64,000 nucleotides of DNA, taken from an uncultured bacterium (GTDB lineage Bacteria > Patescibacteriota > Patescibacteriia > UBA9570 > XYC2-FULL-38-9). Below, in pieces: positions 1 through 64,000 of this stretch. The notes beneath the pieces were generated by a model, which saw only the letters and a list, made by a program, of their open reading frames with translations, was not told the DNA's origin and made no database searches. The first letter of the stretch is position 1; each line of letters opens with the position of its first letter. The stretch is from assembly GCA_937996685.1 (NCBI GenBank), contig CALKUP010000006.1, forward strand, positions 1-64,000, in the 5' to 3' direction. Position numbers and translations under genes: made by a program.

Positions 1-50
1 GATCTACACAGGCGAAGACACTCTTTCCCTACACGACGCTCTTCCGATCT
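1..50 (+). other. Non-biological sequence: Illumina TruSeq universal (P5) adapter fragment GATCTACAC + 8-nt i5 index AGGCGAAG + ACACTCTTTCCCTACACGACGCTCTTCCGATCT
   Basis: Exact 50-nt identity to the 3' part of the TruSeq universal adapter, with an index slot. The genomic insert starts at nt 51. Confidence 0.9.
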
Positions 51-2878
51 TTTTCCCATTCAAATCGAATCGCGTCGTCGATTTCCGGAGCATCTTCGAG
101 GACGATTTTTGGCACAGCGTGCGTTTCAAGATTTGCAAACAGGTTGAATTGACCAGACGCGCGTTCAGCCGATTGGTGTTTAATAAATTGCAAAAAGCTG
201 TCCATGTTCGCGAGCAAAATGTGTTGCGGAGCAATCGGTTTCATCGCGCCACTTTTTGTCAGACTCTCAAGTGATTTTTTATTCAAATCTTTATCTTGGA
301 TCCGCGTTAAAATATCTTCAATCGATGTGAATGGTCCGTTTTTTTCACGCTCGTCAATAAGCACCGTCACAATATTGTCACCGACATTTTTAATGGCATG
401 CAAACCAAATCGAATCGCGGTTTTATGTTCATCGCCAGTACTATTCGACACTTGAACGACAGTGAAATTTCCAGCGCTCTCATTAATGTCTGGAGGAAGG
501 ACTCGGATACCCATTTCTTCTGCGTGCGCGACTTCAATCGCAATTCGGTCTGTGTCATCACGATCCGCATTCATCAGCGCCGCCATAAACTCAGCTGGAT
601 AATTCGCTTTCAAATAGGCAGTGCGATACGCAATCATCGCGTAACACGCCGCATGCGAGCGGTTGAAACCATAACGGGCGAACGGCAAAATAAATTCCCA
701 AATCTGTTTCGCAATCGCAGAGCTCATGCCATTTTTGACCATCCCGTCAATCATTTTGTATTCCTGTTCATCAAGCAAGGCTTTGTCCTTTTTACCTACC
801 GCTTTTCGAAGGACGTCCGCTTCACCATAGGTAAAACCAGCCAGCGAGCGGGCGATTTCCATGATTTGTTCTTGATACACGGCAATACCGTATGTTTTTT
901 CAAGAATCGGCTTCAATGAATCGTGAATATAGGTAATTTCACGTTTGCCGTGCTTGCCTTCAATATATGTTGGAATAAACTCCATTGGACCTGGGCGATA
1001 GAGCGACACCATCACAATAATATCTTCAATTTCAGTTGGTTTGAGTTGTTTGAGATACCGCCGCATACCCGAACTTTCCAATTGGAAGACGCCGATCGTT
1101 TGGGCTTTTTTCAGGAGCTGAAATGTTTTGGTGTCGTCTAGTGGGATGCTGTCGATTTTGAATTTTTCACCGTTGTGGGTTTTTTCAATAATCTTCAACG
1201 TGTCTTCAATAATGCTCAAATTCTTGAGGCCCAAAAAGTCCATTTTCAAGAGACCGAGTTTTTCAATCGGGTTCATTGAATATTGGGTGATAATACTGCT
1301 GCCGCCCGCTTGATCGAGTTGCAGGGGAACGCTGGTTGTTAGTGGGTCTTTTGTGATCACAACCGCGCAAGCGTGAATTGATGTGTGACGCGCGACGCCT
1401 TCAAGTTTTTTCGCGATCGCAACCAGACGCTGCGCGTCAGCATCGTCATTCATCATTTGTCGGAGCTCTGGAACGGTTTCAACCGCTTCGGTCAGAGAAG
1501 TGAACATTGGAATCAGTTTTGAAATGCGATCGCAATAACCATACGACAATCCAAGAACGCGACCAACGTCACGAATGCCGGCGCGCGCTCCGATTGTTCC
1601 GAATGTGATGATTTGCGCGACATGACTTTTTCCGTATTTGCGTTCAACATAGCGCAACACATCGTCACGACGGGTATCCGCAAAGTCAGTATCGATATCA
1701 GGCATCGAGACACGTTCTGGGTTCAAGAAACGCTCGAAGATTAATTCGTATCGAATCGGATCGATATCAGTAATTCCGGTTAAGAACGCAACGATACTTC
1801 CAGCCGCAGATCCACGACCAGGCCCCACGGCGATCCCTTCATTTTTCGCCCAGTTAATAAAGTCTTGAACGATTAAAAAGTAGGAGGCGTATCCGGTTTT
1901 TTCAATGACAGACAACTCATATTCTAAACGCTTGCGAATTTCATCGGTGATCTCTTCGTACTTTTCCTTCATTCCAGTTTCGCACAGCTCGCGCAAATAT
2001 CCTTCGGCAGTGACGCCTTCTGGCAGAGCGTATGATGGCAAATGGAGGGTTTCCAAATCAATGTTAATGTCAACGCTGTCCGCAATTTTGACAGTGTTGT
2101 CGGTTGCGCGTTCAAAGTCGGCAAATTCCGCAACCATAAATTCTGGCGTCTTCAATGACAGGTCTTCGTGTCGCATGGAGAAGCGGTCAGTGTCACCGAG
2201 TAATTTTTTTGTACCGATACAGACCAACACATCTTGCGCTTCATTATCTTCCGCGTTCACATAATGTGAGTCAGCGGTCGCGACAAATTCAATGCCGAGT
2301 TCGTCGTGGAGTTTGCGCAAACCGTCGTTGACAATCAGTTGCTCGGGAATGGTATTTTTTTGGACTTCTAAATAAAACCGCTCTTTTCCAAAAATATCGA
2401 GAAATTCATTCGCGATTGATTTTGCTTTGTCATATTCACCACTGGCAAGAGCGCGAGGAATTTGCCCAGACAAACAACCGGAAAGGGCAATGATGCCTTC
2501 GTTGTATTCTGCCAAAAGCTCCATATCGATGCGCGGCTTGTAATAAAAGCCTTCGAGATTGGCGATTGTTAAGAGCTTGATGAGGTTTTCGTACCCGGTG
2601 TTATTTTGTGCGAGCAAAATCAAATGATACGGTCGTTCTTTTGGTGTTTTTGTGTGAATCGATTCCGGGGCGACATACATCTCAATCCCGATAATCGGTT
2701 TGATCCCACCGTATTTTGCGGCTTGATAAAACTCAATCGCCGCATGTAAATTTCCATGATCAGTGAGCGCGACTGCTGAACTTCCTTGTTCTTTGACGGC
2801 AGCAACAAGTTCCGGAATTTTTGTAAGACCGTCAAGAAGCGAGTAGTGCGAGTGCGTGTGAAGATGGACGAAATTCAT
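51..2878 (-). CDS. dnaE: DNA polymerase III alpha subunit DnaE, N-terminal ~940 aa; C-terminus lost at contig/adapter edge
   Basis: N-terminus MNFVHLHTHSHYSLLDG is a PHP domain. Pol III alpha catalytic core motifs are present. GGAAGG RBS upstream. The ORF runs into the adapter, so it is truncated. Confidence 0.93.
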
Positions 2879-2881
2879 GTG

Positions 2882-3262
2882 CTATTCCTTCCGACGTCGT
2901 CCTCCACGGCTCGTTGTTTTCTTTACTGATTTTACAATATCCATCACATTGCCAATTTCTCCAGCAATAAATGAAAGAGTGTTTGCGGATGTGATCACAC
3001 GGTCTTTGACGGCCATGATAGCTTCTTCAATTTCTGCAATTTTGACACGCAGGTCAGCGATCACTTCATTGCCTTGTTTTAAAATTTGCACAACGTAAAA
3101 AATTGCCCAGACCAAAAATCCTGTGAACACGAGCAGACAGATAGACAAAACGCCGTAGAAAATATCAATGCTGGTTGAATACATATCCTCCAAAATATTA
3201 ATGCTTTGTTTTGAGTATAGCATAGATTGTAGAGAGTCTTCAAGAATGGTATACTTTTTCAC
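2882..3262 (-). CDS. Small membrane protein, DUF948-like (TM helix + coiled coil)
   Basis: TM segment LSICLLVFTGFLVWAIFYVV followed by an EIEEAIMAVKDRV coiled coil. Sits 4 nt upstream of the dnaE start, so likely co-transcribed. The true start may be an internal Met. Confidence 0.5.
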   Translation of the reverse strand: MKKYTILEDSLQSMLYSKQSINILEDMYSTSIDIFYGVLSICLLVFTGFLVWAIFYVVQILKQGNEVIADLRVKIAEIEEAIMAVKDRVITSANTLSFIAGEIGNVMDIVKSVKKTTSRGGRRRKE

Positions 3263-4123
3263 ATGAGTGATGAAATCAGACAGCCATCTGAAAAAACCTT
3301 ACGTCGAGGATACTGGATTGCAACCCATCAAGAGGAGTTGCGACGTGATGTTGTTATTGGTGTCGGTTCTGTCGTTGGTCTGATTGTCGCAATTGCGTTG
3401 TTGATGTTGGGTCGATATCTTATTCAAATCCCAATGACGAATCGCGTTGATGCCGCGCTTGTGAGTCCGATTATTTCATTGCCGGCGACACGGATTCCAC
3501 AGGGAATTGTCGTGTCTGAATCAACTGCAGTCGCGCAAGGCAATAACACGATCGGTGTATTGGTCTATTTAAAAAATCCGAATGCGGCCTGGAACGCAAC
3601 CTCTATAGAATATGAAGTGTTTGCTGGAGCAAGTGCTGTGCCAATGTCAATTGAAACGTTAGCGCCGAATCAAGAAAAAGTGTTACTTGCAACTGACGTG
3701 CCGTTTTCTGGAACATCGCTGCCGGCAGTGCGTGTGACAGTGAAAAAGGTTGTGTGGAAAAAAACAATCGATATCGCACAGCGGCCGACGCAAAACTGGA
3801 CCTTCGTCAAACCTGATTTACGAGCGATTGCCGGCACTTCATCGAGTAGTGATTTACCGTATCAATCAGAGCTTGCAGTAACCGTGCGCAATGGTTCGGT
3901 CTACGGCTATAAAAATGTCTCTGTCGTTGCGATTATTCCGGGTTCAGACGGGAAGCCAAAAGCGGCGGCGCGAATTTTGCTTGATCGCATCACATCATTA
4001 GAGTCGCGCGATTTGGTGTTTCGATTTTCGTCACGTCTCATCGGATCTGTTCAGCCGCAAATTTTTGTGAATACCGATCTTGTCAATGAAGACCGGTTAA
4101 TCCGCGACATTGTTTCAGACTAA
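3263..4123 (+). CDS. Hypothetical single-pass membrane protein
   Basis: 286-aa ORF with an N-terminal TM helix (VVIGVGSVVGLIVAIALLMLG). Ends 7 nt before the SEDS gene on the same strand. No recognisable family. Confidence 0.5.
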   Translation: MSDEIRQPSEKTLRRGYWIATHQEELRRDVVIGVGSVVGLIVAIALLMLGRYLIQIPMTNRVDAALVSPIISLPATRIPQGIVVSESTAVAQGNNTIGVLVYLKNPNAAWNATSIEYEVFAGASAVPMSIETLAPNQEKVLLATDVPFSGTSLPAVRVTVKKVVWKKTIDIAQRPTQNWTFVKPDLRAIAGTSSSSDLPYQSELAVTVRNGSVYGYKNVSVVAIIPGSDGKPKAAARILLDRITSLESRDLVFRFSSRLIGSVQPQIFVNTDLVNEDRLIRDIVSD

Positions 4124-4129
4124 AAAGAT

Positions 4130-5266
4130 ATGGCAAAAACATTTCGTGTTCTTCCGATGCTCCGTGTCGCTCAAGTGATTGATTGGTGGTATGTCAGTGC
4201 TATTGCTGTCATGGTCTCTTTTGGACTGCTCATGCAGTACAGTATTTCAACGAATAAAGATGCGAGTGATCCTGAGCAGTTTCAAAAGCAAGTATTGTTT
4301 GTGTTGATTGGTGTCGCGCTGTTCGCTCTATTTTCCATTATCGATCATCGTCGCATCCGATTGCGTGTCGGCATGTGGTATGCGTTATGTTTTATTGCGC
4401 TGCTGTCTGTCCTTATCTTTGGTAAAACTATTCAAGGAACAAAAGGCTGGTTTGTGATTGCTGGATTTTCTTTGCAGCCGGTTGAATTTGTGAAACTTGG
4501 TTTTATTTTATTTATGGCGCATTACCTTGAAGGCAGTCTGACGCGCATGCGACAATGGCGGGTTGCGATGATCTCTGGGATTGCCGCGGCTGTATTGCTG
4601 CTCCTGATTTTACTGCAACCTGATCTTGGGTCTGCGATCATTCTGTTTGGCGTTTGGTTTTCGTACGTTCTATTTTTACGCGCACCAAAATCATTCATCG
4701 CTCTGGTGAGCCTGTCTGTTATTCTCGCGTCAATGCTTGGGTGGACTGTGTTATTTGAAGACTATCAAAAAGATCGGCTTGTGGTGTTTTTGAACCCACA
4801 AAAGTATGCGGAAAAAGAAGGGTACAACGTGGTCCAATCAATGATTGCCGTTGGTTCTGGCTCACTCTGGGGCAGAGGACTGGGCTTTGGGACGCAAAGT
4901 CAGCTCCATTTTTTGCCTGAAGTTGCCTCTGACTTTGTGTTTGCTGCCCTCGCAGAAGAATTTGGATTCATCGGGGTTGTGACTGTCATCGGCTCTCTCG
5001 GGATTATTTTAGTCCGGCTTTGGATGTACATGCGCTACACCACGGATGAATACTTCTTCTTGCTCTGTTTCGGTACGTTCTTTTACTTATTGATCCAAAG
5101 TACGATGATTATTGGGATGAACATCGGTATTATGCCTGTCACAGGAGCTCCATTGCCACTTGTGAGCGCTGGAGGATCCTCAATGATTATGACGCTCGGA
5201 TTACTTGGTTTGGTGCATTTTTTCGTTATTCATGGACAGGCTCGAAAAACCACTCTCTCAAGTTGA
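4130..5266 (+). CDS. SEDS-family peptidoglycan polymerase (FtsW/RodA)
   Basis: Ten TM helices. SEDS signature GSGSLWGRGLGFGTQSQLHFLPEVASDFVFAALAEEFGFIG. Confidence 0.9.
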   Translation: MAKTFRVLPMLRVAQVIDWWYVSAIAVMVSFGLLMQYSISTNKDASDPEQFQKQVLFVLIGVALFALFSIIDHRRIRLRVGMWYALCFIALLSVLIFGKTIQGTKGWFVIAGFSLQPVEFVKLGFILFMAHYLEGSLTRMRQWRVAMISGIAAAVLLLLILLQPDLGSAIILFGVWFSYVLFLRAPKSFIALVSLSVILASMLGWTVLFEDYQKDRLVVFLNPQKYAEKEGYNVVQSMIAVGSGSLWGRGLGFGTQSQLHFLPEVASDFVFAALAEEFGFIGVVTVIGSLGIILVRLWMYMRYTTDEYFFLLCFGTFFYLLIQSTMIIGMNIGIMPVTGAPLPLVSAGGSSMIMTLGLLGLVHFFVIHGQARKTTLSS

Positions 5267-5655
5267 CGAATCGGCATTTTTTCGTTATTCTGCCTGGCAT
5301 GCATCACCATCAATTGCCACATGAACGAAACGTCCCTTTAAACGGGCTTTGCGTTGTCTGTGAGCAAGAGATTCGACACGATGATTCAAGTATCGTAATC
5401 GAGCGTGATGATTTGCGTTGTTCGTATGGAGTGTGTGAAACATGCTCTAGTGCCCATTTAACCATTCAAATTGGCAAAGGGGAGTCAACCACCGCTGTGA
5501 GCATGCTCACGGACTGGAAACGTCGTGAAGTTGAATTTTTCTGGAAACAGGATGCGATTTCAGCAAACGATGTGATCGCTCTCCACGAAGCGCTTTCGGA
5601 TGCACATTTTTCTGCACAGCTTGTTCATGCAGACAACAATCATATTACTAAATAG
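5263..5655 (+). CDS. Hypothetical protein with CxxC...CxxC zinc-ribbon-like motif
   Basis: 130-aa ORF overlapping the SEDS stop by 4 nt. Contains CVVCEQ...CETCSS. Confidence 0.4.
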   Translation: MTNRHFFVILPGMHHHQLPHERNVPLNGLCVVCEQEIRHDDSSIVIERDDLRCSYGVCETCSSAHLTIQIGKGESTTAVSMLTDWKRREVEFFWKQDAISANDVIALHEALSDAHFSAQLVHADNNHITK

Positions 5656-5672
5656 TCAATTATTACTTACGT

Positions 5673-6350
5673 ATGTCAAACACTCTTACTCTCGCAGCTA
5701 GCAAGCGCGAACAAACTGGCCGCCAAGCAACTGCTGCGTTATTTGTCGAAAACCGCCTTCCAGCTGTTTTATACGGCCACGGAATCGAAACAGTGTCACT
5801 TTCTTTGAACGCTGTTGAATTTGATAAAGTACTTGCAGCCGCAGGTGAAAGTACACTCGTTGAACTATCTGTTGATGGTGGCGCTATGGTAAACGTGTTG
5901 ATTCACGATGTGACACGTAACGCTGTTTCTCATGCTGTAACACACGTTGACTTGTATCAAGTGCGTATGGATGAAAAAATTACAACAGAAGTTGAGTTTG
6001 TATTCGAAGGTGTTGCTCCAGCGGAAAAACAACTTGGCGGCGTCTTAGTTCGTAACATGACTCATGTACAAGTTGAATGTCTGCCAAAAGATTTACCACA
6101 TCATTTGGTTGTTGATATCACAACACTTGCGACATTCGACGACACAATTCGCGTTGAAGACCTTGTTGCTCCAGCCGGCGTTGTAATCCACCATGCAGCA
6201 GATGACGTGATCGCATTGGTTGAAGCACCTCGTACTGAGGCTGAACTTGAAGCATTGAATGAAGCAGTTGTAAACACAGTTGACCAAGTTGAGGTTGCTG
6301 GCGCGAAAAAGACTGACGAAGCAGCAGAAGGAGCGGAAGATAAAAAATAA
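5673..6350 (+). CDS. rplY: 50S ribosomal protein L25 / general stress protein Ctc
   Basis: bL25 beta-barrel N-domain (TGRQATAALFVENRLPAVLYGHG) plus a Ctc-type C-terminal extension with an acidic tail. Confidence 0.85.
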   Translation: MSNTLTLAASKREQTGRQATAALFVENRLPAVLYGHGIETVSLSLNAVEFDKVLAAAGESTLVELSVDGGAMVNVLIHDVTRNAVSHAVTHVDLYQVRMDEKITTEVEFVFEGVAPAEKQLGGVLVRNMTHVQVECLPKDLPHHLVVDITTLATFDDTIRVEDLVAPAGVVIHHAADDVIALVEAPRTEAELEALNEAVVNTVDQVEVAGAKKTDEAAEGAEDKK

Positions 6351-6377
6351 TAGCAATTTATTTCTAAGCACGCTTTT

Positions 6378-7520
6378 ATGGAAAACAACGAAACAAAGAC
6401 AAAAACAACAGGAGAGAAAGCGGGTTTTCTCTCTCGACTCAAAAACGATAAAAAAACACAACTCTGGGTTTCTGGGGTTGTTGTTTTTTTATTACTCGCT
6501 GTTGTTGGCGGTTTATTATACTCTTCAAAAAATAGCTCAAAGTCACAAGACGGCGACGACAAAGAGGTCGTAGTTGAAGATGTTTCAGCGACACTACAAC
6601 GTAAACTTGATGGTGTTGAAGTAGATAACGGCAAAGATAATATCTACCCAGTTGGTGTAATGATCGAAAACCTTGTCAGTGTTCGTCCACAATCTGGACT
6701 TTCAAAAGCCGGTGTTGTCTATGAAGCGCTCGCAGAAGGTGGTATCACACGCTTTTTGGCAGTGTTTGCGAGTGACGCTTCAATGGATAAAGTTGGTCCC
6801 GTTCGTTCAGCGCGTGATTATTATGTTCGTCTTGCTGGTGAGTATAACGCTGTGTATGCGCATGCAGGTGGAAGCCCAGAAGCGCTCGCGTTGTTGCAAT
6901 CTGACAAGCACGTGTTAGACGGCAATGCCTTAACAGGTGGCCAACAGCAGTTTTTTAAACGTGATACAGCGATTGCTGCACCACACAACTTATTTACAAA
7001 TTCCTTTTTGTTAAACGAGTTGCGAAAAAATAAAAACGTCCTCGATACTGAAGGTGATTTCACTGGCTGGAAATTCGCAACAAAAACAATGCAAGCAACA
7101 GAAGGATCTGCTGACGCGACAAGTATTCATATTGATTTTTCTTCTCGTGATTACACCGCGGACTATTCATATAACGCAGAAGATGGTGTGTATGAACGAT
7201 CAAACGGCGGCGTTGCGCATACAGACGCTCTGACAAAAAAACAAATCACCGTCAAAAATATTGTCGTGCAAAAAACAGAAGTTGCTGCAAGTGGGGATGA
7301 CAAAGGACGTGTTGATGTGACAACAACAGGTGACGGGAACGCGTTGATTTTCATCAATGGAAAAGTGACAGAAGGCACCTGGAAATTTGATGCAACAGAA
7401 AACCGCACACGATTTTATGACGCAGCAGACAATGAAGTCGTATTTGAACCAGGAAACACATGGGTAGAAGTTGTTCCAAGTGATCGTACTGTTGAGTACA
7501 CAGCCCAAGAGGCACAATAA
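6378..7520 (+). CDS. DUF3048-family membrane-anchored protein (YerB-like)
   Basis: N-terminal TM, low-complexity linker, then motifs PVGVMIEN...RPQSGLSKAGVVYE...EGGITRFLAVF...GPVRSARDYY that I recall as DUF3048/YerB-like. Confidence 0.6.
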   Translation: MENNETKTKTTGEKAGFLSRLKNDKKTQLWVSGVVVFLLLAVVGGLLYSSKNSSKSQDGDDKEVVVEDVSATLQRKLDGVEVDNGKDNIYPVGVMIENLVSVRPQSGLSKAGVVYEALAEGGITRFLAVFASDASMDKVGPVRSARDYYVRLAGEYNAVYAHAGGSPEALALLQSDKHVLDGNALTGGQQQFFKRDTAIAAPHNLFTNSFLLNELRKNKNVLDTEGDFTGWKFATKTMQATEGSADATSIHIDFSSRDYTADYSYNAEDGVYERSNGGVAHTDALTKKQITVKNIVVQKTEVAASGDDKGRVDVTTTGDGNALIFINGKVTEGTWKFDATENRTRFYDAADNEVVFEPGNTWVEVVPSDRTVEYTAQEAQ

Positions 7521-7538
7521 TTCGTTTTACAAGATTGT

Positions 7539-8726
7539 ATGTCAACGAAAAAACCACATATCGAGGGTGAAGAGGGTAGCGAGCACACGCATCGCACAAA
7601 AAAAGAGCTTCACCCATATTTGCGTTCATTAAAAGAGCATCGTTTTGCAACTGTCGGTTTAGTCGTTGCAGTTATCGCGCTTTGTGCCGTTGGTGGATTT
7701 GCATACTATCAATCACAACAACCAGGGCCATCTGTGGTGAGCCAAATTGTTGATACGGTTACAGAAGAGCCCGTTGTTGTTCCGGAAGAGTCGAAAGAAA
7801 TCCCGCGACATATTGATGGCGTGATTGTGCCACGTGAAGAGGCGAATCCACATCTTGTCTGTGTCATGATTGAAAACGCAGCCTTTGGTGGAGTGCGCCC
7901 ACAATCCGGACTCTCAAAAGCATCTGTGGTCTACGAGGTTATTGTTGAAGGTGGAATCACACGGTTAATGGCCGTATTCGCAAATGACGATGACGACAAG
8001 GCCGATATTATTGGTCCGGTTCGTTCAGCGCGTGATACCTATCTAGAATTTGCTGCTGAATATAATTGTCCGTATGCCCATGCTGGCGGCAGTTACACTG
8101 CGATGCTCGCGCTTCGTGAACGTAATTTCCGTGATGTTGACGGCTTAAAAGAGCGTGGTTTTTATCGTCGTGCTGGAAAAGTTTCTCCACATAATTTGTT
8201 TATTAGCTGGGATGATTTGCAAACACTTGCTGGCGGCCACAATTGGCGCGATGAAGCTCCGACATACACACCATGGGCATTTGCAGATCCACTTGATACA
8301 GCGGCTCGCCCAGGCAATGACGCGACAAACAAAGCCCGTACAGTGAAAGTTGGTTTCGGTGGTTCTTATGATGTTGAATTCCGATACAACGCCGATGAAA
8401 ATGTGTATGAACGATACGATGGCGGTGTTGCGCATAAAGATGAACTAACAAACGACGTGATCAAAACAAAAAATGTTGTGTTGTACCATGTTGCAGACGG
8501 CGATTCTATTGAAGGCAAAGGACGCATCAATTGGCCTGTAACACGCCCAGAAGGTGGCGATGTTGATATTATCCACGACGGCATGGTGACAAAAGGCAAA
8601 TGGAAAAAAGGTGCTGCATCTGAACGAGTTTCATTTGTTGACGCTGACGGGAAAGATATCCCGCTTACTCGCGGAAACACGTGGGTTGAAGTCGTGCCGC
8701 CACATATTAGTAGTAGCATTGAATAA
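7539..8726 (+). CDS. DUF3048-family membrane-anchored protein, tandem paralog
   Basis: Same architecture and motifs as the upstream gene (VCVMIEN...RPQSGLSKASVVYE...EGGITRLMAVF...GPVRSARDTY). Divergent tandem duplication. Confidence 0.6.
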   Translation: MSTKKPHIEGEEGSEHTHRTKKELHPYLRSLKEHRFATVGLVVAVIALCAVGGFAYYQSQQPGPSVVSQIVDTVTEEPVVVPEESKEIPRHIDGVIVPREEANPHLVCVMIENAAFGGVRPQSGLSKASVVYEVIVEGGITRLMAVFANDDDDKADIIGPVRSARDTYLEFAAEYNCPYAHAGGSYTAMLALRERNFRDVDGLKERGFYRRAGKVSPHNLFISWDDLQTLAGGHNWRDEAPTYTPWAFADPLDTAARPGNDATNKARTVKVGFGGSYDVEFRYNADENVYERYDGGVAHKDELTNDVIKTKNVVLYHVADGDSIEGKGRINWPVTRPEGGDVDIIHDGMVTKGKWKKGAASERVSFVDADGKDIPLTRGNTWVEVVPPHISSSIE

Positions 8727-8732
8727 GATTGT

Positions 8733-10265
8733 ATGAAATTACGACGGTTGAACGAATATCAAAAATATCGCTTATTAGAAATGCTGCCTGGCACCGTTGT
8801 CTGGCTCGCACTTATTTCTGTTGTTGTATTGATTTTCGTCAAACCGCTCTGGATGATTTATGTAGCGATTTTATTTGACCTCTATTGGTTGCTGCGTGTC
8901 TGGTATTTTATTACATACCTGACAAAATCATGGCTTGCATATCGTAAAGCTGCCCAAATCGATTGGAATGCACGTGTTGAAACACACGCGAACTGGAAAG
9001 AATACAAGCACTTGGTCTTTCTGCCGACACTAGACGAAGATATTGATATTATTCGAGAGACATTAAACGCGATGAAACAATCGTTGTTTGATACCAAGCA
9101 AGTATACATCGTTCTTGCTGGAGAAGAGCGTCAACAAGAACACTTTGTTCCGATTGCAGACCAACTCAAAGCAGAGTACGCCGATGTATTTGGCGGTTTT
9201 TTGGTGACAGTCCATCCAAAAGACATTCCCGGTGAAATTGCTGCCAAAGGATCAAACTTGCATTATGCCGGCGGTCAAGCGCAGACCTGGGTTGATTCAA
9301 TGGGCTTTGATTATGCAAAGGTCATTGTATCTGCGTTTGATATCGATACAATCGTACACAAACAGTATTTTGCATGTTTAACAGCAATGTACATTGAGCA
9401 TCCAGACCCAACACGCAGCAGCTTTCAACCGCTTGCTGTATATAACAATAATGTCTGGGAATCATTTTCGTTTGCTCGTGTCGTTGCGAATTCAACAACG
9501 TTTTGGTTGATGGCAGAACTGGCTCGTCCAAAGCCACTGTGGACATTTTCTTCACATGCAATGAGTTTCAAAGCGTTAGTTGACGTTGGTTTTTGGCAGT
9601 CTGATATCGTGACTGAAGACTCTCGCATTTTCTTGCAATGCTATCTCTATTACGATGGTCAATATGAAGTAACACCGATGTATATTCCAGTATCAATGGA
9701 TACAGCGCATGGTGGAACACTCTGGGGAACAATGAAAAACCTCTACAAACAACAACGTCGTTGGGCGTGGGGAATTGAACATTTCCCATTCATGATTTGG
9801 CATTTCCGGAAGAACCAGCTCAATCCAAAGAAGTGGCATTTATTATTTAATTTGACTGAAGGGATGTTTTCTTGGGCAACTGCGCCACTGCTGATTACCA
9901 TGCTTGGGTATTTGCCGTTGTGGCTTATTACGCCTGATGATCAAGCAACTGTTATTGCGCAAACAGCACCATTTATTCTGCAATGGCTGATGCGTCTTGC
10001 GATGGTCGGTATTATTTTTTCCGCAACTTTAAATGTCTATTTACTTCCTCGAGAAATTCCCGGCAATCGTTTATTGAAAGTGCTCATCATGATTCTGCAA
10101 TGGCTGATGTTGCCAATTGCGCTTATTTTCTTCGGTTCTATTCCAGCTATTGATGCGCAAACACGCATGTTGTTTGGGAAATATCTCGGTTTTTATACTG
10201 CAAAAAAAGTCCGCAAAGAAGCATTGCCGCACCATGTTGAAGGTGGGACAGGGGCTCCGTTATAA
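8733..10265 (+). CDS. Processive family-2 glycosyltransferase (cellulose/chitin/hyaluronan-synthase-like), polytopic membrane protein
   Basis: Two N-terminal TMs, a cytoplasmic GT-A domain with D, DxD (FDIDT), TED (VTEDSRIF) and QxxRW (QQRRWAWG) motifs, then C-terminal TMs. Confidence 0.65.
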   Translation: MKLRRLNEYQKYRLLEMLPGTVVWLALISVVVLIFVKPLWMIYVAILFDLYWLLRVWYFITYLTKSWLAYRKAAQIDWNARVETHANWKEYKHLVFLPTLDEDIDIIRETLNAMKQSLFDTKQVYIVLAGEERQQEHFVPIADQLKAEYADVFGGFLVTVHPKDIPGEIAAKGSNLHYAGGQAQTWVDSMGFDYAKVIVSAFDIDTIVHKQYFACLTAMYIEHPDPTRSSFQPLAVYNNNVWESFSFARVVANSTTFWLMAELARPKPLWTFSSHAMSFKALVDVGFWQSDIVTEDSRIFLQCYLYYDGQYEVTPMYIPVSMDTAHGGTLWGTMKNLYKQQRRWAWGIEHFPFMIWHFRKNQLNPKKWHLLFNLTEGMFSWATAPLLITMLGYLPLWLITPDDQATVIAQTAPFILQWLMRLAMVGIIFSATLNVYLLPREIPGNRLLKVLIMILQWLMLPIALIFFGSIPAIDAQTRMLFGKYLGFYTAKKVRKEALPHHVEGGTGAPL

Positions 10266-11150
10266 AAATAATGCGAATTCCGGATACTGGGCGATAAACG
10301 ATTTGTAATCACGTGGGGTTTTTCCTTCCAGTTGCACAGTGTGGACTTCAATTGAATCTGTGTCTGCGTGATATGTAAGATCCAAAATCTTGATACGCTT
10401 GCCATTGATAATAGTAAAAATACCAGGCCATGGATGATATGCCCGGAATTTTCGATCAATCATGATCGGAGTATCCGTTGCCGTGATTTGGCCGTCTTCT
10501 TTTTTGAGTAAACCACACAAGATAGCACCGTCTTCTGGCTGAGGCGTAGGCATTTTTCCATGTTCAACTCGGTCTTTCAATGCTGTGATAAGCAGTTCAG
10601 CTCCTTTGGCGCTGTAGCGATCATGGAGAGTTTGAATGGTGTCTCGAGGTGAAAGAGGTTCACGATACTGCAACAAAACAGGACCAGTATCCATGCCCGC
10701 ATCCATTTGCATAATCGAAATACCAGACTCGGTATCGCCATGCAGCAGTGTTGATTGCATCGGGGATGCGCCGCGATATTTTGGCAACAATGATGGGTGT
10801 ACATTCACGCAACCAAAGCGGGGGATATCGAGGAGTTCTTGCGGTAAAATATTGCCGTAGACAACAAGAACAATCAGATCAGGTTGTAGAGCCGCAATGG
10901 CTTCAAGCGCAGCTGGTCCGTCAGCACTTTTTAAGCCGAGTCTCCGCGGCTGAAGTATCGGCACTTCTGGTAAGTGTTCTTGCGCCCATTGTTTCACAGC
11001 AGAAGCCGTGACAACTTGTTTGCGACCAACTGGTTTATCTGGTTGCGTTACAACCCCAACAACAGTGGTTTCAGCGGCTATTTTTTGTAAAGAAGGGACA
11101 GCAAAGTCCGGTGTTCCAAAAAAAATTGTCCGAGCAGATTTGAGATTCAT
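10260..11150 (-). CDS. fmt: Methionyl-tRNA formyltransferase
   Basis: FGTPDFAVPSL start, the HPSLLPKYRGASP formyltransferase motif and the C-terminal Fmt domain. Follows def. Confidence 0.9.
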   Translation of the reverse strand: MNLKSARTIFFGTPDFAVPSLQKIAAETTVVGVVTQPDKPVGRKQVVTASAVKQWAQEHLPEVPILQPRRLGLKSADGPAALEAIAALQPDLIVLVVYGNILPQELLDIPRFGCVNVHPSLLPKYRGASPMQSTLLHGDTESGISIMQMDAGMDTGPVLLQYREPLSPRDTIQTLHDRYSAKGAELLITALKDRVEHGKMPTPQPEDGAILCGLLKKEDGQITATDTPIMIDRKFRAYHPWPGIFTIINGKRIKILDLTYHADTDSIEVHTVQLEGKTPRDYKSFIAQYPEFALFL

Positions 11151-11159
11151 GCAACTATA

Positions 11160-11672
11160 TTAAAATGCGCGATGTGTTGAAATGGCGTTATCAATAAATA
11201 CACGGGCGAATAGGTGATCCATTTCATGTTGTAAAATACGAGCAAACATACCTTTTGCTTTAATATCAATCGGTTGTCCATTTCGTTGCAGTGCCTTAAT
11301 CCGAATTTTTGATGCACGTTCAATTGGTCCATAGATCCCAGGAACAGACAAGCAGCCTTCTTCTTGAATCGTGCTGCGGCCAGAAGCAGTAACAATGCGC
11401 GGATTAATCAACACAAGATGGTTATCATCAAGCAAATATTCGTCATCAACGTAGTCTTTTTCAATCACAATCACAGATACCGGGTCGCCAATTTGGCAAG
11501 CGGCAATTCCAATCCCTTGAAAATCAACCATGGCTGCAATCAGATGATCGAAGTATTGTTGCGACTCTGGAGTCAGAATAGCATCTTCATCAAATGGTTG
11601 AGAGAGTGTGCGTACGCTCGCATCAGCGTCAACAGTATGGATGCGAAATGGGTGGGTGTTTGTTGCGTGCAT
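11160..11672 (-). CDS. def: Peptide deformylase
   Basis: GIGIAACQIG, EGCLSVPG and HEMDHL metal-binding motifs. Confidence 0.9.
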   Translation of the reverse strand: MHATNTHPFRIHTVDADASVRTLSQPFDEDAILTPESQQYFDHLIAAMVDFQGIGIAACQIGDPVSVIVIEKDYVDDEYLLDDNHLVLINPRIVTASGRSTIQEEGCLSVPGIYGPIERASKIRIKALQRNGQPIDIKAKGMFARILQHEMDHLFARVFIDNAISTHRAF

Positions 11673-11699
11673 ATACAGCCTATCCTACGAAAAATACGG

Positions 11700-13277
11700 T
11701 TACTCGTCAACAACATCAATGATGCTTTGCGGGTCAATCCCTGCGATTTCTGGCCTTTCTGTAACCTTGAGGACATCAGTACTGTGTTGCGGGCGAATAA
11801 GCCAATAGCTCTGAGCAGGTGGTAGACGGAGCATTTTTCGCATTGCATATTCAGCGGTTAAAAAGCCCGGAACATCATTTTGTATAACCCGAGACCAGAG
11901 GGGGTGATGTGGAGCATGTGTTTGGATAATCAATGGTCGTGATTGATCCTGTAAGGCCACAAGAAGCTGAAATACGCGCTCTTCAGACTGATAATGAGGA
12001 AATGTCAGCAAGTGATCAACAGAGAGAACAATCACCGCTGTAAACGCACTCAAAGGGAGGACTCGCAAGACCTTCTCTGTCCCAATGATAATATCAGCGT
12101 CAATGGTAACACCCGTGAGATCAGTTGTTGAATCAATCCGTTGTATTCTTTTGCCTGGGAACGCTTGAGCAATTTCCGTTTCAAGTTGCACCGTACCTTT
12201 GCGGATGATTCGAATATCCGTCCCGTGGCAGCGGATACATGTTGTCGCTGTTGTTGGTGTGGTGTGTCCACAAGACTGACATGCCCCAATTGTCTGGAAG
12301 CCGATGCGGTTAAAAAATACAAAGACTTTTCCGTTTTGCGAAAGCGCGTCATGTGCAACATCAGAAAGCCAACCTTGTTTTGTAAAGTGGTTCATATCAA
12401 CGATCTGTACGGCCGGCAGATTTTTTGTCCGGCTATCCCGAAGTGTATATCGACCTTGCTCAACTTGTTTCCATGTCCAAACAGACGGTGTCTTGCTGAC
12501 AAGAAATAATTGCCGTATTGGCGAATGCCCTTGTTGCGCTAAAAAATCCGCAACTACACCAGCTCGATATCTCGGGTTGAGGTCATACTGCTTTAATGCT
12601 TTTTCGTGCTCATCATCAATGATAACGGTTGTATCAGACATGGCCAAAAATAGCGCTTTACGACTTCCGATAATAACAACTGCCTCGTTCGCTAGAATTT
12701 TTTCTTGAGCAGCTGTCCAGATCTTTTTGCTATGCGAACCAAACAAAGACAGGTAGGGGATGTTGTGTTGTTGGAAAAATTTCTCCCGTTCCTTTGCGAC
12801 ATATTCTTCTGGTTCGATCAGCAAGACCGTGCCTTGTTGCGCTTGAATTGTTTTTTGCAAAAAACCTTCACGATCTTCTTCTGTTTGAATAAGTACACAT
12901 TGAGGTTCAGGAATTACATCTCGCTCTGTTTCTTTTTGCATCTCAAAGAATGCTTTTTTTGTGTAGAGTTGATGGAGGGTATGAAATGCAGTTGGCAATG
13001 ACACGTAGTAGTAATCAGCAAACCAGCGTAAAAATTCAAGACGCTGAGGACTTGCCCATAGGCTATAGGACTCTTGCGAAAGTATATTTTTTGGTTTTTT
13101 TGCGACGGTTGTATCTTGGACAGAAGCAACAACACCGAGGCGCTCTGTATTGCGTAACGGTATTTTGACAAGCGAACCAGGAACAATTGACCCTATAAGG
13201 TCATCAGGAATGCCATAGTCAAAAAAATCAACCCCACGCGGGGTCTTTTGATACGGAATTACTGACGCATACTGCAT
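11700..13277 (-). CDS. priA: Primosomal protein N' (PriA helicase), compact form
   Basis: PriA-type N-terminus, DEHE helicase motif, Cys-rich zinc-binding insert (CQSCGH...CIRCHG). Conserved priA-def-fmt order. Confidence 0.8.
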   Translation of the reverse strand: MQYASVIPYQKTPRGVDFFDYGIPDDLIGSIVPGSLVKIPLRNTERLGVVASVQDTTVAKKPKNILSQESYSLWASPQRLEFLRWFADYYYVSLPTAFHTLHQLYTKKAFFEMQKETERDVIPEPQCVLIQTEEDREGFLQKTIQAQQGTVLLIEPEEYVAKEREKFFQQHNIPYLSLFGSHSKKIWTAAQEKILANEAVVIIGSRKALFLAMSDTTVIIDDEHEKALKQYDLNPRYRAGVVADFLAQQGHSPIRQLFLVSKTPSVWTWKQVEQGRYTLRDSRTKNLPAVQIVDMNHFTKQGWLSDVAHDALSQNGKVFVFFNRIGFQTIGACQSCGHTTPTTATTCIRCHGTDIRIIRKGTVQLETEIAQAFPGKRIQRIDSTTDLTGVTIDADIIIGTEKVLRVLPLSAFTAVIVLSVDHLLTFPHYQSEERVFQLLVALQDQSRPLIIQTHAPHHPLWSRVIQNDVPGFLTAEYAMRKMLRLPPAQSYWLIRPQHSTDVLKVTERPEIAGIDPQSIIDVVDE

Positions 13278-13293
13278 GAAAAAAAGAGGAATA

Positions 13294-14010
13294 TTAAGAC
13301 ATTGTCAGATCGGCAACAAGCATGAGGCCAGCGTCCGTATTTGTACTGCAAAGCAAACGAGAATTAAACTGTGTTCCATGAAAAGCCGAAAGAAAGGCGT
13401 GAATTGTCGTCTCTGATCTTCCGTCAATTGCCACTGGTTTTGTTGCTTGTAAATCTTTTAACGTGTTCTGTGTTACAGCTTTTTGTAATCCCACAAGAAA
13501 ATCAGAAGATTGATCGTCTGGAGTAATAGCTGCAACAAATGCAATTCGTGTATTTGCGCTTAATAAAGTCGACCCAAGCGCGTCTCCAAGTTTTACAATC
13601 TGAGAAAGAGGGAAGACCTCGGAGCTCAACGGAAGGCGCACATGAACGTATTTTGCATTCTGCAGATGACTTGAGATCCTTGTTAATGAAATAGCAACAT
13701 CAGAATCGATGTGCTCTGAAGCATCTAAGTACAACCAGTCACTGTGTCCACGATTTGCGCACTCAGATTTCATGTGCATGATGAGCTCGATGTCATTTTT
13801 CATGATACAGTTACCATCGGGTGTTTTTAAGCATTCAGCAATACTCACTGTTGCAACTGTGTCTGTTTCAGGGGCAGTATCCAATACAACGATGGTGTCA
13901 GGTCGCATAAAATAGAGCTCTCCTTCAATTTCAGAAAAAGCCGCTCGCAAATCAGGCGCTGTCGGCGCTGTTGTGAGTTGAGGAATAATACTGCCGTGAA
14001 CTATAGACAT
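13294..14010 (-). CDS. Hypothetical protein
   Basis: 238-aa ORF. The N-terminus MSIVHGSIIPQ resembles the HGS start of some class-III extradiol dioxygenase/LigB-like proteins, but I cannot confirm this. Confidence 0.4.
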   Translation of the reverse strand: MSIVHGSIIPQLTTAPTAPDLRAAFSEIEGELYFMRPDTIVVLDTAPETDTVATVSIAECLKTPDGNCIMKNDIELIMHMKSECANRGHSDWLYLDASEHIDSDVAISLTRISSHLQNAKYVHVRLPLSSEVFPLSQIVKLGDALGSTLLSANTRIAFVAAITPDDQSSDFLVGLQKAVTQNTLKDLQATKPVAIDGRSETTIHAFLSAFHGTQFNSRLLCSTNTDAGLMLVADLTMS

Positions 14011-14014
14011 ACAG

Positions 14015-15520
14015 TTATTTTTTCTTTGTAGCAGTACTTGTTTTTGTTTGTGCTTTTTTCACAGTAGCACTCGCTTTCTTCGTTGTTGTTTTCTTTTTGA
14101 GAGAAATTTTTGCGCCAGCTGGATGTAGGTTTAAGATTTTTTGGTCAACAACAATAACATTGGAAATTTTATATCCATAGGCATCGAATGCCGCACGAGA
14201 ATCGAATGCAAGGCGCTTACCTTTAGAAATCACGTAAATTGATTTTCCATTTTTTGTTCGAACAAGCGTTCCATCTCGAAGCAAAAGCGGTTGTTTGACT
14301 TTGAATGATGCGTATTTTTCAGCAGAAACTGTTTCAATACTCTTGAAACCTGTACCAAACTGATTATTTAAGATGTCTTTTGAGAAAATTGCATACCCTT
14401 TATTTTCTGGGGTAATCCATGCGAGCTCGCCAGTTGCTTGATTGCGGACAATTGCACCGTTTGGATAAGTTTGTTTTGAAGAGATGTTTTTTCCAGTCTT
14501 GTAACCAACGATTTCACGAGTCGCGACTGAAATAACTTCTGATGCCTGGAAGCCAGAGTTTTTGAATGATTCTCGGTCTTCAAATTCACGCAATGTGTCG
14601 CCAACAACAAGATATAACTTGGAGTCAGGGGTCTGAAGGATTGAGTAGTTCGGGAATGAAATTGGAGTACCGGTTTGATATTTATTAATGACAGTTGCTG
14701 GAACTTTGATAATTGATTGGTTTCCGTAATTCGCAAGCAAAGCACTTTTTGAATTAAATCTTCGCTTTTTACCACCTTGAATCAAATAGACTGTGTTTTC
14801 ATGTTGCAGCAATGTTCCAGATGGATAGGTAATACTCGGATTCCATTCTTGCCACAATTTTGAAAAGAGGGAATTCGCACCATACCGAGAACTTCCGCCG
14901 CCGTACGCACCAACCCATGGATTATATGTATAGAGGGCAGCTGTTGCATTATTTGTCGGAGTAACAGCAACGCCATCAGCAGTGACCTTTGTTTTTCCTG
15001 GGCCCCAACCGGAACGAGTCGTCCCGCGATTTTCTAAATCAGTCAGGTATCGATTACGAAATTGCCACCCAGCTGAATCAAATTGATTTGCAATGCCTTT
15101 ATATGTCGCTGCTTGTTTTGCGGTACAACTATCACAATACCCAAAACCAAGAATCCATTTGTCCATTGATGCAGTCACTCGAGAAGAGGTGACAGCACCT
15201 GACTCCTTTTGCGCTAATACTAAAAACAACATTGGGTTCAAGTTGTATCGTTTTGAGACGTTTGAAATAATATCAGAAACATAACGGTCTTTACCGTCAA
15301 CGTCTTTTGTTTTGTAATCAGCCAGCGCAGACCCTTTGCTGTCGAGAAACTCTCGAACGCCTTTTGCGCTCAAGTAATTCTTGTTTGTCATGTCAGTATC
15401 TGAAATGATGTAGTTTTTATCGAAAGAAAATGCGAGTGTTTGGTGCGGAGCAAACAAGGTGAATGCTGTCGCTGCAGCAAAAAGGGCCGCGTTCAATTTT
15501 TTCATTTTTGTGTACTTCAT
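14015..15520 (-). CDS. Secreted protein: signal peptide, ~230-aa N-domain, four ~55-aa internal repeats, Lys/Thr-rich C-terminal tail
   Basis: Signal peptide MKYTKMKKLNAALFAAATAFTLFAPHQTLA. Repeats of the type VYLIQGGKKRRF...F...GY, LYLVVGDTLREF, WITPENKGYAIF, IYVISKGKRLAF. Tail KKKTTTKKASATVKKAQTKTSTATKKK. Confidence 0.6.
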   Translation of the reverse strand: MKYTKMKKLNAALFAAATAFTLFAPHQTLAFSFDKNYIISDTDMTNKNYLSAKGVREFLDSKGSALADYKTKDVDGKDRYVSDIISNVSKRYNLNPMLFLVLAQKESGAVTSSRVTASMDKWILGFGYCDSCTAKQAATYKGIANQFDSAGWQFRNRYLTDLENRGTTRSGWGPGKTKVTADGVAVTPTNNATAALYTYNPWVGAYGGGSSRYGANSLFSKLWQEWNPSITYPSGTLLQHENTVYLIQGGKKRRFNSKSALLANYGNQSIIKVPATVINKYQTGTPISFPNYSILQTPDSKLYLVVGDTLREFEDRESFKNSGFQASEVISVATREIVGYKTGKNISSKQTYPNGAIVRNQATGELAWITPENKGYAIFSKDILNNQFGTGFKSIETVSAEKYASFKVKQPLLLRDGTLVRTKNGKSIYVISKGKRLAFDSRAAFDAYGYKISNVIVVDQKILNLHPAGAKISLKKKTTTKKASATVKKAQTKTSTATKKK

Positions 15521-15630
15521 AGTGTATATACTATACCATTTTTCAGAATAATCGACAACAAGACCGGCGCAATAATTGTTTATAAGTATGGTGGTTGCAA
15601 AAACAAGCTCTATTTGGCATACTAGGCGAC

Positions 15631-17151
15631 ATGACTACACAACATACCGACACAATCAGTCGCAAGGTACGAACTCGTTTCGCGCCTTCACCAACAGGCA
15701 GTTTGCATATCGGAGGCGCTAGAACCGCCTTGTTTGCATATCTATGGGCAAAACATAACAACGGAGACTTTTTATTACGCGTTGAAGACACCGATAAAGT
15801 ACGGGAAGTTCCTGGAAGTGGGGAAGAACAACGCGAAGGGTTGCGTTGGCTCGGCATTCAATGGGATGAAGGCCCAGAAGTTGGGGGAGAATATGGCCCG
15901 TATAAACAAAGTGAGCGCTTGGATATCTACAAAGAACATGCGCAAATACTACTAGATTCTGGGCATGCATATTATTGTTTTTGTACTCCAGAACGCTTAG
16001 ATCACATGCGTCGCGATCAACAAGCCCAAAAACTCCCGCCTCGATATGATCGACATTGCTTGACTCTGTCTGCTGAAGAAATTGCGAGCAAACAAGCAAA
16101 TAATGAAAAACATGTTGTGCGGTTAAAAATGCCGACTGAAGGGGCTGTTGTGGTTCGCGACATGGTTCGCGGTGAGCTAACATTTCAATACAAAGACATC
16201 GACGATCAAGTGTTGATGAAATCTGATGGATACCCAACATATCACCTTGCAAATGTGGTTGATGATCACCTCATGGAAATTACCGATGTTATCCGAGGGG
16301 AAGAGTGGCTCCCGTCAACACCGAAGCACATCTATCTCTATGAAGTATTTGGCTGGCAAGCACCAAGCTTTACCCATCTCACCGTTTTTTTGAGTAAGAA
16401 GGGCGGCAAAATGAGTAAGCGTGATGGAGAAACAGCGTTGCTTGCATTCCGGTCACTTGGGTATTTACCAGAAGCTGTTGTCAATTACAGTGCACTTCTT
16501 GGCTGGAACCCAAAGACCGAAGAAGAATTTTTTTCCATGAGTGACCTGATCGAAAAATTCGACTTATCAATGCTCAATGCAGGAAATCCGGTCTTTGAAA
16601 CTGAGAAACTCGACTGGCTGAATGCTCAGTACCTGAAGAAAAAAAGTGTTCAAGAATTTATTGAAGATATCCACACCTTTAAAAATCATGTAACAGGGGA
16701 GAATGGTGATAAAATTTCCGAATTTATTGAGTATTTTGAGTTTTTACCGATTCAAAAACAGGAGTCTATTTGGTCTTCTTTAAAAGAGCGAACAAAAAAA
16801 TTACTCGATGTTGTATCGGTCAATGAAGTACTCGCGGAACTCCCTGAATATGATGCAGAGCTCCTTGTATGGAAGAAGTCTACAAAGGAAGGCGCAATTG
16901 CAGCACTGACTGCTGTTATTGAGCAATTCAAAACAGTTGAGTCAGAGCATTTTATCGTTTCTGAGATTCAACCAGCAATTCTTGATTGGATCAAAACAAC
17001 AGAATGGGGGAACGGTGACGTATTGTGGCCAACACGTTTTGCTCTATCGGGCCTTGCGCAATCACCGTCACCATTTGAACTTGCTGAAATTCTTGGCAGA
17101 GAAGAATCAGTCCGTCGATTAGAGCTGGCTGTACAAAAATTACAGAGGTAG
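15631..17151 (+). CDS. gltX: Glutamyl-tRNA synthetase
   Basis: HIGH motif (PSPTGSLHIGGARTALF) and KMSKS motif (KMSKRDG). I chose the ATG at 15631; the longer ORF would begin at a TTG at 15595. Confidence 0.93.
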   Translation: MTTQHTDTISRKVRTRFAPSPTGSLHIGGARTALFAYLWAKHNNGDFLLRVEDTDKVREVPGSGEEQREGLRWLGIQWDEGPEVGGEYGPYKQSERLDIYKEHAQILLDSGHAYYCFCTPERLDHMRRDQQAQKLPPRYDRHCLTLSAEEIASKQANNEKHVVRLKMPTEGAVVVRDMVRGELTFQYKDIDDQVLMKSDGYPTYHLANVVDDHLMEITDVIRGEEWLPSTPKHIYLYEVFGWQAPSFTHLTVFLSKKGGKMSKRDGETALLAFRSLGYLPEAVVNYSALLGWNPKTEEEFFSMSDLIEKFDLSMLNAGNPVFETEKLDWLNAQYLKKKSVQEFIEDIHTFKNHVTGENGDKISEFIEYFEFLPIQKQESIWSSLKERTKKLLDVVSVNEVLAELPEYDAELLVWKKSTKEGAIAALTAVIEQFKTVESEHFIVSEIQPAILDWIKTTEWGNGDVLWPTRFALSGLAQSPSPFELAEILGREESVRRLELAVQKLQR

Positions 17152-17174
17152 CCACACCTCTGTTTACTAGCGAG

Positions 17175-17207
17175 AAAAATACCCTTGAGCGCGGGGGTAT
17201 TTTTTGT
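17175..17207 (+). terminator. Rho-independent terminator after gltX
   Basis: AAAATACCC-TTGAGCGCG-GGGGTATTTTTT: 8-9 bp stem followed by a T-run. Confidence 0.6.
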
Positions 17208-17222
17208 TATACTAAGGAGCAT

Positions 17223-18575
17223 ATGAATATCGTAAATACACAAAAATACAAGAAAACAGTCTATAGAATACTCCTTGGTCTATGCGTTATCGGCGCTACA
17301 CTTGGCGGAGCCCATCAAGTGCTAGCGACTCGTCTTGATAATGCTGTTTTCGATAATATCGTTAACCAAGAAATCAACAAAGATTCTTCCTTAACAACGT
17401 TGAATTCAGACATTGAACAAAAGGCAAAACAGGTGAGAGACATCGAAGAGAAGCTCAAAATCTATAAAGACAACTTAGAGAAAAAGCAACAAGAGAAATT
17501 TTCGCTCCAACAAGAAATTAGCACTATCGAAACCCGCATCGATAGCGCACAGGCAGATATTGGAAAGAACCAGACTGAGATTGATATTCTCGGGCTCGAA
17601 CTCCAGGTCCTTGAGAAGCAAATTACTGTTGCTGAAAATGATATTGAACGTCAAAAAGCTATTTTAAAAGGCGTTATCAAAGAACTGTACCTACGCGACA
17701 AGCAAAGTCCGTTTGAAATTGCGATGCAAAGTACAAATTTGTCTGATTTCTACTCAGAAGCAGAGTACACCAGTCGAATTCAGAAAGAAATGCAGGAAAC
17801 AGTCGATGCTGTACAAAAAAATAAAGATGATTTGAATCAGAAAAAAACCGAGCTTGCAGAAAAAAAATCAGGTGTCGCGAAAGAAACTGCTGATTTGCAA
17901 ACAAAAAAAGATCAACTCGAAGGGGATCAGGCATACAAAGGCCAACTTCTTGATCAAACAAAGCAGTCTGAAGAAGAGTTTCAAAAGCTTGTGAGTCAAG
18001 CAAAATCAGACCAAGCGCAAATGGAGGGCCAAATTTCAGGCTTGCAAACACAAGCGCAGTCTAAAATCAGTAAGATTAAAGCGGAGATACAAGCACGTTT
18101 AAGTGACGGGGATAAAACAAACGACACTTTAACAACAGAAGAAGAGGCTATTACAGAAAGCAAAACTGGCTTTATTTGGCCGATTCCTTCACGAACAATT
18201 ACATGCGGCTTTCATTGTGGTGGCTACCCATTCCAAAACTATATCGGGCCCCATTCAGGAATGGATATTGCGACACCAGTCGGCACGCCAATTAGAGCGG
18301 CTGCAGCGGGGTATGTTGCACGTGTTGTCTTTGATCCAGGCTCATCACGACTTGGCTGGATTATGATTGTTCATGGAGACGGCCTCGCTACCGTGTATAT
18401 GCATGTTAGCGGTGTAAACGTCACTGCAGATCAATTCGTGGCTCAAGGGCAGGTTATTGGACGCTCCGGTGGTCTCGCTGGCACGCCTGGATCAGGATTA
18501 TCAACTGGAGCTCATCTTCACTTTGAAGTCCGCTTAAATGGTATCCCAACAAACCCAGCAAGCTACTTGCCATAA
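17223..18575 (+). CDS. M23 (LytM) family peptidase with long N-terminal coiled coil (EnvC/PcsB-like architecture)
   Basis: AAGGAG RBS. Signal/TM, ~280-aa coiled coil, then an M23 domain with HSGMD (HxxxD) and HLHFE (HxH). Confidence 0.85.
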   Translation: MNIVNTQKYKKTVYRILLGLCVIGATLGGAHQVLATRLDNAVFDNIVNQEINKDSSLTTLNSDIEQKAKQVRDIEEKLKIYKDNLEKKQQEKFSLQQEISTIETRIDSAQADIGKNQTEIDILGLELQVLEKQITVAENDIERQKAILKGVIKELYLRDKQSPFEIAMQSTNLSDFYSEAEYTSRIQKEMQETVDAVQKNKDDLNQKKTELAEKKSGVAKETADLQTKKDQLEGDQAYKGQLLDQTKQSEEEFQKLVSQAKSDQAQMEGQISGLQTQAQSKISKIKAEIQARLSDGDKTNDTLTTEEEAITESKTGFIWPIPSRTITCGFHCGGYPFQNYIGPHSGMDIATPVGTPIRAAAAGYVARVVFDPGSSRLGWIMIVHGDGLATVYMHVSGVNVTADQFVAQGQVIGRSGGLAGTPGSGLSTGAHLHFEVRLNGIPTNPASYLP

Positions 18576-18621
18576 AAGGTCTTTGGGGACAAGGCAAGTC
18601 ACAATAATATAATACGCAGCA

Positions 18622-18650
18622 GGGGACGATAGACGTCCCTTTGTTGTATT
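18622..18650 (+). terminator. Putative intrinsic terminator after M23 peptidase gene
   Basis: GGGGACG-ATAGA-CGTCCC hairpin followed by TTTGTTGTATT. Confidence 0.45.
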
Positions 18651-18879
18651 CATGCATATCTCGGTCATCCAGAAGCATGGACTCAAGAGATGTGTAAGGA
18701 AGATAGCGGGGAAATAAAAAACTCTACATGATGCTCAAGAAAAAATATACGGCTGCAACACACACAACACCCGGTATTCATGAACAGACTTTTCGATTGC
18801 TCGAGTTGAAGGGAACACCGCAAATCGACCCTCTAGCGCGTTTGTATATGTGTCGCACAATATACCTTTTACGACTCTT

Positions 18880-18916
18880 TAATATCCAAAATAGAAAGGA
18901 TACTGCATATATCCTT
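18880..18916 (-). terminator. Putative intrinsic terminator after ftsQ-like gene
   Basis: On the minus strand: AAGGATA-TATGCAG-TATCCTT, then TCTATTTTGG. Confidence 0.45.
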
Positions 18917-18929
18917 CCATTTACGTATT

Positions 18930-20168
18930 TTATTTTATGTAGACTCTATCCGCGATGCGCACATCTACTGTCTTTGTTGTTCCTGACTGCACCTTCCCTT
19001 GTTGTGTCACAATCCGTAGTTGCTCTACCTGTTGTTCCATGTCTCGCATCGTATCAAACTTCACCTCTATGACACCCTTGCCATCTTTTTGGATCAACAC
19101 GTGAAGATCTGACGCTACTTGCACAAAGTCACACGCAACAACTTTATCAACCGTCGCCCATTCAAGTTTTTGCGGAACGGCAGTATTTGTCGCCACTGGC
19201 GCTTTTGTCTCCTGCTCTTCTTTTTTTACTTCTTCTAACGCCGCGAGACTTTCTTCAATGTCTAACTCGCCTTTTTTAAACTGCTCTTGAATAACACGTT
19301 TTTTTTCTTTAAATGCATCCGTGGTTGAATCAGTGATCGCATCGGCAAAAATTTGCTGCGCGACATATTCCTGTTCTTTGCAGGTCATGACTGGAAAAAC
19401 GAATGATTCAACATTCCACCCATTTTCCACTAACAGATCTTTAACCGCCATTAAATCGCTGAGATAGTCAGGATGAATAATTTGCCAACCGATCCCCAGT
19501 TGGGCTCTATTTTTATCGAAAATTTGAGGTAATTTTGTATCAACCTCATTTTTATTTGTTGTTTCTGCGGTAACAACGCCCTTATGATCAATTGTATAAT
19601 AATGATCAACTCCTCCAGCATCGCGTGTTGCCCAAATAACACTTGGAACACGCTCTGTAATTTGCACTTGTAACGTGTTTGGGTACTTTTTTGTGACCTG
19701 AATGTCTTCTGCAGCGAAATTATTTGCAAAACCAGATTTTAGTTGTCGGGTCACCGACGATTCCGAAATGGTCCAGTATCTATTTTTTGGGATTCCCAAG
19801 AATGAATCCTGCAGCAACGCGTTTGTTTTATCAATCACCTCTTGTTTTGGGATAAATTGAGTATCATTCACTGTAATATTTCGAAGTACAAATTGATCGC
19901 TTTGAAATACAATAATATACGCCCCTACTCCAAGAATTCCAAAAATACCAGCAAGAGCGAAGCCATCTTTTCGCATAAACGCATCAAACGCAATTCGAGC
20001 GTCTGTTTTTGTTTTTGGTGTCTGTGTTTTACGGAATTGATTTTTTTGTGCTGGTGTAACAAATTTTGTACTACGAGAAACAGCCCGCAAAGAGGCTTGT
20101 TGTTCCTTGAGTGACTGCATGCGAGCTGATTGTCGTCGCTTTTTGTATGCCTGTAATAATACCTTCAT
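18930..20168 (-). CDS. Cell division protein FtsQ/DivIB-like (POTRA + beta domain), extended C-terminal acidic/coiled region
   Basis: Basic cytoplasmic N-terminus, one TM (LAGIFGILGVGAYIIVF), then a POTRA-like FVLRNITVNDTQFIPKQEV segment. Confidence 0.55.
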   Translation of the reverse strand: MKVLLQAYKKRRQSARMQSLKEQQASLRAVSRSTKFVTPAQKNQFRKTQTPKTKTDARIAFDAFMRKDGFALAGIFGILGVGAYIIVFQSDQFVLRNITVNDTQFIPKQEVIDKTNALLQDSFLGIPKNRYWTISESSVTRQLKSGFANNFAAEDIQVTKKYPNTLQVQITERVPSVIWATRDAGGVDHYYTIDHKGVVTAETTNKNEVDTKLPQIFDKNRAQLGIGWQIIHPDYLSDLMAVKDLLVENGWNVESFVFPVMTCKEQEYVAQQIFADAITDSTTDAFKEKKRVIQEQFKKGELDIEESLAALEEVKKEEQETKAPVATNTAVPQKLEWATVDKVVACDFVQVASDLHVLIQKDGKGVIEVKFDTMRDMEQQVEQLRIVTQQGKVQSGTTKTVDVRIADRVYIK

Positions 20169-20221
20169 AGTACGTCCTTATAGTATAGAGATTTTTTAAC
20201 AAAATTGCTATACTCACCTAT

Positions 20222-21835
20222 ATGGATTTTTTCACACCCTCTCAATCAACGCTTTTTTTGTTAGAGATTATTTTATGGACAACAGGCATTACAGCCGGCA
20301 TCGGTAAGGTGTTATTTTGGACAGGAATCATTCGAATACACCACTACCGAATGAGTCGTTTTATTGATTTTCTCGGAACGAAACAAGGGATTGCACTACT
20401 TGCCCACCCTGTTGGAATTTCTGATGCAATACTCGCGCTCTGCCTGGTATTGCTTTTGCAATTTTACGACACAACACATCTTTTGTGGAATCAATTTTTA
20501 TTCGCTTCTATTCTCCTCTATCTATCACACATTGCGTGGTACGTGCATGCGGTAAAGCCACAACATCGTTTCAGATTTCAGTCATTTGTTATCGGGGCTA
20601 CTGCTATCGTACTTTCCTTGCTGGGCGCAACGCTTCTCTATACATACTTCCCATTACCGTCCGTGATTGATGTTGCTGTGTTTCAAGTAGCGATCCCGAT
20701 ATTTGGAGTCGCGACAACAGCCCTTATTTCTTGGATTACCGGTGTCTCAGAGCGACTGGTGAGCGCAAAAGCACGGGCGCGCATTGAGAGCATGCAACCG
20801 ATTATTATTGCAATGAGTGGGACACACGGACGAAGCACAACTCGCACAGCTCTTGAGCACATACTTGCTTCTTCATACAATGTATTGTCGATACCTGCTC
20901 ATGCAGACGAATCACTTGCTGAAACGATATTCAACCAATTGTCTGAAGAACACCAAATCGTACTCTATGAAATTGACCCAACATCACCAGAAGATGTTGT
21001 GATGAGCCTCGCAGTTGCGCCACCTATTGTACTCGTGATTCCAGCAATTGAAGAGTCGTATATCCACGTACCGTTTATTGACCAAACACAGTTTTCAAAA
21101 AGCTACGTACAGATGATTGAGGCTTTGCCAAATAACGGGCTTGTCGTACTGAATGCTGATGATGCAAAAACAGCAATCCTTGCGGAACATAGTGCCGCAC
21201 GTGTAAAGTATTTTTCACTTCAGTCAGTTGCGCACGCCTATCTCCGAAGTGTTTCGCTGCAATCGGAATTCATTGATTGTGAAATTTCTGTTGGGTCACA
21301 AAAAAGAACCCTACATATTCCTGCAATTGGCACTGAACCAATCGCCGCGCTGCTTGCTAGTAGCATTGTCGCTGAACATCTTGGCATCGCCATAGAAGCG
21401 GTTGCGCATGCGGTCGAAGGATCAAGCGCACCACACGGCACGACGACTGTGTCATACGGCGTCAATCACGCATTCATTATGAACGCAACAGCTCTTTCTA
21501 GTTATTCAGAAATTCGATCAGCATTCGATTATGCAAGCATTCACACAACAAAAGAAAAGGTGCTTCTTATCGACACACGCCAGCAAGCACTTTGGCGCCT
21601 AACACTCCCCTTTTGTGTTGATATTATTAACCAATACATGTTTATTGGATCCGAAGGAAAAACTGTTCGTGATATCTGTATAAAAGAATATAACATTCAA
21701 CCAGAACGCATGCACCTTCTTTCAAATAGCCGTAAGGCAGCTGACGCATTACGAACATCCATGACCCCACAGCACCTCGTTATTGCACTTGGTCCCCTGC
21801 CTTCAAGAGTTCAAGAAGTGCTGCAAACACCGTAA
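20222..21835 (+). CDS. Mur-ligase-family protein with ~180-aa polytopic membrane N-terminal domain; P-loop GTHGRSTT (Lys->Arg)
   Basis: About five TM helices, then a Mur ligase central domain (AMSGTHGRSTTRTAL, NADD motif in VLNADDA) and a Mur-ligase C-domain. Confidence 0.6.
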   Translation: MDFFTPSQSTLFLLEIILWTTGITAGIGKVLFWTGIIRIHHYRMSRFIDFLGTKQGIALLAHPVGISDAILALCLVLLLQFYDTTHLLWNQFLFASILLYLSHIAWYVHAVKPQHRFRFQSFVIGATAIVLSLLGATLLYTYFPLPSVIDVAVFQVAIPIFGVATTALISWITGVSERLVSAKARARIESMQPIIIAMSGTHGRSTTRTALEHILASSYNVLSIPAHADESLAETIFNQLSEEHQIVLYEIDPTSPEDVVMSLAVAPPIVLVIPAIEESYIHVPFIDQTQFSKSYVQMIEALPNNGLVVLNADDAKTAILAEHSAARVKYFSLQSVAHAYLRSVSLQSEFIDCEISVGSQKRTLHIPAIGTEPIAALLASSIVAEHLGIAIEAVAHAVEGSSAPHGTTTVSYGVNHAFIMNATALSSYSEIRSAFDYASIHTTKEKVLLIDTRQQALWRLTLPFCVDIINQYMFIGSEGKTVRDICIKEYNIQPERMHLLSNSRKAADALRTSMTPQHLVIALGPLPSRVQEVLQTP

Positions 21836-21846
21836 GTAGACGTCTG

Positions 21847-23115
21847 TTATGCGCTAATAACCGTCATGCCAAATGTATACGGATGCAACGCGCTTGGGAT
21901 GCGGATAGAACCATCTGCTTGCTGACCATTTTCAAGAATTGCGATTGGCAAACGCGATAACGCAACAGCTGTGCCATTCAGTGTGTGCGTTAACTCTTTT
22001 GTTCCGTTCGCTGTTTTATAAAACATATTCAAACGACGGGACTGGTAATCTGTACAATTTGATGCAGATGTCACTTCACCAAAATCATTTTTAAATGGCA
22101 TCCAAGCCTCGATGTCATACTTTCGATACGCACTCGCACCGAGATCCGCATCACAAATATCAACGAGACGATACGGCAATTCCAGTGACTGCATAATGTC
22201 TTCTTCGAGCGCACGAATGGCTTCATGCTCTGCTGCAGAATCTTCTGGTTTACAGACAACAAATAATTCTACTTTTGCGAATTGATGCACGCGATACAGC
22301 CCTCGAGACTCCTTCCCGTACGCTCCATCTTCTGTTCGAAAACAATGTGACAATGCAACAATACGCTGCGGTGTATCAAGCTCTCCCGCTTCAAACACAC
22401 GTTTTTTAAAGTACCCCGCAACAGGAATTTCCGCAGTTGCCACCAGCCCAAGATCAGTGCCTTCAAGGCTGTAAATTTGCGTTTCATTACCACGCGGGTT
22501 ATAACCAGTGCCTTGCAAGATTTCATGTTTTGCAACATCCGGTGTGATCATTGGAGTAAAGCCGGCGGCAATTGCTTTTTGCATTGCGAATTGAATCAAG
22601 GCTGTTTCTAAAATAGCCAATCCACCTTTTTTATAATAAAACCCTCGTCCAGCAACTTCAGCCCCTCGTTCAAAGTCGAGAATATCTAAATCAGCCCCAA
22701 GAACAACATGATCTTTTGGTTCAAAATCAAATGTTGTCGGTTCTAAAAACCGTGACAATTCAACACTATCTGCCTCTTCCATTCCATGTGGAACATCCGG
22801 GTGCGTCATATTTGGCACCTGCAAATAGAGTTCCTGGAACGCACTATGCGCCGCTTCAGCTGCTGACTCTAACTGCGCAAGCTCTTCTTTTAATTGCTTC
22901 CCTTCTTCAACCAGTGACTGATCAGCCCCTTTTGACGCTTTTAATTGCTCTGCAATGCTGTTGCGACGACGACGCAAATCATCGACCGCTCCAATTGCTG
23001 CTCGGCGCTGATCATCAAGTTCGAGCAATTCAGTGATACGAATGTCCATGCGACGACGTTCGCAGTTTTTCTGCACTTCTTTAGGGTGTTGGCGAATATA
23101 TTCAATATCAATCAT
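21847..23115 (-). CDS. serS: Seryl-tRNA synthetase
   Basis: N-terminal tRNA-binding coiled coil and a class II catalytic core (GLYRVHQFAKVELF). Confidence 0.93.
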   Translation of the reverse strand: MIDIEYIRQHPKEVQKNCERRRMDIRITELLELDDQRRAAIGAVDDLRRRRNSIAEQLKASKGADQSLVEEGKQLKEELAQLESAAEAAHSAFQELYLQVPNMTHPDVPHGMEEADSVELSRFLEPTTFDFEPKDHVVLGADLDILDFERGAEVAGRGFYYKKGGLAILETALIQFAMQKAIAAGFTPMITPDVAKHEILQGTGYNPRGNETQIYSLEGTDLGLVATAEIPVAGYFKKRVFEAGELDTPQRIVALSHCFRTEDGAYGKESRGLYRVHQFAKVELFVVCKPEDSAAEHEAIRALEEDIMQSLELPYRLVDICDADLGASAYRKYDIEAWMPFKNDFGEVTSASNCTDYQSRRLNMFYKTANGTKELTHTLNGTAVALSRLPIAILENGQQADGSIRIPSALHPYTFGMTVISA

Positions 23116-23133
23116 AAATACTCTATTTGAAAA

Positions 23134-25233
23134 TTAAAGCTGTTGCATCGCACGAATTGTTAACTCCAATACATCATCAACAGATGTTTCCGGAAGCCAT
23201 TCTGGAATTTTTTGAATCCACTCACGATCAACTCCGCGGGCAAATGATTTGTCTTTCAATTTTTTCTTGACGCTTTTCAGCTCAAGTTGCGCAATGTCTT
23301 TATCTGGACGAACTGCAACACAGGCTGCAATAAGGCCTGTGACCTGCTCACACGAACGCAGTGCTTTTGCAAGCAGTGTGTGAGGGTCCCCACTGTTATT
23401 ATGCGGATTATGCAATTCAACAGCTCGGACAATCACAGGGTCAATACCCTTCGCCGTTAACCACTGTGCACCAAGAATGGCATGCTCTGTGTGAATAGAG
23501 TCAGGGTGGCAACTTTCATAATCAATATCATGTAACACACCTGCGACATACCACGCTTCTGGATTCTTCGCGCCAAACCGCTCTGCAAGCGCTGCCATTT
23601 GCTCTCCAACGGCACGATTATGATAACGAAGCGCGTCACTTTGAATTTTTTCTTCCATCCACGCATCAGCTTCTGCGCGTGTAATTCCTGGGTCGCACTC
23701 TTCAAGACTTGCATCACCTGCAACTTCTTCAGCAGAAATCGTGACTTCTTCTGTTGTCGCTGGCTCTGCGGTGCCATGTTTTGGCCGATACAGTGGAAAC
23801 AATACAGCATCACGAATGGACATGTCCATTAAAAATGAAAACAACCGTTCAGAAAAACCGAAGCCGAATGTCGGTGGCATTCCGTGCTCTAGTGCTTCAA
23901 CAAATTCCTCATCGTTCATCTGCGCCTCTCCATCACCTTGCGCCCGTAATTCCGCTTGATGCTCGAAACGCTCACGTTGATCAATTGGATCATTTAACTC
24001 TGAATAGCCATTTCCAACTTCACTGCCGGCAATAATCACCTGGAAACGCTCAACAACTTCTGGGTTATCTGAGTGTCGTTTTGCAAGCGGTGAAACAGAA
24101 ACAGGATGATTAATCAGCAATGCTGGGCCGGCAATTTTTTTACGACACTGTTTCCACAGAGAGTCGATTAAGCGTCCTTTTCCTGATCCAGCTTCAACCA
24201 GGATATCATGCCGCGCACAAACAGCTCGCAATTCTTCCTCTGTCGCTGTTAATACATTCACGCCAAATTGTTGTTCAACGGCCGTTGCGTAATCAATAAT
24301 TTCCCATTCTTTTTCAAAGTCAATATCAAAACCACGAATATGACATTGCAATGTACCGAGGGTCTCTTTAATAATATGTCGATACATACGTTTCACAAAG
24401 TCCATGCCTTTTGTGTAATCTGCGTATGCCCAATAACACTCCATTTGAGAGTAGTCTTGCAGATGTTCCGGACTCATGCCTTCATTACGAAATTGTCGTC
24501 CGATTTCAAATGTTTTTTCAAAACCTGCAACCATTAATCGCTTTTGCCATAACTCACCCATGGAGATACGCAGATACACATCAATATCAAGAGCATTGTG
24601 ATGTGTCATAAATGGTGTCGCGTCTGCTCCGCCAGTGGTATTTTCTAATACCGGAGTTTCTACTTCCAAAAATCCATCATTCAATAAAAATTGACGCGTC
24701 GCATTCCAAAATCGCGCTTTCGCAATAAAGACATCACGCAACTCTGGTCGCAGTAACAAATCAATATATCGCTTGCGAAGCTTTGTTTCATCGTCTTGAA
24801 TTCCATGCCATTTGTCTGGCAGTGGTTGCAGTGCTTTTGTTAATATCCGTAATTCAGACACAAGCAATGACTGCTCCCCTTTTTTCGTAATAAATGCAAC
24901 GCCTGTACATTCAATAATATCACCTGCGCCAATCGTATGTGTCGCCCAATCAAATAGCACCTCACCTGTCTGTTCGCTACTTACAACAATTTGGACATCA
25001 CCACTTGCGTCACGTAATCGTAAAAAAATCAACTTTCCGTGTTCTCGTTTGAGCAAAACGCGGCCAGCCAAGATACGAGCTTCTTGTGAGTCATGGAGCT
25101 CCTTAAAGCGATTAAAAAAATCACCGACAATAGTATTGCGATTGCTATCCGCTGGGTATGGATTTACACCATTTGCGCGCAAATTATTTGCGACTTCTAA
25201 TCGTACGTCAAATTCTGTTTTGTGTTCACTCAT
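23134..25233 (-). CDS. lysS: Lysyl-tRNA synthetase (class II) fused in-frame to a C-terminal YqeK-like HD-domain phosphohydrolase
   Basis: LysRS N-terminal OB fold and class II core (~500 aa), then ~190 aa with HD-domain motifs: HNRAVGE...LAERFGA...VLHDID...HTEHAILGAQWL...ELHNPHNNSG. Start set at the ATG MSEHKTEF (25233); a GTG at 25266 lies inside the greA terminator hairpin. Confidence 0.88.
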   Translation of the reverse strand: MSEHKTEFDVRLEVANNLRANGVNPYPADSNRNTIVGDFFNRFKELHDSQEARILAGRVLLKREHGKLIFLRLRDASGDVQIVVSSEQTGEVLFDWATHTIGAGDIIECTGVAFITKKGEQSLLVSELRILTKALQPLPDKWHGIQDDETKLRKRYIDLLLRPELRDVFIAKARFWNATRQFLLNDGFLEVETPVLENTTGGADATPFMTHHNALDIDVYLRISMGELWQKRLMVAGFEKTFEIGRQFRNEGMSPEHLQDYSQMECYWAYADYTKGMDFVKRMYRHIIKETLGTLQCHIRGFDIDFEKEWEIIDYATAVEQQFGVNVLTATEEELRAVCARHDILVEAGSGKGRLIDSLWKQCRKKIAGPALLINHPVSVSPLAKRHSDNPEVVERFQVIIAGSEVGNGYSELNDPIDQRERFEHQAELRAQGDGEAQMNDEEFVEALEHGMPPTFGFGFSERLFSFLMDMSIRDAVLFPLYRPKHGTAEPATTEEVTISAEEVAGDASLEECDPGITRAEADAWMEEKIQSDALRYHNRAVGEQMAALAERFGAKNPEAWYVAGVLHDIDYESCHPDSIHTEHAILGAQWLTAKGIDPVIVRAVELHNPHNNSGDPHTLLAKALRSCEQVTGLIAACVAVRPDKDIAQLELKSVKKKLKDKSFARGVDREWIQKIPEWLPETSVDDVLELTIRAMQQL

Positions 25234-25241
25234 ACGTGTGT

Positions 25242-25274
25242 AAAAAAAATATACTGCGCTCTTCACGCAGTATA
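25242..25274 (-). terminator. Rho-independent terminator after greA, abutting lysS start
   Basis: Minus strand: ATATACTGCG-TGAAGAG-CGCAGTATAT then TTTTTTTT. It lies 8 nt before the lysS ATG. Confidence 0.55.
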
Positions 25275-25302
25275 TCAGACAAAATGTCTTAATTCAAGCG
25301 CT

Positions 25303-25770
25303 TTACGCAACTGTTTTAATTGTGTAGGTCATCTCGCCGCCAGGTGTTTTTACCAATGAGGTATCACCAACATTCTTTCCAATCAATGCATCACCAAGTG
25401 GGGATTCATTTGAAATGCGTTGTTCACTTGGGTTTGCTTCAGATGATCCAACAATTGTCACCGTGAATTCACCAGTTTCTTTTGAAGAAATAGTCACTGT
25501 TGAGCCGATTTGAACTGTTGAGTTATTTTTCTTATGGTGAATAACTTCTGTGTTTTTTAAAATTTGCTCCAATTCAGCGATACGAGATTCAGCAAAACCT
25601 TGCTCATCCTTGGCTTCATGGTACTCAGCATTTTCTGACAAGTCGCCTAATTCTTTTGCTTCCGCAATACGGTTTGCGATTTCACGTCGTTTATTGACCT
25701 TCAAATCTTCTAATTCTTCTTGAATTTTTTCAAGTCCTTCAGGGGTAACGTAGTTCTTTTTTTCTTCCAT
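25303..25770 (-). CDS. greA: Transcription elongation factor GreA
   Basis: N-terminal coiled coil with a conserved acidic tip (DLSENAEY) and a C-terminal FKBP-like domain. Confidence 0.9.
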   Translation of the reverse strand: MEEKKNYVTPEGLEKIQEELEDLKVNKRREIANRIAEAKELGDLSENAEYHEAKDEQGFAESRIAELEQILKNTEVIHHKKNNSTVQIGSTVTISSKETGEFTVTIVGSSEANPSEQRISNESPLGDALIGKNVGDTSLVKTPGGEMTYTIKTVA

Positions 25771-25848
25771 AAAATTTCATTAATATCACAATTTTCTTTG
25801 TGTATTCAAAGAGTATACGCGAATCAGAAAGGACTGTCAATGCATCAA

Positions 25849-27828
25849 TCATTGACTAATATTGGCAAAATTGCTTGGATTTTTAAAGTATTCCGCCAAC
25901 ACTTCCCGTGCAATTGGAACCGCTGTATCGTTTGACCCAGCTCCTTCTTCGACCATGACAGTAATCGCAATCGTCGGCTTGTCATATGGTGCAAAGGCTG
26001 TAAACCAGGCATGCGTTTTATCTTTTTTTCCAAATTGCGCTGTTCCGGTTTTGCCGGCTGATGGCACTGGAACTGCTGTATTTAATGAGCGCGCTGAACC
26101 AGCCGTCACAGTTTGACGCATACCCTCGCGCACAACTGCAATACTCTCAGGACTGACCACTTGCTGGTTTTTCACAATCGGCGTTGTCACAGTTTCAGCA
26201 TTTGTTTGTGAGTCAACTGTTGCATGCACCAAGTGTGGCTGGTAATACGTTCCGCCATTTGCGATAATACTCGTGTACACCGCAACTTGCAGAGGGGTTA
26301 CTAAAATATCACCTTGTCCAATTGCCAGATGGTATGTGTCACCGATATACCATGGCTCATTTTTCTTCTCCTCTTTCCAGCTTTTTGACGGCAAGAAACC
26401 ATCCGCTTCTCCAGACAGGTCAATTCCTGTTTGAGCCGCAAGACCAAAGCGCCTTGCATACGACACGATTCGTTCAACACCAAGACCTGCACTCGTTTGG
26501 TTATCACCGCCGCCGGCAAGGTAAAAAAATGTATTCACCGATTCTGCAAGCGCTTTGCGCACATTTGTTGCTCCGTGTCCCCCGGCTTTCCAGTCAGGGA
26601 AAAAATATTTATCAATTTTTAAACCACCTGTACTTGAAACTGTTGTGTCAGGTGTTATCACTTTTTCCTCAAGAGCCGCTGCCGCAACAACCATTTTAAA
26701 TGTTGAACCAGAAGGATATTCCCCTGACACCGGTCGATTAAACAACGGCTTCTTCTCGTCTTTTAATAATGCTGTATACGCATCTTGATTAATGCCGCCA
26801 GAAAATGCATTGTTATCAAATGATGGGTATGAGACTAACGCTAAAACCTCCCCATTTTGTGGGTTGATTGCCACCGCACTTGCACCAGGAATTCCCCTAC
26901 TATCAACAACGTGCTGCAGCTTTTCATAAATCAATTTTTGCAAATTTCCATCAATTGAGAGCACAACATTTTTCCCTGAAACCGGCGCTTGCTCATTCAG
27001 GACCCGTTGTGCGCGACCGCGTCGATTCACTTCAACACGACGAACACCGTCAACGCCACGCAAATCAGCTTCATGTGTCTTTTCAATGCCAGACTTACCA
27101 AGCTCGTCATTTAAGCGATACCCACTACTACGCTTTGCCGCATATTCTTCGGCATTCATTTTTGAAATGTAGCCTAAAATATGCGAGTACCACACACCTG
27201 CAGGATATTCTCGATGAAAACTCGCTTCAACTCGCAATCCTGGAACATCTTTCGCAACAATAATCAGCTTCATTGCATCATCATACGACAACCCATCCTT
27301 CAGTAAGGCTGCTTGAGCTGTTGTGTTTGATTCTTTCGCAACCGATGCTACTTCTTCCGTTGATTTCCCAGTGAGACCTGCAATACGCGCAAGAACAGCA
27401 TCGTGTTGATCGTCTCGAGGAATTTCTTTTTCTGTCAAAGTCACGATAAATTGTGGATTGTTCTTTGCGAGCACTTGCCCTGCCCGATCAAAAACAATAC
27501 CACGAGGTGCTTTTTGTACGATTTCTTGCACGCGGTTCCCTTCAGCGAGATCTCTGTAATTATTTTCTGCGATGAGCTGTAGCCAAAATGCACGTCCAAT
27601 TAATGTGCTCAGCACCAAAAGCGCAACCACGAGCACCGTTGTTAATGACGCACGATCCTTTGGTTGCAATAATGTTTGCCCAGGATTTGCACCGCGCACC
27701 TCTTCAGAGGAAACCGAAAACTCATCAATGGCATCAAATTTTTTGCCTCGCGCTACTCGACGAAATAAACGTCGTTGTTTTTTGTTGTATAACTCAAATG
27801 GATTATCTGCCATACGCGTCATAGACAT
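25849..27828 (-). CDS. mrdA: Penicillin-binding protein 2 (class B transpeptidase)
   Basis: N-terminal TM, PBP dimerisation domain, SGSTFK (SxxK), SxN and KTGTAQ (KTG). Last gene of the mreBCD operon. Confidence 0.85.
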   Translation of the reverse strand: MSMTRMADNPFELYNKKQRRLFRRVARGKKFDAIDEFSVSSEEVRGANPGQTLLQPKDRASLTTVLVVALLVLSTLIGRAFWLQLIAENNYRDLAEGNRVQEIVQKAPRGIVFDRAGQVLAKNNPQFIVTLTEKEIPRDDQHDAVLARIAGLTGKSTEEVASVAKESNTTAQAALLKDGLSYDDAMKLIIVAKDVPGLRVEASFHREYPAGVWYSHILGYISKMNAEEYAAKRSSGYRLNDELGKSGIEKTHEADLRGVDGVRRVEVNRRGRAQRVLNEQAPVSGKNVVLSIDGNLQKLIYEKLQHVVDSRGIPGASAVAINPQNGEVLALVSYPSFDNNAFSGGINQDAYTALLKDEKKPLFNRPVSGEYPSGSTFKMVVAAAALEEKVITPDTTVSSTGGLKIDKYFFPDWKAGGHGATNVRKALAESVNTFFYLAGGGDNQTSAGLGVERIVSYARRFGLAAQTGIDLSGEADGFLPSKSWKEEKKNEPWYIGDTYHLAIGQGDILVTPLQVAVYTSIIANGGTYYQPHLVHATVDSQTNAETVTTPIVKNQQVVSPESIAVVREGMRQTVTAGSARSLNTAVPVPSAGKTGTAQFGKKDKTHAWFTAFAPYDKPTIAITVMVEEGAGSNDTAVPIAREVLAEYFKNPSNFANISQ

Positions 27829-28333
27829 TCACCCTGCGACTTAAAAAGAAAATGACAGGTGTTAATACCAAAAACACCAAACCATTCACAACGCTGTTTG
27901 CGAGCAAGGCATGCATATCATCAACTGATAGCAGTGCCCGCCCTGGGAACAAGACAATATGAGAAATAAGCATCTGAGAGAGTAACATCGTGCCTCCTGC
28001 GGCAAATACATTGATCCCAAATGCCAATCCAGCGCGTGTCTTAAATAAAAATTCACTGAAAAATAAAAAGACCAAAACACCAAGGCCATACGACACCGCA
28101 AGCGGCACCGGTGACAGATCGTTCATGTACGTTAAAAAAGACACTCCTACCGCGTAATACCACAATGCTGGCTTCCATTCCTTTAAGAAAAATAATGTCA
28201 GGATTGTCATAAATAGTAGATGAATCCTAATCGCTTGCCCAAACAAAAACCAAGCACTCAAAGAAGTTGCACAAAGTAGTAATAATAAAAAACCGATTGT
28301 ATACCCGAAGATAAAGAATAATTTTTTAGGCAT
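27803..28333 (-). CDS. mreD: Rod shape-determining protein MreD (putative)
   Basis: 176-aa, ~5-TM protein lying between mreC and pbp2. Confidence 0.5.
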   Translation of the reverse strand: MPKKLFFIFGYTIGFLLLLLCATSLSAWFLFGQAIRIHLLFMTILTLFFLKEWKPALWYYAVGVSFLTYMNDLSPVPLAVSYGLGVLVFLFFSEFLFKTRAGLAFGINVFAAGGTMLLSQMLISHIVLFPGRALLSVDDMHALLANSVVNGLVFLVLTPVIFFLSRRVNVYDAYGR

Positions 28334-28336
28334 ATC

Positions 28337-29152
28337 TTATTGCAATACAATAGTTACAAGCGAGGCTTTCTCACCATCAGCCAAAGGGCGCACGGCAGCT
28401 CTTTGGAATAACGCTGTTTTCGCCCCCTCAACTGCTTCAATCGTCCCAATTGGCAACCCCGCTGGAATCAGTGCATCTTGCCCAGATGTTGCAACAATTT
28501 CACCAACTTGCACAACGTCAAACTGCGGGATGTAATCTAAAAATAACGCCACATTAAAATCACCAGATACGATTCCTGGGCTTCGTTTTTCATTTTGAAT
28601 CACTGCACTGACTTTCGATTCAGGGCCTGTAATTAAACGAATAAAACTTGAATCACCGTCAACTTGAGAAATCACACCAAGCAACGCCCCGTTATCGGCA
28701 ATCACCGGCTCGCCAACCGTGACGCCATGCTTCGCTCCTCGATTCACTGTTATCGTTGATAAACCATCAGACAGCGACCGGCCTGTCACCTGTGCTGGAA
28801 TACCTTGCATGTTTCTTTCTGTTAAAAAACTTAACTGCGCGGACGCTTGTTGTGTTTCTTGTAACAGCGCTCTTGATTCAGCCAGCGCTACTGTTGTTGT
28901 ATTGTATTGATCTGAAAGTGTACGATATTTTGCCAATAAATCTTCCTTCGAAAGATTTTCAACAGCCGCGTCTGTTGTTGAGCTGCGATGCGTCAATCGA
29001 TATAAACGAGACTGAACAGGAGAAAGCACATTGGAGACAACTCCCGTGACAGCATCTGTAAGATGCAATAACTGTAAAATAATAATCAACAACGCAATGC
29101 TGCCAATAAAAAAAAGTGAGGTGGAAAATGATGGCAAGCGTTTGCGTACCAT
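28337..29152 (-). CDS. mreC: Rod shape-determining protein MreC
   Basis: N-terminal TM, coiled coil, and two beta-rich MreC domains (GLPIGTI motif). Confidence 0.8.
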   Translation of the reverse strand: MVRKRLPSFSTSLFFIGSIALLIIILQLLHLTDAVTGVVSNVLSPVQSRLYRLTHRSSTTDAAVENLSKEDLLAKYRTLSDQYNTTTVALAESRALLQETQQASAQLSFLTERNMQGIPAQVTGRSLSDGLSTITVNRGAKHGVTVGEPVIADNGALLGVISQVDGDSSFIRLITGPESKVSAVIQNEKRSPGIVSGDFNVALFLDYIPQFDVVQVGEIVATSGQDALIPAGLPIGTIEAVEGAKTALFQRAAVRPLADGEKASLVTIVLQ

Positions 29153-29158
29153 AGTGGT

Positions 29159-30205
29159 TTAATCAAATTCAGATGGTGAGGCAACAAAAAAGTCTTTTGC
29201 TGCATCAATATCTTCAAGAATAATACCTGTACCACGAACAACTGCTGTTAGCGGATCCTCAACGAGATGAACTGGGATTTGAATGTCATTTGCAATCCGT
29301 TTATCAAGGCCGCGCAATAAAGCAGTCCCTCCTGATAATAAAATACCGCGGCTATAAATATCAGCAACTAGCTCAGGCGGTGTGCTCTCTAAGACCATTT
29401 TAATGTTGTCGATAATTAAATGGATTGAACGAGAAATCGCCTCACGGATATGGTTACTGTTAATAGTAATTTCTTTTGGCAGCCCTGAAATAACATCTCG
29501 ACCACGGACTGTCATTTCTAGTAAGTCATCATTTTTATACGCTGAGCCAATTTGAATCTTTGCCTCTTCTGCTGTTGCCTCTCCTAATAAAATATTAAAA
29601 TGGTCACGAACATAGTTCACGATATTTTTATTCAACTCTCCTCCAGCTAGTCGCATTGCACGCCACGACACAATACCGCCGAGAGAAATAACCGCAATCG
29701 ATGTTGTGCCTGAACCACAGTCAACGATTAATTGACCAGCCGAATCTTCAATTGGCAAGCGACTGCCGATTGCTGCAGCCATCGGCTCTGGGATAAGAAA
29801 CACCTGACGCGCTCCTGCGTGCAACACAGCATCTTCAACCGCCTTCCGTTCTACTTCTGTAATATCAAGCGGGATCGCAATCACAACGCGTGGTTTCGCA
29901 ACAATTGATAATGTCTCACGATGTACCGTATCAATGAAATACTTCAACATTTTTTCAGCGATTTCAAAATCTGAGATCACACCATCAACCAACGGATTTG
30001 TCGCGATAATGTGTGGCGGTGTTTTTCCAATCATCTGTTTTGCGGAATGACCAACAGCAATAATCGCGTCTGTTTTCATGTTTACAGCAACAACAGATGG
30101 CTCATTAATCACAATACCCTTCTCTTTTAAAAATAACAGCGTATTGGATGTGCCAATATCAATGCCGATATCACGGGTAAATTGACCAAAAAATCGTTCA
30201 AACAT
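29159..30205 (-). CDS. mreB: Rod shape-determining protein MreB
   Basis: DIGIDIGTSNTLLF phosphate-1 motif and an actin/Hsp70 fold. I chose the ATG at MFERFFGQF; the longer ORF starts at 30259. Confidence 0.9.
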   Translation of the reverse strand: MFERFFGQFTRDIGIDIGTSNTLLFLKEKGIVINEPSVVAVNMKTDAIIAVGHSAKQMIGKTPPHIIATNPLVDGVISDFEIAEKMLKYFIDTVHRETLSIVAKPRVVIAIPLDITEVERKAVEDAVLHAGARQVFLIPEPMAAAIGSRLPIEDSAGQLIVDCGSGTTSIAVISLGGIVSWRAMRLAGGELNKNIVNYVRDHFNILLGEATAEEAKIQIGSAYKNDDLLEMTVRGRDVISGLPKEITINSNHIREAISRSIHLIIDNIKMVLESTPPELVADIYSRGILLSGGTALLRGLDKRIANDIQIPVHLVEDPLTAVVRGTGIILEDIDAAKDFFVASPSEFD

Positions 30206-30271
30206 AGTCAACGTACTATAGCCCATTATAGGCCCCTGGTCAAACAGGTACCTGAACACATTTTGTGTTCA

Positions 30272-31408
30272 TTACTGAATGATTTTCACAATATCTTGAT
30301 ATGTGACCGCAATTACAAGCATGAGCAAAAAGAGGAATCCAATACTGTGCACCAAGGTCTCAGTTTTTTCGTTAATCGGCTTTTTTCGAATTGCGGTTAA
30401 CACTGCCATAGTGATTCGGCCACCATCTAATGCTGGAATTGGCAAAAAGTTAAAGACCGCTAAATTGACGGAGAGGATAGCCATAAATTGAACAAGGCTT
30501 GAAATTCCAAGGTCAGCGGCTCCGCGGGTAATTTTTGCAATGCCGATAGGACCAGCGAGATCTTGCGCTGCCGAACCTGTGTCAGAAAAAAGACGCACAA
30601 ACAACAGTCCAAAGCCTTGAAAAATTCCAACGGTACTCAATGCAGTTTCCTTCACTCCTTGGACAATCGCAAGATGTGGTGGATATTGCACTGTCTCAAC
30701 GGCCGCAAGACCAATCCCCATTCCAATATATCGCTCGCCAGAATCAGTCACAATCTCAGCTGGACTCAGGGTAATATCTTTTGTTGTTTTTCCAGACAAG
30801 ACACTTAAAACAACTGGTGTTCCGAGGTCTTTTTCAGAAAACCCTTGAAGATCTTTCACTGCTGAAATTTTTGTACCATTTTTTGCTGTAATTTGATCTG
30901 CAGTTGTAATACCAGCCTTTTCCGCAGGACTTCCTGATCGAACTTGTGTCACAATAATTTCAGGATCAGCACTTGTCATGGTATTTTGTGAAATCTGTGT
31001 TTTTACACCCAAAGAAAATGCAATAGAAAACAAAATCGCCGCGAGAAAAAAATTCATCCCAATACCGGCAAACAAAATACCAAGTTTTTTCCAAAATGGT
31101 TGAACCGCAAAACTATCGTTATCATGGAAACGATGCTTGTTTGTTTCATGCTTTGTTTCATCAACCTCTTCAATCTCCTCGCCTGCGATCCCTTTAATTC
31201 GAACAAACCCACCAAGCGGAACCGCATTTAAGGAATACAGTGTATCTCCAAATTTCACGCCAAACAAACGTGGCGGGAAACCAAAACCAAACTCATCAAC
31301 GCGCACACCAGACCACTTTGCAGCGATAAAATGACCAAACTCGTGAATACAGACTAAAATGCCGAGAACAGCGATAAATAACACTGCTGTGATTAAAAAA
31401 TCTATCAT
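30272..31408 (-). CDS. rseP: RIP zinc metalloprotease RseP (site-2 protease)
   Basis: HEFGHF (HExxH) in TM1, a PDZ domain, and a C-terminal LDG motif. Confidence 0.85.
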   Translation of the reverse strand: MIDFLITAVLFIAVLGILVCIHEFGHFIAAKWSGVRVDEFGFGFPPRLFGVKFGDTLYSLNAVPLGGFVRIKGIAGEEIEEVDETKHETNKHRFHDNDSFAVQPFWKKLGILFAGIGMNFFLAAILFSIAFSLGVKTQISQNTMTSADPEIIVTQVRSGSPAEKAGITTADQITAKNGTKISAVKDLQGFSEKDLGTPVVLSVLSGKTTKDITLSPAEIVTDSGERYIGMGIGLAAVETVQYPPHLAIVQGVKETALSTVGIFQGFGLLFVRLFSDTGSAAQDLAGPIGIAKITRGAADLGISSLVQFMAILSVNLAVFNFLPIPALDGGRITMAVLTAIRKKPINEKTETLVHSIGFLFLLMLVIAVTYQDIVKIIQ

Positions 31409-31423
31409 ACAAACACTAATCGA

Positions 31424-31963
31424 TTATACTGTCATTAATTCTTTTGTCTTCGCTACTGCGTGATCCTCGATTGAGGCATTGGCCGCATCAACTTCCGCTT
31501 GCACTTCTTTTTCAATTCGGAAATATTCATCTTCTGATATCTCGCCCGCTTTTTCTTGTGTTTTTGCTGCCTTTAATAAGTCTTCTCGTACTTTTCGTAC
31601 CTGAATGCGTGACTGCTCTACCATTGATCCCATCAGCTTCACAAGATCACGACGACGCTCTTCTGTGAGCTGTGGCAACGCAATACGAATAATCGTCCCA
31701 TCAACAACTGGATTCACCTGGAGCTTTTGATCTGCGGCAATTGCAACTTCAATCGGTTTCAGTAGGGTTTGGTCCCATGGTTGTACCACAAGTTGCTGTG
31801 GCTCTGGTGCGGAGATGCTCGCAACCTCAAGAAGCTTCATTGTTGAACCATACGCTTGCACTGGAATATTTTCTACCATTGAAGGGTTCGCGCGATTCGT
31901 TCGCAATCCTCGGAGCTCTTCTTCAAGATGAGTAATAACTTTTACAAATTGTTCTTTATACAT
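31424..31963 (-). CDS. frr: Ribosome recycling factor
   Basis: Full-length RRF homology (179 aa). Confidence 0.93.
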   Translation of the reverse strand: MYKEQFVKVITHLEEELRGLRTNRANPSMVENIPVQAYGSTMKLLEVASISAPEPQQLVVQPWDQTLLKPIEVAIAADQKLQVNPVVDGTIIRIALPQLTEERRRDLVKLMGSMVEQSRIQVRKVREDLLKAAKTQEKAGEISEDEYFRIEKEVQAEVDAANASIEDHAVAKTKELMTV

Positions 31964-31977
31964 AAACGAAAATTAAA

Positions 31978-33153
31978 TTATTCTGTTGGAACGACTTGGA
32001 AAAACGTTCGCTTTGGTTTTGGCGGATTTTCCAACACCGCAAACATCACGTTACTTTCTGTGTCTTCTTCTGTGAGATATTCAGGCACCAATGCATTAAT
32101 AATCCCATTCACTGGAAAATTATCAATCGTCTTCCAGGTTTGACCATTATCAGGAGATTTATGAATTTCGTTATTTAATGAAAAGTACAGTAAGCCCGGA
32201 GCTCCTGGAACAGTCGCAAGAGCCCGAATACTTTTATTTTCACTCGCTCCTTTTGAAATCAATGTCTGAATAAACTTCCACGAGAACCCGCGATCACGTG
32301 ACTCAAAAATTCCTTCCGCTGTCACAGCAAGCAAGCGCTCTGAATCATTGGCGTCAAAAAAGAGACTTTCTACTTGATGAAAATTCGGATTTGCCGATAA
32401 AAAGGCATCCCATGTTTGCTGAGCCAAAATCAACGCTTTGTCTGTTTCCCCATCTTTTAATTGACGTTGAAATAAATCCTTCCAAGACTCTCCTCCGTTA
32501 TCAGAATAATGGATACTTGTTTCAAACTCGGTCACATACAAGACGCGACTATCTGTTGGAGACATCAATAAATCTGTGATCGGCCCTTCAAAATCACCCG
32601 TCACCGTCCAATTAATACCTTCATCTGCGGACACCAAGACAATCCCTTGTGTTGTTCCGATAATTAAACGCTGTGGGTTAAACCAGTCAATTGCAATACG
32701 TGTCGGCTCCCCCCCTTCTGGATCTGTGTAAATTGATTCCCAGGTCGCTCCCGCATCCCCAGACTTTAACACACTCGTACCATAGGTCATGTATAAAATT
32801 TCTGAGTTCAAAGGATGAACTTGAAGATCACGAACCAAGCCTGTGGAAATACCTGTTTGTAACCACTGCTCTCCGCGATTAAATGTTTTATAGACACCAT
32901 TTTCTGAAGTCGTCATGTACATCACATCACGATTCTTCGGATCAACTCTGAGCTTCAATCCATTAATAGGCGCTAGAGTTGTTGTTGCTTTTGCATCTTG
33001 AGAAACAAAAATTTTTGGAATCCAGGTTTCTGCCAAATCGTCAGAATAGTACACACCGCCAGCATCGGTCGACGTCTTACCTCCGCAACTTTGGCCAGTA
33101 AATACCAACACCCCAACGAGTAACAATGAAACGCTCAAACGTGAAATTTTCAT
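31978..33153 (-). CDS. Secreted/lipoprotein beta-propeller with BNR/Asp-box repeats (Ycf48/sialidase-like fold)
   Basis: Signal peptide ending in a Cys. About seven S-x-D-x-G-x-(T/S)-W repeats (SDDLAETW, NRGEQW, SGDAGATW, SADEGINW, SDNGGESW, SRDRGFSW, SPDNGQTW). Confidence 0.6.
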   Translation of the reverse strand: MKISRLSVSLLLVGVLVFTGQSCGGKTSTDAGGVYYSDDLAETWIPKIFVSQDAKATTTLAPINGLKLRVDPKNRDVMYMTTSENGVYKTFNRGEQWLQTGISTGLVRDLQVHPLNSEILYMTYGTSVLKSGDAGATWESIYTDPEGGEPTRIAIDWFNPQRLIIGTTQGIVLVSADEGINWTVTGDFEGPITDLLMSPTDSRVLYVTEFETSIHYSDNGGESWKDLFQRQLKDGETDKALILAQQTWDAFLSANPNFHQVESLFFDANDSERLLAVTAEGIFESRDRGFSWKFIQTLISKGASENKSIRALATVPGAPGLLYFSLNNEIHKSPDNGQTWKTIDNFPVNGIINALVPEYLTEEDTESNVMFAVLENPPKPKRTFFQVVPTE

Positions 33154-33920
33154 AAGAATAATAATGAATCAAGAGTGATTTGAATAGATACAGTATGACA
33201 TAATTGTTGTATGTTCTCAATAACAGCGCCTTGTTTTTGGAGCTTAGTGAGGCGGTCTGCATCAACTGCTGTCTCTAGCACTGCCGTGTATGCAGCAATC
33301 AGTGCAGTAAGGTGAGCATCGAGTCTCTCACGTTCTGTTTTTCCACCCTTTGTTTTTTTTGAAAACTGTTTCTCCAGCATCGCAAATCGCTGCTCATACG
33401 AACTGCCTAAAAACGCTGTCCAGAACAAACGATCCTCTGCAGCAACCTCTTGTTTTGCTGATGTGTCTGCAAGAGAGATACAACGAGACTGAATAGTCGG
33501 CAATAGATCAGTTTTTTGTTTTACACCAAAGATACAACGACTCGGTAATTGCAACTCTTCGATCATTTTTAATAGCGCGTTTGAGACGGGCAGCGAAAGA
33601 CTGCTTGCAAGCGGAAATACAACAACATGCCCTCCTTCAGCGTCTCCTGTTGCGTATGCCAGGTGGCGTTGCGCTAAAGCAACATGCTCCATTCGAATGA
33701 CGCCATCTTCTGGCGCAATCACTAAAATACGAGAGCTTGCAAGAAACTGATCAACCGGCACGTGTGTTAAGACGCTTGTTAACGCAAGAGTTGAAGCAAC
33801 AGATTGTTCCGATTCAAAAATAATTGCAGCGGCTTGGGCTCGATCAAAAAAATGCGCGACAGCAGCACTTCCTTCATTCGCCATTGCATAATCGCGATCA
33901 GAAACAACGCCAACAATCAT
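33150..33920 (-). CDS. DNA polymerase III delta'-like clamp-loader subunit (HolB-like), no N-terminal P-loop segment
   Basis: ALLKMIEE (cf. ALLKTLEEP) and TIQSRC (SRC motif). The ORF starts 4 nt inside the upstream GT4 stop. Confidence 0.5.
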   Translation of the reverse strand: MIVGVVSDRDYAMANEGSAAVAHFFDRAQAAAIIFESEQSVASTLALTSVLTHVPVDQFLASSRILVIAPEDGVIRMEHVALAQRHLAYATGDAEGGHVVVFPLASSLSLPVSNALLKMIEELQLPSRCIFGVKQKTDLLPTIQSRCISLADTSAKQEVAAEDRLFWTAFLGSSYEQRFAMLEKQFSKKTKGGKTERERLDAHLTALIAAYTAVLETAVDADRLTKLQKQGAVIENIQQLCHTVSIQITLDSLLFL

Positions 33921-35026
33921 ACAGACACCGATTTAATAATATCCCATGTTTCATTCGCAGTTTTTTGCCATGAAAATGATTCTGCTTGCTTGTGTCCAGC
34001 TGCAATTTTTTCTTGTGATTTTTCAGGATGTGACAACTCACGCTCAATAGCCTCTGCAATAGCGTCTGTTGATTTTGGGTTAAAAAACACAGCAGCATCC
34101 CCTGCAACTTCTCGCAAACTCGGGATGTCAGAACAAATCACTGGCACATCATAACGCATTGCCTCAAGCACAGGCATACCAAAGCCTTCGTATAAAGATG
34201 GAAAGACAAATGCGCGCGCTGCTTGCAATAAGGCAACAATTTCATTATCAGAAACATAATCAGTAAAAATAACACTTTTCTCTAACCCACGGTCTTTGAC
34301 AAACTGCCGTAGCGCTTCTGCGCCAAAGCCAAAACCACCCGCAAATACCAAAACAACGTCATCTCCTGGGTGAGTGTTTTTGTATTGCGCAAATGCCTCG
34401 ACAACTCGATGAGAATTTTTCTTTTCTTCGACACGGCTAATTGTTAGCAGAATGGTTTTTCCTTGCAATGCAAAACGCTCAAGAATACGCGTATCTGCTT
34501 CCCCGCCCCGAACATGCAGTCCGTTATAAATACGTGTTAAATGCGAAACAATCTCTGGCGCAATGTTTGCAATCGCATTATATGAAAAATTAGATATTGT
34601 AATAATATGCGCCGCTTTTTTAATGGCCAGACGAAATGACCAATTATGATATGATAATTCACTTTGCGAATAGAGCTCAGGCGCCTCAATAAAACCAACA
34701 TCATGAATAACAGTCACGGTTTTTTTTGGCGAAACAATTGGAATTGTGTGAGCAGGAACATACAACACATCTGGGCGGTGCAGAATCATTTCAATCGATA
34801 AGCGTAGTTGTGTCCAAAATTTCCCAGGCTTCCATCCCAAAACACGATTTTCCCAATTCGCCGGTAATGGCAATAAATCACTTTTGAGCGGCTCTTTAGA
34901 ATACAAGCGCACTGTATGCTCTGCCGGAATAATTTTTTTTAACTCTTGAATAACAAAATAACTGTACCACTCTGTTCCGGTTCGGTGATCTGTGTTCGCG
35001 CGTGATGCGTCAATTCCAATAATCAT
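33917..35026 (-). CDS. Glycosyltransferase family 4 (GT-B)
   Basis: EX7E-type motif FPSLYEGFGMPVLEAMRYDVPVI. Confidence 0.8.
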   Translation of the reverse strand: MIIGIDASRANTDHRTGTEWYSYFVIQELKKIIPAEHTVRLYSKEPLKSDLLPLPANWENRVLGWKPGKFWTQLRLSIEMILHRPDVLYVPAHTIPIVSPKKTVTVIHDVGFIEAPELYSQSELSYHNWSFRLAIKKAAHIITISNFSYNAIANIAPEIVSHLTRIYNGLHVRGGEADTRILERFALQGKTILLTISRVEEKKNSHRVVEAFAQYKNTHPGDDVVLVFAGGFGFGAEALRQFVKDRGLEKSVIFTDYVSDNEIVALLQAARAFVFPSLYEGFGMPVLEAMRYDVPVICSDIPSLREVAGDAAVFFNPKSTDAIAEAIERELSHPEKSQEKIAAGHKQAESFSWQKTANETWDIIKSVSV

Positions 35027-35027
35027 A

Positions 35028-36035
35028 CTACCGATTTTCCATGATCGATCGTTTGTATGAATCCAAATTTTCTAATGCGATACCTGTCCCTCGAACGACA
35101 TTCAATAAAGATTCTTCAGCAACATAGGTCGGGACATCAGTTGCCCGAGCGAGTAACTCATCGAGATTTCGCAACTGACCAGAGCCACCGGAAAGCACCA
35201 TTCCTTTTTCAATCACATCCGCAGCAAGTTCTGGAGGTGTTTCTTGTAATACTGATTTCACTGCATCAATTAAATCATGCAACTCTGTTTGAATTGCCTC
35301 TGTAATGTCATCAGACGTGACTGTAATCGTTCTTGGAAGACCCGTAATCATATCGCGACCACGCACTTCCATTGTAAGGGGGTGCGCAAGCGGCAACGCA
35401 GAACCAATCGTAATTTTCAATTCTTCTGCTGTTCGCTCACCAATTGCAAGATTGTGTTTACGACGAACGTATTCCATAATCGCTGCATCAAATTTTGTTC
35501 CGCCAATACGCACAGAAGTGTTCGCAACAATTCCGCCGAGTGAGATAACTGCGATTTCAGAAGTTCCTCCGCCGATTTCAATAATCATATGACCACTTGG
35601 AGAGCCAATTGGAATACCAGCCCCAATCGCAGATGCAATCGGCTGCTTAATGATATACGCCGCCTTCGCTCCAGCCTGGAGCGTTGCATCAATCACCGCA
35701 CGACGTTCTGTTGATGTAATCCCTGCAGGCACCGCAATCATGACCTCTGGCGCGAATAAACGCACACCACCTAATGCCTTATTAATAAAATAACGCAACA
35801 TACTTTCTGTTGTTCGATAATCTGCGATTACGCCGTCCTTTAATGGTTTTTGTGCGACAATCGTGTCAGGTGTTCGACCGAGCATTTGCTTGGCCTCGTT
35901 TCCAACAGCGAGCACTTTACGATCTTTCAATGAAATAGCAACAACAGAAGGCTCATTCACAACAATGCCCTTTTTTGGAACAAATACGAGTGTATTGGCT
36001 GTTCCTAAATCAATTGCAATCTTCTTTGAAAACAC
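35028..36035 (-). CDS. MreB/Mbl-like actin homolog (second paralog) embedded in glycan cluster
   Basis: IAIDLGTANTLVFVPKKGIVVNEPSVVAI; full actin-fold colinearity with the mreB at 29159-30205. Confidence 0.85.
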   Translation of the reverse strand: MFSKKIAIDLGTANTLVFVPKKGIVVNEPSVVAISLKDRKVLAVGNEAKQMLGRTPDTIVAQKPLKDGVIADYRTTESMLRYFINKALGGVRLFAPEVMIAVPAGITSTERRAVIDATLQAGAKAAYIIKQPIASAIGAGIPIGSPSGHMIIEIGGGTSEIAVISLGGIVANTSVRIGGTKFDAAIMEYVRRKHNLAIGERTAEELKITIGSALPLAHPLTMEVRGRDMITGLPRTITVTSDDITEAIQTELHDLIDAVKSVLQETPPELAADVIEKGMVLSGGSGQLRNLDELLARATDVPTYVAEESLLNVVRGTGIALENLDSYKRSIMENR

Positions 36036-36040
36036 TGGAT

Positions 36041-38047
36041 TTACTTGATATGGATAAGTCTGTCAACTAAGAGATTTCCGGTTGCAGAAGCTGTATTATC
36101 CTCAATTTTTGTGTCCATGTCAATAGCATCAATAGATTCGACATTTTTGCCGATATCGAACGAAACAGTCAGTGGATTTTTACGTGTTCCGGCTTGTTTT
36201 TGGACGAGTAATTGATATTCATTCCGTTTAATATCTTGGACAACGGAATCTGGCAATTTATATTTTACCCGCAGCGTTCCAACCTTATCTTTTGCCTCAA
36301 CAGAGAAAAATCCTTCAACAACAGTGTACTCTGTTTGCGTTCCATCTACTTGTTCGATGGTTTGTGTGCTGATATCCGCTGAAGTATCTTTGCCTCCAAA
36401 ATAATGATCGTTTGTTAGGAATCCTGAATTTTCTAAGACCTGCGCTCCAGCCGGCAAATAAAATCGAGTGTGTGTGCGATATCGATTTGCAATGAAAAAG
36501 TTATCTGGTTTTCCGTTAAAGGTGTATTGCATTTCAGCGGTCCCAATATAGTCGTTCCCTTCTTTTGAAACAGTGTATTTCAACTGCTTGTCCATCACCT
36601 TGTCAGTCTTTAACGCTGCGAGATTTGCATCGATCACACTCAAGTAATCAGAATCATACTCCTTCATTTCCCCTGCCCAATTTTCCTCGACAATCAAACG
36701 CTGTGTCGCTGGATCGTCAACATAGAGCAAGACCTGCTTTTGATCAACGTTGTCGCGGAACACTTTCCATACATCTGGGAATTTTGATTGTGGCAATGCA
36801 AACACTTTATCGATTAACGAGCTCGCGAGTACGCCAATGATTTCTTTACGAGTCGCATCTGTCTTTCCTTCCCCTTCGTAATTAAATTCAGTTTTAAACT
36901 GCAGTTGATCTGTTAAGTTATCTTTATTGAATTGAGCGCCGTCAACAGTGATTGGACCTGTCAAAGAAAGCAATGACGCGATAAAATCAGGAGTTACCGC
37001 AATCACACCATCAAAGTCTTGTTGATTTGGGGTTGGTAAATATTGCGCTTCTTCGTTATATCGCTCTTGGGCTTTTTTCGCAGTTGCTGGAAAATGCGGA
37101 TCCCAGTTAATATTACGCATTAAATCATTTTGTGTTGTTGTCCAATGCGCAATTGGGCCAGGAGACGGCGCTGTTACTGCCTCACGTGCTGGATTATCCA
37201 AATTATAAATATTGTCTGTGAAAAAATCTGAAATTTCACCATTCTTTAATTTCAAAATTCCGTATGTTCCAATAAAGCCACCTGTCGGACGCAGCTCGTT
37301 ATTGTTTTGTAATAAAAAGAGATAGGTCTTTTCTTCCGGATACCCAGCAATTGCCGGCAATGATTGTGCAAGCGGAATCGCTTGTGTGACAACACTTTCA
37401 AGCAATGGCAACTGTTCTTTCACAGGAGCAACTGCTGTTGCAATTGGCGCAAGCAATCCTTTATCTGGAATCGATTCAATCGCCAATACCGCAATTTGAA
37501 TATCTGACCGAACAGCTTGCAAGTCAACATTTGACTCTGATAATACTTGCAAAATATTTCCCTTATCTTCGCTACTCAAGTCTGACAAAGAAGTGTCAGA
37601 TCCTTTTTTTGCGAGCACGGCGGTTACCTCTCCACCAAGAACACTCACTTTTGACAGACCTGATGATAAATTCGTTGCCGCAATCAACATTTGATCAGCT
37701 GCTTCAATTTGTGGACTGACGCCTGGAATATATTTATAGACCTGGAATCGTTGCAGTTTATCGTGTGCAACAGAAAAATGTTCATGCGCTTCATTTAAAT
37801 CTTTTTCTGCCTTTTCAAAATCTTGATCTTGCAATGCCACTTGTGCATATTCTAAACTCGCTTTCCCTTCTAACGCTTCCGTTGCAACACGTTGCGCCGA
37901 ACGAACGTTGACCAACCCCCACAACACCAATAGAAAAACCAGAAAAAAGAAAAACGCAACAGCAAGGACGAGTATTTTTTTTGGCCAACTCAGCCGCGCC
38001 CAAAAGTGTTTTGTTCGTTTTGTGTATGAATCGAGAATATTTGTCAT
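36041..38047 (-). CDS. Large membrane-anchored extracytoplasmic protein (possibly DUF4012-like)
   Basis: 668 aa with an N-terminal TM (ILVLAVAFFFFLVFLLVLWGLV), then a long coiled-coil/alpha region and a beta-rich C-terminus. The family assignment is tentative. Confidence 0.45.
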   Translation of the reverse strand: MTNILDSYTKRTKHFWARLSWPKKILVLAVAFFFFLVFLLVLWGLVNVRSAQRVATEALEGKASLEYAQVALQDQDFEKAEKDLNEAHEHFSVAHDKLQRFQVYKYIPGVSPQIEAADQMLIAATNLSSGLSKVSVLGGEVTAVLAKKGSDTSLSDLSSEDKGNILQVLSESNVDLQAVRSDIQIAVLAIESIPDKGLLAPIATAVAPVKEQLPLLESVVTQAIPLAQSLPAIAGYPEEKTYLFLLQNNNELRPTGGFIGTYGILKLKNGEISDFFTDNIYNLDNPAREAVTAPSPGPIAHWTTTQNDLMRNINWDPHFPATAKKAQERYNEEAQYLPTPNQQDFDGVIAVTPDFIASLLSLTGPITVDGAQFNKDNLTDQLQFKTEFNYEGEGKTDATRKEIIGVLASSLIDKVFALPQSKFPDVWKVFRDNVDQKQVLLYVDDPATQRLIVEENWAGEMKEYDSDYLSVIDANLAALKTDKVMDKQLKYTVSKEGNDYIGTAEMQYTFNGKPDNFFIANRYRTHTRFYLPAGAQVLENSGFLTNDHYFGGKDTSADISTQTIEQVDGTQTEYTVVEGFFSVEAKDKVGTLRVKYKLPDSVVQDIKRNEYQLLVQKQAGTRKNPLTVSFDIGKNVESIDAIDMDTKIEDNTASATGNLLVDRLIHIK

Positions 38048-38048
38048 A

Positions 38049-38846
38049 TTACCTATTAACGTTTCTTTTTTGTAAATACACCCACCAGTCCATCATGTGG
38101 CGACGTGTGAGATATGAGACTGCTTGAAATACAGAAAATCGTCTCGCTGCTGATTGTCGTTGATGATAATGAATGATCTGTTTTGTGTCGTGAAAGTATA
38201 CCACATCAAATCCTGCCTGTCGCACACGATCACAGAGTTCATAATCAGCAAAATAAAGGAAAAAATCTTCTGAAAAACCTCCGATAGAATGGATCACCTC
38301 AGACCGCATCAGCATACATGCACCTAACACCCAATCAACAGCGCGTGTTTCATCGTGATTAAAATCAGTCATTAAATGACGATTGATGTCACGCTTTGCC
38401 CACGGTAAACTCCCCAAAAAGGTTCGTCGATAAATTGGCGTCAGCAATGAATACTGTCGATAACAAGAATACTGCACAGACCCATCTGGATTGACGAGTT
38501 TTGGTCCGAGAATTGCCGTCTTCTCATGTGACTCCATATACGCAACCATTACCGCGATATCATCGCTACTTTTTATCATGATGTCAGGATTCACAATCAA
38601 CAAATACTTCCCTTGCGCTTGCTTGATTCCAATATTGTTTCCAACAGCATGGCCAGAATTTTCCGTATTCGCAATAACCTTCACTTGATCATACGCAGCA
38701 ATCGCTTCAAGTGATGTGTCGCCAGAATTATTATCAACGACAATAATTTCATATTCAAACGGCAAATTCAGCTGCGTGAGATAGTCGCAACAAATACGTA
38801 AATGGTGAGGCGTGCGATAATTCAGCACAATAAAAGAAAGCATCAT
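38049..38846 (-). CDS. Glycosyltransferase family 2 (GT-A)
   Basis: LSFIVLNYRT...VVDNNSGD...NTENSGHAVGNNIG; DxD-type fold. Confidence 0.8.
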   Translation of the reverse strand: MMLSFIVLNYRTPHHLRICCDYLTQLNLPFEYEIIVVDNNSGDTSLEAIAAYDQVKVIANTENSGHAVGNNIGIKQAQGKYLLIVNPDIMIKSSDDIAVMVAYMESHEKTAILGPKLVNPDGSVQYSCYRQYSLLTPIYRRTFLGSLPWAKRDINRHLMTDFNHDETRAVDWVLGACMLMRSEVIHSIGGFSEDFFLYFADYELCDRVRQAGFDVVYFHDTKQIIHYHQRQSAARRFSVFQAVSYLTRRHMMDWWVYLQKRNVNR

Positions 38847-38875
38847 ACCCAGCGATTATACGCGAAATAGCCGAG

Positions 38876-40372
38876 TTATTCAACTACTGGACGCTTCACA
38901 AACGAAAGCAAGGATAGCAGTAGAATGCCGTACCCAAAACCGAGCGGGTGGTTCAAATATGGAGTAAATACGTGCACTGCTGCTACAGCCACAAACCCAA
39001 CCGCCACTGCCTGCAAGACGATGTCGTTATTGCGATATTGCCAAATATCACGCGCAATACTCCCGAGTATACCAAGGACCACAAGACACAACAGTCCTCC
39101 AAATTTTAATAGGAAATCAAGGTATCCCCACTCAAACGCATATGTTGTATAGGTTCCGTCTGGTGATTGTTGTCGTACTCGTGGATCGTTTGAGATATAC
39201 GTCACTGTTCGACCAAGACCGGATCCCAGAACTGGGTGTTCAAGAATAGCCGCTTTCAATGGTGGTAGTTGCTGCCAACGAGATGCAGCAGCACTTTCTC
39301 CAGACACGTTGCCGAGACGATCTGTTAATAAATTATACGCTCCGGATTTTGGGTAACCGGGAATTTCAAGATTCACAACCCCAAGCAAAATTCCATATCC
39401 AGCAATTGCAGACAATCCAAACAACACGCCGGTCAATAACAATGCACGCAGTCGCTTCCATGAACGCCCGTCAATCATCAGCAGTACACTCGTCATCGCT
39501 GTTGCCACAACCGCCGCAAACCAAAATGAACGTGAATAGCTCATAAACACAACGCTCATTGCAACAATCAATAACGCAGAAAACTGAATCAACACGCGAC
39601 GATTTGGTAATTTTTTTTCAAGCAACATGACAGCCAGCGGAATACTCGCAATGACACATTGCAAAACATATATTTGATTTTGAAAAAACACACGAGTAAA
39701 ACCGTTGCCGGCAGGCGTGATTTCCCCAACACCGCTTCTACGCAGCCATGTATAGAGCGGTAATAACACTGGTCCGAATATTCCTGGCTGTGAAAAACAA
39801 AACAGCACAAGAATTGTTTTCAACATAACCCACACAGTCGCGAGTAATCCGATTTCAAATAGTCGTTGCCACTCTTCACGCGTACGCACTGCTTGCGTAA
39901 CCGGAATCATCCACGCAAGATAGATATATCCGTTTGCGTCAAAAAACAATGTACCGAAGGAATTCCCGCGCACCAACGCAATAACAACACCGAGCGCAAC
40001 CACGCAATACAACGCTGTGATCTGCTTCCAGTATGGGAATGAAAAAAATCGCACACGCTTGTCGCGTATCATTTGCGCAAGCATCACGCCAAACAAGGCG
40101 ATAAATAATGCAATACGAATCGACAAAGAAAAAACACCAATTGAAAGGTAAAATAAATACCCTTTTGAACCAAGAATTAATTCAACAAGCTGAATGCCAA
40201 TTCCAGCGAGCGGATTTTTCCATGCAACAATTGCTGCCACAACCAGAATACAAATAGACAGCGGCAACTGCGCACTTGTTACTGTGTGCGCAAAAAATGA
40301 CAACAACTCAACAACAATAAAGGCTGCAAATAATTGCGCGATAGTTTTTCGAGATAGTAAAAGAAAATTCAT
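38876..40372 (-). CDS. Polytopic membrane protein, O-antigen polymerase/ligase (Wzy/WaaL)-like
   Basis: About 12 TM helices with a large extracytoplasmic loop. Sits inside the GT/Wzx cluster. Confidence 0.4.
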   Translation of the reverse strand: MNFLLLSRKTIAQLFAAFIVVELLSFFAHTVTSAQLPLSICILVVAAIVAWKNPLAGIGIQLVELILGSKGYLFYLSIGVFSLSIRIALFIALFGVMLAQMIRDKRVRFFSFPYWKQITALYCVVALGVVIALVRGNSFGTLFFDANGYIYLAWMIPVTQAVRTREEWQRLFEIGLLATVWVMLKTILVLFCFSQPGIFGPVLLPLYTWLRRSGVGEITPAGNGFTRVFFQNQIYVLQCVIASIPLAVMLLEKKLPNRRVLIQFSALLIVAMSVVFMSYSRSFWFAAVVATAMTSVLLMIDGRSWKRLRALLLTGVLFGLSAIAGYGILLGVVNLEIPGYPKSGAYNLLTDRLGNVSGESAAASRWQQLPPLKAAILEHPVLGSGLGRTVTYISNDPRVRQQSPDGTYTTYAFEWGYLDFLLKFGGLLCLVVLGILGSIARDIWQYRNNDIVLQAVAVGFVAVAAVHVFTPYLNHPLGFGYGILLLSLLSFVKRPVVE

Positions 40373-40378
40373 AGAGTG

Positions 40379-41551
40379 CTATTGCGAATGCTTCATTGCT
40401 TCTAATAAACGCTCTTGCATCAACGCCCAGCGCCCTTCCCAACGATGCGCATCAGCCGCTTGCATGCGTCTCTCAATCTGTTCAACAGTATCATTTTGAA
40501 TCACATCTTCAATGCCTTTTGAAAAATCTTCCGGAGACACCGCGAGTGTCACAAGGTCACCAAATTGCTCAACTCCTGCGACCGCCGTTGTAATCACCGG
40601 CTTGCCTGCAGCAATGTATTCATAGAGCTTCAGCGGATTCATGCTTTGGGTAAACTGATCAATCGTGTGGGGAATAATAGCAATATCAAAACACGCGATG
40701 ATATTCGGCAGCTCTTCGTATGGTGTTTCTGTAATAATAGTGACGTTTGGTTTTTTTGCGAGATGCGCAACTTGTGCTTTCACCTCTTTCCAGATAAAGC
40801 CTGCAAGCACAAATTGAAAATCAGCATGTTTATCAACCAGGTATTCCAATAATGCAAAATTGACACGCGACTGAATGTTGCCATGATACCCAATCACCGG
40901 GCCTTTTAATCCAGAAATAGCCGGGACAGTACAGCGCCCGTTCGCAAAGAAATCAACATCAACACCGTTTGGAATATAGAGCACATTATCGCGCTTTCCA
41001 AAGAAATCAACCATTGCTTGTGAAACGGTAAAAATACAATCTGCTTCTTCACGAATGCGTTGATACCCTTCTTCCAGTTGCGGTTTCATTGCCGCATACG
41101 AGCCATGCTCCAACCAATTATCAACCGCATCAAAGACATGCGTTGCGCTCGGAAAAAAATCAAACACATCTGTTGCTAGTGGGTTATATGACCACACAAC
41201 CAAGTCTTCACTGTCTTCCACCTGAATTTTTTCTAAGACTTTTGGCAAATCACGCAATCGCAATACTCGAGCACGAATGTCATTCTTGTTCCCTTCTATT
41301 GTTTCGAGGGTCCATGTGTTGCCTTGCTCAATGGTGTGTTCATTCTTCTTCCACGGCTGATCACGCAACAGGTACTTCACTTGCTTTTTCCATGTGAACG
41401 GAAAAAAATCAACGCTGATAATTTTTGCAAACTCACCAGAATTCCGCGCTTGCTGCAAGATATGGAAGTTGCGATTCACAATTGAATGGTCCCAGTCATA
41501 CGCAAATGACATATTGATCATGAGTAATGTTTTTTGTGTGCGGTCGTTCAT
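40379..41551 (-). CDS. Glycosyltransferase family 4-like
   Basis: C-terminal GT-B motif NPLKLYEYIAAGKPVITTAVAG. Confidence 0.7.
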   Translation of the reverse strand: MNDRTQKTLLMINMSFAYDWDHSIVNRNFHILQQARNSGEFAKIISVDFFPFTWKKQVKYLLRDQPWKKNEHTIEQGNTWTLETIEGNKNDIRARVLRLRDLPKVLEKIQVEDSEDLVVWSYNPLATDVFDFFPSATHVFDAVDNWLEHGSYAAMKPQLEEGYQRIREEADCIFTVSQAMVDFFGKRDNVLYIPNGVDVDFFANGRCTVPAISGLKGPVIGYHGNIQSRVNFALLEYLVDKHADFQFVLAGFIWKEVKAQVAHLAKKPNVTIITETPYEELPNIIACFDIAIIPHTIDQFTQSMNPLKLYEYIAAGKPVITTAVAGVEQFGDLVTLAVSPEDFSKGIEDVIQNDTVEQIERRMQAADAHRWEGRWALMQERLLEAMKHSQ

Positions 41552-41557
41552 ACTATT

Positions 41558-42676
41558 CTATTCCGTTAAAATACCTTCTAATTTCTTTGCTTGAATACTC
41601 CATTCAAAATACTGCTTCACACGTCGTCTGCCCTCTTCACCAAACGAAACCGCAAGTACTGGGTCAGTGAGAATGGACACAATCGCTTGCTGTATCATAT
41701 CAATATCCATTGGATTGACAACGTACCCGTTTTCACCATCAAGCACCGCATCAAGCACGCCGCCACTTTTTCCGCCGATGACCGGCTTTCCAAAGCTTGC
41801 TGCTTCAACAAACACAATACCGAACCCTTCGACATCACGACTCGGGAGCTCGCGTGACGGCATTACAAACACATCGCAACGCGCATACCACGCGGCAATA
41901 TCTGCGTCCGTTGCTCTTCCGACAAACAGCACAATATCTGCAACGTCATTTTTTTGAACCAGCTCTTCCAGCATCCCGCGGTACGGTCCGTCTCCAACAA
42001 TAATATATCGCGCATCTGGCAATTGCTTTTTTACTAACTTCATACTTGCGATCACATAGTCAACGCCTTTGCGTTCCACCAAACGACCAATACTTACAAT
42101 CACCTGCTTGTCATGCAACTGATATCGCTCGTCGAGCTCTGCTGACATTGCAGCGCATTGATCTTCTGAATATCGAAAACCGTTGTAATGTGGGCACGGG
42201 TACAGTAAACGAATTTTCCGTGGATCAACATCAAACAATGATTCCAATTGCATCTTGGTGTATGTACTCACGGTTGTCACTGTGTGAGCCGACTGCAAAA
42301 TTAAGCGCATGAGACGCTGTTTGTGCTTCGACCCTTCCGGACCAAACGGAATTGTCACATCCATTGCGTGCGTCATGACGGTGTACGGCTTGCCTAAAAA
42401 CCACGACAAGATCAACGCAACTGTTCCAAGCGGCAAAATATGACCAACTAAAATATGCTCGATGCGCTCACGTCGAATTGTGCGATATGTCACCCAGAGG
42501 GCTTTCAGCCACTTTGGCCACAAAAATCGATTTGTAGACAATAATTGATGTGTAGAATTATCAAGCACAACAATTTGCCCTTCCGCAAATTCACCAACAA
42601 GGTTTTTGTAATAATGAGCAACGCCACCAATCATCGGCGGATACTCCAGCGTAATCAGTAACGTTTTTTTTATCAT
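41558..42676 (-). CDS. Glycosyltransferase family 4
   Basis: FVMPSRELPSRDVEGFGIVFVEAASFGKPVIGGKSGG. Confidence 0.8.
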   Translation of the reverse strand: MIKKTLLITLEYPPMIGGVAHYYKNLVGEFAEGQIVVLDNSTHQLLSTNRFLWPKWLKALWVTYRTIRRERIEHILVGHILPLGTVALILSWFLGKPYTVMTHAMDVTIPFGPEGSKHKQRLMRLILQSAHTVTTVSTYTKMQLESLFDVDPRKIRLLYPCPHYNGFRYSEDQCAAMSAELDERYQLHDKQVIVSIGRLVERKGVDYVIASMKLVKKQLPDARYIIVGDGPYRGMLEELVQKNDVADIVLFVGRATDADIAAWYARCDVFVMPSRELPSRDVEGFGIVFVEAASFGKPVIGGKSGGVLDAVLDGENGYVVNPMDIDMIQQAIVSILTDPVLAVSFGEEGRRRVKQYFEWSIQAKKLEGILTE

Positions 42677-44172
42677 ACCTTTGCGCGCTTCAATACTCGA
42701 GCAACTGATGATTGCACTTCAGTAATTTCAACAATCCGGAATAGCAGAACCAAAACAGCATAGACAACCACTGCAATCAAAACCACAATTGGGAATGGAT
42801 ACGCACCTTGCACCCAATATAAAATAAAGCCCATAATCAATGATGCGCCAGACAACTTCAAGAGCAACACGGTGTATGCCCACCAATCAATGTCAACGAT
42901 GCGGGCAACCTGAATTACATTCAATGTGACCAAGACAATACTCGATAACACAAACGCAACTGCAGAACCCATGAATGACCAAGTCGGGATCAGCGTGATA
43001 TTGACCGCAAGATTCACCGCCAACGCAATCGCCATATGAATGGTATTGAGATGTTGTTTATTTGCAGCATTCAACACATATCCAATCGGGTAATTCAAAA
43101 ATACAAACGGCAGAGAGAGACTCAAGACTTGCAACGCCGGGGCCGCCAGTTTAAAAAATGAACTCCACGCCAGAGTGATGATATTGTCACCAACAATCGC
43201 AATACCGACCATCATTGGAAATGAGATCAGTAAAATATATAAAATAGACTCTCGCAACAATGTATCAACTGTTGATTTTTTTTCTTGGATCGCGGCACTA
43301 ATGACCGGATAAAACACTGTCGCAAACGCACCAGGAATCACAGTAAGTGCAACGACCAACTTCATCGCGACTGAATAAATACTCACCGCTGTATCACCAA
43401 TAGTTGCTTTTAATAAAAACGTATCAGCCGAAGAATACACACGTGAGACCAGGCCCGCGATCGCAAATGGCAATGCCGCAATCAATATGCGTTTGAGTGT
43501 GAAAAATTGGCGTAGCTCATCAGACACTCCTTCGGCATCCCCTTTTCGCAATCGAAAGCGAAATCGAATTGTTGTTTTACGCAGCAGTTGAATGTATAAA
43601 AATGTACTTTGGACAATGGATCCAGCAACGAGCGCAGCTAAAAAGAAAATGACCGGAGCGTGGAAATACAACGCTGTGCAACCAACTGCGAAAATCATTG
43701 ATTGGTACAAAATAACACTCATCGCTTCCCATTCCAATCGACGCGTCGCACGGAAAATTGCGAACAGTGTGAACGAAATTGTGTCGAGCAAGATAATCAA
43801 CGAACCAAACCACACCATCTGCACATCAACAAAACTAATTTTATCAAAATATGGCTCAATCAGTGCGATAAAGATGCACGACGCAATAACACTCGCGACC
43901 ATCAACGGCGCTTTCAAACGAACAATTTTAGTGACAATAAATTGCAAATTCGATTCATGTTTCGCGCCTTCTCGAATCAAAATCTGACCGAGACCAAAGT
44001 CCATGAAAATAATAACAATCGACGTATACGAAAGCGCAAACGTGTAATGGCTCAAGTCCACTTGCAGCGCATCTGAAATAAATTTGTAATACACAAAAGC
44101 CACCACTTTTTGCATCATTGACGCAATGGTGAGGTAGGTTGTATTTTTTACAATCCGATCTTTTGCTGACAT
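42673..44172 (-). CDS. MOP-superfamily polysaccharide flippase (Wzx-like)
   Basis: About 14 TM helices. The N-terminus is typical of the polysaccharide biosynthesis protein family. Confidence 0.65.
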   Translation of the reverse strand: MSAKDRIVKNTTYLTIASMMQKVVAFVYYKFISDALQVDLSHYTFALSYTSIVIIFMDFGLGQILIREGAKHESNLQFIVTKIVRLKAPLMVASVIASCIFIALIEPYFDKISFVDVQMVWFGSLIILLDTISFTLFAIFRATRRLEWEAMSVILYQSMIFAVGCTALYFHAPVIFFLAALVAGSIVQSTFLYIQLLRKTTIRFRFRLRKGDAEGVSDELRQFFTLKRILIAALPFAIAGLVSRVYSSADTFLLKATIGDTAVSIYSVAMKLVVALTVIPGAFATVFYPVISAAIQEKKSTVDTLLRESILYILLISFPMMVGIAIVGDNIITLAWSSFFKLAAPALQVLSLSLPFVFLNYPIGYVLNAANKQHLNTIHMAIALAVNLAVNITLIPTWSFMGSAVAFVLSSIVLVTLNVIQVARIVDIDWWAYTVLLLKLSGASLIMGFILYWVQGAYPFPIVVLIAVVVYAVLVLLFRIVEITEVQSSVARVLKRAKV

Positions 44173-44221
44173 AGGCTCTGATCAGAGTACCAGAAAAAAG
44201 AGATTCCGTACAGGCATTTCA

Positions 44222-44247
44222 AACAAAAAACCCTGCTGTTTGCAGGG
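44222..44247 (-). terminator. Rho-independent terminator after rpsI
   Basis: Minus strand: CCCTGCAAACAGCAGGG followed by TTTTTTTG. Confidence 0.5.
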
Positions 44248-44257
44248 CCTTTGAAAG

Positions 44258-44695
44258 TTACCGTTTTGACCATTGAGAGGACTTACGAGCCCGTTTCAAA
44301 CCTGGTTTTTTACGTTCTTTACGACGTGAGTCACGAGTCAAGAAACCAAATGGTTTGACTGTACCTCGGAAATCTTCGTGCAAACGAACCAATAACCGTG
44401 TCAATCCATGACGAACAGCTTCAGCTTGTGAATGCTTTCCACCTGAAACAACTTTCACAGTGAAATATCCATCAACACCGTTTGTATTCAAACGAAGGAG
44501 TTGATCAATAACATCAACTTCTGTTGCCGCAAAATATTCATTCATTGGCTTTTCATTGATGATGATTGTTCCTGGCTTTTGCTTGTCATCAGTATAAAAC
44601 CGAACGCGAGCAACCGCTGTTTTACGACGACCAACTGCATAAATGTATGGCAATTTTGTCGATTTTTTTGAAGTAAGTGTTCCTGTATTTTCCAT
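44258..44695 (-). CDS. rpsI: 30S ribosomal protein S9
   Basis: GRRKTAVARV, and a C-terminus matching uS9 (KKPGLKRARKSSQWSKR). The start could also be at 44710. Confidence 0.9.
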   Translation of the reverse strand: MENTGTLTSKKSTKLPYIYAVGRRKTAVARVRFYTDDKQKPGTIIINEKPMNEYFAATEVDVIDQLLRLNTNGVDGYFTVKVVSGGKHSQAEAVRHGLTRLLVRLHEDFRGTVKPFGFLTRDSRRKERKKPGLKRARKSSQWSKR

Positions 44696-44699
44696 AACT

Positions 44700-45062
44700 C
44701 TATGATTCAATCGTTAAGCGTTTCAACTGACCAGTACGCAGACGAGTTTCTGGAAGCATCAGGCGAACTGACATTCGAAGCATCTTTGCTGGATCATTTT
44801 CCATCAAGTCTTTTGCTGATGTTGTACGAATACCACCTGGATACAATGTACTACGATGGTATACTTTTTGATCAAGTTTCTTTCCTGTGAGTTTCATGTA
44901 TTTTACATTTTGTACAAATACAGCGTCTCCACAATCAAGATGTGCTTCGAACGAAGGTTTATTTTTACCGCGAAGCAATGTCGCGATTTGTGACGCAAGG
45001 CGACCAAGTGATTGATCAGTTGCGTCGATAACGTGGGTTTGTCTTTGGATAGTCTTTGCCAT
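44700..45062 (-). CDS. rplM: 50S ribosomal protein L13
   Basis: Full-length uL13 homology. Confidence 0.93.
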   Translation of the reverse strand: MAKTIQRQTHVIDATDQSLGRLASQIATLLRGKNKPSFEAHLDCGDAVFVQNVKYMKLTGKKLDQKVYHRSTLYPGGIRTTSAKDLMENDPAKMLRMSVRLMLPETRLRTGQLKRLTIES

Positions 45063-45067
45063 ACAGA

Positions 45068-45421
45068 TTAATCAACCAATTGTAAAATAACTTGCTGCGC
45101 GTTATCGCCTTTGCGATTTTCCACTTTTACAGCAGAGATATATCCACCTGGACGAGTCACAAATCGTGGACTCACTGAGTTCACAACATGCAGAGCAGCT
45201 TCCTTGTTTCCAAGAACGCTTTCAATGTGACGAATAGTGTGCACAGATTTTACTTTGCCTTTTGTAATAATTGGCTCAACAAATTGCTTTAAAGCTTTTG
45301 CTTTCGCTGGTGTGGTTTGAATTTTGCCCGACTTCAAGAGTGAAATCGCAAGTGTACGCAACAGTGCTGTACGAACGCTCGCGGTTCGGTCAAGAGTGGA
45401 TTTTTGTACTCGATGTCTCAT
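45068..45421 (-). CDS. rplQ: 50S ribosomal protein L17
   Basis: Full-length bL17 homology. Confidence 0.93.
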   Translation of the reverse strand: MRHRVQKSTLDRTASVRTALLRTLAISLLKSGKIQTTPAKAKALKQFVEPIITKGKVKSVHTIRHIESVLGNKEAALHVVNSVSPRFVTRPGGYISAVKVENRKGDNAQQVILQLVD

Positions 45422-45425
45422 AGCG

Positions 45426-46169
45426 TTATTCTGCTTCTTCTACTGATTCTTCTACAACTTCCGCTGATGCTACTTCGACACCGTCAGACATTCCGCGTGT
45501 TAACACACCGAATTGTTCAACAAGAATTTCTGCAGCCATTTGGAAGGCCTCTTCTGGAGCGATTGTTCCGTCTGTTGCAATGTCCAATGACAATTTGTCA
45601 AAGTTGGTCATTTCACCGACACGAACGTGTTCAGTGTGAAAGTTCACATTACGAACAGGAGTGTAAATTGAATCGATTGCAATGTAACCGATTTCCAATT
45701 TTTCGTTTTCACGTTCTTCAACTGGAACGTATCCACGACCTTTTTGCACGATTGCTTTCAAATGAAATTCACCAGCTTTATCTGTCATTGTTGCAATAAC
45801 AGCTTCAGGGTTTACTACTTCAACAAGCGCGTCTTTTTCAAATTGACCTGCAGTGATGACGCCTTCGCCAGTTGCATGCAATTCAATTTCTACTGGTTCA
45901 TCACCGTGAACACGGAAACGAAGATTTTTAACGTTCAAAATGATTTCAACAACGTCTTCTTTTACGTGATCGATTGTTGAAAATTCATGGTCAACGCCTT
46001 TCATTTTAACAGCTGTCACCGCAGCGCCTGGCAATGAAGACAGAAGCACGCGACGCATTGCGTTGCCAAGTGTTGTACCGTATCCCGGATAACACGGAGA
46101 AACGGTAATGACATCGTGATGCTCGCCCACATTTTGTGCTGAGATGATGTTTGGTAATGTAATATCCAT
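45426..46169 (-). CDS. rpoA: DNA-directed RNA polymerase alpha subunit, N-terminal domain only (no alpha-CTD)
   Basis: 247 aa matching the RpoA NTD. It ends in an acidic tail (EVVEESVEEAE) 5 nt before rplQ. Confidence 0.9.
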   Translation of the reverse strand: MDITLPNIISAQNVGEHHDVITVSPCYPGYGTTLGNAMRRVLLSSLPGAAVTAVKMKGVDHEFSTIDHVKEDVVEIILNVKNLRFRVHGDEPVEIELHATGEGVITAGQFEKDALVEVVNPEAVIATMTDKAGEFHLKAIVQKGRGYVPVEERENEKLEIGYIAIDSIYTPVRNVNFHTEHVRVGEMTNFDKLSLDIATDGTIAPEEAFQMAAEILVEQFGVLTRGMSDGVEVASAEVVEESVEEAE

Positions 46170-46190
46170 ATGCGTTTTTGTTCGTGTTTA

Positions 46191-46799
46191 TTAACGAGAA
46201 TAAAATTCGATAATGAGATTCATTGCAACGCTTTGTTCAAAGTCTTCTTGAGCTGGCAACGCAGTAACGGTTGCTTTCCAATTTGAACGATCAACAGAGA
46301 GCCATGGAGCAACTGTTTCAGGAACTTGACGCTCAGTAAATAGGTTGCTGGTCTTTGACTTTGGACGAAGTTCAAGAACATCACCAATACGAACTGCACG
46401 TGAAGGGATATCACAACGACGTCCGTTTACGAGAAAATGTCCGTGAGTCACCATTTGACGCGCTTGACGACGAGTATCAGCAAATCCAGCACGGTATACT
46501 GCGTTATCTAAACGTGTTTCAACGAGTTCAACGAATTTTGAAGCGGTATTTCCAGATGCTTCACTCGCCTTTTTGAAGTAGTTTGAAAATTGTTTTTCCA
46601 AAATACCATACAAAGCTTTCGCTTTTTGTTTTTCACGCAATTGAATACCATATTCAGTTAAACGTGCGCGATTCCCTTGTTTTGGACCATGTTGTCCAGG
46701 GATGAATGGACGTCGGATGACGGCACATTTTTGTTTACCACAAACGCTTTCGCCAATGCGTCGGCAGGTTTTACAAGTTGGTCGTAGATTTCTAGCCAT
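46191..46799 (-). CDS. rpsD: 30S ribosomal protein S4
   Basis: N-terminal zinc-finger-like CKTCRR...C region and an S4 RNA-binding domain. Confidence 0.93.
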   Translation of the reverse strand: MARNLRPTCKTCRRIGESVCGKQKCAVIRRPFIPGQHGPKQGNRARLTEYGIQLREKQKAKALYGILEKQFSNYFKKASEASGNTASKFVELVETRLDNAVYRAGFADTRRQARQMVTHGHFLVNGRRCDIPSRAVRIGDVLELRPKSKTSNLFTERQVPETVAPWLSVDRSNWKATVTALPAQEDFEQSVAMNLIIEFYSR

Positions 46800-46816
46800 A
46801 ATAGTTATTCATTCAA

Positions 46817-47263
46817 TTACATCCGTCGTGCCTTCTTTGGACGACATCCGTTATGTGGGATTGGAGTCACATCACGAATACTGAGCATATTAAATCCTTG
46901 AGCGTTGATCGCGCGAATTGCGCCATCACGACCGCTTCCAACACCACGCACGAGCACATCAACATCACGCAACCCCATTTCATGCACTTTTTCAGCGGCA
47001 GCTTTTACAATAATACCAGCGGCATATGGAGTGGATTTCTTTGGGCCTTTGAACCCGCAACGTCCAGCAGATGATTGCGCGAGCGCATTTCCGTGTGGAT
47101 CAGTGAAGGTGATAATTGTGTTGTTATATGTTGCAGTAACATATACACGTCCTCGTGGAACTTGTTTCTTCTTGTTCTTTTTGCGTTTCGCCTTTGGCGC
47201 AGCGTCTTCTGTTGTTGGCTCTGCAGCCTCAACCGGCGCTTCTTGTTTCATTTCTTCAGTCAT
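46817..47263 (-). CDS. rpsK: 30S ribosomal protein S11 (with Lys/acidic N-terminal extension)
   Basis: uS11 core GRVYVTATYNNTIITFTD...AAEKVHEMGLRDVDVLVRG. Confidence 0.93.
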   Translation of the reverse strand: MTEEMKQEAPVEAAEPTTEDAAPKAKRKKNKKKQVPRGRVYVTATYNNTIITFTDPHGNALAQSSAGRCGFKGPKKSTPYAAGIIVKAAAEKVHEMGLRDVDVLVRGVGSGRDGAIRAINAQGFNMLSIRDVTPIPHNGCRPKKARRM

Positions 47264-47288
47264 AAATCGTTTCTATTATCTAGGCAAA

Positions 47289-47681
47289 TTATGTCTTTTG
47301 AGCTGCTTTTGCCTTACCAGAACCAGCTGTTCGACGAACGTTTCCACGAGTTGTTCGATTGTTCGTTTTTGTTCGTTGTCCACGCACTGGAAGGTGACGT
47401 GAATGACGGTAGCCGCGATATGAACCAATTTCTTTCAGGCGCTTGATGTGTGACAAGATGTCACGACGTAAATCACCTTCGATTTTTAAACCGCCTTGCT
47501 CAACTGCTTCACGCAATTTTTGCTCATCAGTTTCCGATAAATCTTTCACACGAACGTCAGGGTTGACGCCTGTTGTCTGAATGATTTTTGCCGCAATTGA
47601 CGGACCGATTCCGTAAATATACGTCAACGCGATTTCAACGCGTTTCTCTTTTGGTAGTGTTACTCCTGCAATACGTGCCAT
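47289..47681 (-). CDS. rpsM: 30S ribosomal protein S13
   Basis: [26 protein letters not shown]. Confidence 0.93.
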
Positions 47682-47686
47682 ACGGG

Positions 47687-47803
47687 TTATCCTTGACGTT
47701 GTTTATGCTTAGAATTTGCCGAACACAGAACGTGTACTCGACCGCGGCGTCGGATTGTTTTGCAATCCTTGCAGCGCTTTTTAACTGATGCTTGTACTTT
47801 CAT
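47687..47803 (-). CDS. rpmJ: 50S ribosomal protein L36 (38 aa; absent from ORF track)
   Basis: Minus-strand translation [38 protein letters not shown], a CxxC...C...H zinc ribbon. Lies between rpsM and infA as expected. Confidence 0.85.
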
Positions 47804-47807
47804 AAGA

Positions 47808-48050
47808 TTAGAGACGCTTTGTTATTCTTCCTTTCGTTAGATCATACGGTGTCATTTCCACAATGACTTGATCTCCTGGCAACACGCGAATTTTGTACAT
47901 TCGCATTTTCCCAGAGAGCATGGCTCGGACTTCATGGCCAGTTTCGAGGGTGACGCGGAAGGCTGCGTTTGGCAGCATCTCCTCAACGAACCCTGGAACC
48001 TCAATGAAACCCTTTTTATTCGCTTTAATTTGTGTGGTCGCTGTACTCAC
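47808..48050 (-). CDS. infA: Translation initiation factor IF-1
   Basis: S1-like OB fold: [63 protein letters not shown]. Confidence 0.9.
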
Positions 48051-48274
48051 ATTGAAGCGTTACTCATTAAATTTTGAAATAATCAGCAAGCAAGGAAAAA
48101 CGGCCTCTCCGTATTATGCCCTTCGATCAATATGCGAAGCGCGCCGGAAAAGGCTTGAATTGGATGAATCTCCTTTACTATTGCAGATTCTTAGCCGAAT
48201 TCATGAAAGTCTGCTGATTTTTCAAAGCTCGTGGAGTATACAATAGACTAAAAACTATGTCAAATGCACGGCTT

Positions 48275-50119
48275 TTACTTCTGATTGGCTTTCACGATCG
48301 CTTTAATACGACGAATGCCAGCCGCTGAAGACTTTTCGGAAGTAATGTGGAATTCTTCCAGCTCTTCTGTGTTTTCAACGTGTGGGCCACCACAAATTTC
48401 AATCGCAAATGGATTGTCCTCGGGTCCGATATAATAGACCTTCACTTTATTCCCAAGGCGCGCATATTCATCATCAAAATAGCCAATTGCACCTAATGCC
48501 TTTGCTTCATCAACGTCTAATTCTTTCCAGAATACTGGTTGCTTTAACGCAATTTGTTCGTTAATCACACGATCAAGTTCGGTTTTTTCTTCTGGTGTCA
48601 GCGCCTTGTCGTAATTAAAATCAAAGCGCAAGCGATCTGGTGTAATATTTGAACCCTTTTGCATGATTTGCTCGCCAAGCATATTTTTCAATGCTTTGTG
48701 CAACAAATGTGTTGCCGTATGCAAACGACGTGATTCAATCGAATGGTCAGCGAGACCGCCTTTGAACTTTTTCATACTCCCCGCTCGAGACGTATTTTGA
48801 TGTTTTTCAAATTCTTGATCAAACGACATTTCATCAACATTCGCTCCCCGTTCACGGGCGAGCTCAACAGTCATTTCAATTGGAAAGCCGTACGTTGAAA
48901 ACAAAATAAATGCATCGTGTCCTGAAATACTTTGCTTATCTTTTTCAATCAACTTTTCAAATTCTTTCATTCCTTTTTCAAGGGTTGCGCCAAATTTTTG
49001 CTCTTCTGCCCCAAGCCACTCAAGAACACGAGATGAATTTTCCACCAACTCTGGATATGCCTCTCCGTACATTGTCGTCACCTCTTGCGCAAGTGTTGAT
49101 AAAAACTCACCAGTCGCGCCTAATGCACGGCCTTCGCGAATTGCACGACGAATCAACCGTCGAACGATATAGCCTTGATCAACATTACTTGGTGGAATGC
49201 CAAAATGATCACCCATAATAAACACAACGGTTCGCAAATGATCTGCAATAATACGCATTCCAGCCATATGATTACCTTCATATGTTTTGCCGGTCACTGC
49301 TTCAATTTTCTTTATCAGTTGTTGAAAAATATCGATTTCAAAGACTGTCTGCGCGCCTTGAGAGACCATCGCAAGACGTTCTAATCCCCAGCCGACATCA
49401 ACGTTTTGTTTTGGCAATGTATCAAAGCCGCCTTTTCCATCTTTTGCGTATTGCATGAAGACGTCGTTTCCAATTTCGATAATATCACCGCGATCACACG
49501 CCGCAACAAATTCATCGTGCGATAAATCACCAAGCTCGCCAGTTGTATCATAAAAAATTTCTGTATCTGGACCGCATGGGCCAGTATTTCCTGGAAGATC
49601 CCAAAAATTATCTTTGCGTCCTAAAAAGTAAATGCGATCCTCGGGCATTCCAGCGCGCTTCCAAATATCAGCCGCCTGCGTATCTTGCGGAATATCGTGC
49701 TCGCCTTCAAAACATGTGACATATAAACGAGACAGCGGTAAGCCAAGTCCGACTTCTTCCGATGTCATAAATTCAAATGTCCACGCAATGGTGTCTTCTT
49801 TAAAATAATCACCGAGACTCCAAAAACCGAGCATTTCAAAAAAGGTCAAATGACGATTATCACCGACTTCATCAATATCAATGGTGCGAACGCATTTCTG
49901 GGAATCCGTCAGACGCGTGCCTTCTGGGTGTGGCTCGCCCATTAAATATGGAACCAGCGGATACATCCCGGAGTTCGTAAACAGTAATGTTGGGTCGTTT
50001 TCTGGAATCAATGAACCAGAAGGAATCACGACGTGACCTTTTGACTCAAAATACGCAAGAAAGCGGCGGCGGATTTCATTTGTCGACAAGATATGTGCTG
50101 GATGTTGCATAAAAATCAA
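48275..50119 (-). CDS. alaS: Alanyl-tRNA synthetase, short form (catalytic + tRNA-recognition + editing domains; no C-Ala domain)
   Basis: FTNSGM and QKCVRT motifs, GDxxHLTFFEMLGFWSLGDYFK, the editing-domain HTATHLLH zinc site and a CGGPHV motif. 614 aa. Confidence 0.9.
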   Translation of the reverse strand: MIFMQHPAHILSTNEIRRRFLAYFESKGHVVIPSGSLIPENDPTLLFTNSGMYPLVPYLMGEPHPEGTRLTDSQKCVRTIDIDEVGDNRHLTFFEMLGFWSLGDYFKEDTIAWTFEFMTSEEVGLGLPLSRLYVTCFEGEHDIPQDTQAADIWKRAGMPEDRIYFLGRKDNFWDLPGNTGPCGPDTEIFYDTTGELGDLSHDEFVAACDRGDIIEIGNDVFMQYAKDGKGGFDTLPKQNVDVGWGLERLAMVSQGAQTVFEIDIFQQLIKKIEAVTGKTYEGNHMAGMRIIADHLRTVVFIMGDHFGIPPSNVDQGYIVRRLIRRAIREGRALGATGEFLSTLAQEVTTMYGEAYPELVENSSRVLEWLGAEEQKFGATLEKGMKEFEKLIEKDKQSISGHDAFILFSTYGFPIEMTVELARERGANVDEMSFDQEFEKHQNTSRAGSMKKFKGGLADHSIESRRLHTATHLLHKALKNMLGEQIMQKGSNITPDRLRFDFNYDKALTPEEKTELDRVINEQIALKQPVFWKELDVDEAKALGAIGYFDDEYARLGNKVKVYYIGPEDNPFAIEICGGPHVENTEELEEFHITSEKSSAAGIRRIKAIVKANQK

Positions 50120-50235
50120 AATATGACGTACTAAAGGATACGCCTTATTATTATTGATTTTTTGCTGCCTGTAAAGCGACTCTGTCTAATAAAGAAAGGT
50201 GGGACTGGCAGTGTAAAACAACCAGCCCCGAGGTA

Positions 50236-50688
50236 TCAGGCGTACGCGACGTCGGAGTTCACACTCAGGACCGCCGAACGAACGGCGGCCACAAGCGCCC
50301 ACTCGGGAACAGTTCCCTCGCCCTGCGGTGTCATCCTTTCGCCCTTCTGGACAAACTCGTGAACGAGTTCGCCATAGCGCCAAAAGGCTTGCTGCGTGGC
50401 GTAGGTCATGGTCCCAGACATCACGATGACTCTTTTGTACGGCGCGCTTTCGCGGCCATCCATGGTCATCGTGCGGTGCAGTTCGTGAAACGAACCGCGT
50501 CCGAGCTCTACATCAGTCACGACGACGTCCACCTGCTCTCTCCCGAGCAGCGTCATTGCTTCCCAGATCGTTCTGGCCACGAACACGTCGTAGCCTTCGG
50601 ATTCCAGGAGGCGCTGCGCCACCAAGAGATTCACAGGTGTGTCATCGATGACTAACACCTTCAACCTCTGTGCTTTTTGTGTATTCAA
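50236..50688 (-). CDS. Stand-alone response-regulator receiver (CheY-like) protein within a GC-rich island
   Basis: Receiver residues: DD (IDDT), phospho-acceptor D (VVTDVEL), S (VIVMSG) and K. ~120-aa REC plus a 30-aa tail. Local GC is about 57% against about 43% in the flanks. Confidence 0.75.
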   Translation of the reverse strand: MNTQKAQRLKVLVIDDTPVNLLVAQRLLESEGYDVFVARTIWEAMTLLGREQVDVVVTDVELGRGSFHELHRTMTMDGRESAPYKRVIVMSGTMTYATQQAFWRYGELVHEFVQKGERMTPQGEGTVPEWALVAAVRSAVLSVNSDVAYA

Positions 50689-50954
50689 CTTCTCCCCCCA
50701 GAGAAGTAAAGGTGAAACTCTTGCGAGTCAGGCCTTTCCTTATCGGGGAAGTCCTACATGTCCACAGACCAGTTGTTTCGGTTTCCCTACTTTAACTGCG
50801 CAACAACGGACTTCACAACCGCATCAGGATTGTGACTTTGTGAGGGAATGTGCCTGAACGAGCAAAAAGCGATGGACGTAAATACCATAAATATATAAAA
50901 ATGTCAATAGCTTTTAGAGCCTTCTGGGATAACTATTGCAAGTAAAACCTAATA

Positions 50955-53753
50955 TTAGCTCAATCTTTCAGCTTGTTTCACGGTCATTTCTCCATTTACA
51001 CCCAATACGACCGTATCGCGGCGTCCTAACTCTTGAGAGAGCATCAGCTTCGCAAGTCCATCATCAACGGTGTCTTGGATCGCACGTTTGAGCGGACGAG
51101 CGCCAAATTGTGGGTCAAATCCACGCTTGGCGATATCAACAACTGCTTCCGGCGGGATCTCCATCACAATCCCTTTTTGCGCCTTTAACTGCGTCGCGAC
51201 CTTTTGCAACATATTATCTGCAATAAAGACCACCTCTTCAAATGTCAGCGGTTTAAAGACAACAATATTATCAAATCGATTTAAAAACTCTGGAGCAAAA
51301 AATTCAAGCAGTGGACCATCCATGAGCTGTGTTTTAATTTGATCTGATGAAAGCCCTGCGTTAAAACCGTTTTGAATCGCGCGCGTTCCGGCATTGGATG
51401 TCGCGATAATCATGATGTTGCTCAAATCAATTGTTCTCCCCTTTCCATCTGTTAACCGGGCGTCATCCATCACTTGCAAAAAGACATTCAAAACATCACG
51501 ATGCGCTTTTTCTAACTCATCGAGCAGCAACAATCCGAACGGCTTTAATCGAACGGCTTCGGTTAAAATTCCTTGTTCGCCATTTGTGCCGATTAATTTA
51601 TAGAGTGATGACGGAGTTTGATATTCACTCATATCAATACGGATCATGTTGTCTTCATTTCCAAAATAAACCTCCGCGATTGTTTTGGCTGTTTCGGTTT
51701 TTCCAACTCCAGTCGGTCCTAAAAATAACAAATTAGCAATTGGACGATGTTGATCTCGCAAACCTTGCCGCGCTCGGCGCAACGCTGACGCCACTGCTTG
51801 CACGGCCTCGTCTTGCCCAATCACACGGTCATGCATGATTTCCTCGAGGTGCAATAATTTTTGGCGTTCATCTTCTGTCACAGCAGAAACTTTGATGTTC
51901 GCTTTTTGTGAAATCACTAACGCAACATCATCTTTTGTCACCATACTATTTGCTCCCTTTTGCGCCTCAACGGCGGACGCAACCTCAGATGCAATGTCTA
52001 ATGCTTTTGCCGGCAAATATCGGTCTTGAATAAACTGCATCGATAAATCAACGGTCGCGGCAATCGCGGCATAGGAAAAGAAGGTGTGATATTTATATTC
52101 CAAACTCCCGGCTTTTGCTTCAACAACTTGAATGGCATCTTCACGAGTCATCTCATTGACTTGGACAACACGAAACCGTCGCAATAGTGGCCCTTTGTTT
52201 TCAATAAATTGTTGATATTCCTGCGTTGTTGTTGTCGCGATCACTTTCACAAGACCTTGCGACATTGCGTTCATTAAAATACCAGACACATCTTCAGAGC
52301 CTGATCCCGATCGCATATTCACTAAATGATGGACATCTTCAATCCCAAGAACAATGTTTCCAGCGCGTGCAATTTCAAAAATCACTTGCTGCATCCGTCC
52401 TTCAACAGCGCCGACTCCACCGGCGTTTGCAATGAGCGCACCTGGATCTAACACCACAAAACGCTTGTCTTGTAATTCCGGCGGAACATCTTCTGATGAC
52501 ATCACTTGGGCAACACCTTCAAACAAGCTGGATTTTCCAGCGCCCGGAGGCCCGACAAGGAGTACATGCGACACTCGGTCACGTAAAATTCTGAGCACTT
52601 GTTCCATTTCGGCTTCACGTCCAATCAACGGAAAAAATCCACCGCTGGCTGCTGTTGCTGTGTAATCACTGGACATTGATTGCAGGAGCGGAGAAGGCCG
52701 CGCAGTCATCGCACGATCCATAATCCCGTTTGGTTTTGACCCGGCTCGAGATTTCCACTCTCGATATCGGTCTTGTAGATTTTTTTGAATATGTATCCAT
52801 TGCACACAAGCCCTGAGCATGTCTTCATCAATTTCTAAATCATCGAAAATTTGAATTGCCCAAGCATCACGCGTTGTGATCATGATAAACAGCTCCATCA
52901 CATCAACATACTGCCGTTTACTTCGGCGGGCTTCTGCAAACGCATAAAATAACACTTGCTTCAATTCAACTCCCATATCCAAACCACCGCCAACCTCAAC
53001 GCCTTCCTTTCCAAATGCGACGCCAATCCGCTGCATCATTGGCTCACGAGCAACGCCCAGTCGCGCTAAAATGATTTTAATCGATGTACTATCTGAAACA
53101 GCTGCCAATAAATGCAACGGCGTCACAACATGATGATTCAACGACCGCGCAAGTGAATACGCAGACTCAATCGCAATAATTGCCTCCTTTGTAAAATACG
53201 GAGCCATATCAACCCGGTGCGATTTTCCTGTGTGATTGTACCCGTTAAATGTCCGGTTTGCTGGATGCTTCCAACTCCCCATTTCTTTCCACGCGTTCAA
53301 AGCCTTTTCAGAATATCGAAACGATTCTTTCGATGCCTTTTCTAAAGACAGTCGATAATACAAGAACAACAACGCGAGCATCCCAATCCAAAACATCGTC
53401 ATCGACAACGACGGCACAAGCAATACATCAAGAATGTCGCCAGCATCTCGTTGATTTACAAAAATCGCAACCGCAAGACCGAGGATGCCAATCATCGCAA
53501 CAAGAAACACAACTAATTGCAATCCAAAGTGCGCATATCGCAATAAGCGGCGCTCTGCAATTCCTGTTGCGGTAATCGGGAGATTCCAATACAGCAAAAT
53601 AGAGTCGAGAATCGCGTACACACTTGGGTTGTTCTCACAATTATGACACGCCACGTGTTGCCGACTTGGCGTTACAGTAAAGCCAAAGCCTTCACATGTT
53701 TCGCATGGAATAAACTGCATTGAGACTGTTGGTTTTTCTGGTGCTAATTCCAT
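50955..53753 (-). CDS. ClpC/ClpB-like class-I double AAA+ unfoldase with N-terminal zinc ribbon and two TM helices
   Basis: CETCEG..x17..CHNCE ribbon and 2 TMs. Clp_N repeats. AAA1 (GPPGAGKS, sensor ATTTT). AAA2 (GPTGVGKTE, LLLLDELEKAH, ATSNAG, GARPLKR). The M domain is short. A possible ClpP loop reads NGF rather than I/VGF. Confidence 0.85.
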   Translation of the reverse strand: MELAPEKPTVSMQFIPCETCEGFGFTVTPSRQHVACHNCENNPSVYAILDSILLYWNLPITATGIAERRLLRYAHFGLQLVVFLVAMIGILGLAVAIFVNQRDAGDILDVLLVPSLSMTMFWIGMLALLFLYYRLSLEKASKESFRYSEKALNAWKEMGSWKHPANRTFNGYNHTGKSHRVDMAPYFTKEAIIAIESAYSLARSLNHHVVTPLHLLAAVSDSTSIKIILARLGVAREPMMQRIGVAFGKEGVEVGGGLDMGVELKQVLFYAFAEARRSKRQYVDVMELFIMITTRDAWAIQIFDDLEIDEDMLRACVQWIHIQKNLQDRYREWKSRAGSKPNGIMDRAMTARPSPLLQSMSSDYTATAASGGFFPLIGREAEMEQVLRILRDRVSHVLLVGPPGAGKSSLFEGVAQVMSSEDVPPELQDKRFVVLDPGALIANAGGVGAVEGRMQQVIFEIARAGNIVLGIEDVHHLVNMRSGSGSEDVSGILMNAMSQGLVKVIATTTTQEYQQFIENKGPLLRRFRVVQVNEMTREDAIQVVEAKAGSLEYKYHTFFSYAAIAATVDLSMQFIQDRYLPAKALDIASEVASAVEAQKGANSMVTKDDVALVISQKANIKVSAVTEDERQKLLHLEEIMHDRVIGQDEAVQAVASALRRARQGLRDQHRPIANLLFLGPTGVGKTETAKTIAEVYFGNEDNMIRIDMSEYQTPSSLYKLIGTNGEQGILTEAVRLKPFGLLLLDELEKAHRDVLNVFLQVMDDARLTDGKGRTIDLSNIMIIATSNAGTRAIQNGFNAGLSSDQIKTQLMDGPLLEFFAPEFLNRFDNIVVFKPLTFEEVVFIADNMLQKVATQLKAQKGIVMEIPPEAVVDIAKRGFDPQFGARPLKRAIQDTVDDGLAKLMLSQELGRRDTVVLGVNGEMTVKQAERLS

Positions 53754-54130
53754 AACGCGAGTGAATCAATAATTCCAACATGAAATAAAATATTCCACAC
53801 AATGGCCACCGGAACAAGAATCCACAACACAAACCCAATCAACAACACAAGCGTATACAGCAATGTCCAAATAGATAAAATCAAAAAATGCGCGAGCCGA
53901 ACATACAAACTAATCAAACGACCGACGATGTCGTTTTGACCGTACATTGGCGTCAGCAAAAAACGAAACAAGATCCGTAGATTATACGCGCGAGCAAATC
54001 CGTGCAATTCTTTTCCAATCAACTGTAATACATTCCATACACCAACTGTATACCACCAGACCGGAAAATACAGCACACTCCATACAATGTCTGTAAAAAT
54101 AAATCGTAATGGTTCAAAAAATGCATTCAT
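53744..54130 (-). CDS. Small polytopic membrane protein (hypothetical), overlaps the start of the ClpC-like gene
   Basis: 128 aa, 3-4 TM helices. Its stop overlaps the downstream AAA+ gene start by 10 nt, so likely translationally coupled. Confidence 0.45.
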   Translation of the reverse strand: MNAFFEPLRFIFTDIVWSVLYFPVWWYTVGVWNVLQLIGKELHGFARAYNLRILFRFLLTPMYGQNDIVGRLISLYVRLAHFLILSIWTLLYTLVLLIGFVLWILVPVAIVWNILFHVGIIDSLALWN

Positions 54131-54172
54131 ACAACTATGAGTATACCATATTTTTTACCGTACTGTGTACTA

Positions 54173-54622
54173 CTACGCAGCCAGCAATCGCGCATCTTCA
54201 AGAAGTGTTTCAAAATATTCTTTTGAAGACGGATATGACAAGCGCTCAAGGACAGCTTGTCCGTCACACCACTCGCCTCCATCCACTTCTGACATATCGA
54301 GCGGTAAACCCGTTTCTTCAATGACACGCATTAAGAAAAAGACAACATGATTTCGGTCACCATTTGGTGCTGTGTATGCATGCTCCGGCAAACGCTTCAC
54401 GATTTCGCATCGAAAACCAGTTTCTTCCAAAACCTCGCGCAATGCCCCTTCTTTCAATGTTTCCCCTGAATCAATATGCCCTTTCGGAAATGACCAATCG
54501 TTGTATCGATGACGATGAATTAAGAAAAATTCGGTGTGCCCACCAACTGTTCGCATGATAATTCCTCCAGCTTTGGTATGTTGTTGTTCATTCATCCCTG
54601 TAGTATACAGGAGTTTACCCAT
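54173..54622 (-). CDS. NUDIX hydrolase
   Basis: Nudix box GHIDSGETLKEGALREVLEETG. Confidence 0.8.
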   Translation of the reverse strand: MGKLLYTTGMNEQQHTKAGGIIMRTVGGHTEFFLIHRHRYNDWSFPKGHIDSGETLKEGALREVLEETGFRCEIVKRLPEHAYTAPNGDRNHVVFFLMRVIEETGLPLDMSEVDGGEWCDGQAVLERLSYPSSKEYFETLLEDARLLAA

Positions 54623-55775
54623 TCAGACGAATCACACGCTCGCAACTCTCAAGTGTACGCTGCGCAAAATGCTCCCATGAAAACCGTTCCGTATTTTTTT
54701 TGCCAAGAAGTTGATACCGCTCACGTAGTTCACGATCTTCAATAATTCCCCGAATTGCTCGACTAAGACTCTTGCTATCAAGCACATCACACCACAATAC
54801 AGAATCATGGAGCGTTTCTTGTAGTGACGAATGAAAGCCAGCGATCACTGGAACGCCATGCATCTGCGCTTCGAGCGGCGGAAATCCAAACCCTTCAAAT
54901 AACGATGGGTAGACGCACACCGTCGCGTTTGCATAGAGTTGTTGCAGGGCAGCATCTGACGCGTAATCAAGCACATGAATCTGCGTATTTCCTTGCACTC
55001 GCTCGGCAATTTCATCAGCTCGATATCCGAACTTTCCAATCAACACAAGCTGCGCTGTCGGGTGTGATTGCTGCAGCTGCGTGAACGCATCAATCAGCGC
55101 GGTCGTGTTCTTTCGTGGTTCAATTGTTCCAACAGCAACAATCGTCGGCTGTCGCGGATCAATGCCATACGTCGCTTGTATATCGACCGGCGCGTCAACA
55201 TCTGATCGAAGTGGAACGCCTGGGTATGTGACACTGATCTGATCTGCAGGCAATGTGTATATCACTTGCGCGTCTGCAAATGTTGCGAGCGAAACAGCCA
55301 CGACTTCAGCGGCGTGATGTAACTGCGCACGCGGCCGCAACAACCAATGACGAACAACGCTTTTCACACTTTGCTCTTCGCTCATGCGCACGAATGAAAA
55401 ATCATGCACCACTTGAATAACGGGAATATCATCAGACAATGGAGTGAACTGCAAATTTGGTTGAATCACCACATCAACATCACCAAATAATTGACGCAAT
55501 GAAGGAAAACCAAAAAACGATGCAGCGGTCAATAGTTTATTTGGTATCGATCGAAACTTCCAGGTAATGTGTGCCGTTTCAGGAATATGCAACTGATCAA
55601 CAATGCGCTTGCGTTCTGCTGGCGCACGCAATGACTGTCCGGAAAAAAACAAAACGAACTCGTAGTTTTCGGGGTCTGCATATTGCAATACCGATTCAAC
55701 GAGTCCTTTTGTATATTGAGACACACCAGATGGGTATGCCTCTTGCAGCGCGCGACAGTCAATACCAATTTTCAT
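54615..55775 (-). CDS. Glycosyltransferase family 4
   Basis: MKIGIDCRAL start and the motif YPSLFEGFGFPPLEAQMHGVPVIAG. The longer ORF to 55835 would overlap the upstream gene. Confidence 0.8.
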   Translation of the reverse strand: MKIGIDCRALQEAYPSGVSQYTKGLVESVLQYADPENYEFVLFFSGQSLRAPAERKRIVDQLHIPETAHITWKFRSIPNKLLTAASFFGFPSLRQLFGDVDVVIQPNLQFTPLSDDIPVIQVVHDFSFVRMSEEQSVKSVVRHWLLRPRAQLHHAAEVVAVSLATFADAQVIYTLPADQISVTYPGVPLRSDVDAPVDIQATYGIDPRQPTIVAVGTIEPRKNTTALIDAFTQLQQSHPTAQLVLIGKFGYRADEIAERVQGNTQIHVLDYASDAALQQLYANATVCVYPSLFEGFGFPPLEAQMHGVPVIAGFHSSLQETLHDSVLWCDVLDSKSLSRAIRGIIEDRELRERYQLLGKKNTERFSWEHFAQRTLESCERVIRLNG

Positions 55776-55791
55776 CAGACCAGTCCCGCAA

Positions 55792-56409
55792 TTATGCTTT
55801 TCCCCCTTCGCGGATATATTGACGAACGTAGACAACGAAGATGCTCAAGAAGAACCCCGCAACAACACCAAGCCCGAGCGCCATCCATTGATTTAACTTG
55901 CCAGCAACAACAACTGGTGTTTGCGCTTTGACAACAAATTGCGTTTGGTCACCAGATTGCACTTGAGACGCTGATTCATCACTCACTGTTTTCGCAACAG
56001 AGTCTGCTAATTTTTTCGCTGTCTCTTCATTAAAGTCATAAAACAATACAACAAATTGTTGACTTGAATATTGTTTCGCTTGAAAACGACCAGTAAATGA
56101 ATTCACTGTTTTAATTGTATATCCTTGACCTGCGTTATCATACACCTTGCCCACAAACGCTGGCGACTTAAACCAACTCATTAAATGCTGTGTAAACAAC
56201 TCAGCACCTTTCAAATCGTAATACGCGCCATATTGATATTCAGGAGATGATGCACGGTTTGCAATTGCAACATCAAACGCAACAACCGCATTGTATTTTG
56301 TTGGCTGAGTGACAGCCCATGCAAACGCACTGATAGCGCACAATAGGGTGAATAAGAGAATAAACCATTGTGATTGCTGAAGGATTTCTTTATGTGTTGT
56401 GACTTTCAT
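55792..56409 (-). CDS. Wzz/CpsC-like polysaccharide chain-length determinant (two-TM, short form)
   Basis: N-terminal TM followed by a PTKY-type motif (QPTKYNAVVAF), a ~130-aa extracytoplasmic domain, and a C-terminal TM. Confidence 0.45.
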   Translation of the reverse strand: MKVTTHKEILQQSQWFILLFTLLCAISAFAWAVTQPTKYNAVVAFDVAIANRASSPEYQYGAYYDLKGAELFTQHLMSWFKSPAFVGKVYDNAGQGYTIKTVNSFTGRFQAKQYSSQQFVVLFYDFNEETAKKLADSVAKTVSDESASQVQSGDQTQFVVKAQTPVVVAGKLNQWMALGLGVVAGFFLSIFVVYVRQYIREGGKA

Positions 56410-56423
56410 ATATATAAATGCAA

Positions 56424-57539
56424 TTAAGTAGTTTTTTGAAATGCGTTGTAGCTCTCTGTCACAAATGACTCTATTTCATTTGTAAACCGCTCGAGACTAA
56501 AGGTCAAGGCGCGCTCTCGAATCACAGCTGGATCATACCGCATTGGATCAAAATCAATCAAGAGATTCGCAAGATCCTCCCAACTTTGATGCGCCATCAA
56601 TTCTCCGTGAACACCTGGGACAACAATCTCTTTTGCACCAGCTTTATTCAACCCAATCACTGGACGACCAGCTGCAAGCGCTTCAATCATCGTGATGCCA
56701 AAATCTTCTTCTTGTGGATTAATGAACGCGAGACAATGTTCAAACAACGCTTTTCGCTCGGCATCTGGAACACGTCCAAGAAATTCAATATTCGCATTGT
56801 TCCCGGCTTGTCGTTTCAGATCGGCAAGCGCTGGACCAGATCCAAAAATTTTCAACTTCTTCCCGGTCTTCATACAAGCCTCAACAATTAAATCAAATCG
56901 TTTATACGGAACCAGTCGTCCGCCTGCTAAATAATAATCACCTACCTCTTCTTTTGACACAGGGGTAAAATCCGCAACATCAACTGGCGGATAAATCACA
57001 ACACTGTCGCGTTTGTAATATTTCCGTAACCGCTTTTCAACAGCGTTTGAATTTGTAATAAAGTAATCAACGCGGTCTGACGCTAAACGATCCCACATAC
57101 GAATCCGTGTCAGCAATAATTGCAAAATGTTTTTGACAAATCGATTCCCAGACATATCAGTCACATATGAATGCGTGTCACTCCACAAAAAACGCGTCGG
57201 TGTGTGGCAATATGAAATATGCACTGTTTCCGGACGCGTGATCACCCCTTTCGCGAACGAAGAGGTCGTTGACAGCACGACATCAAATTCAGACAAATCA
57301 TAACTCTCGACCGCCGTTGGCATGAGGGGAAAATACCATTGATATTTTTTGACACCAAGCGGGAGACGTTGAATAAATGATGTTCGAATATCTTTTTTCA
57401 AAAAATATGGATGGGCGTGCTTTGGATCATGCACAACAACATACACCGGCGCATCAGGCCAAATCTCACAAAAGGCACGCAACACATTTTCAGCGCCACC
57501 GTCTTGCGCAAGATGATCATGAACTAAAGCAATTTTCAT
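56424..57539 (-). CDS. Glycosyltransferase family 4
   Basis: MKIALVHDHLAQDGGAENV start and a GT-B C-terminal EX7E region. Confidence 0.8.
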   Translation of the reverse strand: MKIALVHDHLAQDGGAENVLRAFCEIWPDAPVYVVVHDPKHAHPYFLKKDIRTSFIQRLPLGVKKYQWYFPLMPTAVESYDLSEFDVVLSTTSSFAKGVITRPETVHISYCHTPTRFLWSDTHSYVTDMSGNRFVKNILQLLLTRIRMWDRLASDRVDYFITNSNAVEKRLRKYYKRDSVVIYPPVDVADFTPVSKEEVGDYYLAGGRLVPYKRFDLIVEACMKTGKKLKIFGSGPALADLKRQAGNNANIEFLGRVPDAERKALFEHCLAFINPQEEDFGITMIEALAAGRPVIGLNKAGAKEIVVPGVHGELMAHQSWEDLANLLIDFDPMRYDPAVIRERALTFSLERFTNEIESFVTESYNAFQKTT

Positions 57540-57543
57540 ACGT

Positions 57544-58962
57544 CTATAATGTGTTTCGTTTTTTTAATAACGCGAAGGGTGTTTTTAATACAATAATCAC
57601 ATCCAGCCACAATGCCCAGTGTTCCATATAATATGTATCCAATCGCACCTCATCTTCAAAATCGAGGTCAGATCGCCCAGTCACTTGCGCGAGCCCGGTA
57701 ATTCCCGGCTTCATATATAATACACGTTTATGATGTTTTTGGTATTGCGCCACTTCTTCCGGCAAATGTGGACGCGGCCCCACCAAACTCATATCCCCTT
57801 TTAATACTAAGAAAAATTCTGGTAATTCATCAATACTAAACCGACGAATAAACGAACCAACCCGCGTCACTCGAGGATCATCGATAATTTTCACCATTGG
57901 CGATCCTTTTCGGGCATTGCGTTCTTGCAACTGCTCGTCATAACGCAGCGAATCGGTGTTTTGTTTCATTGAGCGAAATTTGAAATACCCAAACGGTTTG
58001 CCATATTGTCCAATCCGTTTTAACGAAGTGCCGTCATCTTTCTTGCTGAAAAAAATCGGGAAACCAGAATCAATAACAATCGCAACAGCCGCAGCGAGCA
58101 TAATTGGAGATGATGCAATAATCAAAAACAGACTCCCAACAATATCAAATAATCGTTTCAAAATTCTTCCCCACCCTTCGAGCGGTGTTTTTTTCACTTC
58201 GACAATTGGAATTCCTCCGATTGGTGCAATCGAAATTGTGCCGACCGGCATCTCAGCAATGGACGCGGCATATTTAAACACCAAATGATACTCATCACAA
58301 AAATCAACGAGCCGTTTCATGGTTTCACGATCCGATCCTCCGTCAGTCAATAACAGCTCTTCAATGTCTCGTGTCTCCGCCAGCGCTTGCAACTCACGTT
58401 CTACTTCGACCGTAAAGCTATTGTATGATTTTTGAATCGCATATCCGAGTGTTGGTTTTTGCGCAAACTCTTCACGAATCACATTCGCAATGTGTCCTTC
58501 CCCAATTAACGCAACCCGTGTTAAACCAATCCCTTTTGTAAACAGACGTCGCTCAATCACAATGACAGCGATGCGGAACAACAAAACGTATACTAAAGAA
58601 AAAACAAACGCCGTTAAAATAATAAACCGAGATGAAAATAAATCACGATTGACGAAGACGAGTACAATCACTGTCAGCACGCCCGTTGCGCACGACACGA
58701 ATACTTTTCGAATTTCATCAATGATCCGACGGTTGCCATCGATTTGATACAAGCCGTTCCACCAAAAAATCACAATCCAGAGAGCAGCCACAAGCAGCAA
58801 TGCTGTAATAAATTGCTGACGTGGGATTGCGTAAATCGCCGGAGGCAGTTGCTCAATACTTTCGTTAAAACGAACAGCGTACGCCGTTAAACCTGCGAGT
58901 ACGATAAAAAAATAATCAAATGGAACCAACAAGACGCTGAGAGCGAGTTCAATTTTTTTCAT
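57544..58962 (-). CDS. Polyprenyl-phosphate hexose-1-phosphate transferase (WbaP/CpsE-like bacterial sugar transferase), priming enzyme
   Basis: Five N-terminal TMs and the C-terminal Bac_transf domain: KRLFDIVGSLFLIIASSPIMLAAA...FKFRSM...DELPEFFLVLKGDMSLVGPRP. Confidence 0.85.
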   Translation of the reverse strand: MKKIELALSVLLVPFDYFFIVLAGLTAYAVRFNESIEQLPPAIYAIPRQQFITALLLVAALWIVIFWWNGLYQIDGNRRIIDEIRKVFVSCATGVLTVIVLVFVNRDLFSSRFIILTAFVFSLVYVLLFRIAVIVIERRLFTKGIGLTRVALIGEGHIANVIREEFAQKPTLGYAIQKSYNSFTVEVERELQALAETRDIEELLLTDGGSDRETMKRLVDFCDEYHLVFKYAASIAEMPVGTISIAPIGGIPIVEVKKTPLEGWGRILKRLFDIVGSLFLIIASSPIMLAAAVAIVIDSGFPIFFSKKDDGTSLKRIGQYGKPFGYFKFRSMKQNTDSLRYDEQLQERNARKGSPMVKIIDDPRVTRVGSFIRRFSIDELPEFFLVLKGDMSLVGPRPHLPEEVAQYQKHHKRVLYMKPGITGLAQVTGRSDLDFEDEVRLDTYYMEHWALWLDVIIVLKTPFALLKKRNTL

Positions 58963-58984
58963 AGTCTGTCTGTTGTGCTTATGT

Positions 58985-59445
58985 GTGTTCTGTATGGCCC
59001 CTCTATAAGCCGGCTTCTGTTTCTGTTACCGAAGTAGCAGATGATAGCTATCTCTCTATGAGCTATTGTCGCCAATAACTTCGTGCTCCAATTACTGGAT
59101 TGCACCGAACAGGGTTTACCATCAAACGTTGTCACCAACGCTGAAATTTTGTCGCTCTACCCGAAAGTAGAACCATCAAAATACTTTTCACCTTTGACTC
59201 CGCAGGAGTCATCCTGAGTACATCGAAGGATCCTTCGACTCGCTTCACTCTCTCAGGATAGCTCCTACGGAGCTAGTATTGTCTCTGTGGCACTTTCCCT
59301 CGATTTATACAATAGGCGCAGAAATTTCTTTGGTGCGTCTATTATAGTATACGGGTTGCCGTTAGCAACTGTCCTTGACCGGTCTCTATTGCTAGAGGCC
59401 GAGGTGGCCAGACTTTCCTCTCTTTATAGCCAGTAAACCGACTAT
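58985..59445 (-). ncRNA. rnpB: RNase P RNA (bacterial type), minus strand; boundaries approximate
   Basis: On the minus strand: P4 5'-strand GAGAGGAAAGUCUGGCC (59421-59405), GGGAAAGUGCCACAGAGAC (59299-59281), GGUAAACCC (59120-59112), P4 3'-strand ACAGAAGCCGGCUUAUA (59020-59004). Order and ~400-nt spacing fit rnpB. No protein-like ORF here. Confidence 0.6.
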
Positions 59446-59591
59446 ATTGAGCAGCTATCCAAAGAACCAGTACAGCGCACACATAAGCACAATTCGATAC
59501 AATATACGTTTTTTCGACTTGTCTGTGCTGGATGAACATACAATATTTTAAGCGATTAGTCAATATTTTTTGTTGTGATATACTACAGGAT

Positions 59592-60905
59592 ATGTCAGAA
59601 CGATATACAACCAGACCGCGGTACACAAATGCTGTAGAAACACCCATTCAGTCTATAGCTGTCGACAACCGAACCCAGCACAGCGCTGAACCAACAATGG
59701 ATTTTGACAGCGACACCGAAGCGTCAACGTCTTTTGTTGCAAAGCCTGATGCGCCTCAAGCATCACAAGGTCGTGTGTCATCACAAGACGCACTCGCACA
59801 CCCCGGCGCAGAACAAGAACACACAGCTGTGGAGCACTCAAACAATCGCAATCCTGAACTCAATGCCCAGCGCGCAACACTCTATGCGCTTGTGGATGAA
59901 ATGAAAACTGATCATTCATGGGAAAATGCGTTTATCTACAACAGACTGATTCATCGCATGGGCCATCCGAAAGTCACTATCAGGGACAAGAAACCGTATC
60001 GCATTGATAAATTTCTCGGCCGAGGAGGCTTCAGCAGGACGCTTACTGTCTCTCAAGAAACTGGGCGCATGGATCGCGCACAATTTGTGATGAAAGTATC
60101 AAAACCGTTTTCGCTTGCCGCAATGAACGGAAGCGATCGACAGGCAGCATCGCATGCAAAAAATGCTTTACTTGAAATTGAAGCACTCCGACGCCTGTCA
60201 ACACTCGGCACGGAGAACCCAGCACCTGCTCTCGAAGCTGCCCAGCTCATTCCAGATCCTGACAACATGGATTCACGCATTGCAACAATTGTGATGGAAA
60301 AAATTCATGGCGAAACACTGCATGATTTTTTAGCAGAATCACTCTCATTAGATACTGGTATTGCGATTATTCAAAAAATGATTCACGCAATTTCTGTCAT
60401 TCACGAAGCTGGCATTATTCATGGCGACTTAAAAATGGAAAACATCATGGTGTATGACGAAAACCCTGCAAACACACCAAACGCAGAGGCCATTGATACT
60501 CCTCATTATCAAGTAAAAATTATTGACTTTGGCGGCTGCACCATCACAGATGAGCCGGATAGCCGTAAAGCCCAACAACGACTCTTGCACAACATTCCGC
60601 TACCAACATATCGCAAACGCGAGTTGTATCAATATACTCGTGACTTTGGACTGCCAAGGAAAACAGACGTCGCCGCACTCCGCGATGAATATAGTCTTGG
60701 TCATGTCATTCATACATATTTCACAGGTCTCTGGCGCAGAATTGCTATTGGGGAATATCCAAACACCATTTCACAACAAGTCGATACAATCGTGCATGGA
60801 TTAACCAGCACGGATGAAGCAACGCACATCACAATACTTGAAGCCGAACAAAAAATGGCAGCGGTGCATGCAGCAATTCTTAAATATCAAAACAAGGCGG
60901 ATTAA
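59592..60905 (+). CDS. Eukaryotic-like Ser/Thr protein kinase (non-RD: HGDLK), with disordered N-terminal region
   Basis: G-loop GRGGFS, VAIK-like FVMKVSKP, catalytic loop IIHGDLKMENIM, DFG (IIDFGG). I chose the ATG at 59592, which has an AGGA RBS. Confidence 0.8.
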   Translation: MSERYTTRPRYTNAVETPIQSIAVDNRTQHSAEPTMDFDSDTEASTSFVAKPDAPQASQGRVSSQDALAHPGAEQEHTAVEHSNNRNPELNAQRATLYALVDEMKTDHSWENAFIYNRLIHRMGHPKVTIRDKKPYRIDKFLGRGGFSRTLTVSQETGRMDRAQFVMKVSKPFSLAAMNGSDRQAASHAKNALLEIEALRRLSTLGTENPAPALEAAQLIPDPDNMDSRIATIVMEKIHGETLHDFLAESLSLDTGIAIIQKMIHAISVIHEAGIIHGDLKMENIMVYDENPANTPNAEAIDTPHYQVKIIDFGGCTITDEPDSRKAQQRLLHNIPLPTYRKRELYQYTRDFGLPRKTDVAALRDEYSLGHVIHTYFTGLWRRIAIGEYPNTISQQVDTIVHGLTSTDEATHITILEAEQKMAAVHAAILKYQNKAD

Positions 60906-61969
60906 TATTGCATCTTGTCGATTGTAATCGACGGATCACGCTGAAGCGCTTCAATATCAGACACCACTTCACCACGAAGTAATTTTTGATATCCGGCATA
61001 TCCAATCATTGCAGCGTTATCCGTTGAAAATTGCGGCGCGGGAAAAAATGTTGGAACACCAAGCTCTTTCATTGCAGAACGCAGTCGAGCACGTAATGTT
61101 TTATTCGCACTGACACCACCGCCAAGCAAAAACATTTTTGGTTGATACTCCTTCACCGCTTTAACTGTTTTATACACTAAGACATCAACAATTGCCTCTT
61201 CAACAGACGCACAATAATCTGGGATGATGCTTGCGAATGAATCCCCAAGCTCTGCTTTTAATGTGTTCGTGTTATAGAGACAGGCTGTTTTTAAACCGGA
61301 AAAACTAAAATGGTAATTATCACTATTTTTCATCGGACGTGGGAGCGGGTATTTCATTGGGTCGCCAGTTTCTGCGAATTTCGCGAGCACTTGCGCACCA
61401 GGATATCCGAGGTCTAACATACGCGCGATTTTATCAAACGCCTCGCCTGCCGCATCATCAAGCGTTTGTCCAATAATTGAATATGCGCCGAATTTCTCAG
61501 ACAAAATAAGCTCTGTATGCCCGCCAGACACACACAACGCCATTAATGGAAACGCAACTTCTTCGATGCCTGAATAAGTTTTGCCGGATGAGTTTTTAAG
61601 CAGTGCCGACAGTGCGTGACCTTCCATGTGATCCACTGCAATGAGCGGTAAATGATATTCTTGCGCTAATTGCTTTGCGTGACGGACTCCCACCTCAAGC
61701 GCTGGAGCAAGGCCTGGGCCGTATGTCACTGCAATGACTGTCAGACGATCAGCAGTTTTTAAGCCTGAGCGTTTTAACGCTGTCGCCACACACCCTTCAA
61801 TCATTTTTTCATGCTCACGCCGCGCAAGACTCGGAACAATGCCGCCCCACTCGCGATGCACATCAATTTGAGACGACACAATACTCGACAGCACACAATC
61901 ATTTTTCAAAACCGCGACAGAGGTGTCGTCGCATGATGTATCAATCGCTAAAATATATGAATCTTTCAT
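60902..61969 (-). CDS. tsaD: tRNA N6-adenosine threonylcarbamoyltransferase TsaD (Kae1/YgjD family)
   Basis: ILAIDTSCDDTSVAV...HMEGH; ASKHA fold with a metal-binding HxxH. Confidence 0.9.
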   Translation of the reverse strand: MKDSYILAIDTSCDDTSVAVLKNDCVLSSIVSSQIDVHREWGGIVPSLARREHEKMIEGCVATALKRSGLKTADRLTVIAVTYGPGLAPALEVGVRHAKQLAQEYHLPLIAVDHMEGHALSALLKNSSGKTYSGIEEVAFPLMALCVSGGHTELILSEKFGAYSIIGQTLDDAAGEAFDKIARMLDLGYPGAQVLAKFAETGDPMKYPLPRPMKNSDNYHFSFSGLKTACLYNTNTLKAELGDSFASIIPDYCASVEEAIVDVLVYKTVKAVKEYQPKMFLLGGGVSANKTLRARLRSAMKELGVPTFFPAPQFSTDNAAMIGYAGYQKLLRGEVVSDIEALQRDPSITIDKMQY

Positions 61970-61974
61970 ATCAC

Positions 61975-63060
61975 CTATTCGTGCGACAGAATTTCATATT
62001 CAAACAATCGCTCGGTTTCTGATGGCGCGGTAATCACAATTTTCACAACCGTCGCATCTCCGAGATATTGATCGATGTGCCCGGTGACTTTGTTCGCCCA
62101 TTCAATCACTGTCACATTTGGTGCGTGAAACATTTTTTCTGGCTCAAGTCCATCAATTTCCGTTGGTTCAAATAATCGATACGCATCAATATGATACAGC
62201 TTCACAGCCTTTTTCCCGATACGCGCTGGATATTCGCGGCAAATAATAAATGTCGGCGACACAACAATGTCTTGCACTTGTAACCGCTCGGCAAGCGCTT
62301 TTGTGAAATGCGTCTTCCCTGCTCCGAGGTCGCCTTGCAACAAAAATACAATCGCCTTTTTTCCAAGACTGGTATTCAGCTTTTCCCACAACTCTGTCAC
62401 AAAACGTGTCGTGTCCGCAAGAGAACTCGCCAAAAACTGTTTTTTATCTTCAAATGACAAGGCGCCTTCTCGAACAATATGCACTGTGTCGAGTGTTGTA
62501 TCAACGACTGTACTTGGTTTTCGTTTTGGAAGTCTGCCAGCGTCAATAATTAAATCGATGAGATCTTTTTGTTTTTTCGAAATACTACTCAACACATCGT
62601 CAATCGTGTACGGCGTTTTTTGATATGATGCATTTGCAGATGTTGCCGTAATTGGTGCGTCATATTGCTTTAATAACTCCAGCACTAACGGATAATCCGG
62701 AATACGCACCCCTTGTGTTCCCATGCTTGACGCCACGTGATCCGCGAGATTTCCATATCCTTTTGAAATAACAGTAATCGGGCCTGGCAAAAAATTATCA
62801 TACATATTTTTCGCTGCATGATTCATTTGAATATAGCGCATGGCCATTTTTTTATCAGCCACAGCGATCGATAACGGTTTGTCTGCTCGCTTGGACTTAT
62901 ACGCCAACAACTTGTCAATCGCCTCTTGATTGGTTGCATCTGCGCCAATCCCGTAACAGGTTTCTGTCGGGTAAATAACTAAGCCGCCAGCAGAAAGAAC
63001 CTCAATGGCTTTTGCGATGACTTCAGCGTGATTTGTTGGTGTGAGTGTAATGCGTTCCAT
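61975..63060 (-). CDS. Fusion protein: TsaC/YrdC (threonylcarbamoyl-AMP synthase) N-terminal domain + TsaE/YjeE (P-loop ATPase) C-terminal domain
   Basis: N-half: GGLVIYPTETCYGIGADATNQEAIDKLLAYKSKRADKPLSI (YrdC). C-half: LQGDLGAGKTHFTKALAERL...VVSPTFII (TsaE Walker A and SPTF). Confidence 0.8.
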   Translation of the reverse strand: MERITLTPTNHAEVIAKAIEVLSAGGLVIYPTETCYGIGADATNQEAIDKLLAYKSKRADKPLSIAVADKKMAMRYIQMNHAAKNMYDNFLPGPITVISKGYGNLADHVASSMGTQGVRIPDYPLVLELLKQYDAPITATSANASYQKTPYTIDDVLSSISKKQKDLIDLIIDAGRLPKRKPSTVVDTTLDTVHIVREGALSFEDKKQFLASSLADTTRFVTELWEKLNTSLGKKAIVFLLQGDLGAGKTHFTKALAERLQVQDIVVSPTFIICREYPARIGKKAVKLYHIDAYRLFEPTEIDGLEPEKMFHAPNVTVIEWANKVTGHIDQYLGDATVVKIVITAPSETERLFEYEILSHE

Positions 63061-63145
63061 GTGTATATTATTTGCTCAAACGCTATCATTATTATAAACA
63101 AAAATCAACCGCGCCTGGGTTGATCTTTGAACTATCATCGTTCTG

Positions 63146-63301
63146 CTATTTCTTCTTTTTTGGACGATTGTTGTTGGTTGGCTTTTTTGCTGCTTTTGCT
63201 TCAAGCATTGCCTTTTTGATCGCCAAGCGTTTCTTTGTTTTCTTTGGTGATTTCATTGCTGCTGTTGCGTTTCCGCCCATTGCACCCCATCGTTTTGCCA
63301 T
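63146..63301 (-). CDS. Possible small Lys-rich basic protein (51 aa)
   Basis: MAKRWGAMGGNATAAMKSPKKTKKRLAIKKAMLEAKAAKKPTNNNRPKKKK. A TTGACA-like hexamer lies just upstream but there is no clear RBS, so it may not be a gene. Confidence 0.25.
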   Translation of the reverse strand: MAKRWGAMGGNATAAMKSPKKTKKRLAIKKAMLEAKAAKKPTNNNRPKKKK

Positions 63302-63384
63302 AAAAATACTGTCAATAATTATTATCCATAATAGACTATCACACTCAAGCGAAAGAATCAACCCCTACAAAGAGCAGGCTGCTT

Positions 63385-64000
63385 CTATTTTTGCAGTGAG
63401 AAGTTGCCGTTTTTCGCAAGTTTCCAAGTGCGAGTCACTCGCTGCCCTGATTTTCCATAAGTAACGGTCACTTGTTTTTTAGCTTTATTCACAGACAGAA
63501 CAGGCTTTGAGAGGTCAGTAATTGAAAACTGTTGGGTTTTTTTGGTCGTCAACGCATTTCCGCTCGTTAATCGAAACGCAAAGACGCGGGCGGTTTTTTG
63601 TCTGGCTGTCGCGATAAACACAGAATCATAGCCGGCATACACCTTTTTCACAGCGATGCGATATTGTGCAGATGGCAGGGTTTTTGTTCCAATCGCCTTT
63701 TTTGCTGTGCGCTCGCCGTTCACGAACACGCGAATGTCTTTGCCGTTTGTGACAACGAGACGCTTTTTGTCTGTTGACAGTGCGTAGCGAAAATTCACAG
63801 ATGAGCCATACGGCGTAATTGTATCTGTCGCAGCATCAGCATACACCACGGTGACACGATTGTTGGTTTTTGTGACTGTTGTAATCTTGCCGTGATCTGT
63901 ATTTTCTTCTACTGGAGTAGGCTCTGGATCTCGAGCAACTGCTGCATTCACTGTCACTGTCCGAGTTGCAGTTGTTGTGTTACTTGAATCATCTGTTGCT
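63385..64000 (-). CDS. Hypothetical beta-rich protein; N-terminus beyond window end
   Basis: The reading frame stays open to nt 64000 with no in-frame stop upstream of the listed start. No recognisable family. Confidence 0.5.
   Translation of the reverse strand, partial: ATDDSSNTTTATRTVTVNAAVARDPEPTPVEENTDHGKITTVTKTNNRVTVVYADAATDTITPYGSSVNFRYALSTDKKRLVVTNGKDIRVFVNGERTAKKAIGTKTLPSAQYRIAVKKVYAGYDSVFIATARQKTARVFAFRLTSGNALTTKKTQQFSITDLSKPVLSVNKAKKQVTVTYGKSGQRVTRTWKLAKNGNFSLQK

Follow-up and report, generated by a model that had tools for sequence, protein, structure and literature searches.

The window analysed here, a stretch of DNA of 64,000 nucleotides, carries two adjoining genes of the system that makes t6A, a universal tRNA modification (Table 1). 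The first encodes a protein in which TsaC, a YrdC-type synthase of threonylcarbamoyl-AMP (TC-AMP), is joined to TsaE, a P-loop ATPase, and the second is tsaD, which encodes the threonylcarbamoyl transferase. The initial annotation had separated the two genes by 5 nt, which is correct, but had placed the end of tsaD upstream of the fusion. Both genes lie on the minus strand, and therefore the fusion is the upstream gene; tsaD begins 5 nt past the fusion stop codon, so that the order of transcription is fusion, then tsaD (junction sequence TAGGTGATATG).

Two neighbouring genes were also considered. A small basic ORF of 51 amino acids upstream of the fusion belongs to no Pfam family and shows no conservation in relatives, and we make no claim that it belongs to the t6A system. 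A convergent gene at 59532..60905 encodes a Ser/Thr kinase that was weighed as an analogue of Bud32 and rejected, as Bud32 models reach 38 bits against a cut-off of 125, with matches confined to the region of the catalytic loop and no better than those of generic kinases. Among 80 related loci no kinase homologue lies beside tsaD, and the only two matches, both weak, are far from t6A genes (L013, L014).

Table 1. Positions of the t6A genes and of their features within the window
Feature	Position	Strand	Basis and remarks
tsaC-tsaE fusion gene	61975..63060	-	361 aa plus stop codon, ATG start; ORF, Pfam, NCBIfam
TsaC (YrdC-type TC-AMP synthase) domain, residues 10-203	62452..63033	-	Pfam, NCBIfam, Foldseek
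Inter-domain hinge, residues 192-205 (TVHIVREGALSFED)	62446..62487	-	Predicted structure and family alignment
TsaE (YjeE-type P-loop ATPase) domain, residues 205-361	61978..62448	-	Pfam, NCBIfam, Foldseek
Walker A GDLGAGKT, residues 243-250	62311..62334	-	G243, G246, G248, K249 and T250 invariant in 81/81
Switch I SPTF, residues 268-271	62248..62259	-	Sequence and family alignment
Switch II HIDAYR, residues 290-295	62176..62193	-	Sequence and family alignment
E320-W321, Walker-B-like pair	62098..62103	-	Invariant in 81/81 members
Spacer, 5 nt, fusion stop codon to tsaD start (TAG GTGAT ATG)	61970..61974	-	Sequence
tsaD, bacterial-type threonylcarbamoyl transferase, 355 aa	60902..61969	-	TIGR03723
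Upstream non-coding region, putative operon boundary and promoter	63061..63145	-	Consensus scan only
Terminator-like hairpin upstream of the fusion	63129..63099	-	Followed by TTTATAATAA, some 30 nt ahead of the start codon

A single protein with TsaC and TsaE halves

The fusion ORF encodes a single uninterrupted protein whose frame remains open through the junction (about nt 62448), and a search of junction residues 200-215 for Met, the only residue looked for, found none. Both halves exceed the curated cut-offs of their families, with matches far beyond chance, and the proposal that the ORF joins TsaC to TsaE holds. The N-terminal half is matched by PF01300 (residues 20-199, E 1.2e-47, 162.1 bits against a cut-off of 25.1) and TIGR00057 (175.6 against 123.2), the C-terminal half by PF02367 (residues 222-345, E 7.8e-29, 100.7 bits against 26.6) and TIGR00150 (85.5 against 60.1). 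The search with the YrdC (PF01300) and TsaE (TIGR00150) models that the initial annotation had suggested thus returned matches above cut-off for both.

A frameshift or a lost stop codon, joining two neighbouring genes during sequencing or assembly, has a negligible probability and is already refuted as an explanation of the fusion. The frame is continuous, with no frameshift near nt 62450, where a check had been advised, and the junction alignment is unbroken across relatives. The same two-domain architecture, at ~350-370 aa, recurs in 120 independent clusters from several data sources (120 of the 120 best listed database homologues) and in 80 species-level genomes (the best 80 of 482 genome matches), one of them a complete chromosome. 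The carriers are mainly Patescibacteria (CPR), joined by some Planctomycetota and by a single clade whose contigs are genuinely archaeal (DPANN); complete fusion-bearing genomes include OY970314.1 and NZ_AP019860.1, and the fusion is also present in the large, non-reduced genome of Ca. Uabimicrobium (9.5 Mb). Viral contigs scanned with the fusion alignment yielded no relatives. TsaC-TsaE is a genuine fusion, ancient and widely distributed among ultra-small bacteria.

Each half bears catalytic motifs that define its family, with a deviation in the TsaC half at the Arg position of the tetrad. The TsaC half has the YrdC alpha/beta fold (Foldseek target-normalised TM-scores of 0.84 to E. coli YrdC 1hru and 0.83 to 1k7j) and matches Sua5 and TsaC2 chains with E of about 1e-18. 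T. maritima TsaC2 and S. tokodaii Sua5 give it higher scores than E. coli TsaC does, and the E. coli-type TsaC model NF007919 stays under its cut-off (82.6 against 175). Pfam reported only PF01300 and PF02367 in the fusion, with no SUA5 domain detected. A catalytic tetrad of K-x-R and S-x-N sets TsaC apart from its paralogue YciO. The corresponding residues here are K55, K57/R58, S141 and N143; in an alignment to T. maritima TsaC2 and S. tokodaii Sua5 the position of the Arg holds K57, with R58 adjoining it (K-S-K-R). The TsaC half is predicted to make TC-AMP from threonine, bicarbonate and ATP.

The replacement of the canonical K-x-R by K-x-K-R in the window protein counts against the explanation that we prefer. 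Together with the low NF007919 score, it would suit a YrdC-like half serving a non-t6A role, either YciO-like or in a carbamoylation like that of HypF/TobZ, beside a generic P-loop half. We regard such a role as very improbable, given that TIGR00057 and TIGR00150 each exceed their cut-offs, that S141 and N143 are present and an Arg occupies position 57 or 58 in 80 of 81 family members, that the operon with tsaD is conserved, and that the set of TsaE-specific switch motifs is complete. The last point also bears on the doubt, raised at the outset, that the C-terminal half might be a generic P-loop NTPase: it is a true TsaE by its TIGR00150 score, its motifs and its fold. GDLGAGKT and SPTF occur as they had been quoted, and Walker A, SPT[F/Y], H-x-D-x-[YW]-R and E-W are kept in 76-81 of the 81 members; within Switch II, all members have H290 and D292 and either Y or W at position 294, and R295 is found in 76 of 81. 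The fold resembles HI0065, YdiB and T. maritima TsaE (Foldseek target TM-scores of 0.76 for 1htw, 0.72 for 5np9, 0.73 for 6s84_E and 0.69 for 6n9a_E). In T. maritima, the Switch I equivalents Thr63 and Phe64 are required for ATPase activity and multi-turnover t6A synthesis, the Switch II equivalents Tyr82 and Arg83 are functionally required, and Trp109 of the E-W pair places the water that attacks the gamma-phosphate (PMC6614819).

Inter-domain junction and operon with tsaD

The predicted structure of the fusion (mean pLDDT 90.5, pTM 0.57) consists of two confidently folded domains and one hinge, which is the sole low-confidence stretch of the model (pLDDT <50 at residues 192-197); because pTM is 0.57, the relative orientation of the domains is not predicted. 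Exactly 45 residues separate R197 from G243 in 58 of the 81 family members (range 42-57), and the two halves have correlated distance matrices (Pearson 0.65; Mantel 0/999 permutations). The architecture is old and conserved, with a junction of nearly fixed length, and the correlation indicates that the two halves co-evolve and are inherited as a unit.

The TsaD protein is the bacterial equivalog rather than archaeal Kae1, since TIGR03723 is matched above its cut-off (367.2 bits against 296.1) and arch_KAE1 below it (170.6 against 375; NCBIfam). The metal-binding His pair is kept, as an H-x-x-x-H that aligns with T. maritima His109 and His113. The alignment likewise gives equivalents of T. maritima D11, K166 and K213, residues that make contact with TsaE and with its ATP (PMC6614819), and TsaD thus retains what is needed to complete the ATPase site of TsaE.

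The tight association with TsaD that had been proposed is borne out by the relatives: in 70 of the 80 related loci (again the best 80 of 482 genome matches) tsaD follows downstream of the fusion in the same orientation, often overlapping it by 4 nt, and these overlaps suggest translational coupling. In most Planctomycetota loci (L012-L017), the fusion does not adjoin tsaD.

Whether TsaB takes part

The initial annotation had taken the fusion to imply that TsaB is dispensable, encoded elsewhere or replaced, but these three options cover every possibility, so that the fusion implies nothing about TsaB. Searches of the window and of the 80 loci, which covered the sequence within 10 kb of each fusion (1.38 Mb altogether), revealed no tsaB. 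A phmmer search of the window ORFs with TsaD as the query gave no TsaB; phmmer --max with E. coli TsaB (the sequence of PDB chain 4wq4_C, at 100% identity), run on every ORF from the window and the 80 loci, matched only TsaD proteins; and six-frame scans for GPGSFTG-type motifs of TsaB gave nothing. In some relatives other genes stand between the fusion and tsaD; they were considered as substitutes for TsaB and rejected, being sporadic and lineage-specific, and two of them matched no NCBIfam model. A scan of metagenome contigs for the TsaB motif, intended to supply a CPR TsaB as a query, returned 120 loci, which served as a positive control. The E. coli query recovered TsaB in essentially all of these, and a free tsaE lies within a few hundred bases of tsaB in about 27 of the 120. 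The control loci appear to come from low-GC non-CPR bacteria (five were inspected, resembling Firmicutes or Bacteroidetes by gene content), and no CPR TsaB is among them. The supplementary tables of one CPR genomics paper list no KEGG orthology (KO) identifiers for tsaB or tsaE.

TsaE grips the asymmetric TsaB-TsaD interface and binds neither homodimer (PMC6009658), which favours the option "encoded elsewhere" over "dispensable". As for TsaB, with which TsaD normally dimerises, its gene most likely lies elsewhere in the genome; this is an assumption, since no sequence read here (the window and the 80 loci) contains TsaB. In a two-gene t6A machine that does without TsaB, by comparison, TsaD would form a homodimer, like mitochondrial Qri7, and the fused TsaC-TsaE would supply both TC-AMP and the reset ATPase. 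Such a machine would account for the lack of tsaB in the window and in 80 of 80 loci, found with a query that works on essentially all control loci, and for the retention of the two-gene operon on genuinely archaeal contigs, in a domain without TsaB of its own; two mycoplasmas, moreover, lack both TsaB and TsaE (PMC4615747). We nevertheless consider it unlikely. Apart from the need of TsaE for the asymmetric interface, the TsaE helix that contacts TsaB is still acidic and partly conserved (E301 in 76 of 81 members), many ordinary bacteria have tsaB unlinked from tsaD, the absence concerns only the window and the 80 loci, and the Planctomycetota carriers probably do have TsaB.

It is equally doubtful that tsaCE-tsaD forms a self-sufficient, horizontally mobile two-gene machine without TsaB that moved from Patescibacteria into Planctomycetota and DPANN archaea. 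Were this so, the partner of TsaD would be a second TsaD or, in archaea, a protein of the host; through the fused TsaC-TsaE, the making of TC-AMP would be coupled to the resetting of TsaD by ATP, and the module would supplement or replace Sua5 plus KEOPS in DPANN archaea.

A proposed mechanism and known t6A systems

The explanation that we think probable is that of a genuine bifunctional t6A protein, forming a two-gene operon with tsaD, in which docking of the TsaE half tethers TsaC at TsaD, with TsaB encoded elsewhere. The N-terminal TsaC domain would form the unstable TC-AMP from threonine, bicarbonate and ATP, while the ATP-bound TsaE domain would dock where the TsaD active site opens, in the manner of free TsaE in T. 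maritima. As the domains share a short hinge of fixed length, docking would position the synthase beside the TsaD pocket, where TC-AMP could be loaded locally rather than by free diffusion. Hydrolysis of ATP would then free the fusion protein, tRNA would enter the vacated site, and TsaD would place the threonylcarbamoyl group on A37. This sequence is in keeping with the location of TsaE at the entrance of the TsaD active site, in competition with tRNA (PMC6009658). The fusion and the tight coupling of the genes may also set a 1:1:1 ratio of the three activities. The channelling step is inferred, and a model with a pTM of 0.57 leaves the relative orientation of the domains unpredicted. Moreover, TsaN, a TsaD-TsaC fusion, has no channel between its domains (PMC10484737), and so a fusion alone does not prove hand-over of the substrate.

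A rival view is that the fusion serves gene economy only, providing co-expression and equal amounts in very small genomes while the domains act independently, just like free TsaC and TsaE, and hand over no TC-AMP. Most carriers are indeed reduced Patescibacteria genomes, the orientation of the domains is left unpredicted by the model (pTM 0.57), fused t6A domains need no channel, as TsaN shows, and sequence does not set the fused TsaE half apart as a subfamily: among the matches listed in an exhaustive search with that half alone, standalone TsaE-sized proteins (~140-170 aa) interleave with fusion-length ones at 31-50% identity. We view economy alone as rather unlikely. A mere tether could vary in length, whereas the junction is near-invariant, and the fusion has been retained both in the large genome of Ca. 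Uabimicrobium and after transfer into archaea.

The route of TC-AMP from TsaC to TsaD is a stated open question (PMC10484737), as are the role of TsaC in the TsaE-driven reset step and the order in which the partners bind (PMC6614819). An ancient TsaC-TsaE fusion with a fixed junction bears on both, hinting that TC-AMP may be delivered while TsaE is docked on TsaD, and it gives structural and kinetic studies a construct that already exists in nature. The operon on archaeal contigs, if confirmed genome-wide, would be an exception to the archaeal Kae1/KEOPS rule and a natural test of whether the module can work without TsaB. Fusion proteins are currently annotated only as "threonylcarbamoyl-AMP synthase", and consequently carrier genomes will be scored, in error, as lacking TsaE.

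None of the papers found in our literature search mentions a TsaC-TsaE fusion, which is new, although the t6A system itself is already known. The canonical bacterial system comprises TsaC (or TsaC2) and the TsaB-TsaD-TsaE complex (E. coli, T. maritima; PDB 6N9A, 6S84). The three catalytic families and their motifs are common to both, TsaD keeps the residues of the TsaE ATPase site, and both presumably rely on one chemistry and one ATP-driven reset cycle. In the canonical system, however, TsaC and TsaE are separate polypeptides, TsaE being a free-standing protein of ~150 aa, whereas here TsaE is the C-terminus of one polypeptide with a junction of fixed length; and the common cluster elsewhere is tsaE-tsaB-(rimI)-tsaD (control loci L155, L157), as opposed to tsaCE-tsaD without tsaB. 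Sua5/TsaC2 proteins resemble the fusion in having two domains and a similar size, with the second domain beginning just past the conserved R-[PE]-G that closes the catalytic domain, but that second domain is a Rossmann-like SUA5 rather than a P-loop TsaE ATPase.

Other fusions place the partners differently. A survey of bacterial t6A genes from 2014 noted a single TsaC fusion, M. genitalium MG259 (TsaC/HemK), which joins TsaC to a methyltransferase and not, as here, to a t6A subunit. TsaN, the TsaD-TsaC-SUA5-TcdA protein of pandoraviruses, and TobZ/HypF, with YrdC-like plus Kae1-like domains, likewise bring an adenylate-forming YrdC domain near its consumer by fusion. TobZ and HypF have a real inter-domain channel, and TsaN has neither TsaE nor TsaB and does not modify tRNA (PMC10484737). 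In TsaN, TobZ and HypF the synthase is fused directly to the transferase, whereas here the link is indirect, through an ATPase that docks on the transferase. The archaeal Kae1-Bud32 proteins (such as MJ1130 and HVO_1895) are also natural t6A fusions of a regulatory ATPase to a catalytic partner, and they have been taken as evidence of functional linkage (PMC4615747). Bud32 and TsaE are nonetheless unrelated and bind different faces of the transferase (PMC6009658), and the ATPase that is joined in Kae1-Bud32 to the transferase is joined here to the TC-AMP synthase.

Architecture and integrity of the TsaC-TsaE fusion

The threonylcarbamoyl-AMP (TC-AMP) synthase TsaC and the t6A ATPase TsaE are joined in the window within a single open reading frame (ORF), and the fusion proposed in the initial annotation is confirmed. 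In Pfam, residues 20-199 match PF01300 (Sua5/YciO/YrdC; E 1.2e-47) and residues 222-345 match PF02367 (TsaE; E 7.8e-29), and the protein exceeds the curated cut-offs of the NCBIfam equivalogs TIGR00057 (TC-AMP synthase; 175.6 vs. 123.2) and TIGR00150 (TsaE; 85.5 vs. 60.1); both families named at the outset, YrdC and TsaE, are therefore matched. The neighboring gene is tsaD (TIGR03723, 367.2 vs. 296.1), separated from the fusion by 5 nt with the junction reading ...GAA TAG GTGAT ATG AAA.... This spacing and the coordinates had been given correctly, but the order had not: both genes lie on the minus strand, and thus the fusion is transcribed before tsaD.

A sequencing artefact merging two genes is ruled out by the homologues of the fusion. 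A protein search returned 2,982 matches, and both Pfam domains are present in all 120 of the listed homologues whose architecture was read, which derive from NCBI, ENA, JGI and Logan assemblies, measure ~350-410 aa, and cover 85-100% of the query (>90% for most). Alignments of 41 and 81 fusion sequences pass unbroken through the junction, where a frameshift had been considered and none was found. From the invariant R197 at the end of TsaC to G243 of Walker A there are exactly 45 residues in 58 of the 81 sequences (range 42-57). Distance matrices of the two halves are correlated (Pearson 0.65; Mantel 0/999), indicating that the fusion has been inherited as a unit. An AlphaFold model (mean pLDDT 90.5) predicts two confident domains, with residues 192-197 the sole weak stretch, and leaves their mutual orientation unpredicted (pTM 0.57).

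The best alignment partners of the TsaC half are archaeal MTH1692, Thermotoga maritima TsaC2 and S. tokodaii Sua5, and Foldseek matches YrdC, Sua5 and TsaC2. Of the catalytic tetrad, S141 and N143 are present, but the K-x-R segment calls for caution: the window's protein has K55-S-K57-R58 there, and in 80 of the 81 aligned sequences one of the positions 57 and 58 is an arginine. The half stops at a conserved R-[E/P]-G, the point at which the Sua5 linker would start, and TsaE accordingly fills the position of the SUA5 domain in Sua5/TsaC2.

The initial annotation had also raised the prospect of a generic P-loop NTPase in the C-terminal half, which is ruled out by the TIGR00150 score together with the TsaE signature residues. 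Within GDLGAGKT (residues 243-250), G243, G246, G248, K249 and T250 of Walker A are invariant in 81/81 sequences, as are S268-P269 of SPTF (residues 268-271), H290, D292 and E320-W321; T270 is found in 78 and R295 in 76, whereas position 271 is F or Y and position 294 Y or W. The signature positions correspond to Thr43, Thr63/Phe64, Tyr82/Arg83 and Trp109 of T. maritima TsaE, most of which, when mutated, abolish or impair ATPase activity or multi-turnover t6A synthesis (PMC6614819). Foldseek matches HI0065, YdiB and T. maritima TsaE, and none of the solved chains spans both halves as TsaC plus TsaE. Among the matches listed in an exhaustive search with the TsaE half, free proteins of ~140-170 aa, the size of standalone TsaE, interleave with ~20 fusion-length representatives, which argues that the fused half is an ordinary TsaE.

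Distribution and gene context

The alignment of 41 homologues was scanned against one genome per GTDB species, yielding 482 related stretches, and each of the best 80, which were analyzed, encodes the full fusion. By record title the carriers fall into Patescibacteria (CPR; Kerfeld-, Magasanik-, Nomura-, Woese-, Dojka-, Roizman-, Shapiro-, Beckwith- and Peribacteria, Microgenomates, Paceibacterota), several Planctomycetota, among them Ca. Uabimicrobium amorphum with its complete 9.5-Mb genome, and MAGs labelled as DPANN archaea (for example JAGVVZ01, JBAZUY01, CAYMPD01 and WJKS01). Other complete or nearly complete carriers include OY970314.1 (a Woesebacteria chromosome of 983 kb), CAYOFQ010000001.1 (1.57 Mb), DAITMO010000001.1 and JBEKNE010000001.1. 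Among these 80, the nearest relatives of the window's fusion belong to the Kerfeld-/Magasanik-/Nomurabacteria group (up to 67% identity). The window also encodes a bacterial DnaE, a Clp-family AAA+ ATPase with ClpB-like domains, an alanyl-tRNA synthetase and a glycosyltransferase cluster. The functional association with TsaD that had been put forward is supported, as the fusion is followed by a same-strand tsaD in 70 of 80 loci, the two genes often overlapping by 4 nt. It is not beside the fusion in six (L012-L017) of the seven loci from large-genome Planctomycetota (L012-L018; L013 is NZ_AP019860.1 of Ca. U. amorphum).

In a neighbor-joining tree the archaeal-labelled fusions cluster in a single clade, and those of planctomycetes fall next to the CPR clade of the window, suggesting horizontal transfer; the overall pattern fits a single origin followed by spread that included such transfer. 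The archaeal-contig clade comprises L020, L021, L022, L023, L026, L027, L030, L031, L032 and L035, with the fusion mostly at ~10001-11080. That these contigs of DPANN-labelled MAGs are genuinely archaeal is evident from the genes flanking the operon in L030: uS2_euk_arch (243 vs. a cut-off of 211), an ORC1-type replication protein (536 vs. 501), archaeal DnaG (444 vs. 300) and a proteasome assembly chaperone that passes its archaeal equivalog cut-off, with aIF2-alpha and Hjc slightly under theirs. The L030 gene order is shared nearly entirely by L021, mostly by L026, and downstream of the operon by L020. Two further contigs of the clade have archaeal markers, a Dph6 domain in L031 and an RqcH of archaeal type in L022. 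The operon itself is of bacterial type, the L030 TsaD scoring 367.6 against TIGR03723 (cut-off 296) and 174 against arch_KAE1 (cut-off 375). Labels elsewhere look unreliable: the fusion of L006 (CAZERP010000019.1), a record titled Candidatus Micrarchaeota and probably mislabelled, nests within the Kerfeld-/Magasanikbacteria group, and CPR-like fusions also occur in many TPA records that bear the titles "uncultured Gammaproteobacteria," "Pseudomonadales" or "Saccharibacteria."

The kinase gene converges on tsaD, with overlapping stop codons (60902-60905). As a Bud32-like t6A partner it was rejected, since its Bud32 matches are weak and sub-threshold and its position near tsaD is not shared by relatives; the adjacency looks incidental. 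Upstream of the operon, the 51-aa ORF belongs to no Pfam family, is not conserved across the 80 loci, and may not be a gene; the 190-aa ORF has no Pfam or NCBIfam match and no homologue in those loci. The polysaccharide cluster comprises a polyprenyl glycosylphosphotransferase, two GT4 glycosyltransferases and a weak Wzz-like protein. The E. coli alanyl-tRNA synthetase, at ~875 aa, is far longer than the window's. In other loci, genes are inserted between fusion and tsaD. Those putatively of the HIT family occur in one CPR sub-clade, a curious placement beside enzymes handling an acyl-adenylate-like intermediate. The ~270-aa and ~130-aa insertions matched no NCBIfam model and are sporadic, making a general-partner role unlikely.

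Features of the window and genes inserted between fusion and tsaD in related loci
Feature	Location	Strand	Remarks
tsaC-tsaE fusion	61975-63060	minus	ORF, 361 aa
tsaD	60902-61969	minus	ORF, 355 aa
Ser/Thr protein kinase	59532-60905	plus	457 aa; long N-terminal region without family match
Possible lysine-rich ORF	63149-63301	minus	51 aa (MAKRWGAMGG...PKKKK); just upstream of operon
Terminator-like hairpin	63099-63129		between 51-aa ORF and operon
ORF	63385-63957	minus	190 aa; upstream of operon
Alanyl-tRNA synthetase	48275-50119	minus	614 aa; catalytic core and tRNA_SAD domain
Surface-polysaccharide gene cluster	54615-58962	minus	immediately downstream of kinase
NUDIX hydrolase	54173-54622		just past polysaccharide cluster
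Putative HIT-family gene	L039 2915-3310; L057 2803-3228; L062 12067-12873 (two copies); L064 3073-3474; L068 5875-6297	opposite	inserted
Uncharacterized proteins	L027 8491-9306; L030 11074-11889; L007 1136-1930		~270 aa; inserted
Uncharacterized proteins	L022 11060-11452; L023 4110-4511		~130 aa; inserted

Whereabouts of TsaB

The initial annotation took the fusion to imply that TsaB is dispensable, encoded elsewhere or replaced. This was not established; what is seen is the absence of a linked tsaB. The gene was not found in the 64-kb window. A phmmer search of the 10 kb around the fusion in each of the 80 loci, with E. coli TsaB of verified sequence as query, did not find it either, and six-frame TsaB motif scans over the 1.38 Mb of these loci likewise found none; the negative applies to these surroundings of the fusion. 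A set of 120 metagenome loci chosen by a TsaB DNA motif served as positive control, and this query recovers TsaB in essentially every one of them. In ~27 of these loci a free tsaE lies no more than a few hundred bases from tsaB; 10 have tsaD nearby, and none carries the fusion. Taken together, the fusion operon is consistently without linked tsaB.

TsaE sits between TsaD and TsaB, touching both asymmetrically and binding neither homodimer (PMC6009658), a position from which TsaB would still be needed. In the fused TsaE, the helix region that contacts TsaB remains acidic (E301 in 76/81), and the window's TsaD retains residues equivalent to D11, K166 and K213 of the T. maritima protein, which contact TsaE and its ATP (PMC6614819). 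We consider it likely that TsaB is encoded elsewhere in the genome. Retention of the operon in archaea hints that its function may not depend on a co-transferred TsaB, although a system lacking TsaB altogether seems improbable.

Proposed mechanism and comparison with known t6A systems

On the sequence side, a mechanism drawn from T. maritima and E. coli models (PMC10484737, PMC6614819, PMC6009658) can build on the intactness of both catalytic domains, the fixed junction between them and an operon with a TsaD that keeps its TsaE-contact residues. The ATP-bound TsaE half would dock at the entrance to the TsaD active site, later taken by tRNA, and could thereby hold the fused TsaC half by the TsaD pocket, such that TC-AMP would be produced and loaded on the spot. 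The fusion would then be freed by ATP hydrolysis, allowing tRNA to bind and be modified, and the reset step would be coupled to supply of the intermediate. The chief rival reading, that the fusion merely secures co-expression, can point to TsaN, a pandoravirus protein containing TsaD and TsaC in which fused t6A domains do not channel (PMC10484737); we regard it as rather doubtful.

The full texts searched, which include few subscription papers, nowhere mention a TsaC-TsaE fusion or link t6A genes to CPR. The fusion is absent from a 2014 comparative-genomics survey (PMC4615747), a 2022 review (PMC9654439) and the TsaN paper (PMC10484737), and a 2023 study of Sua5/TsaC evolution names neither TsaE nor CPR (PMC10321239). 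Databases already list these proteins under the name "threonylcarbamoyl-AMP synthase," so that their description is new but their sequence is not. Known t6A variants include loss of both TsaB and TsaE in two mycoplasmas (PMC4615747) and of TsaE in some symbionts, and known t6A-related fusions include Kae1-Bud32 and TsaC/HemK (PMC4615747) as well as TsaN and TobZ/HypF (PMC10484737). The TsaC-TsaE fusion is a variant of the known bacterial t6A system that is widespread, ancient and mechanistically suggestive.
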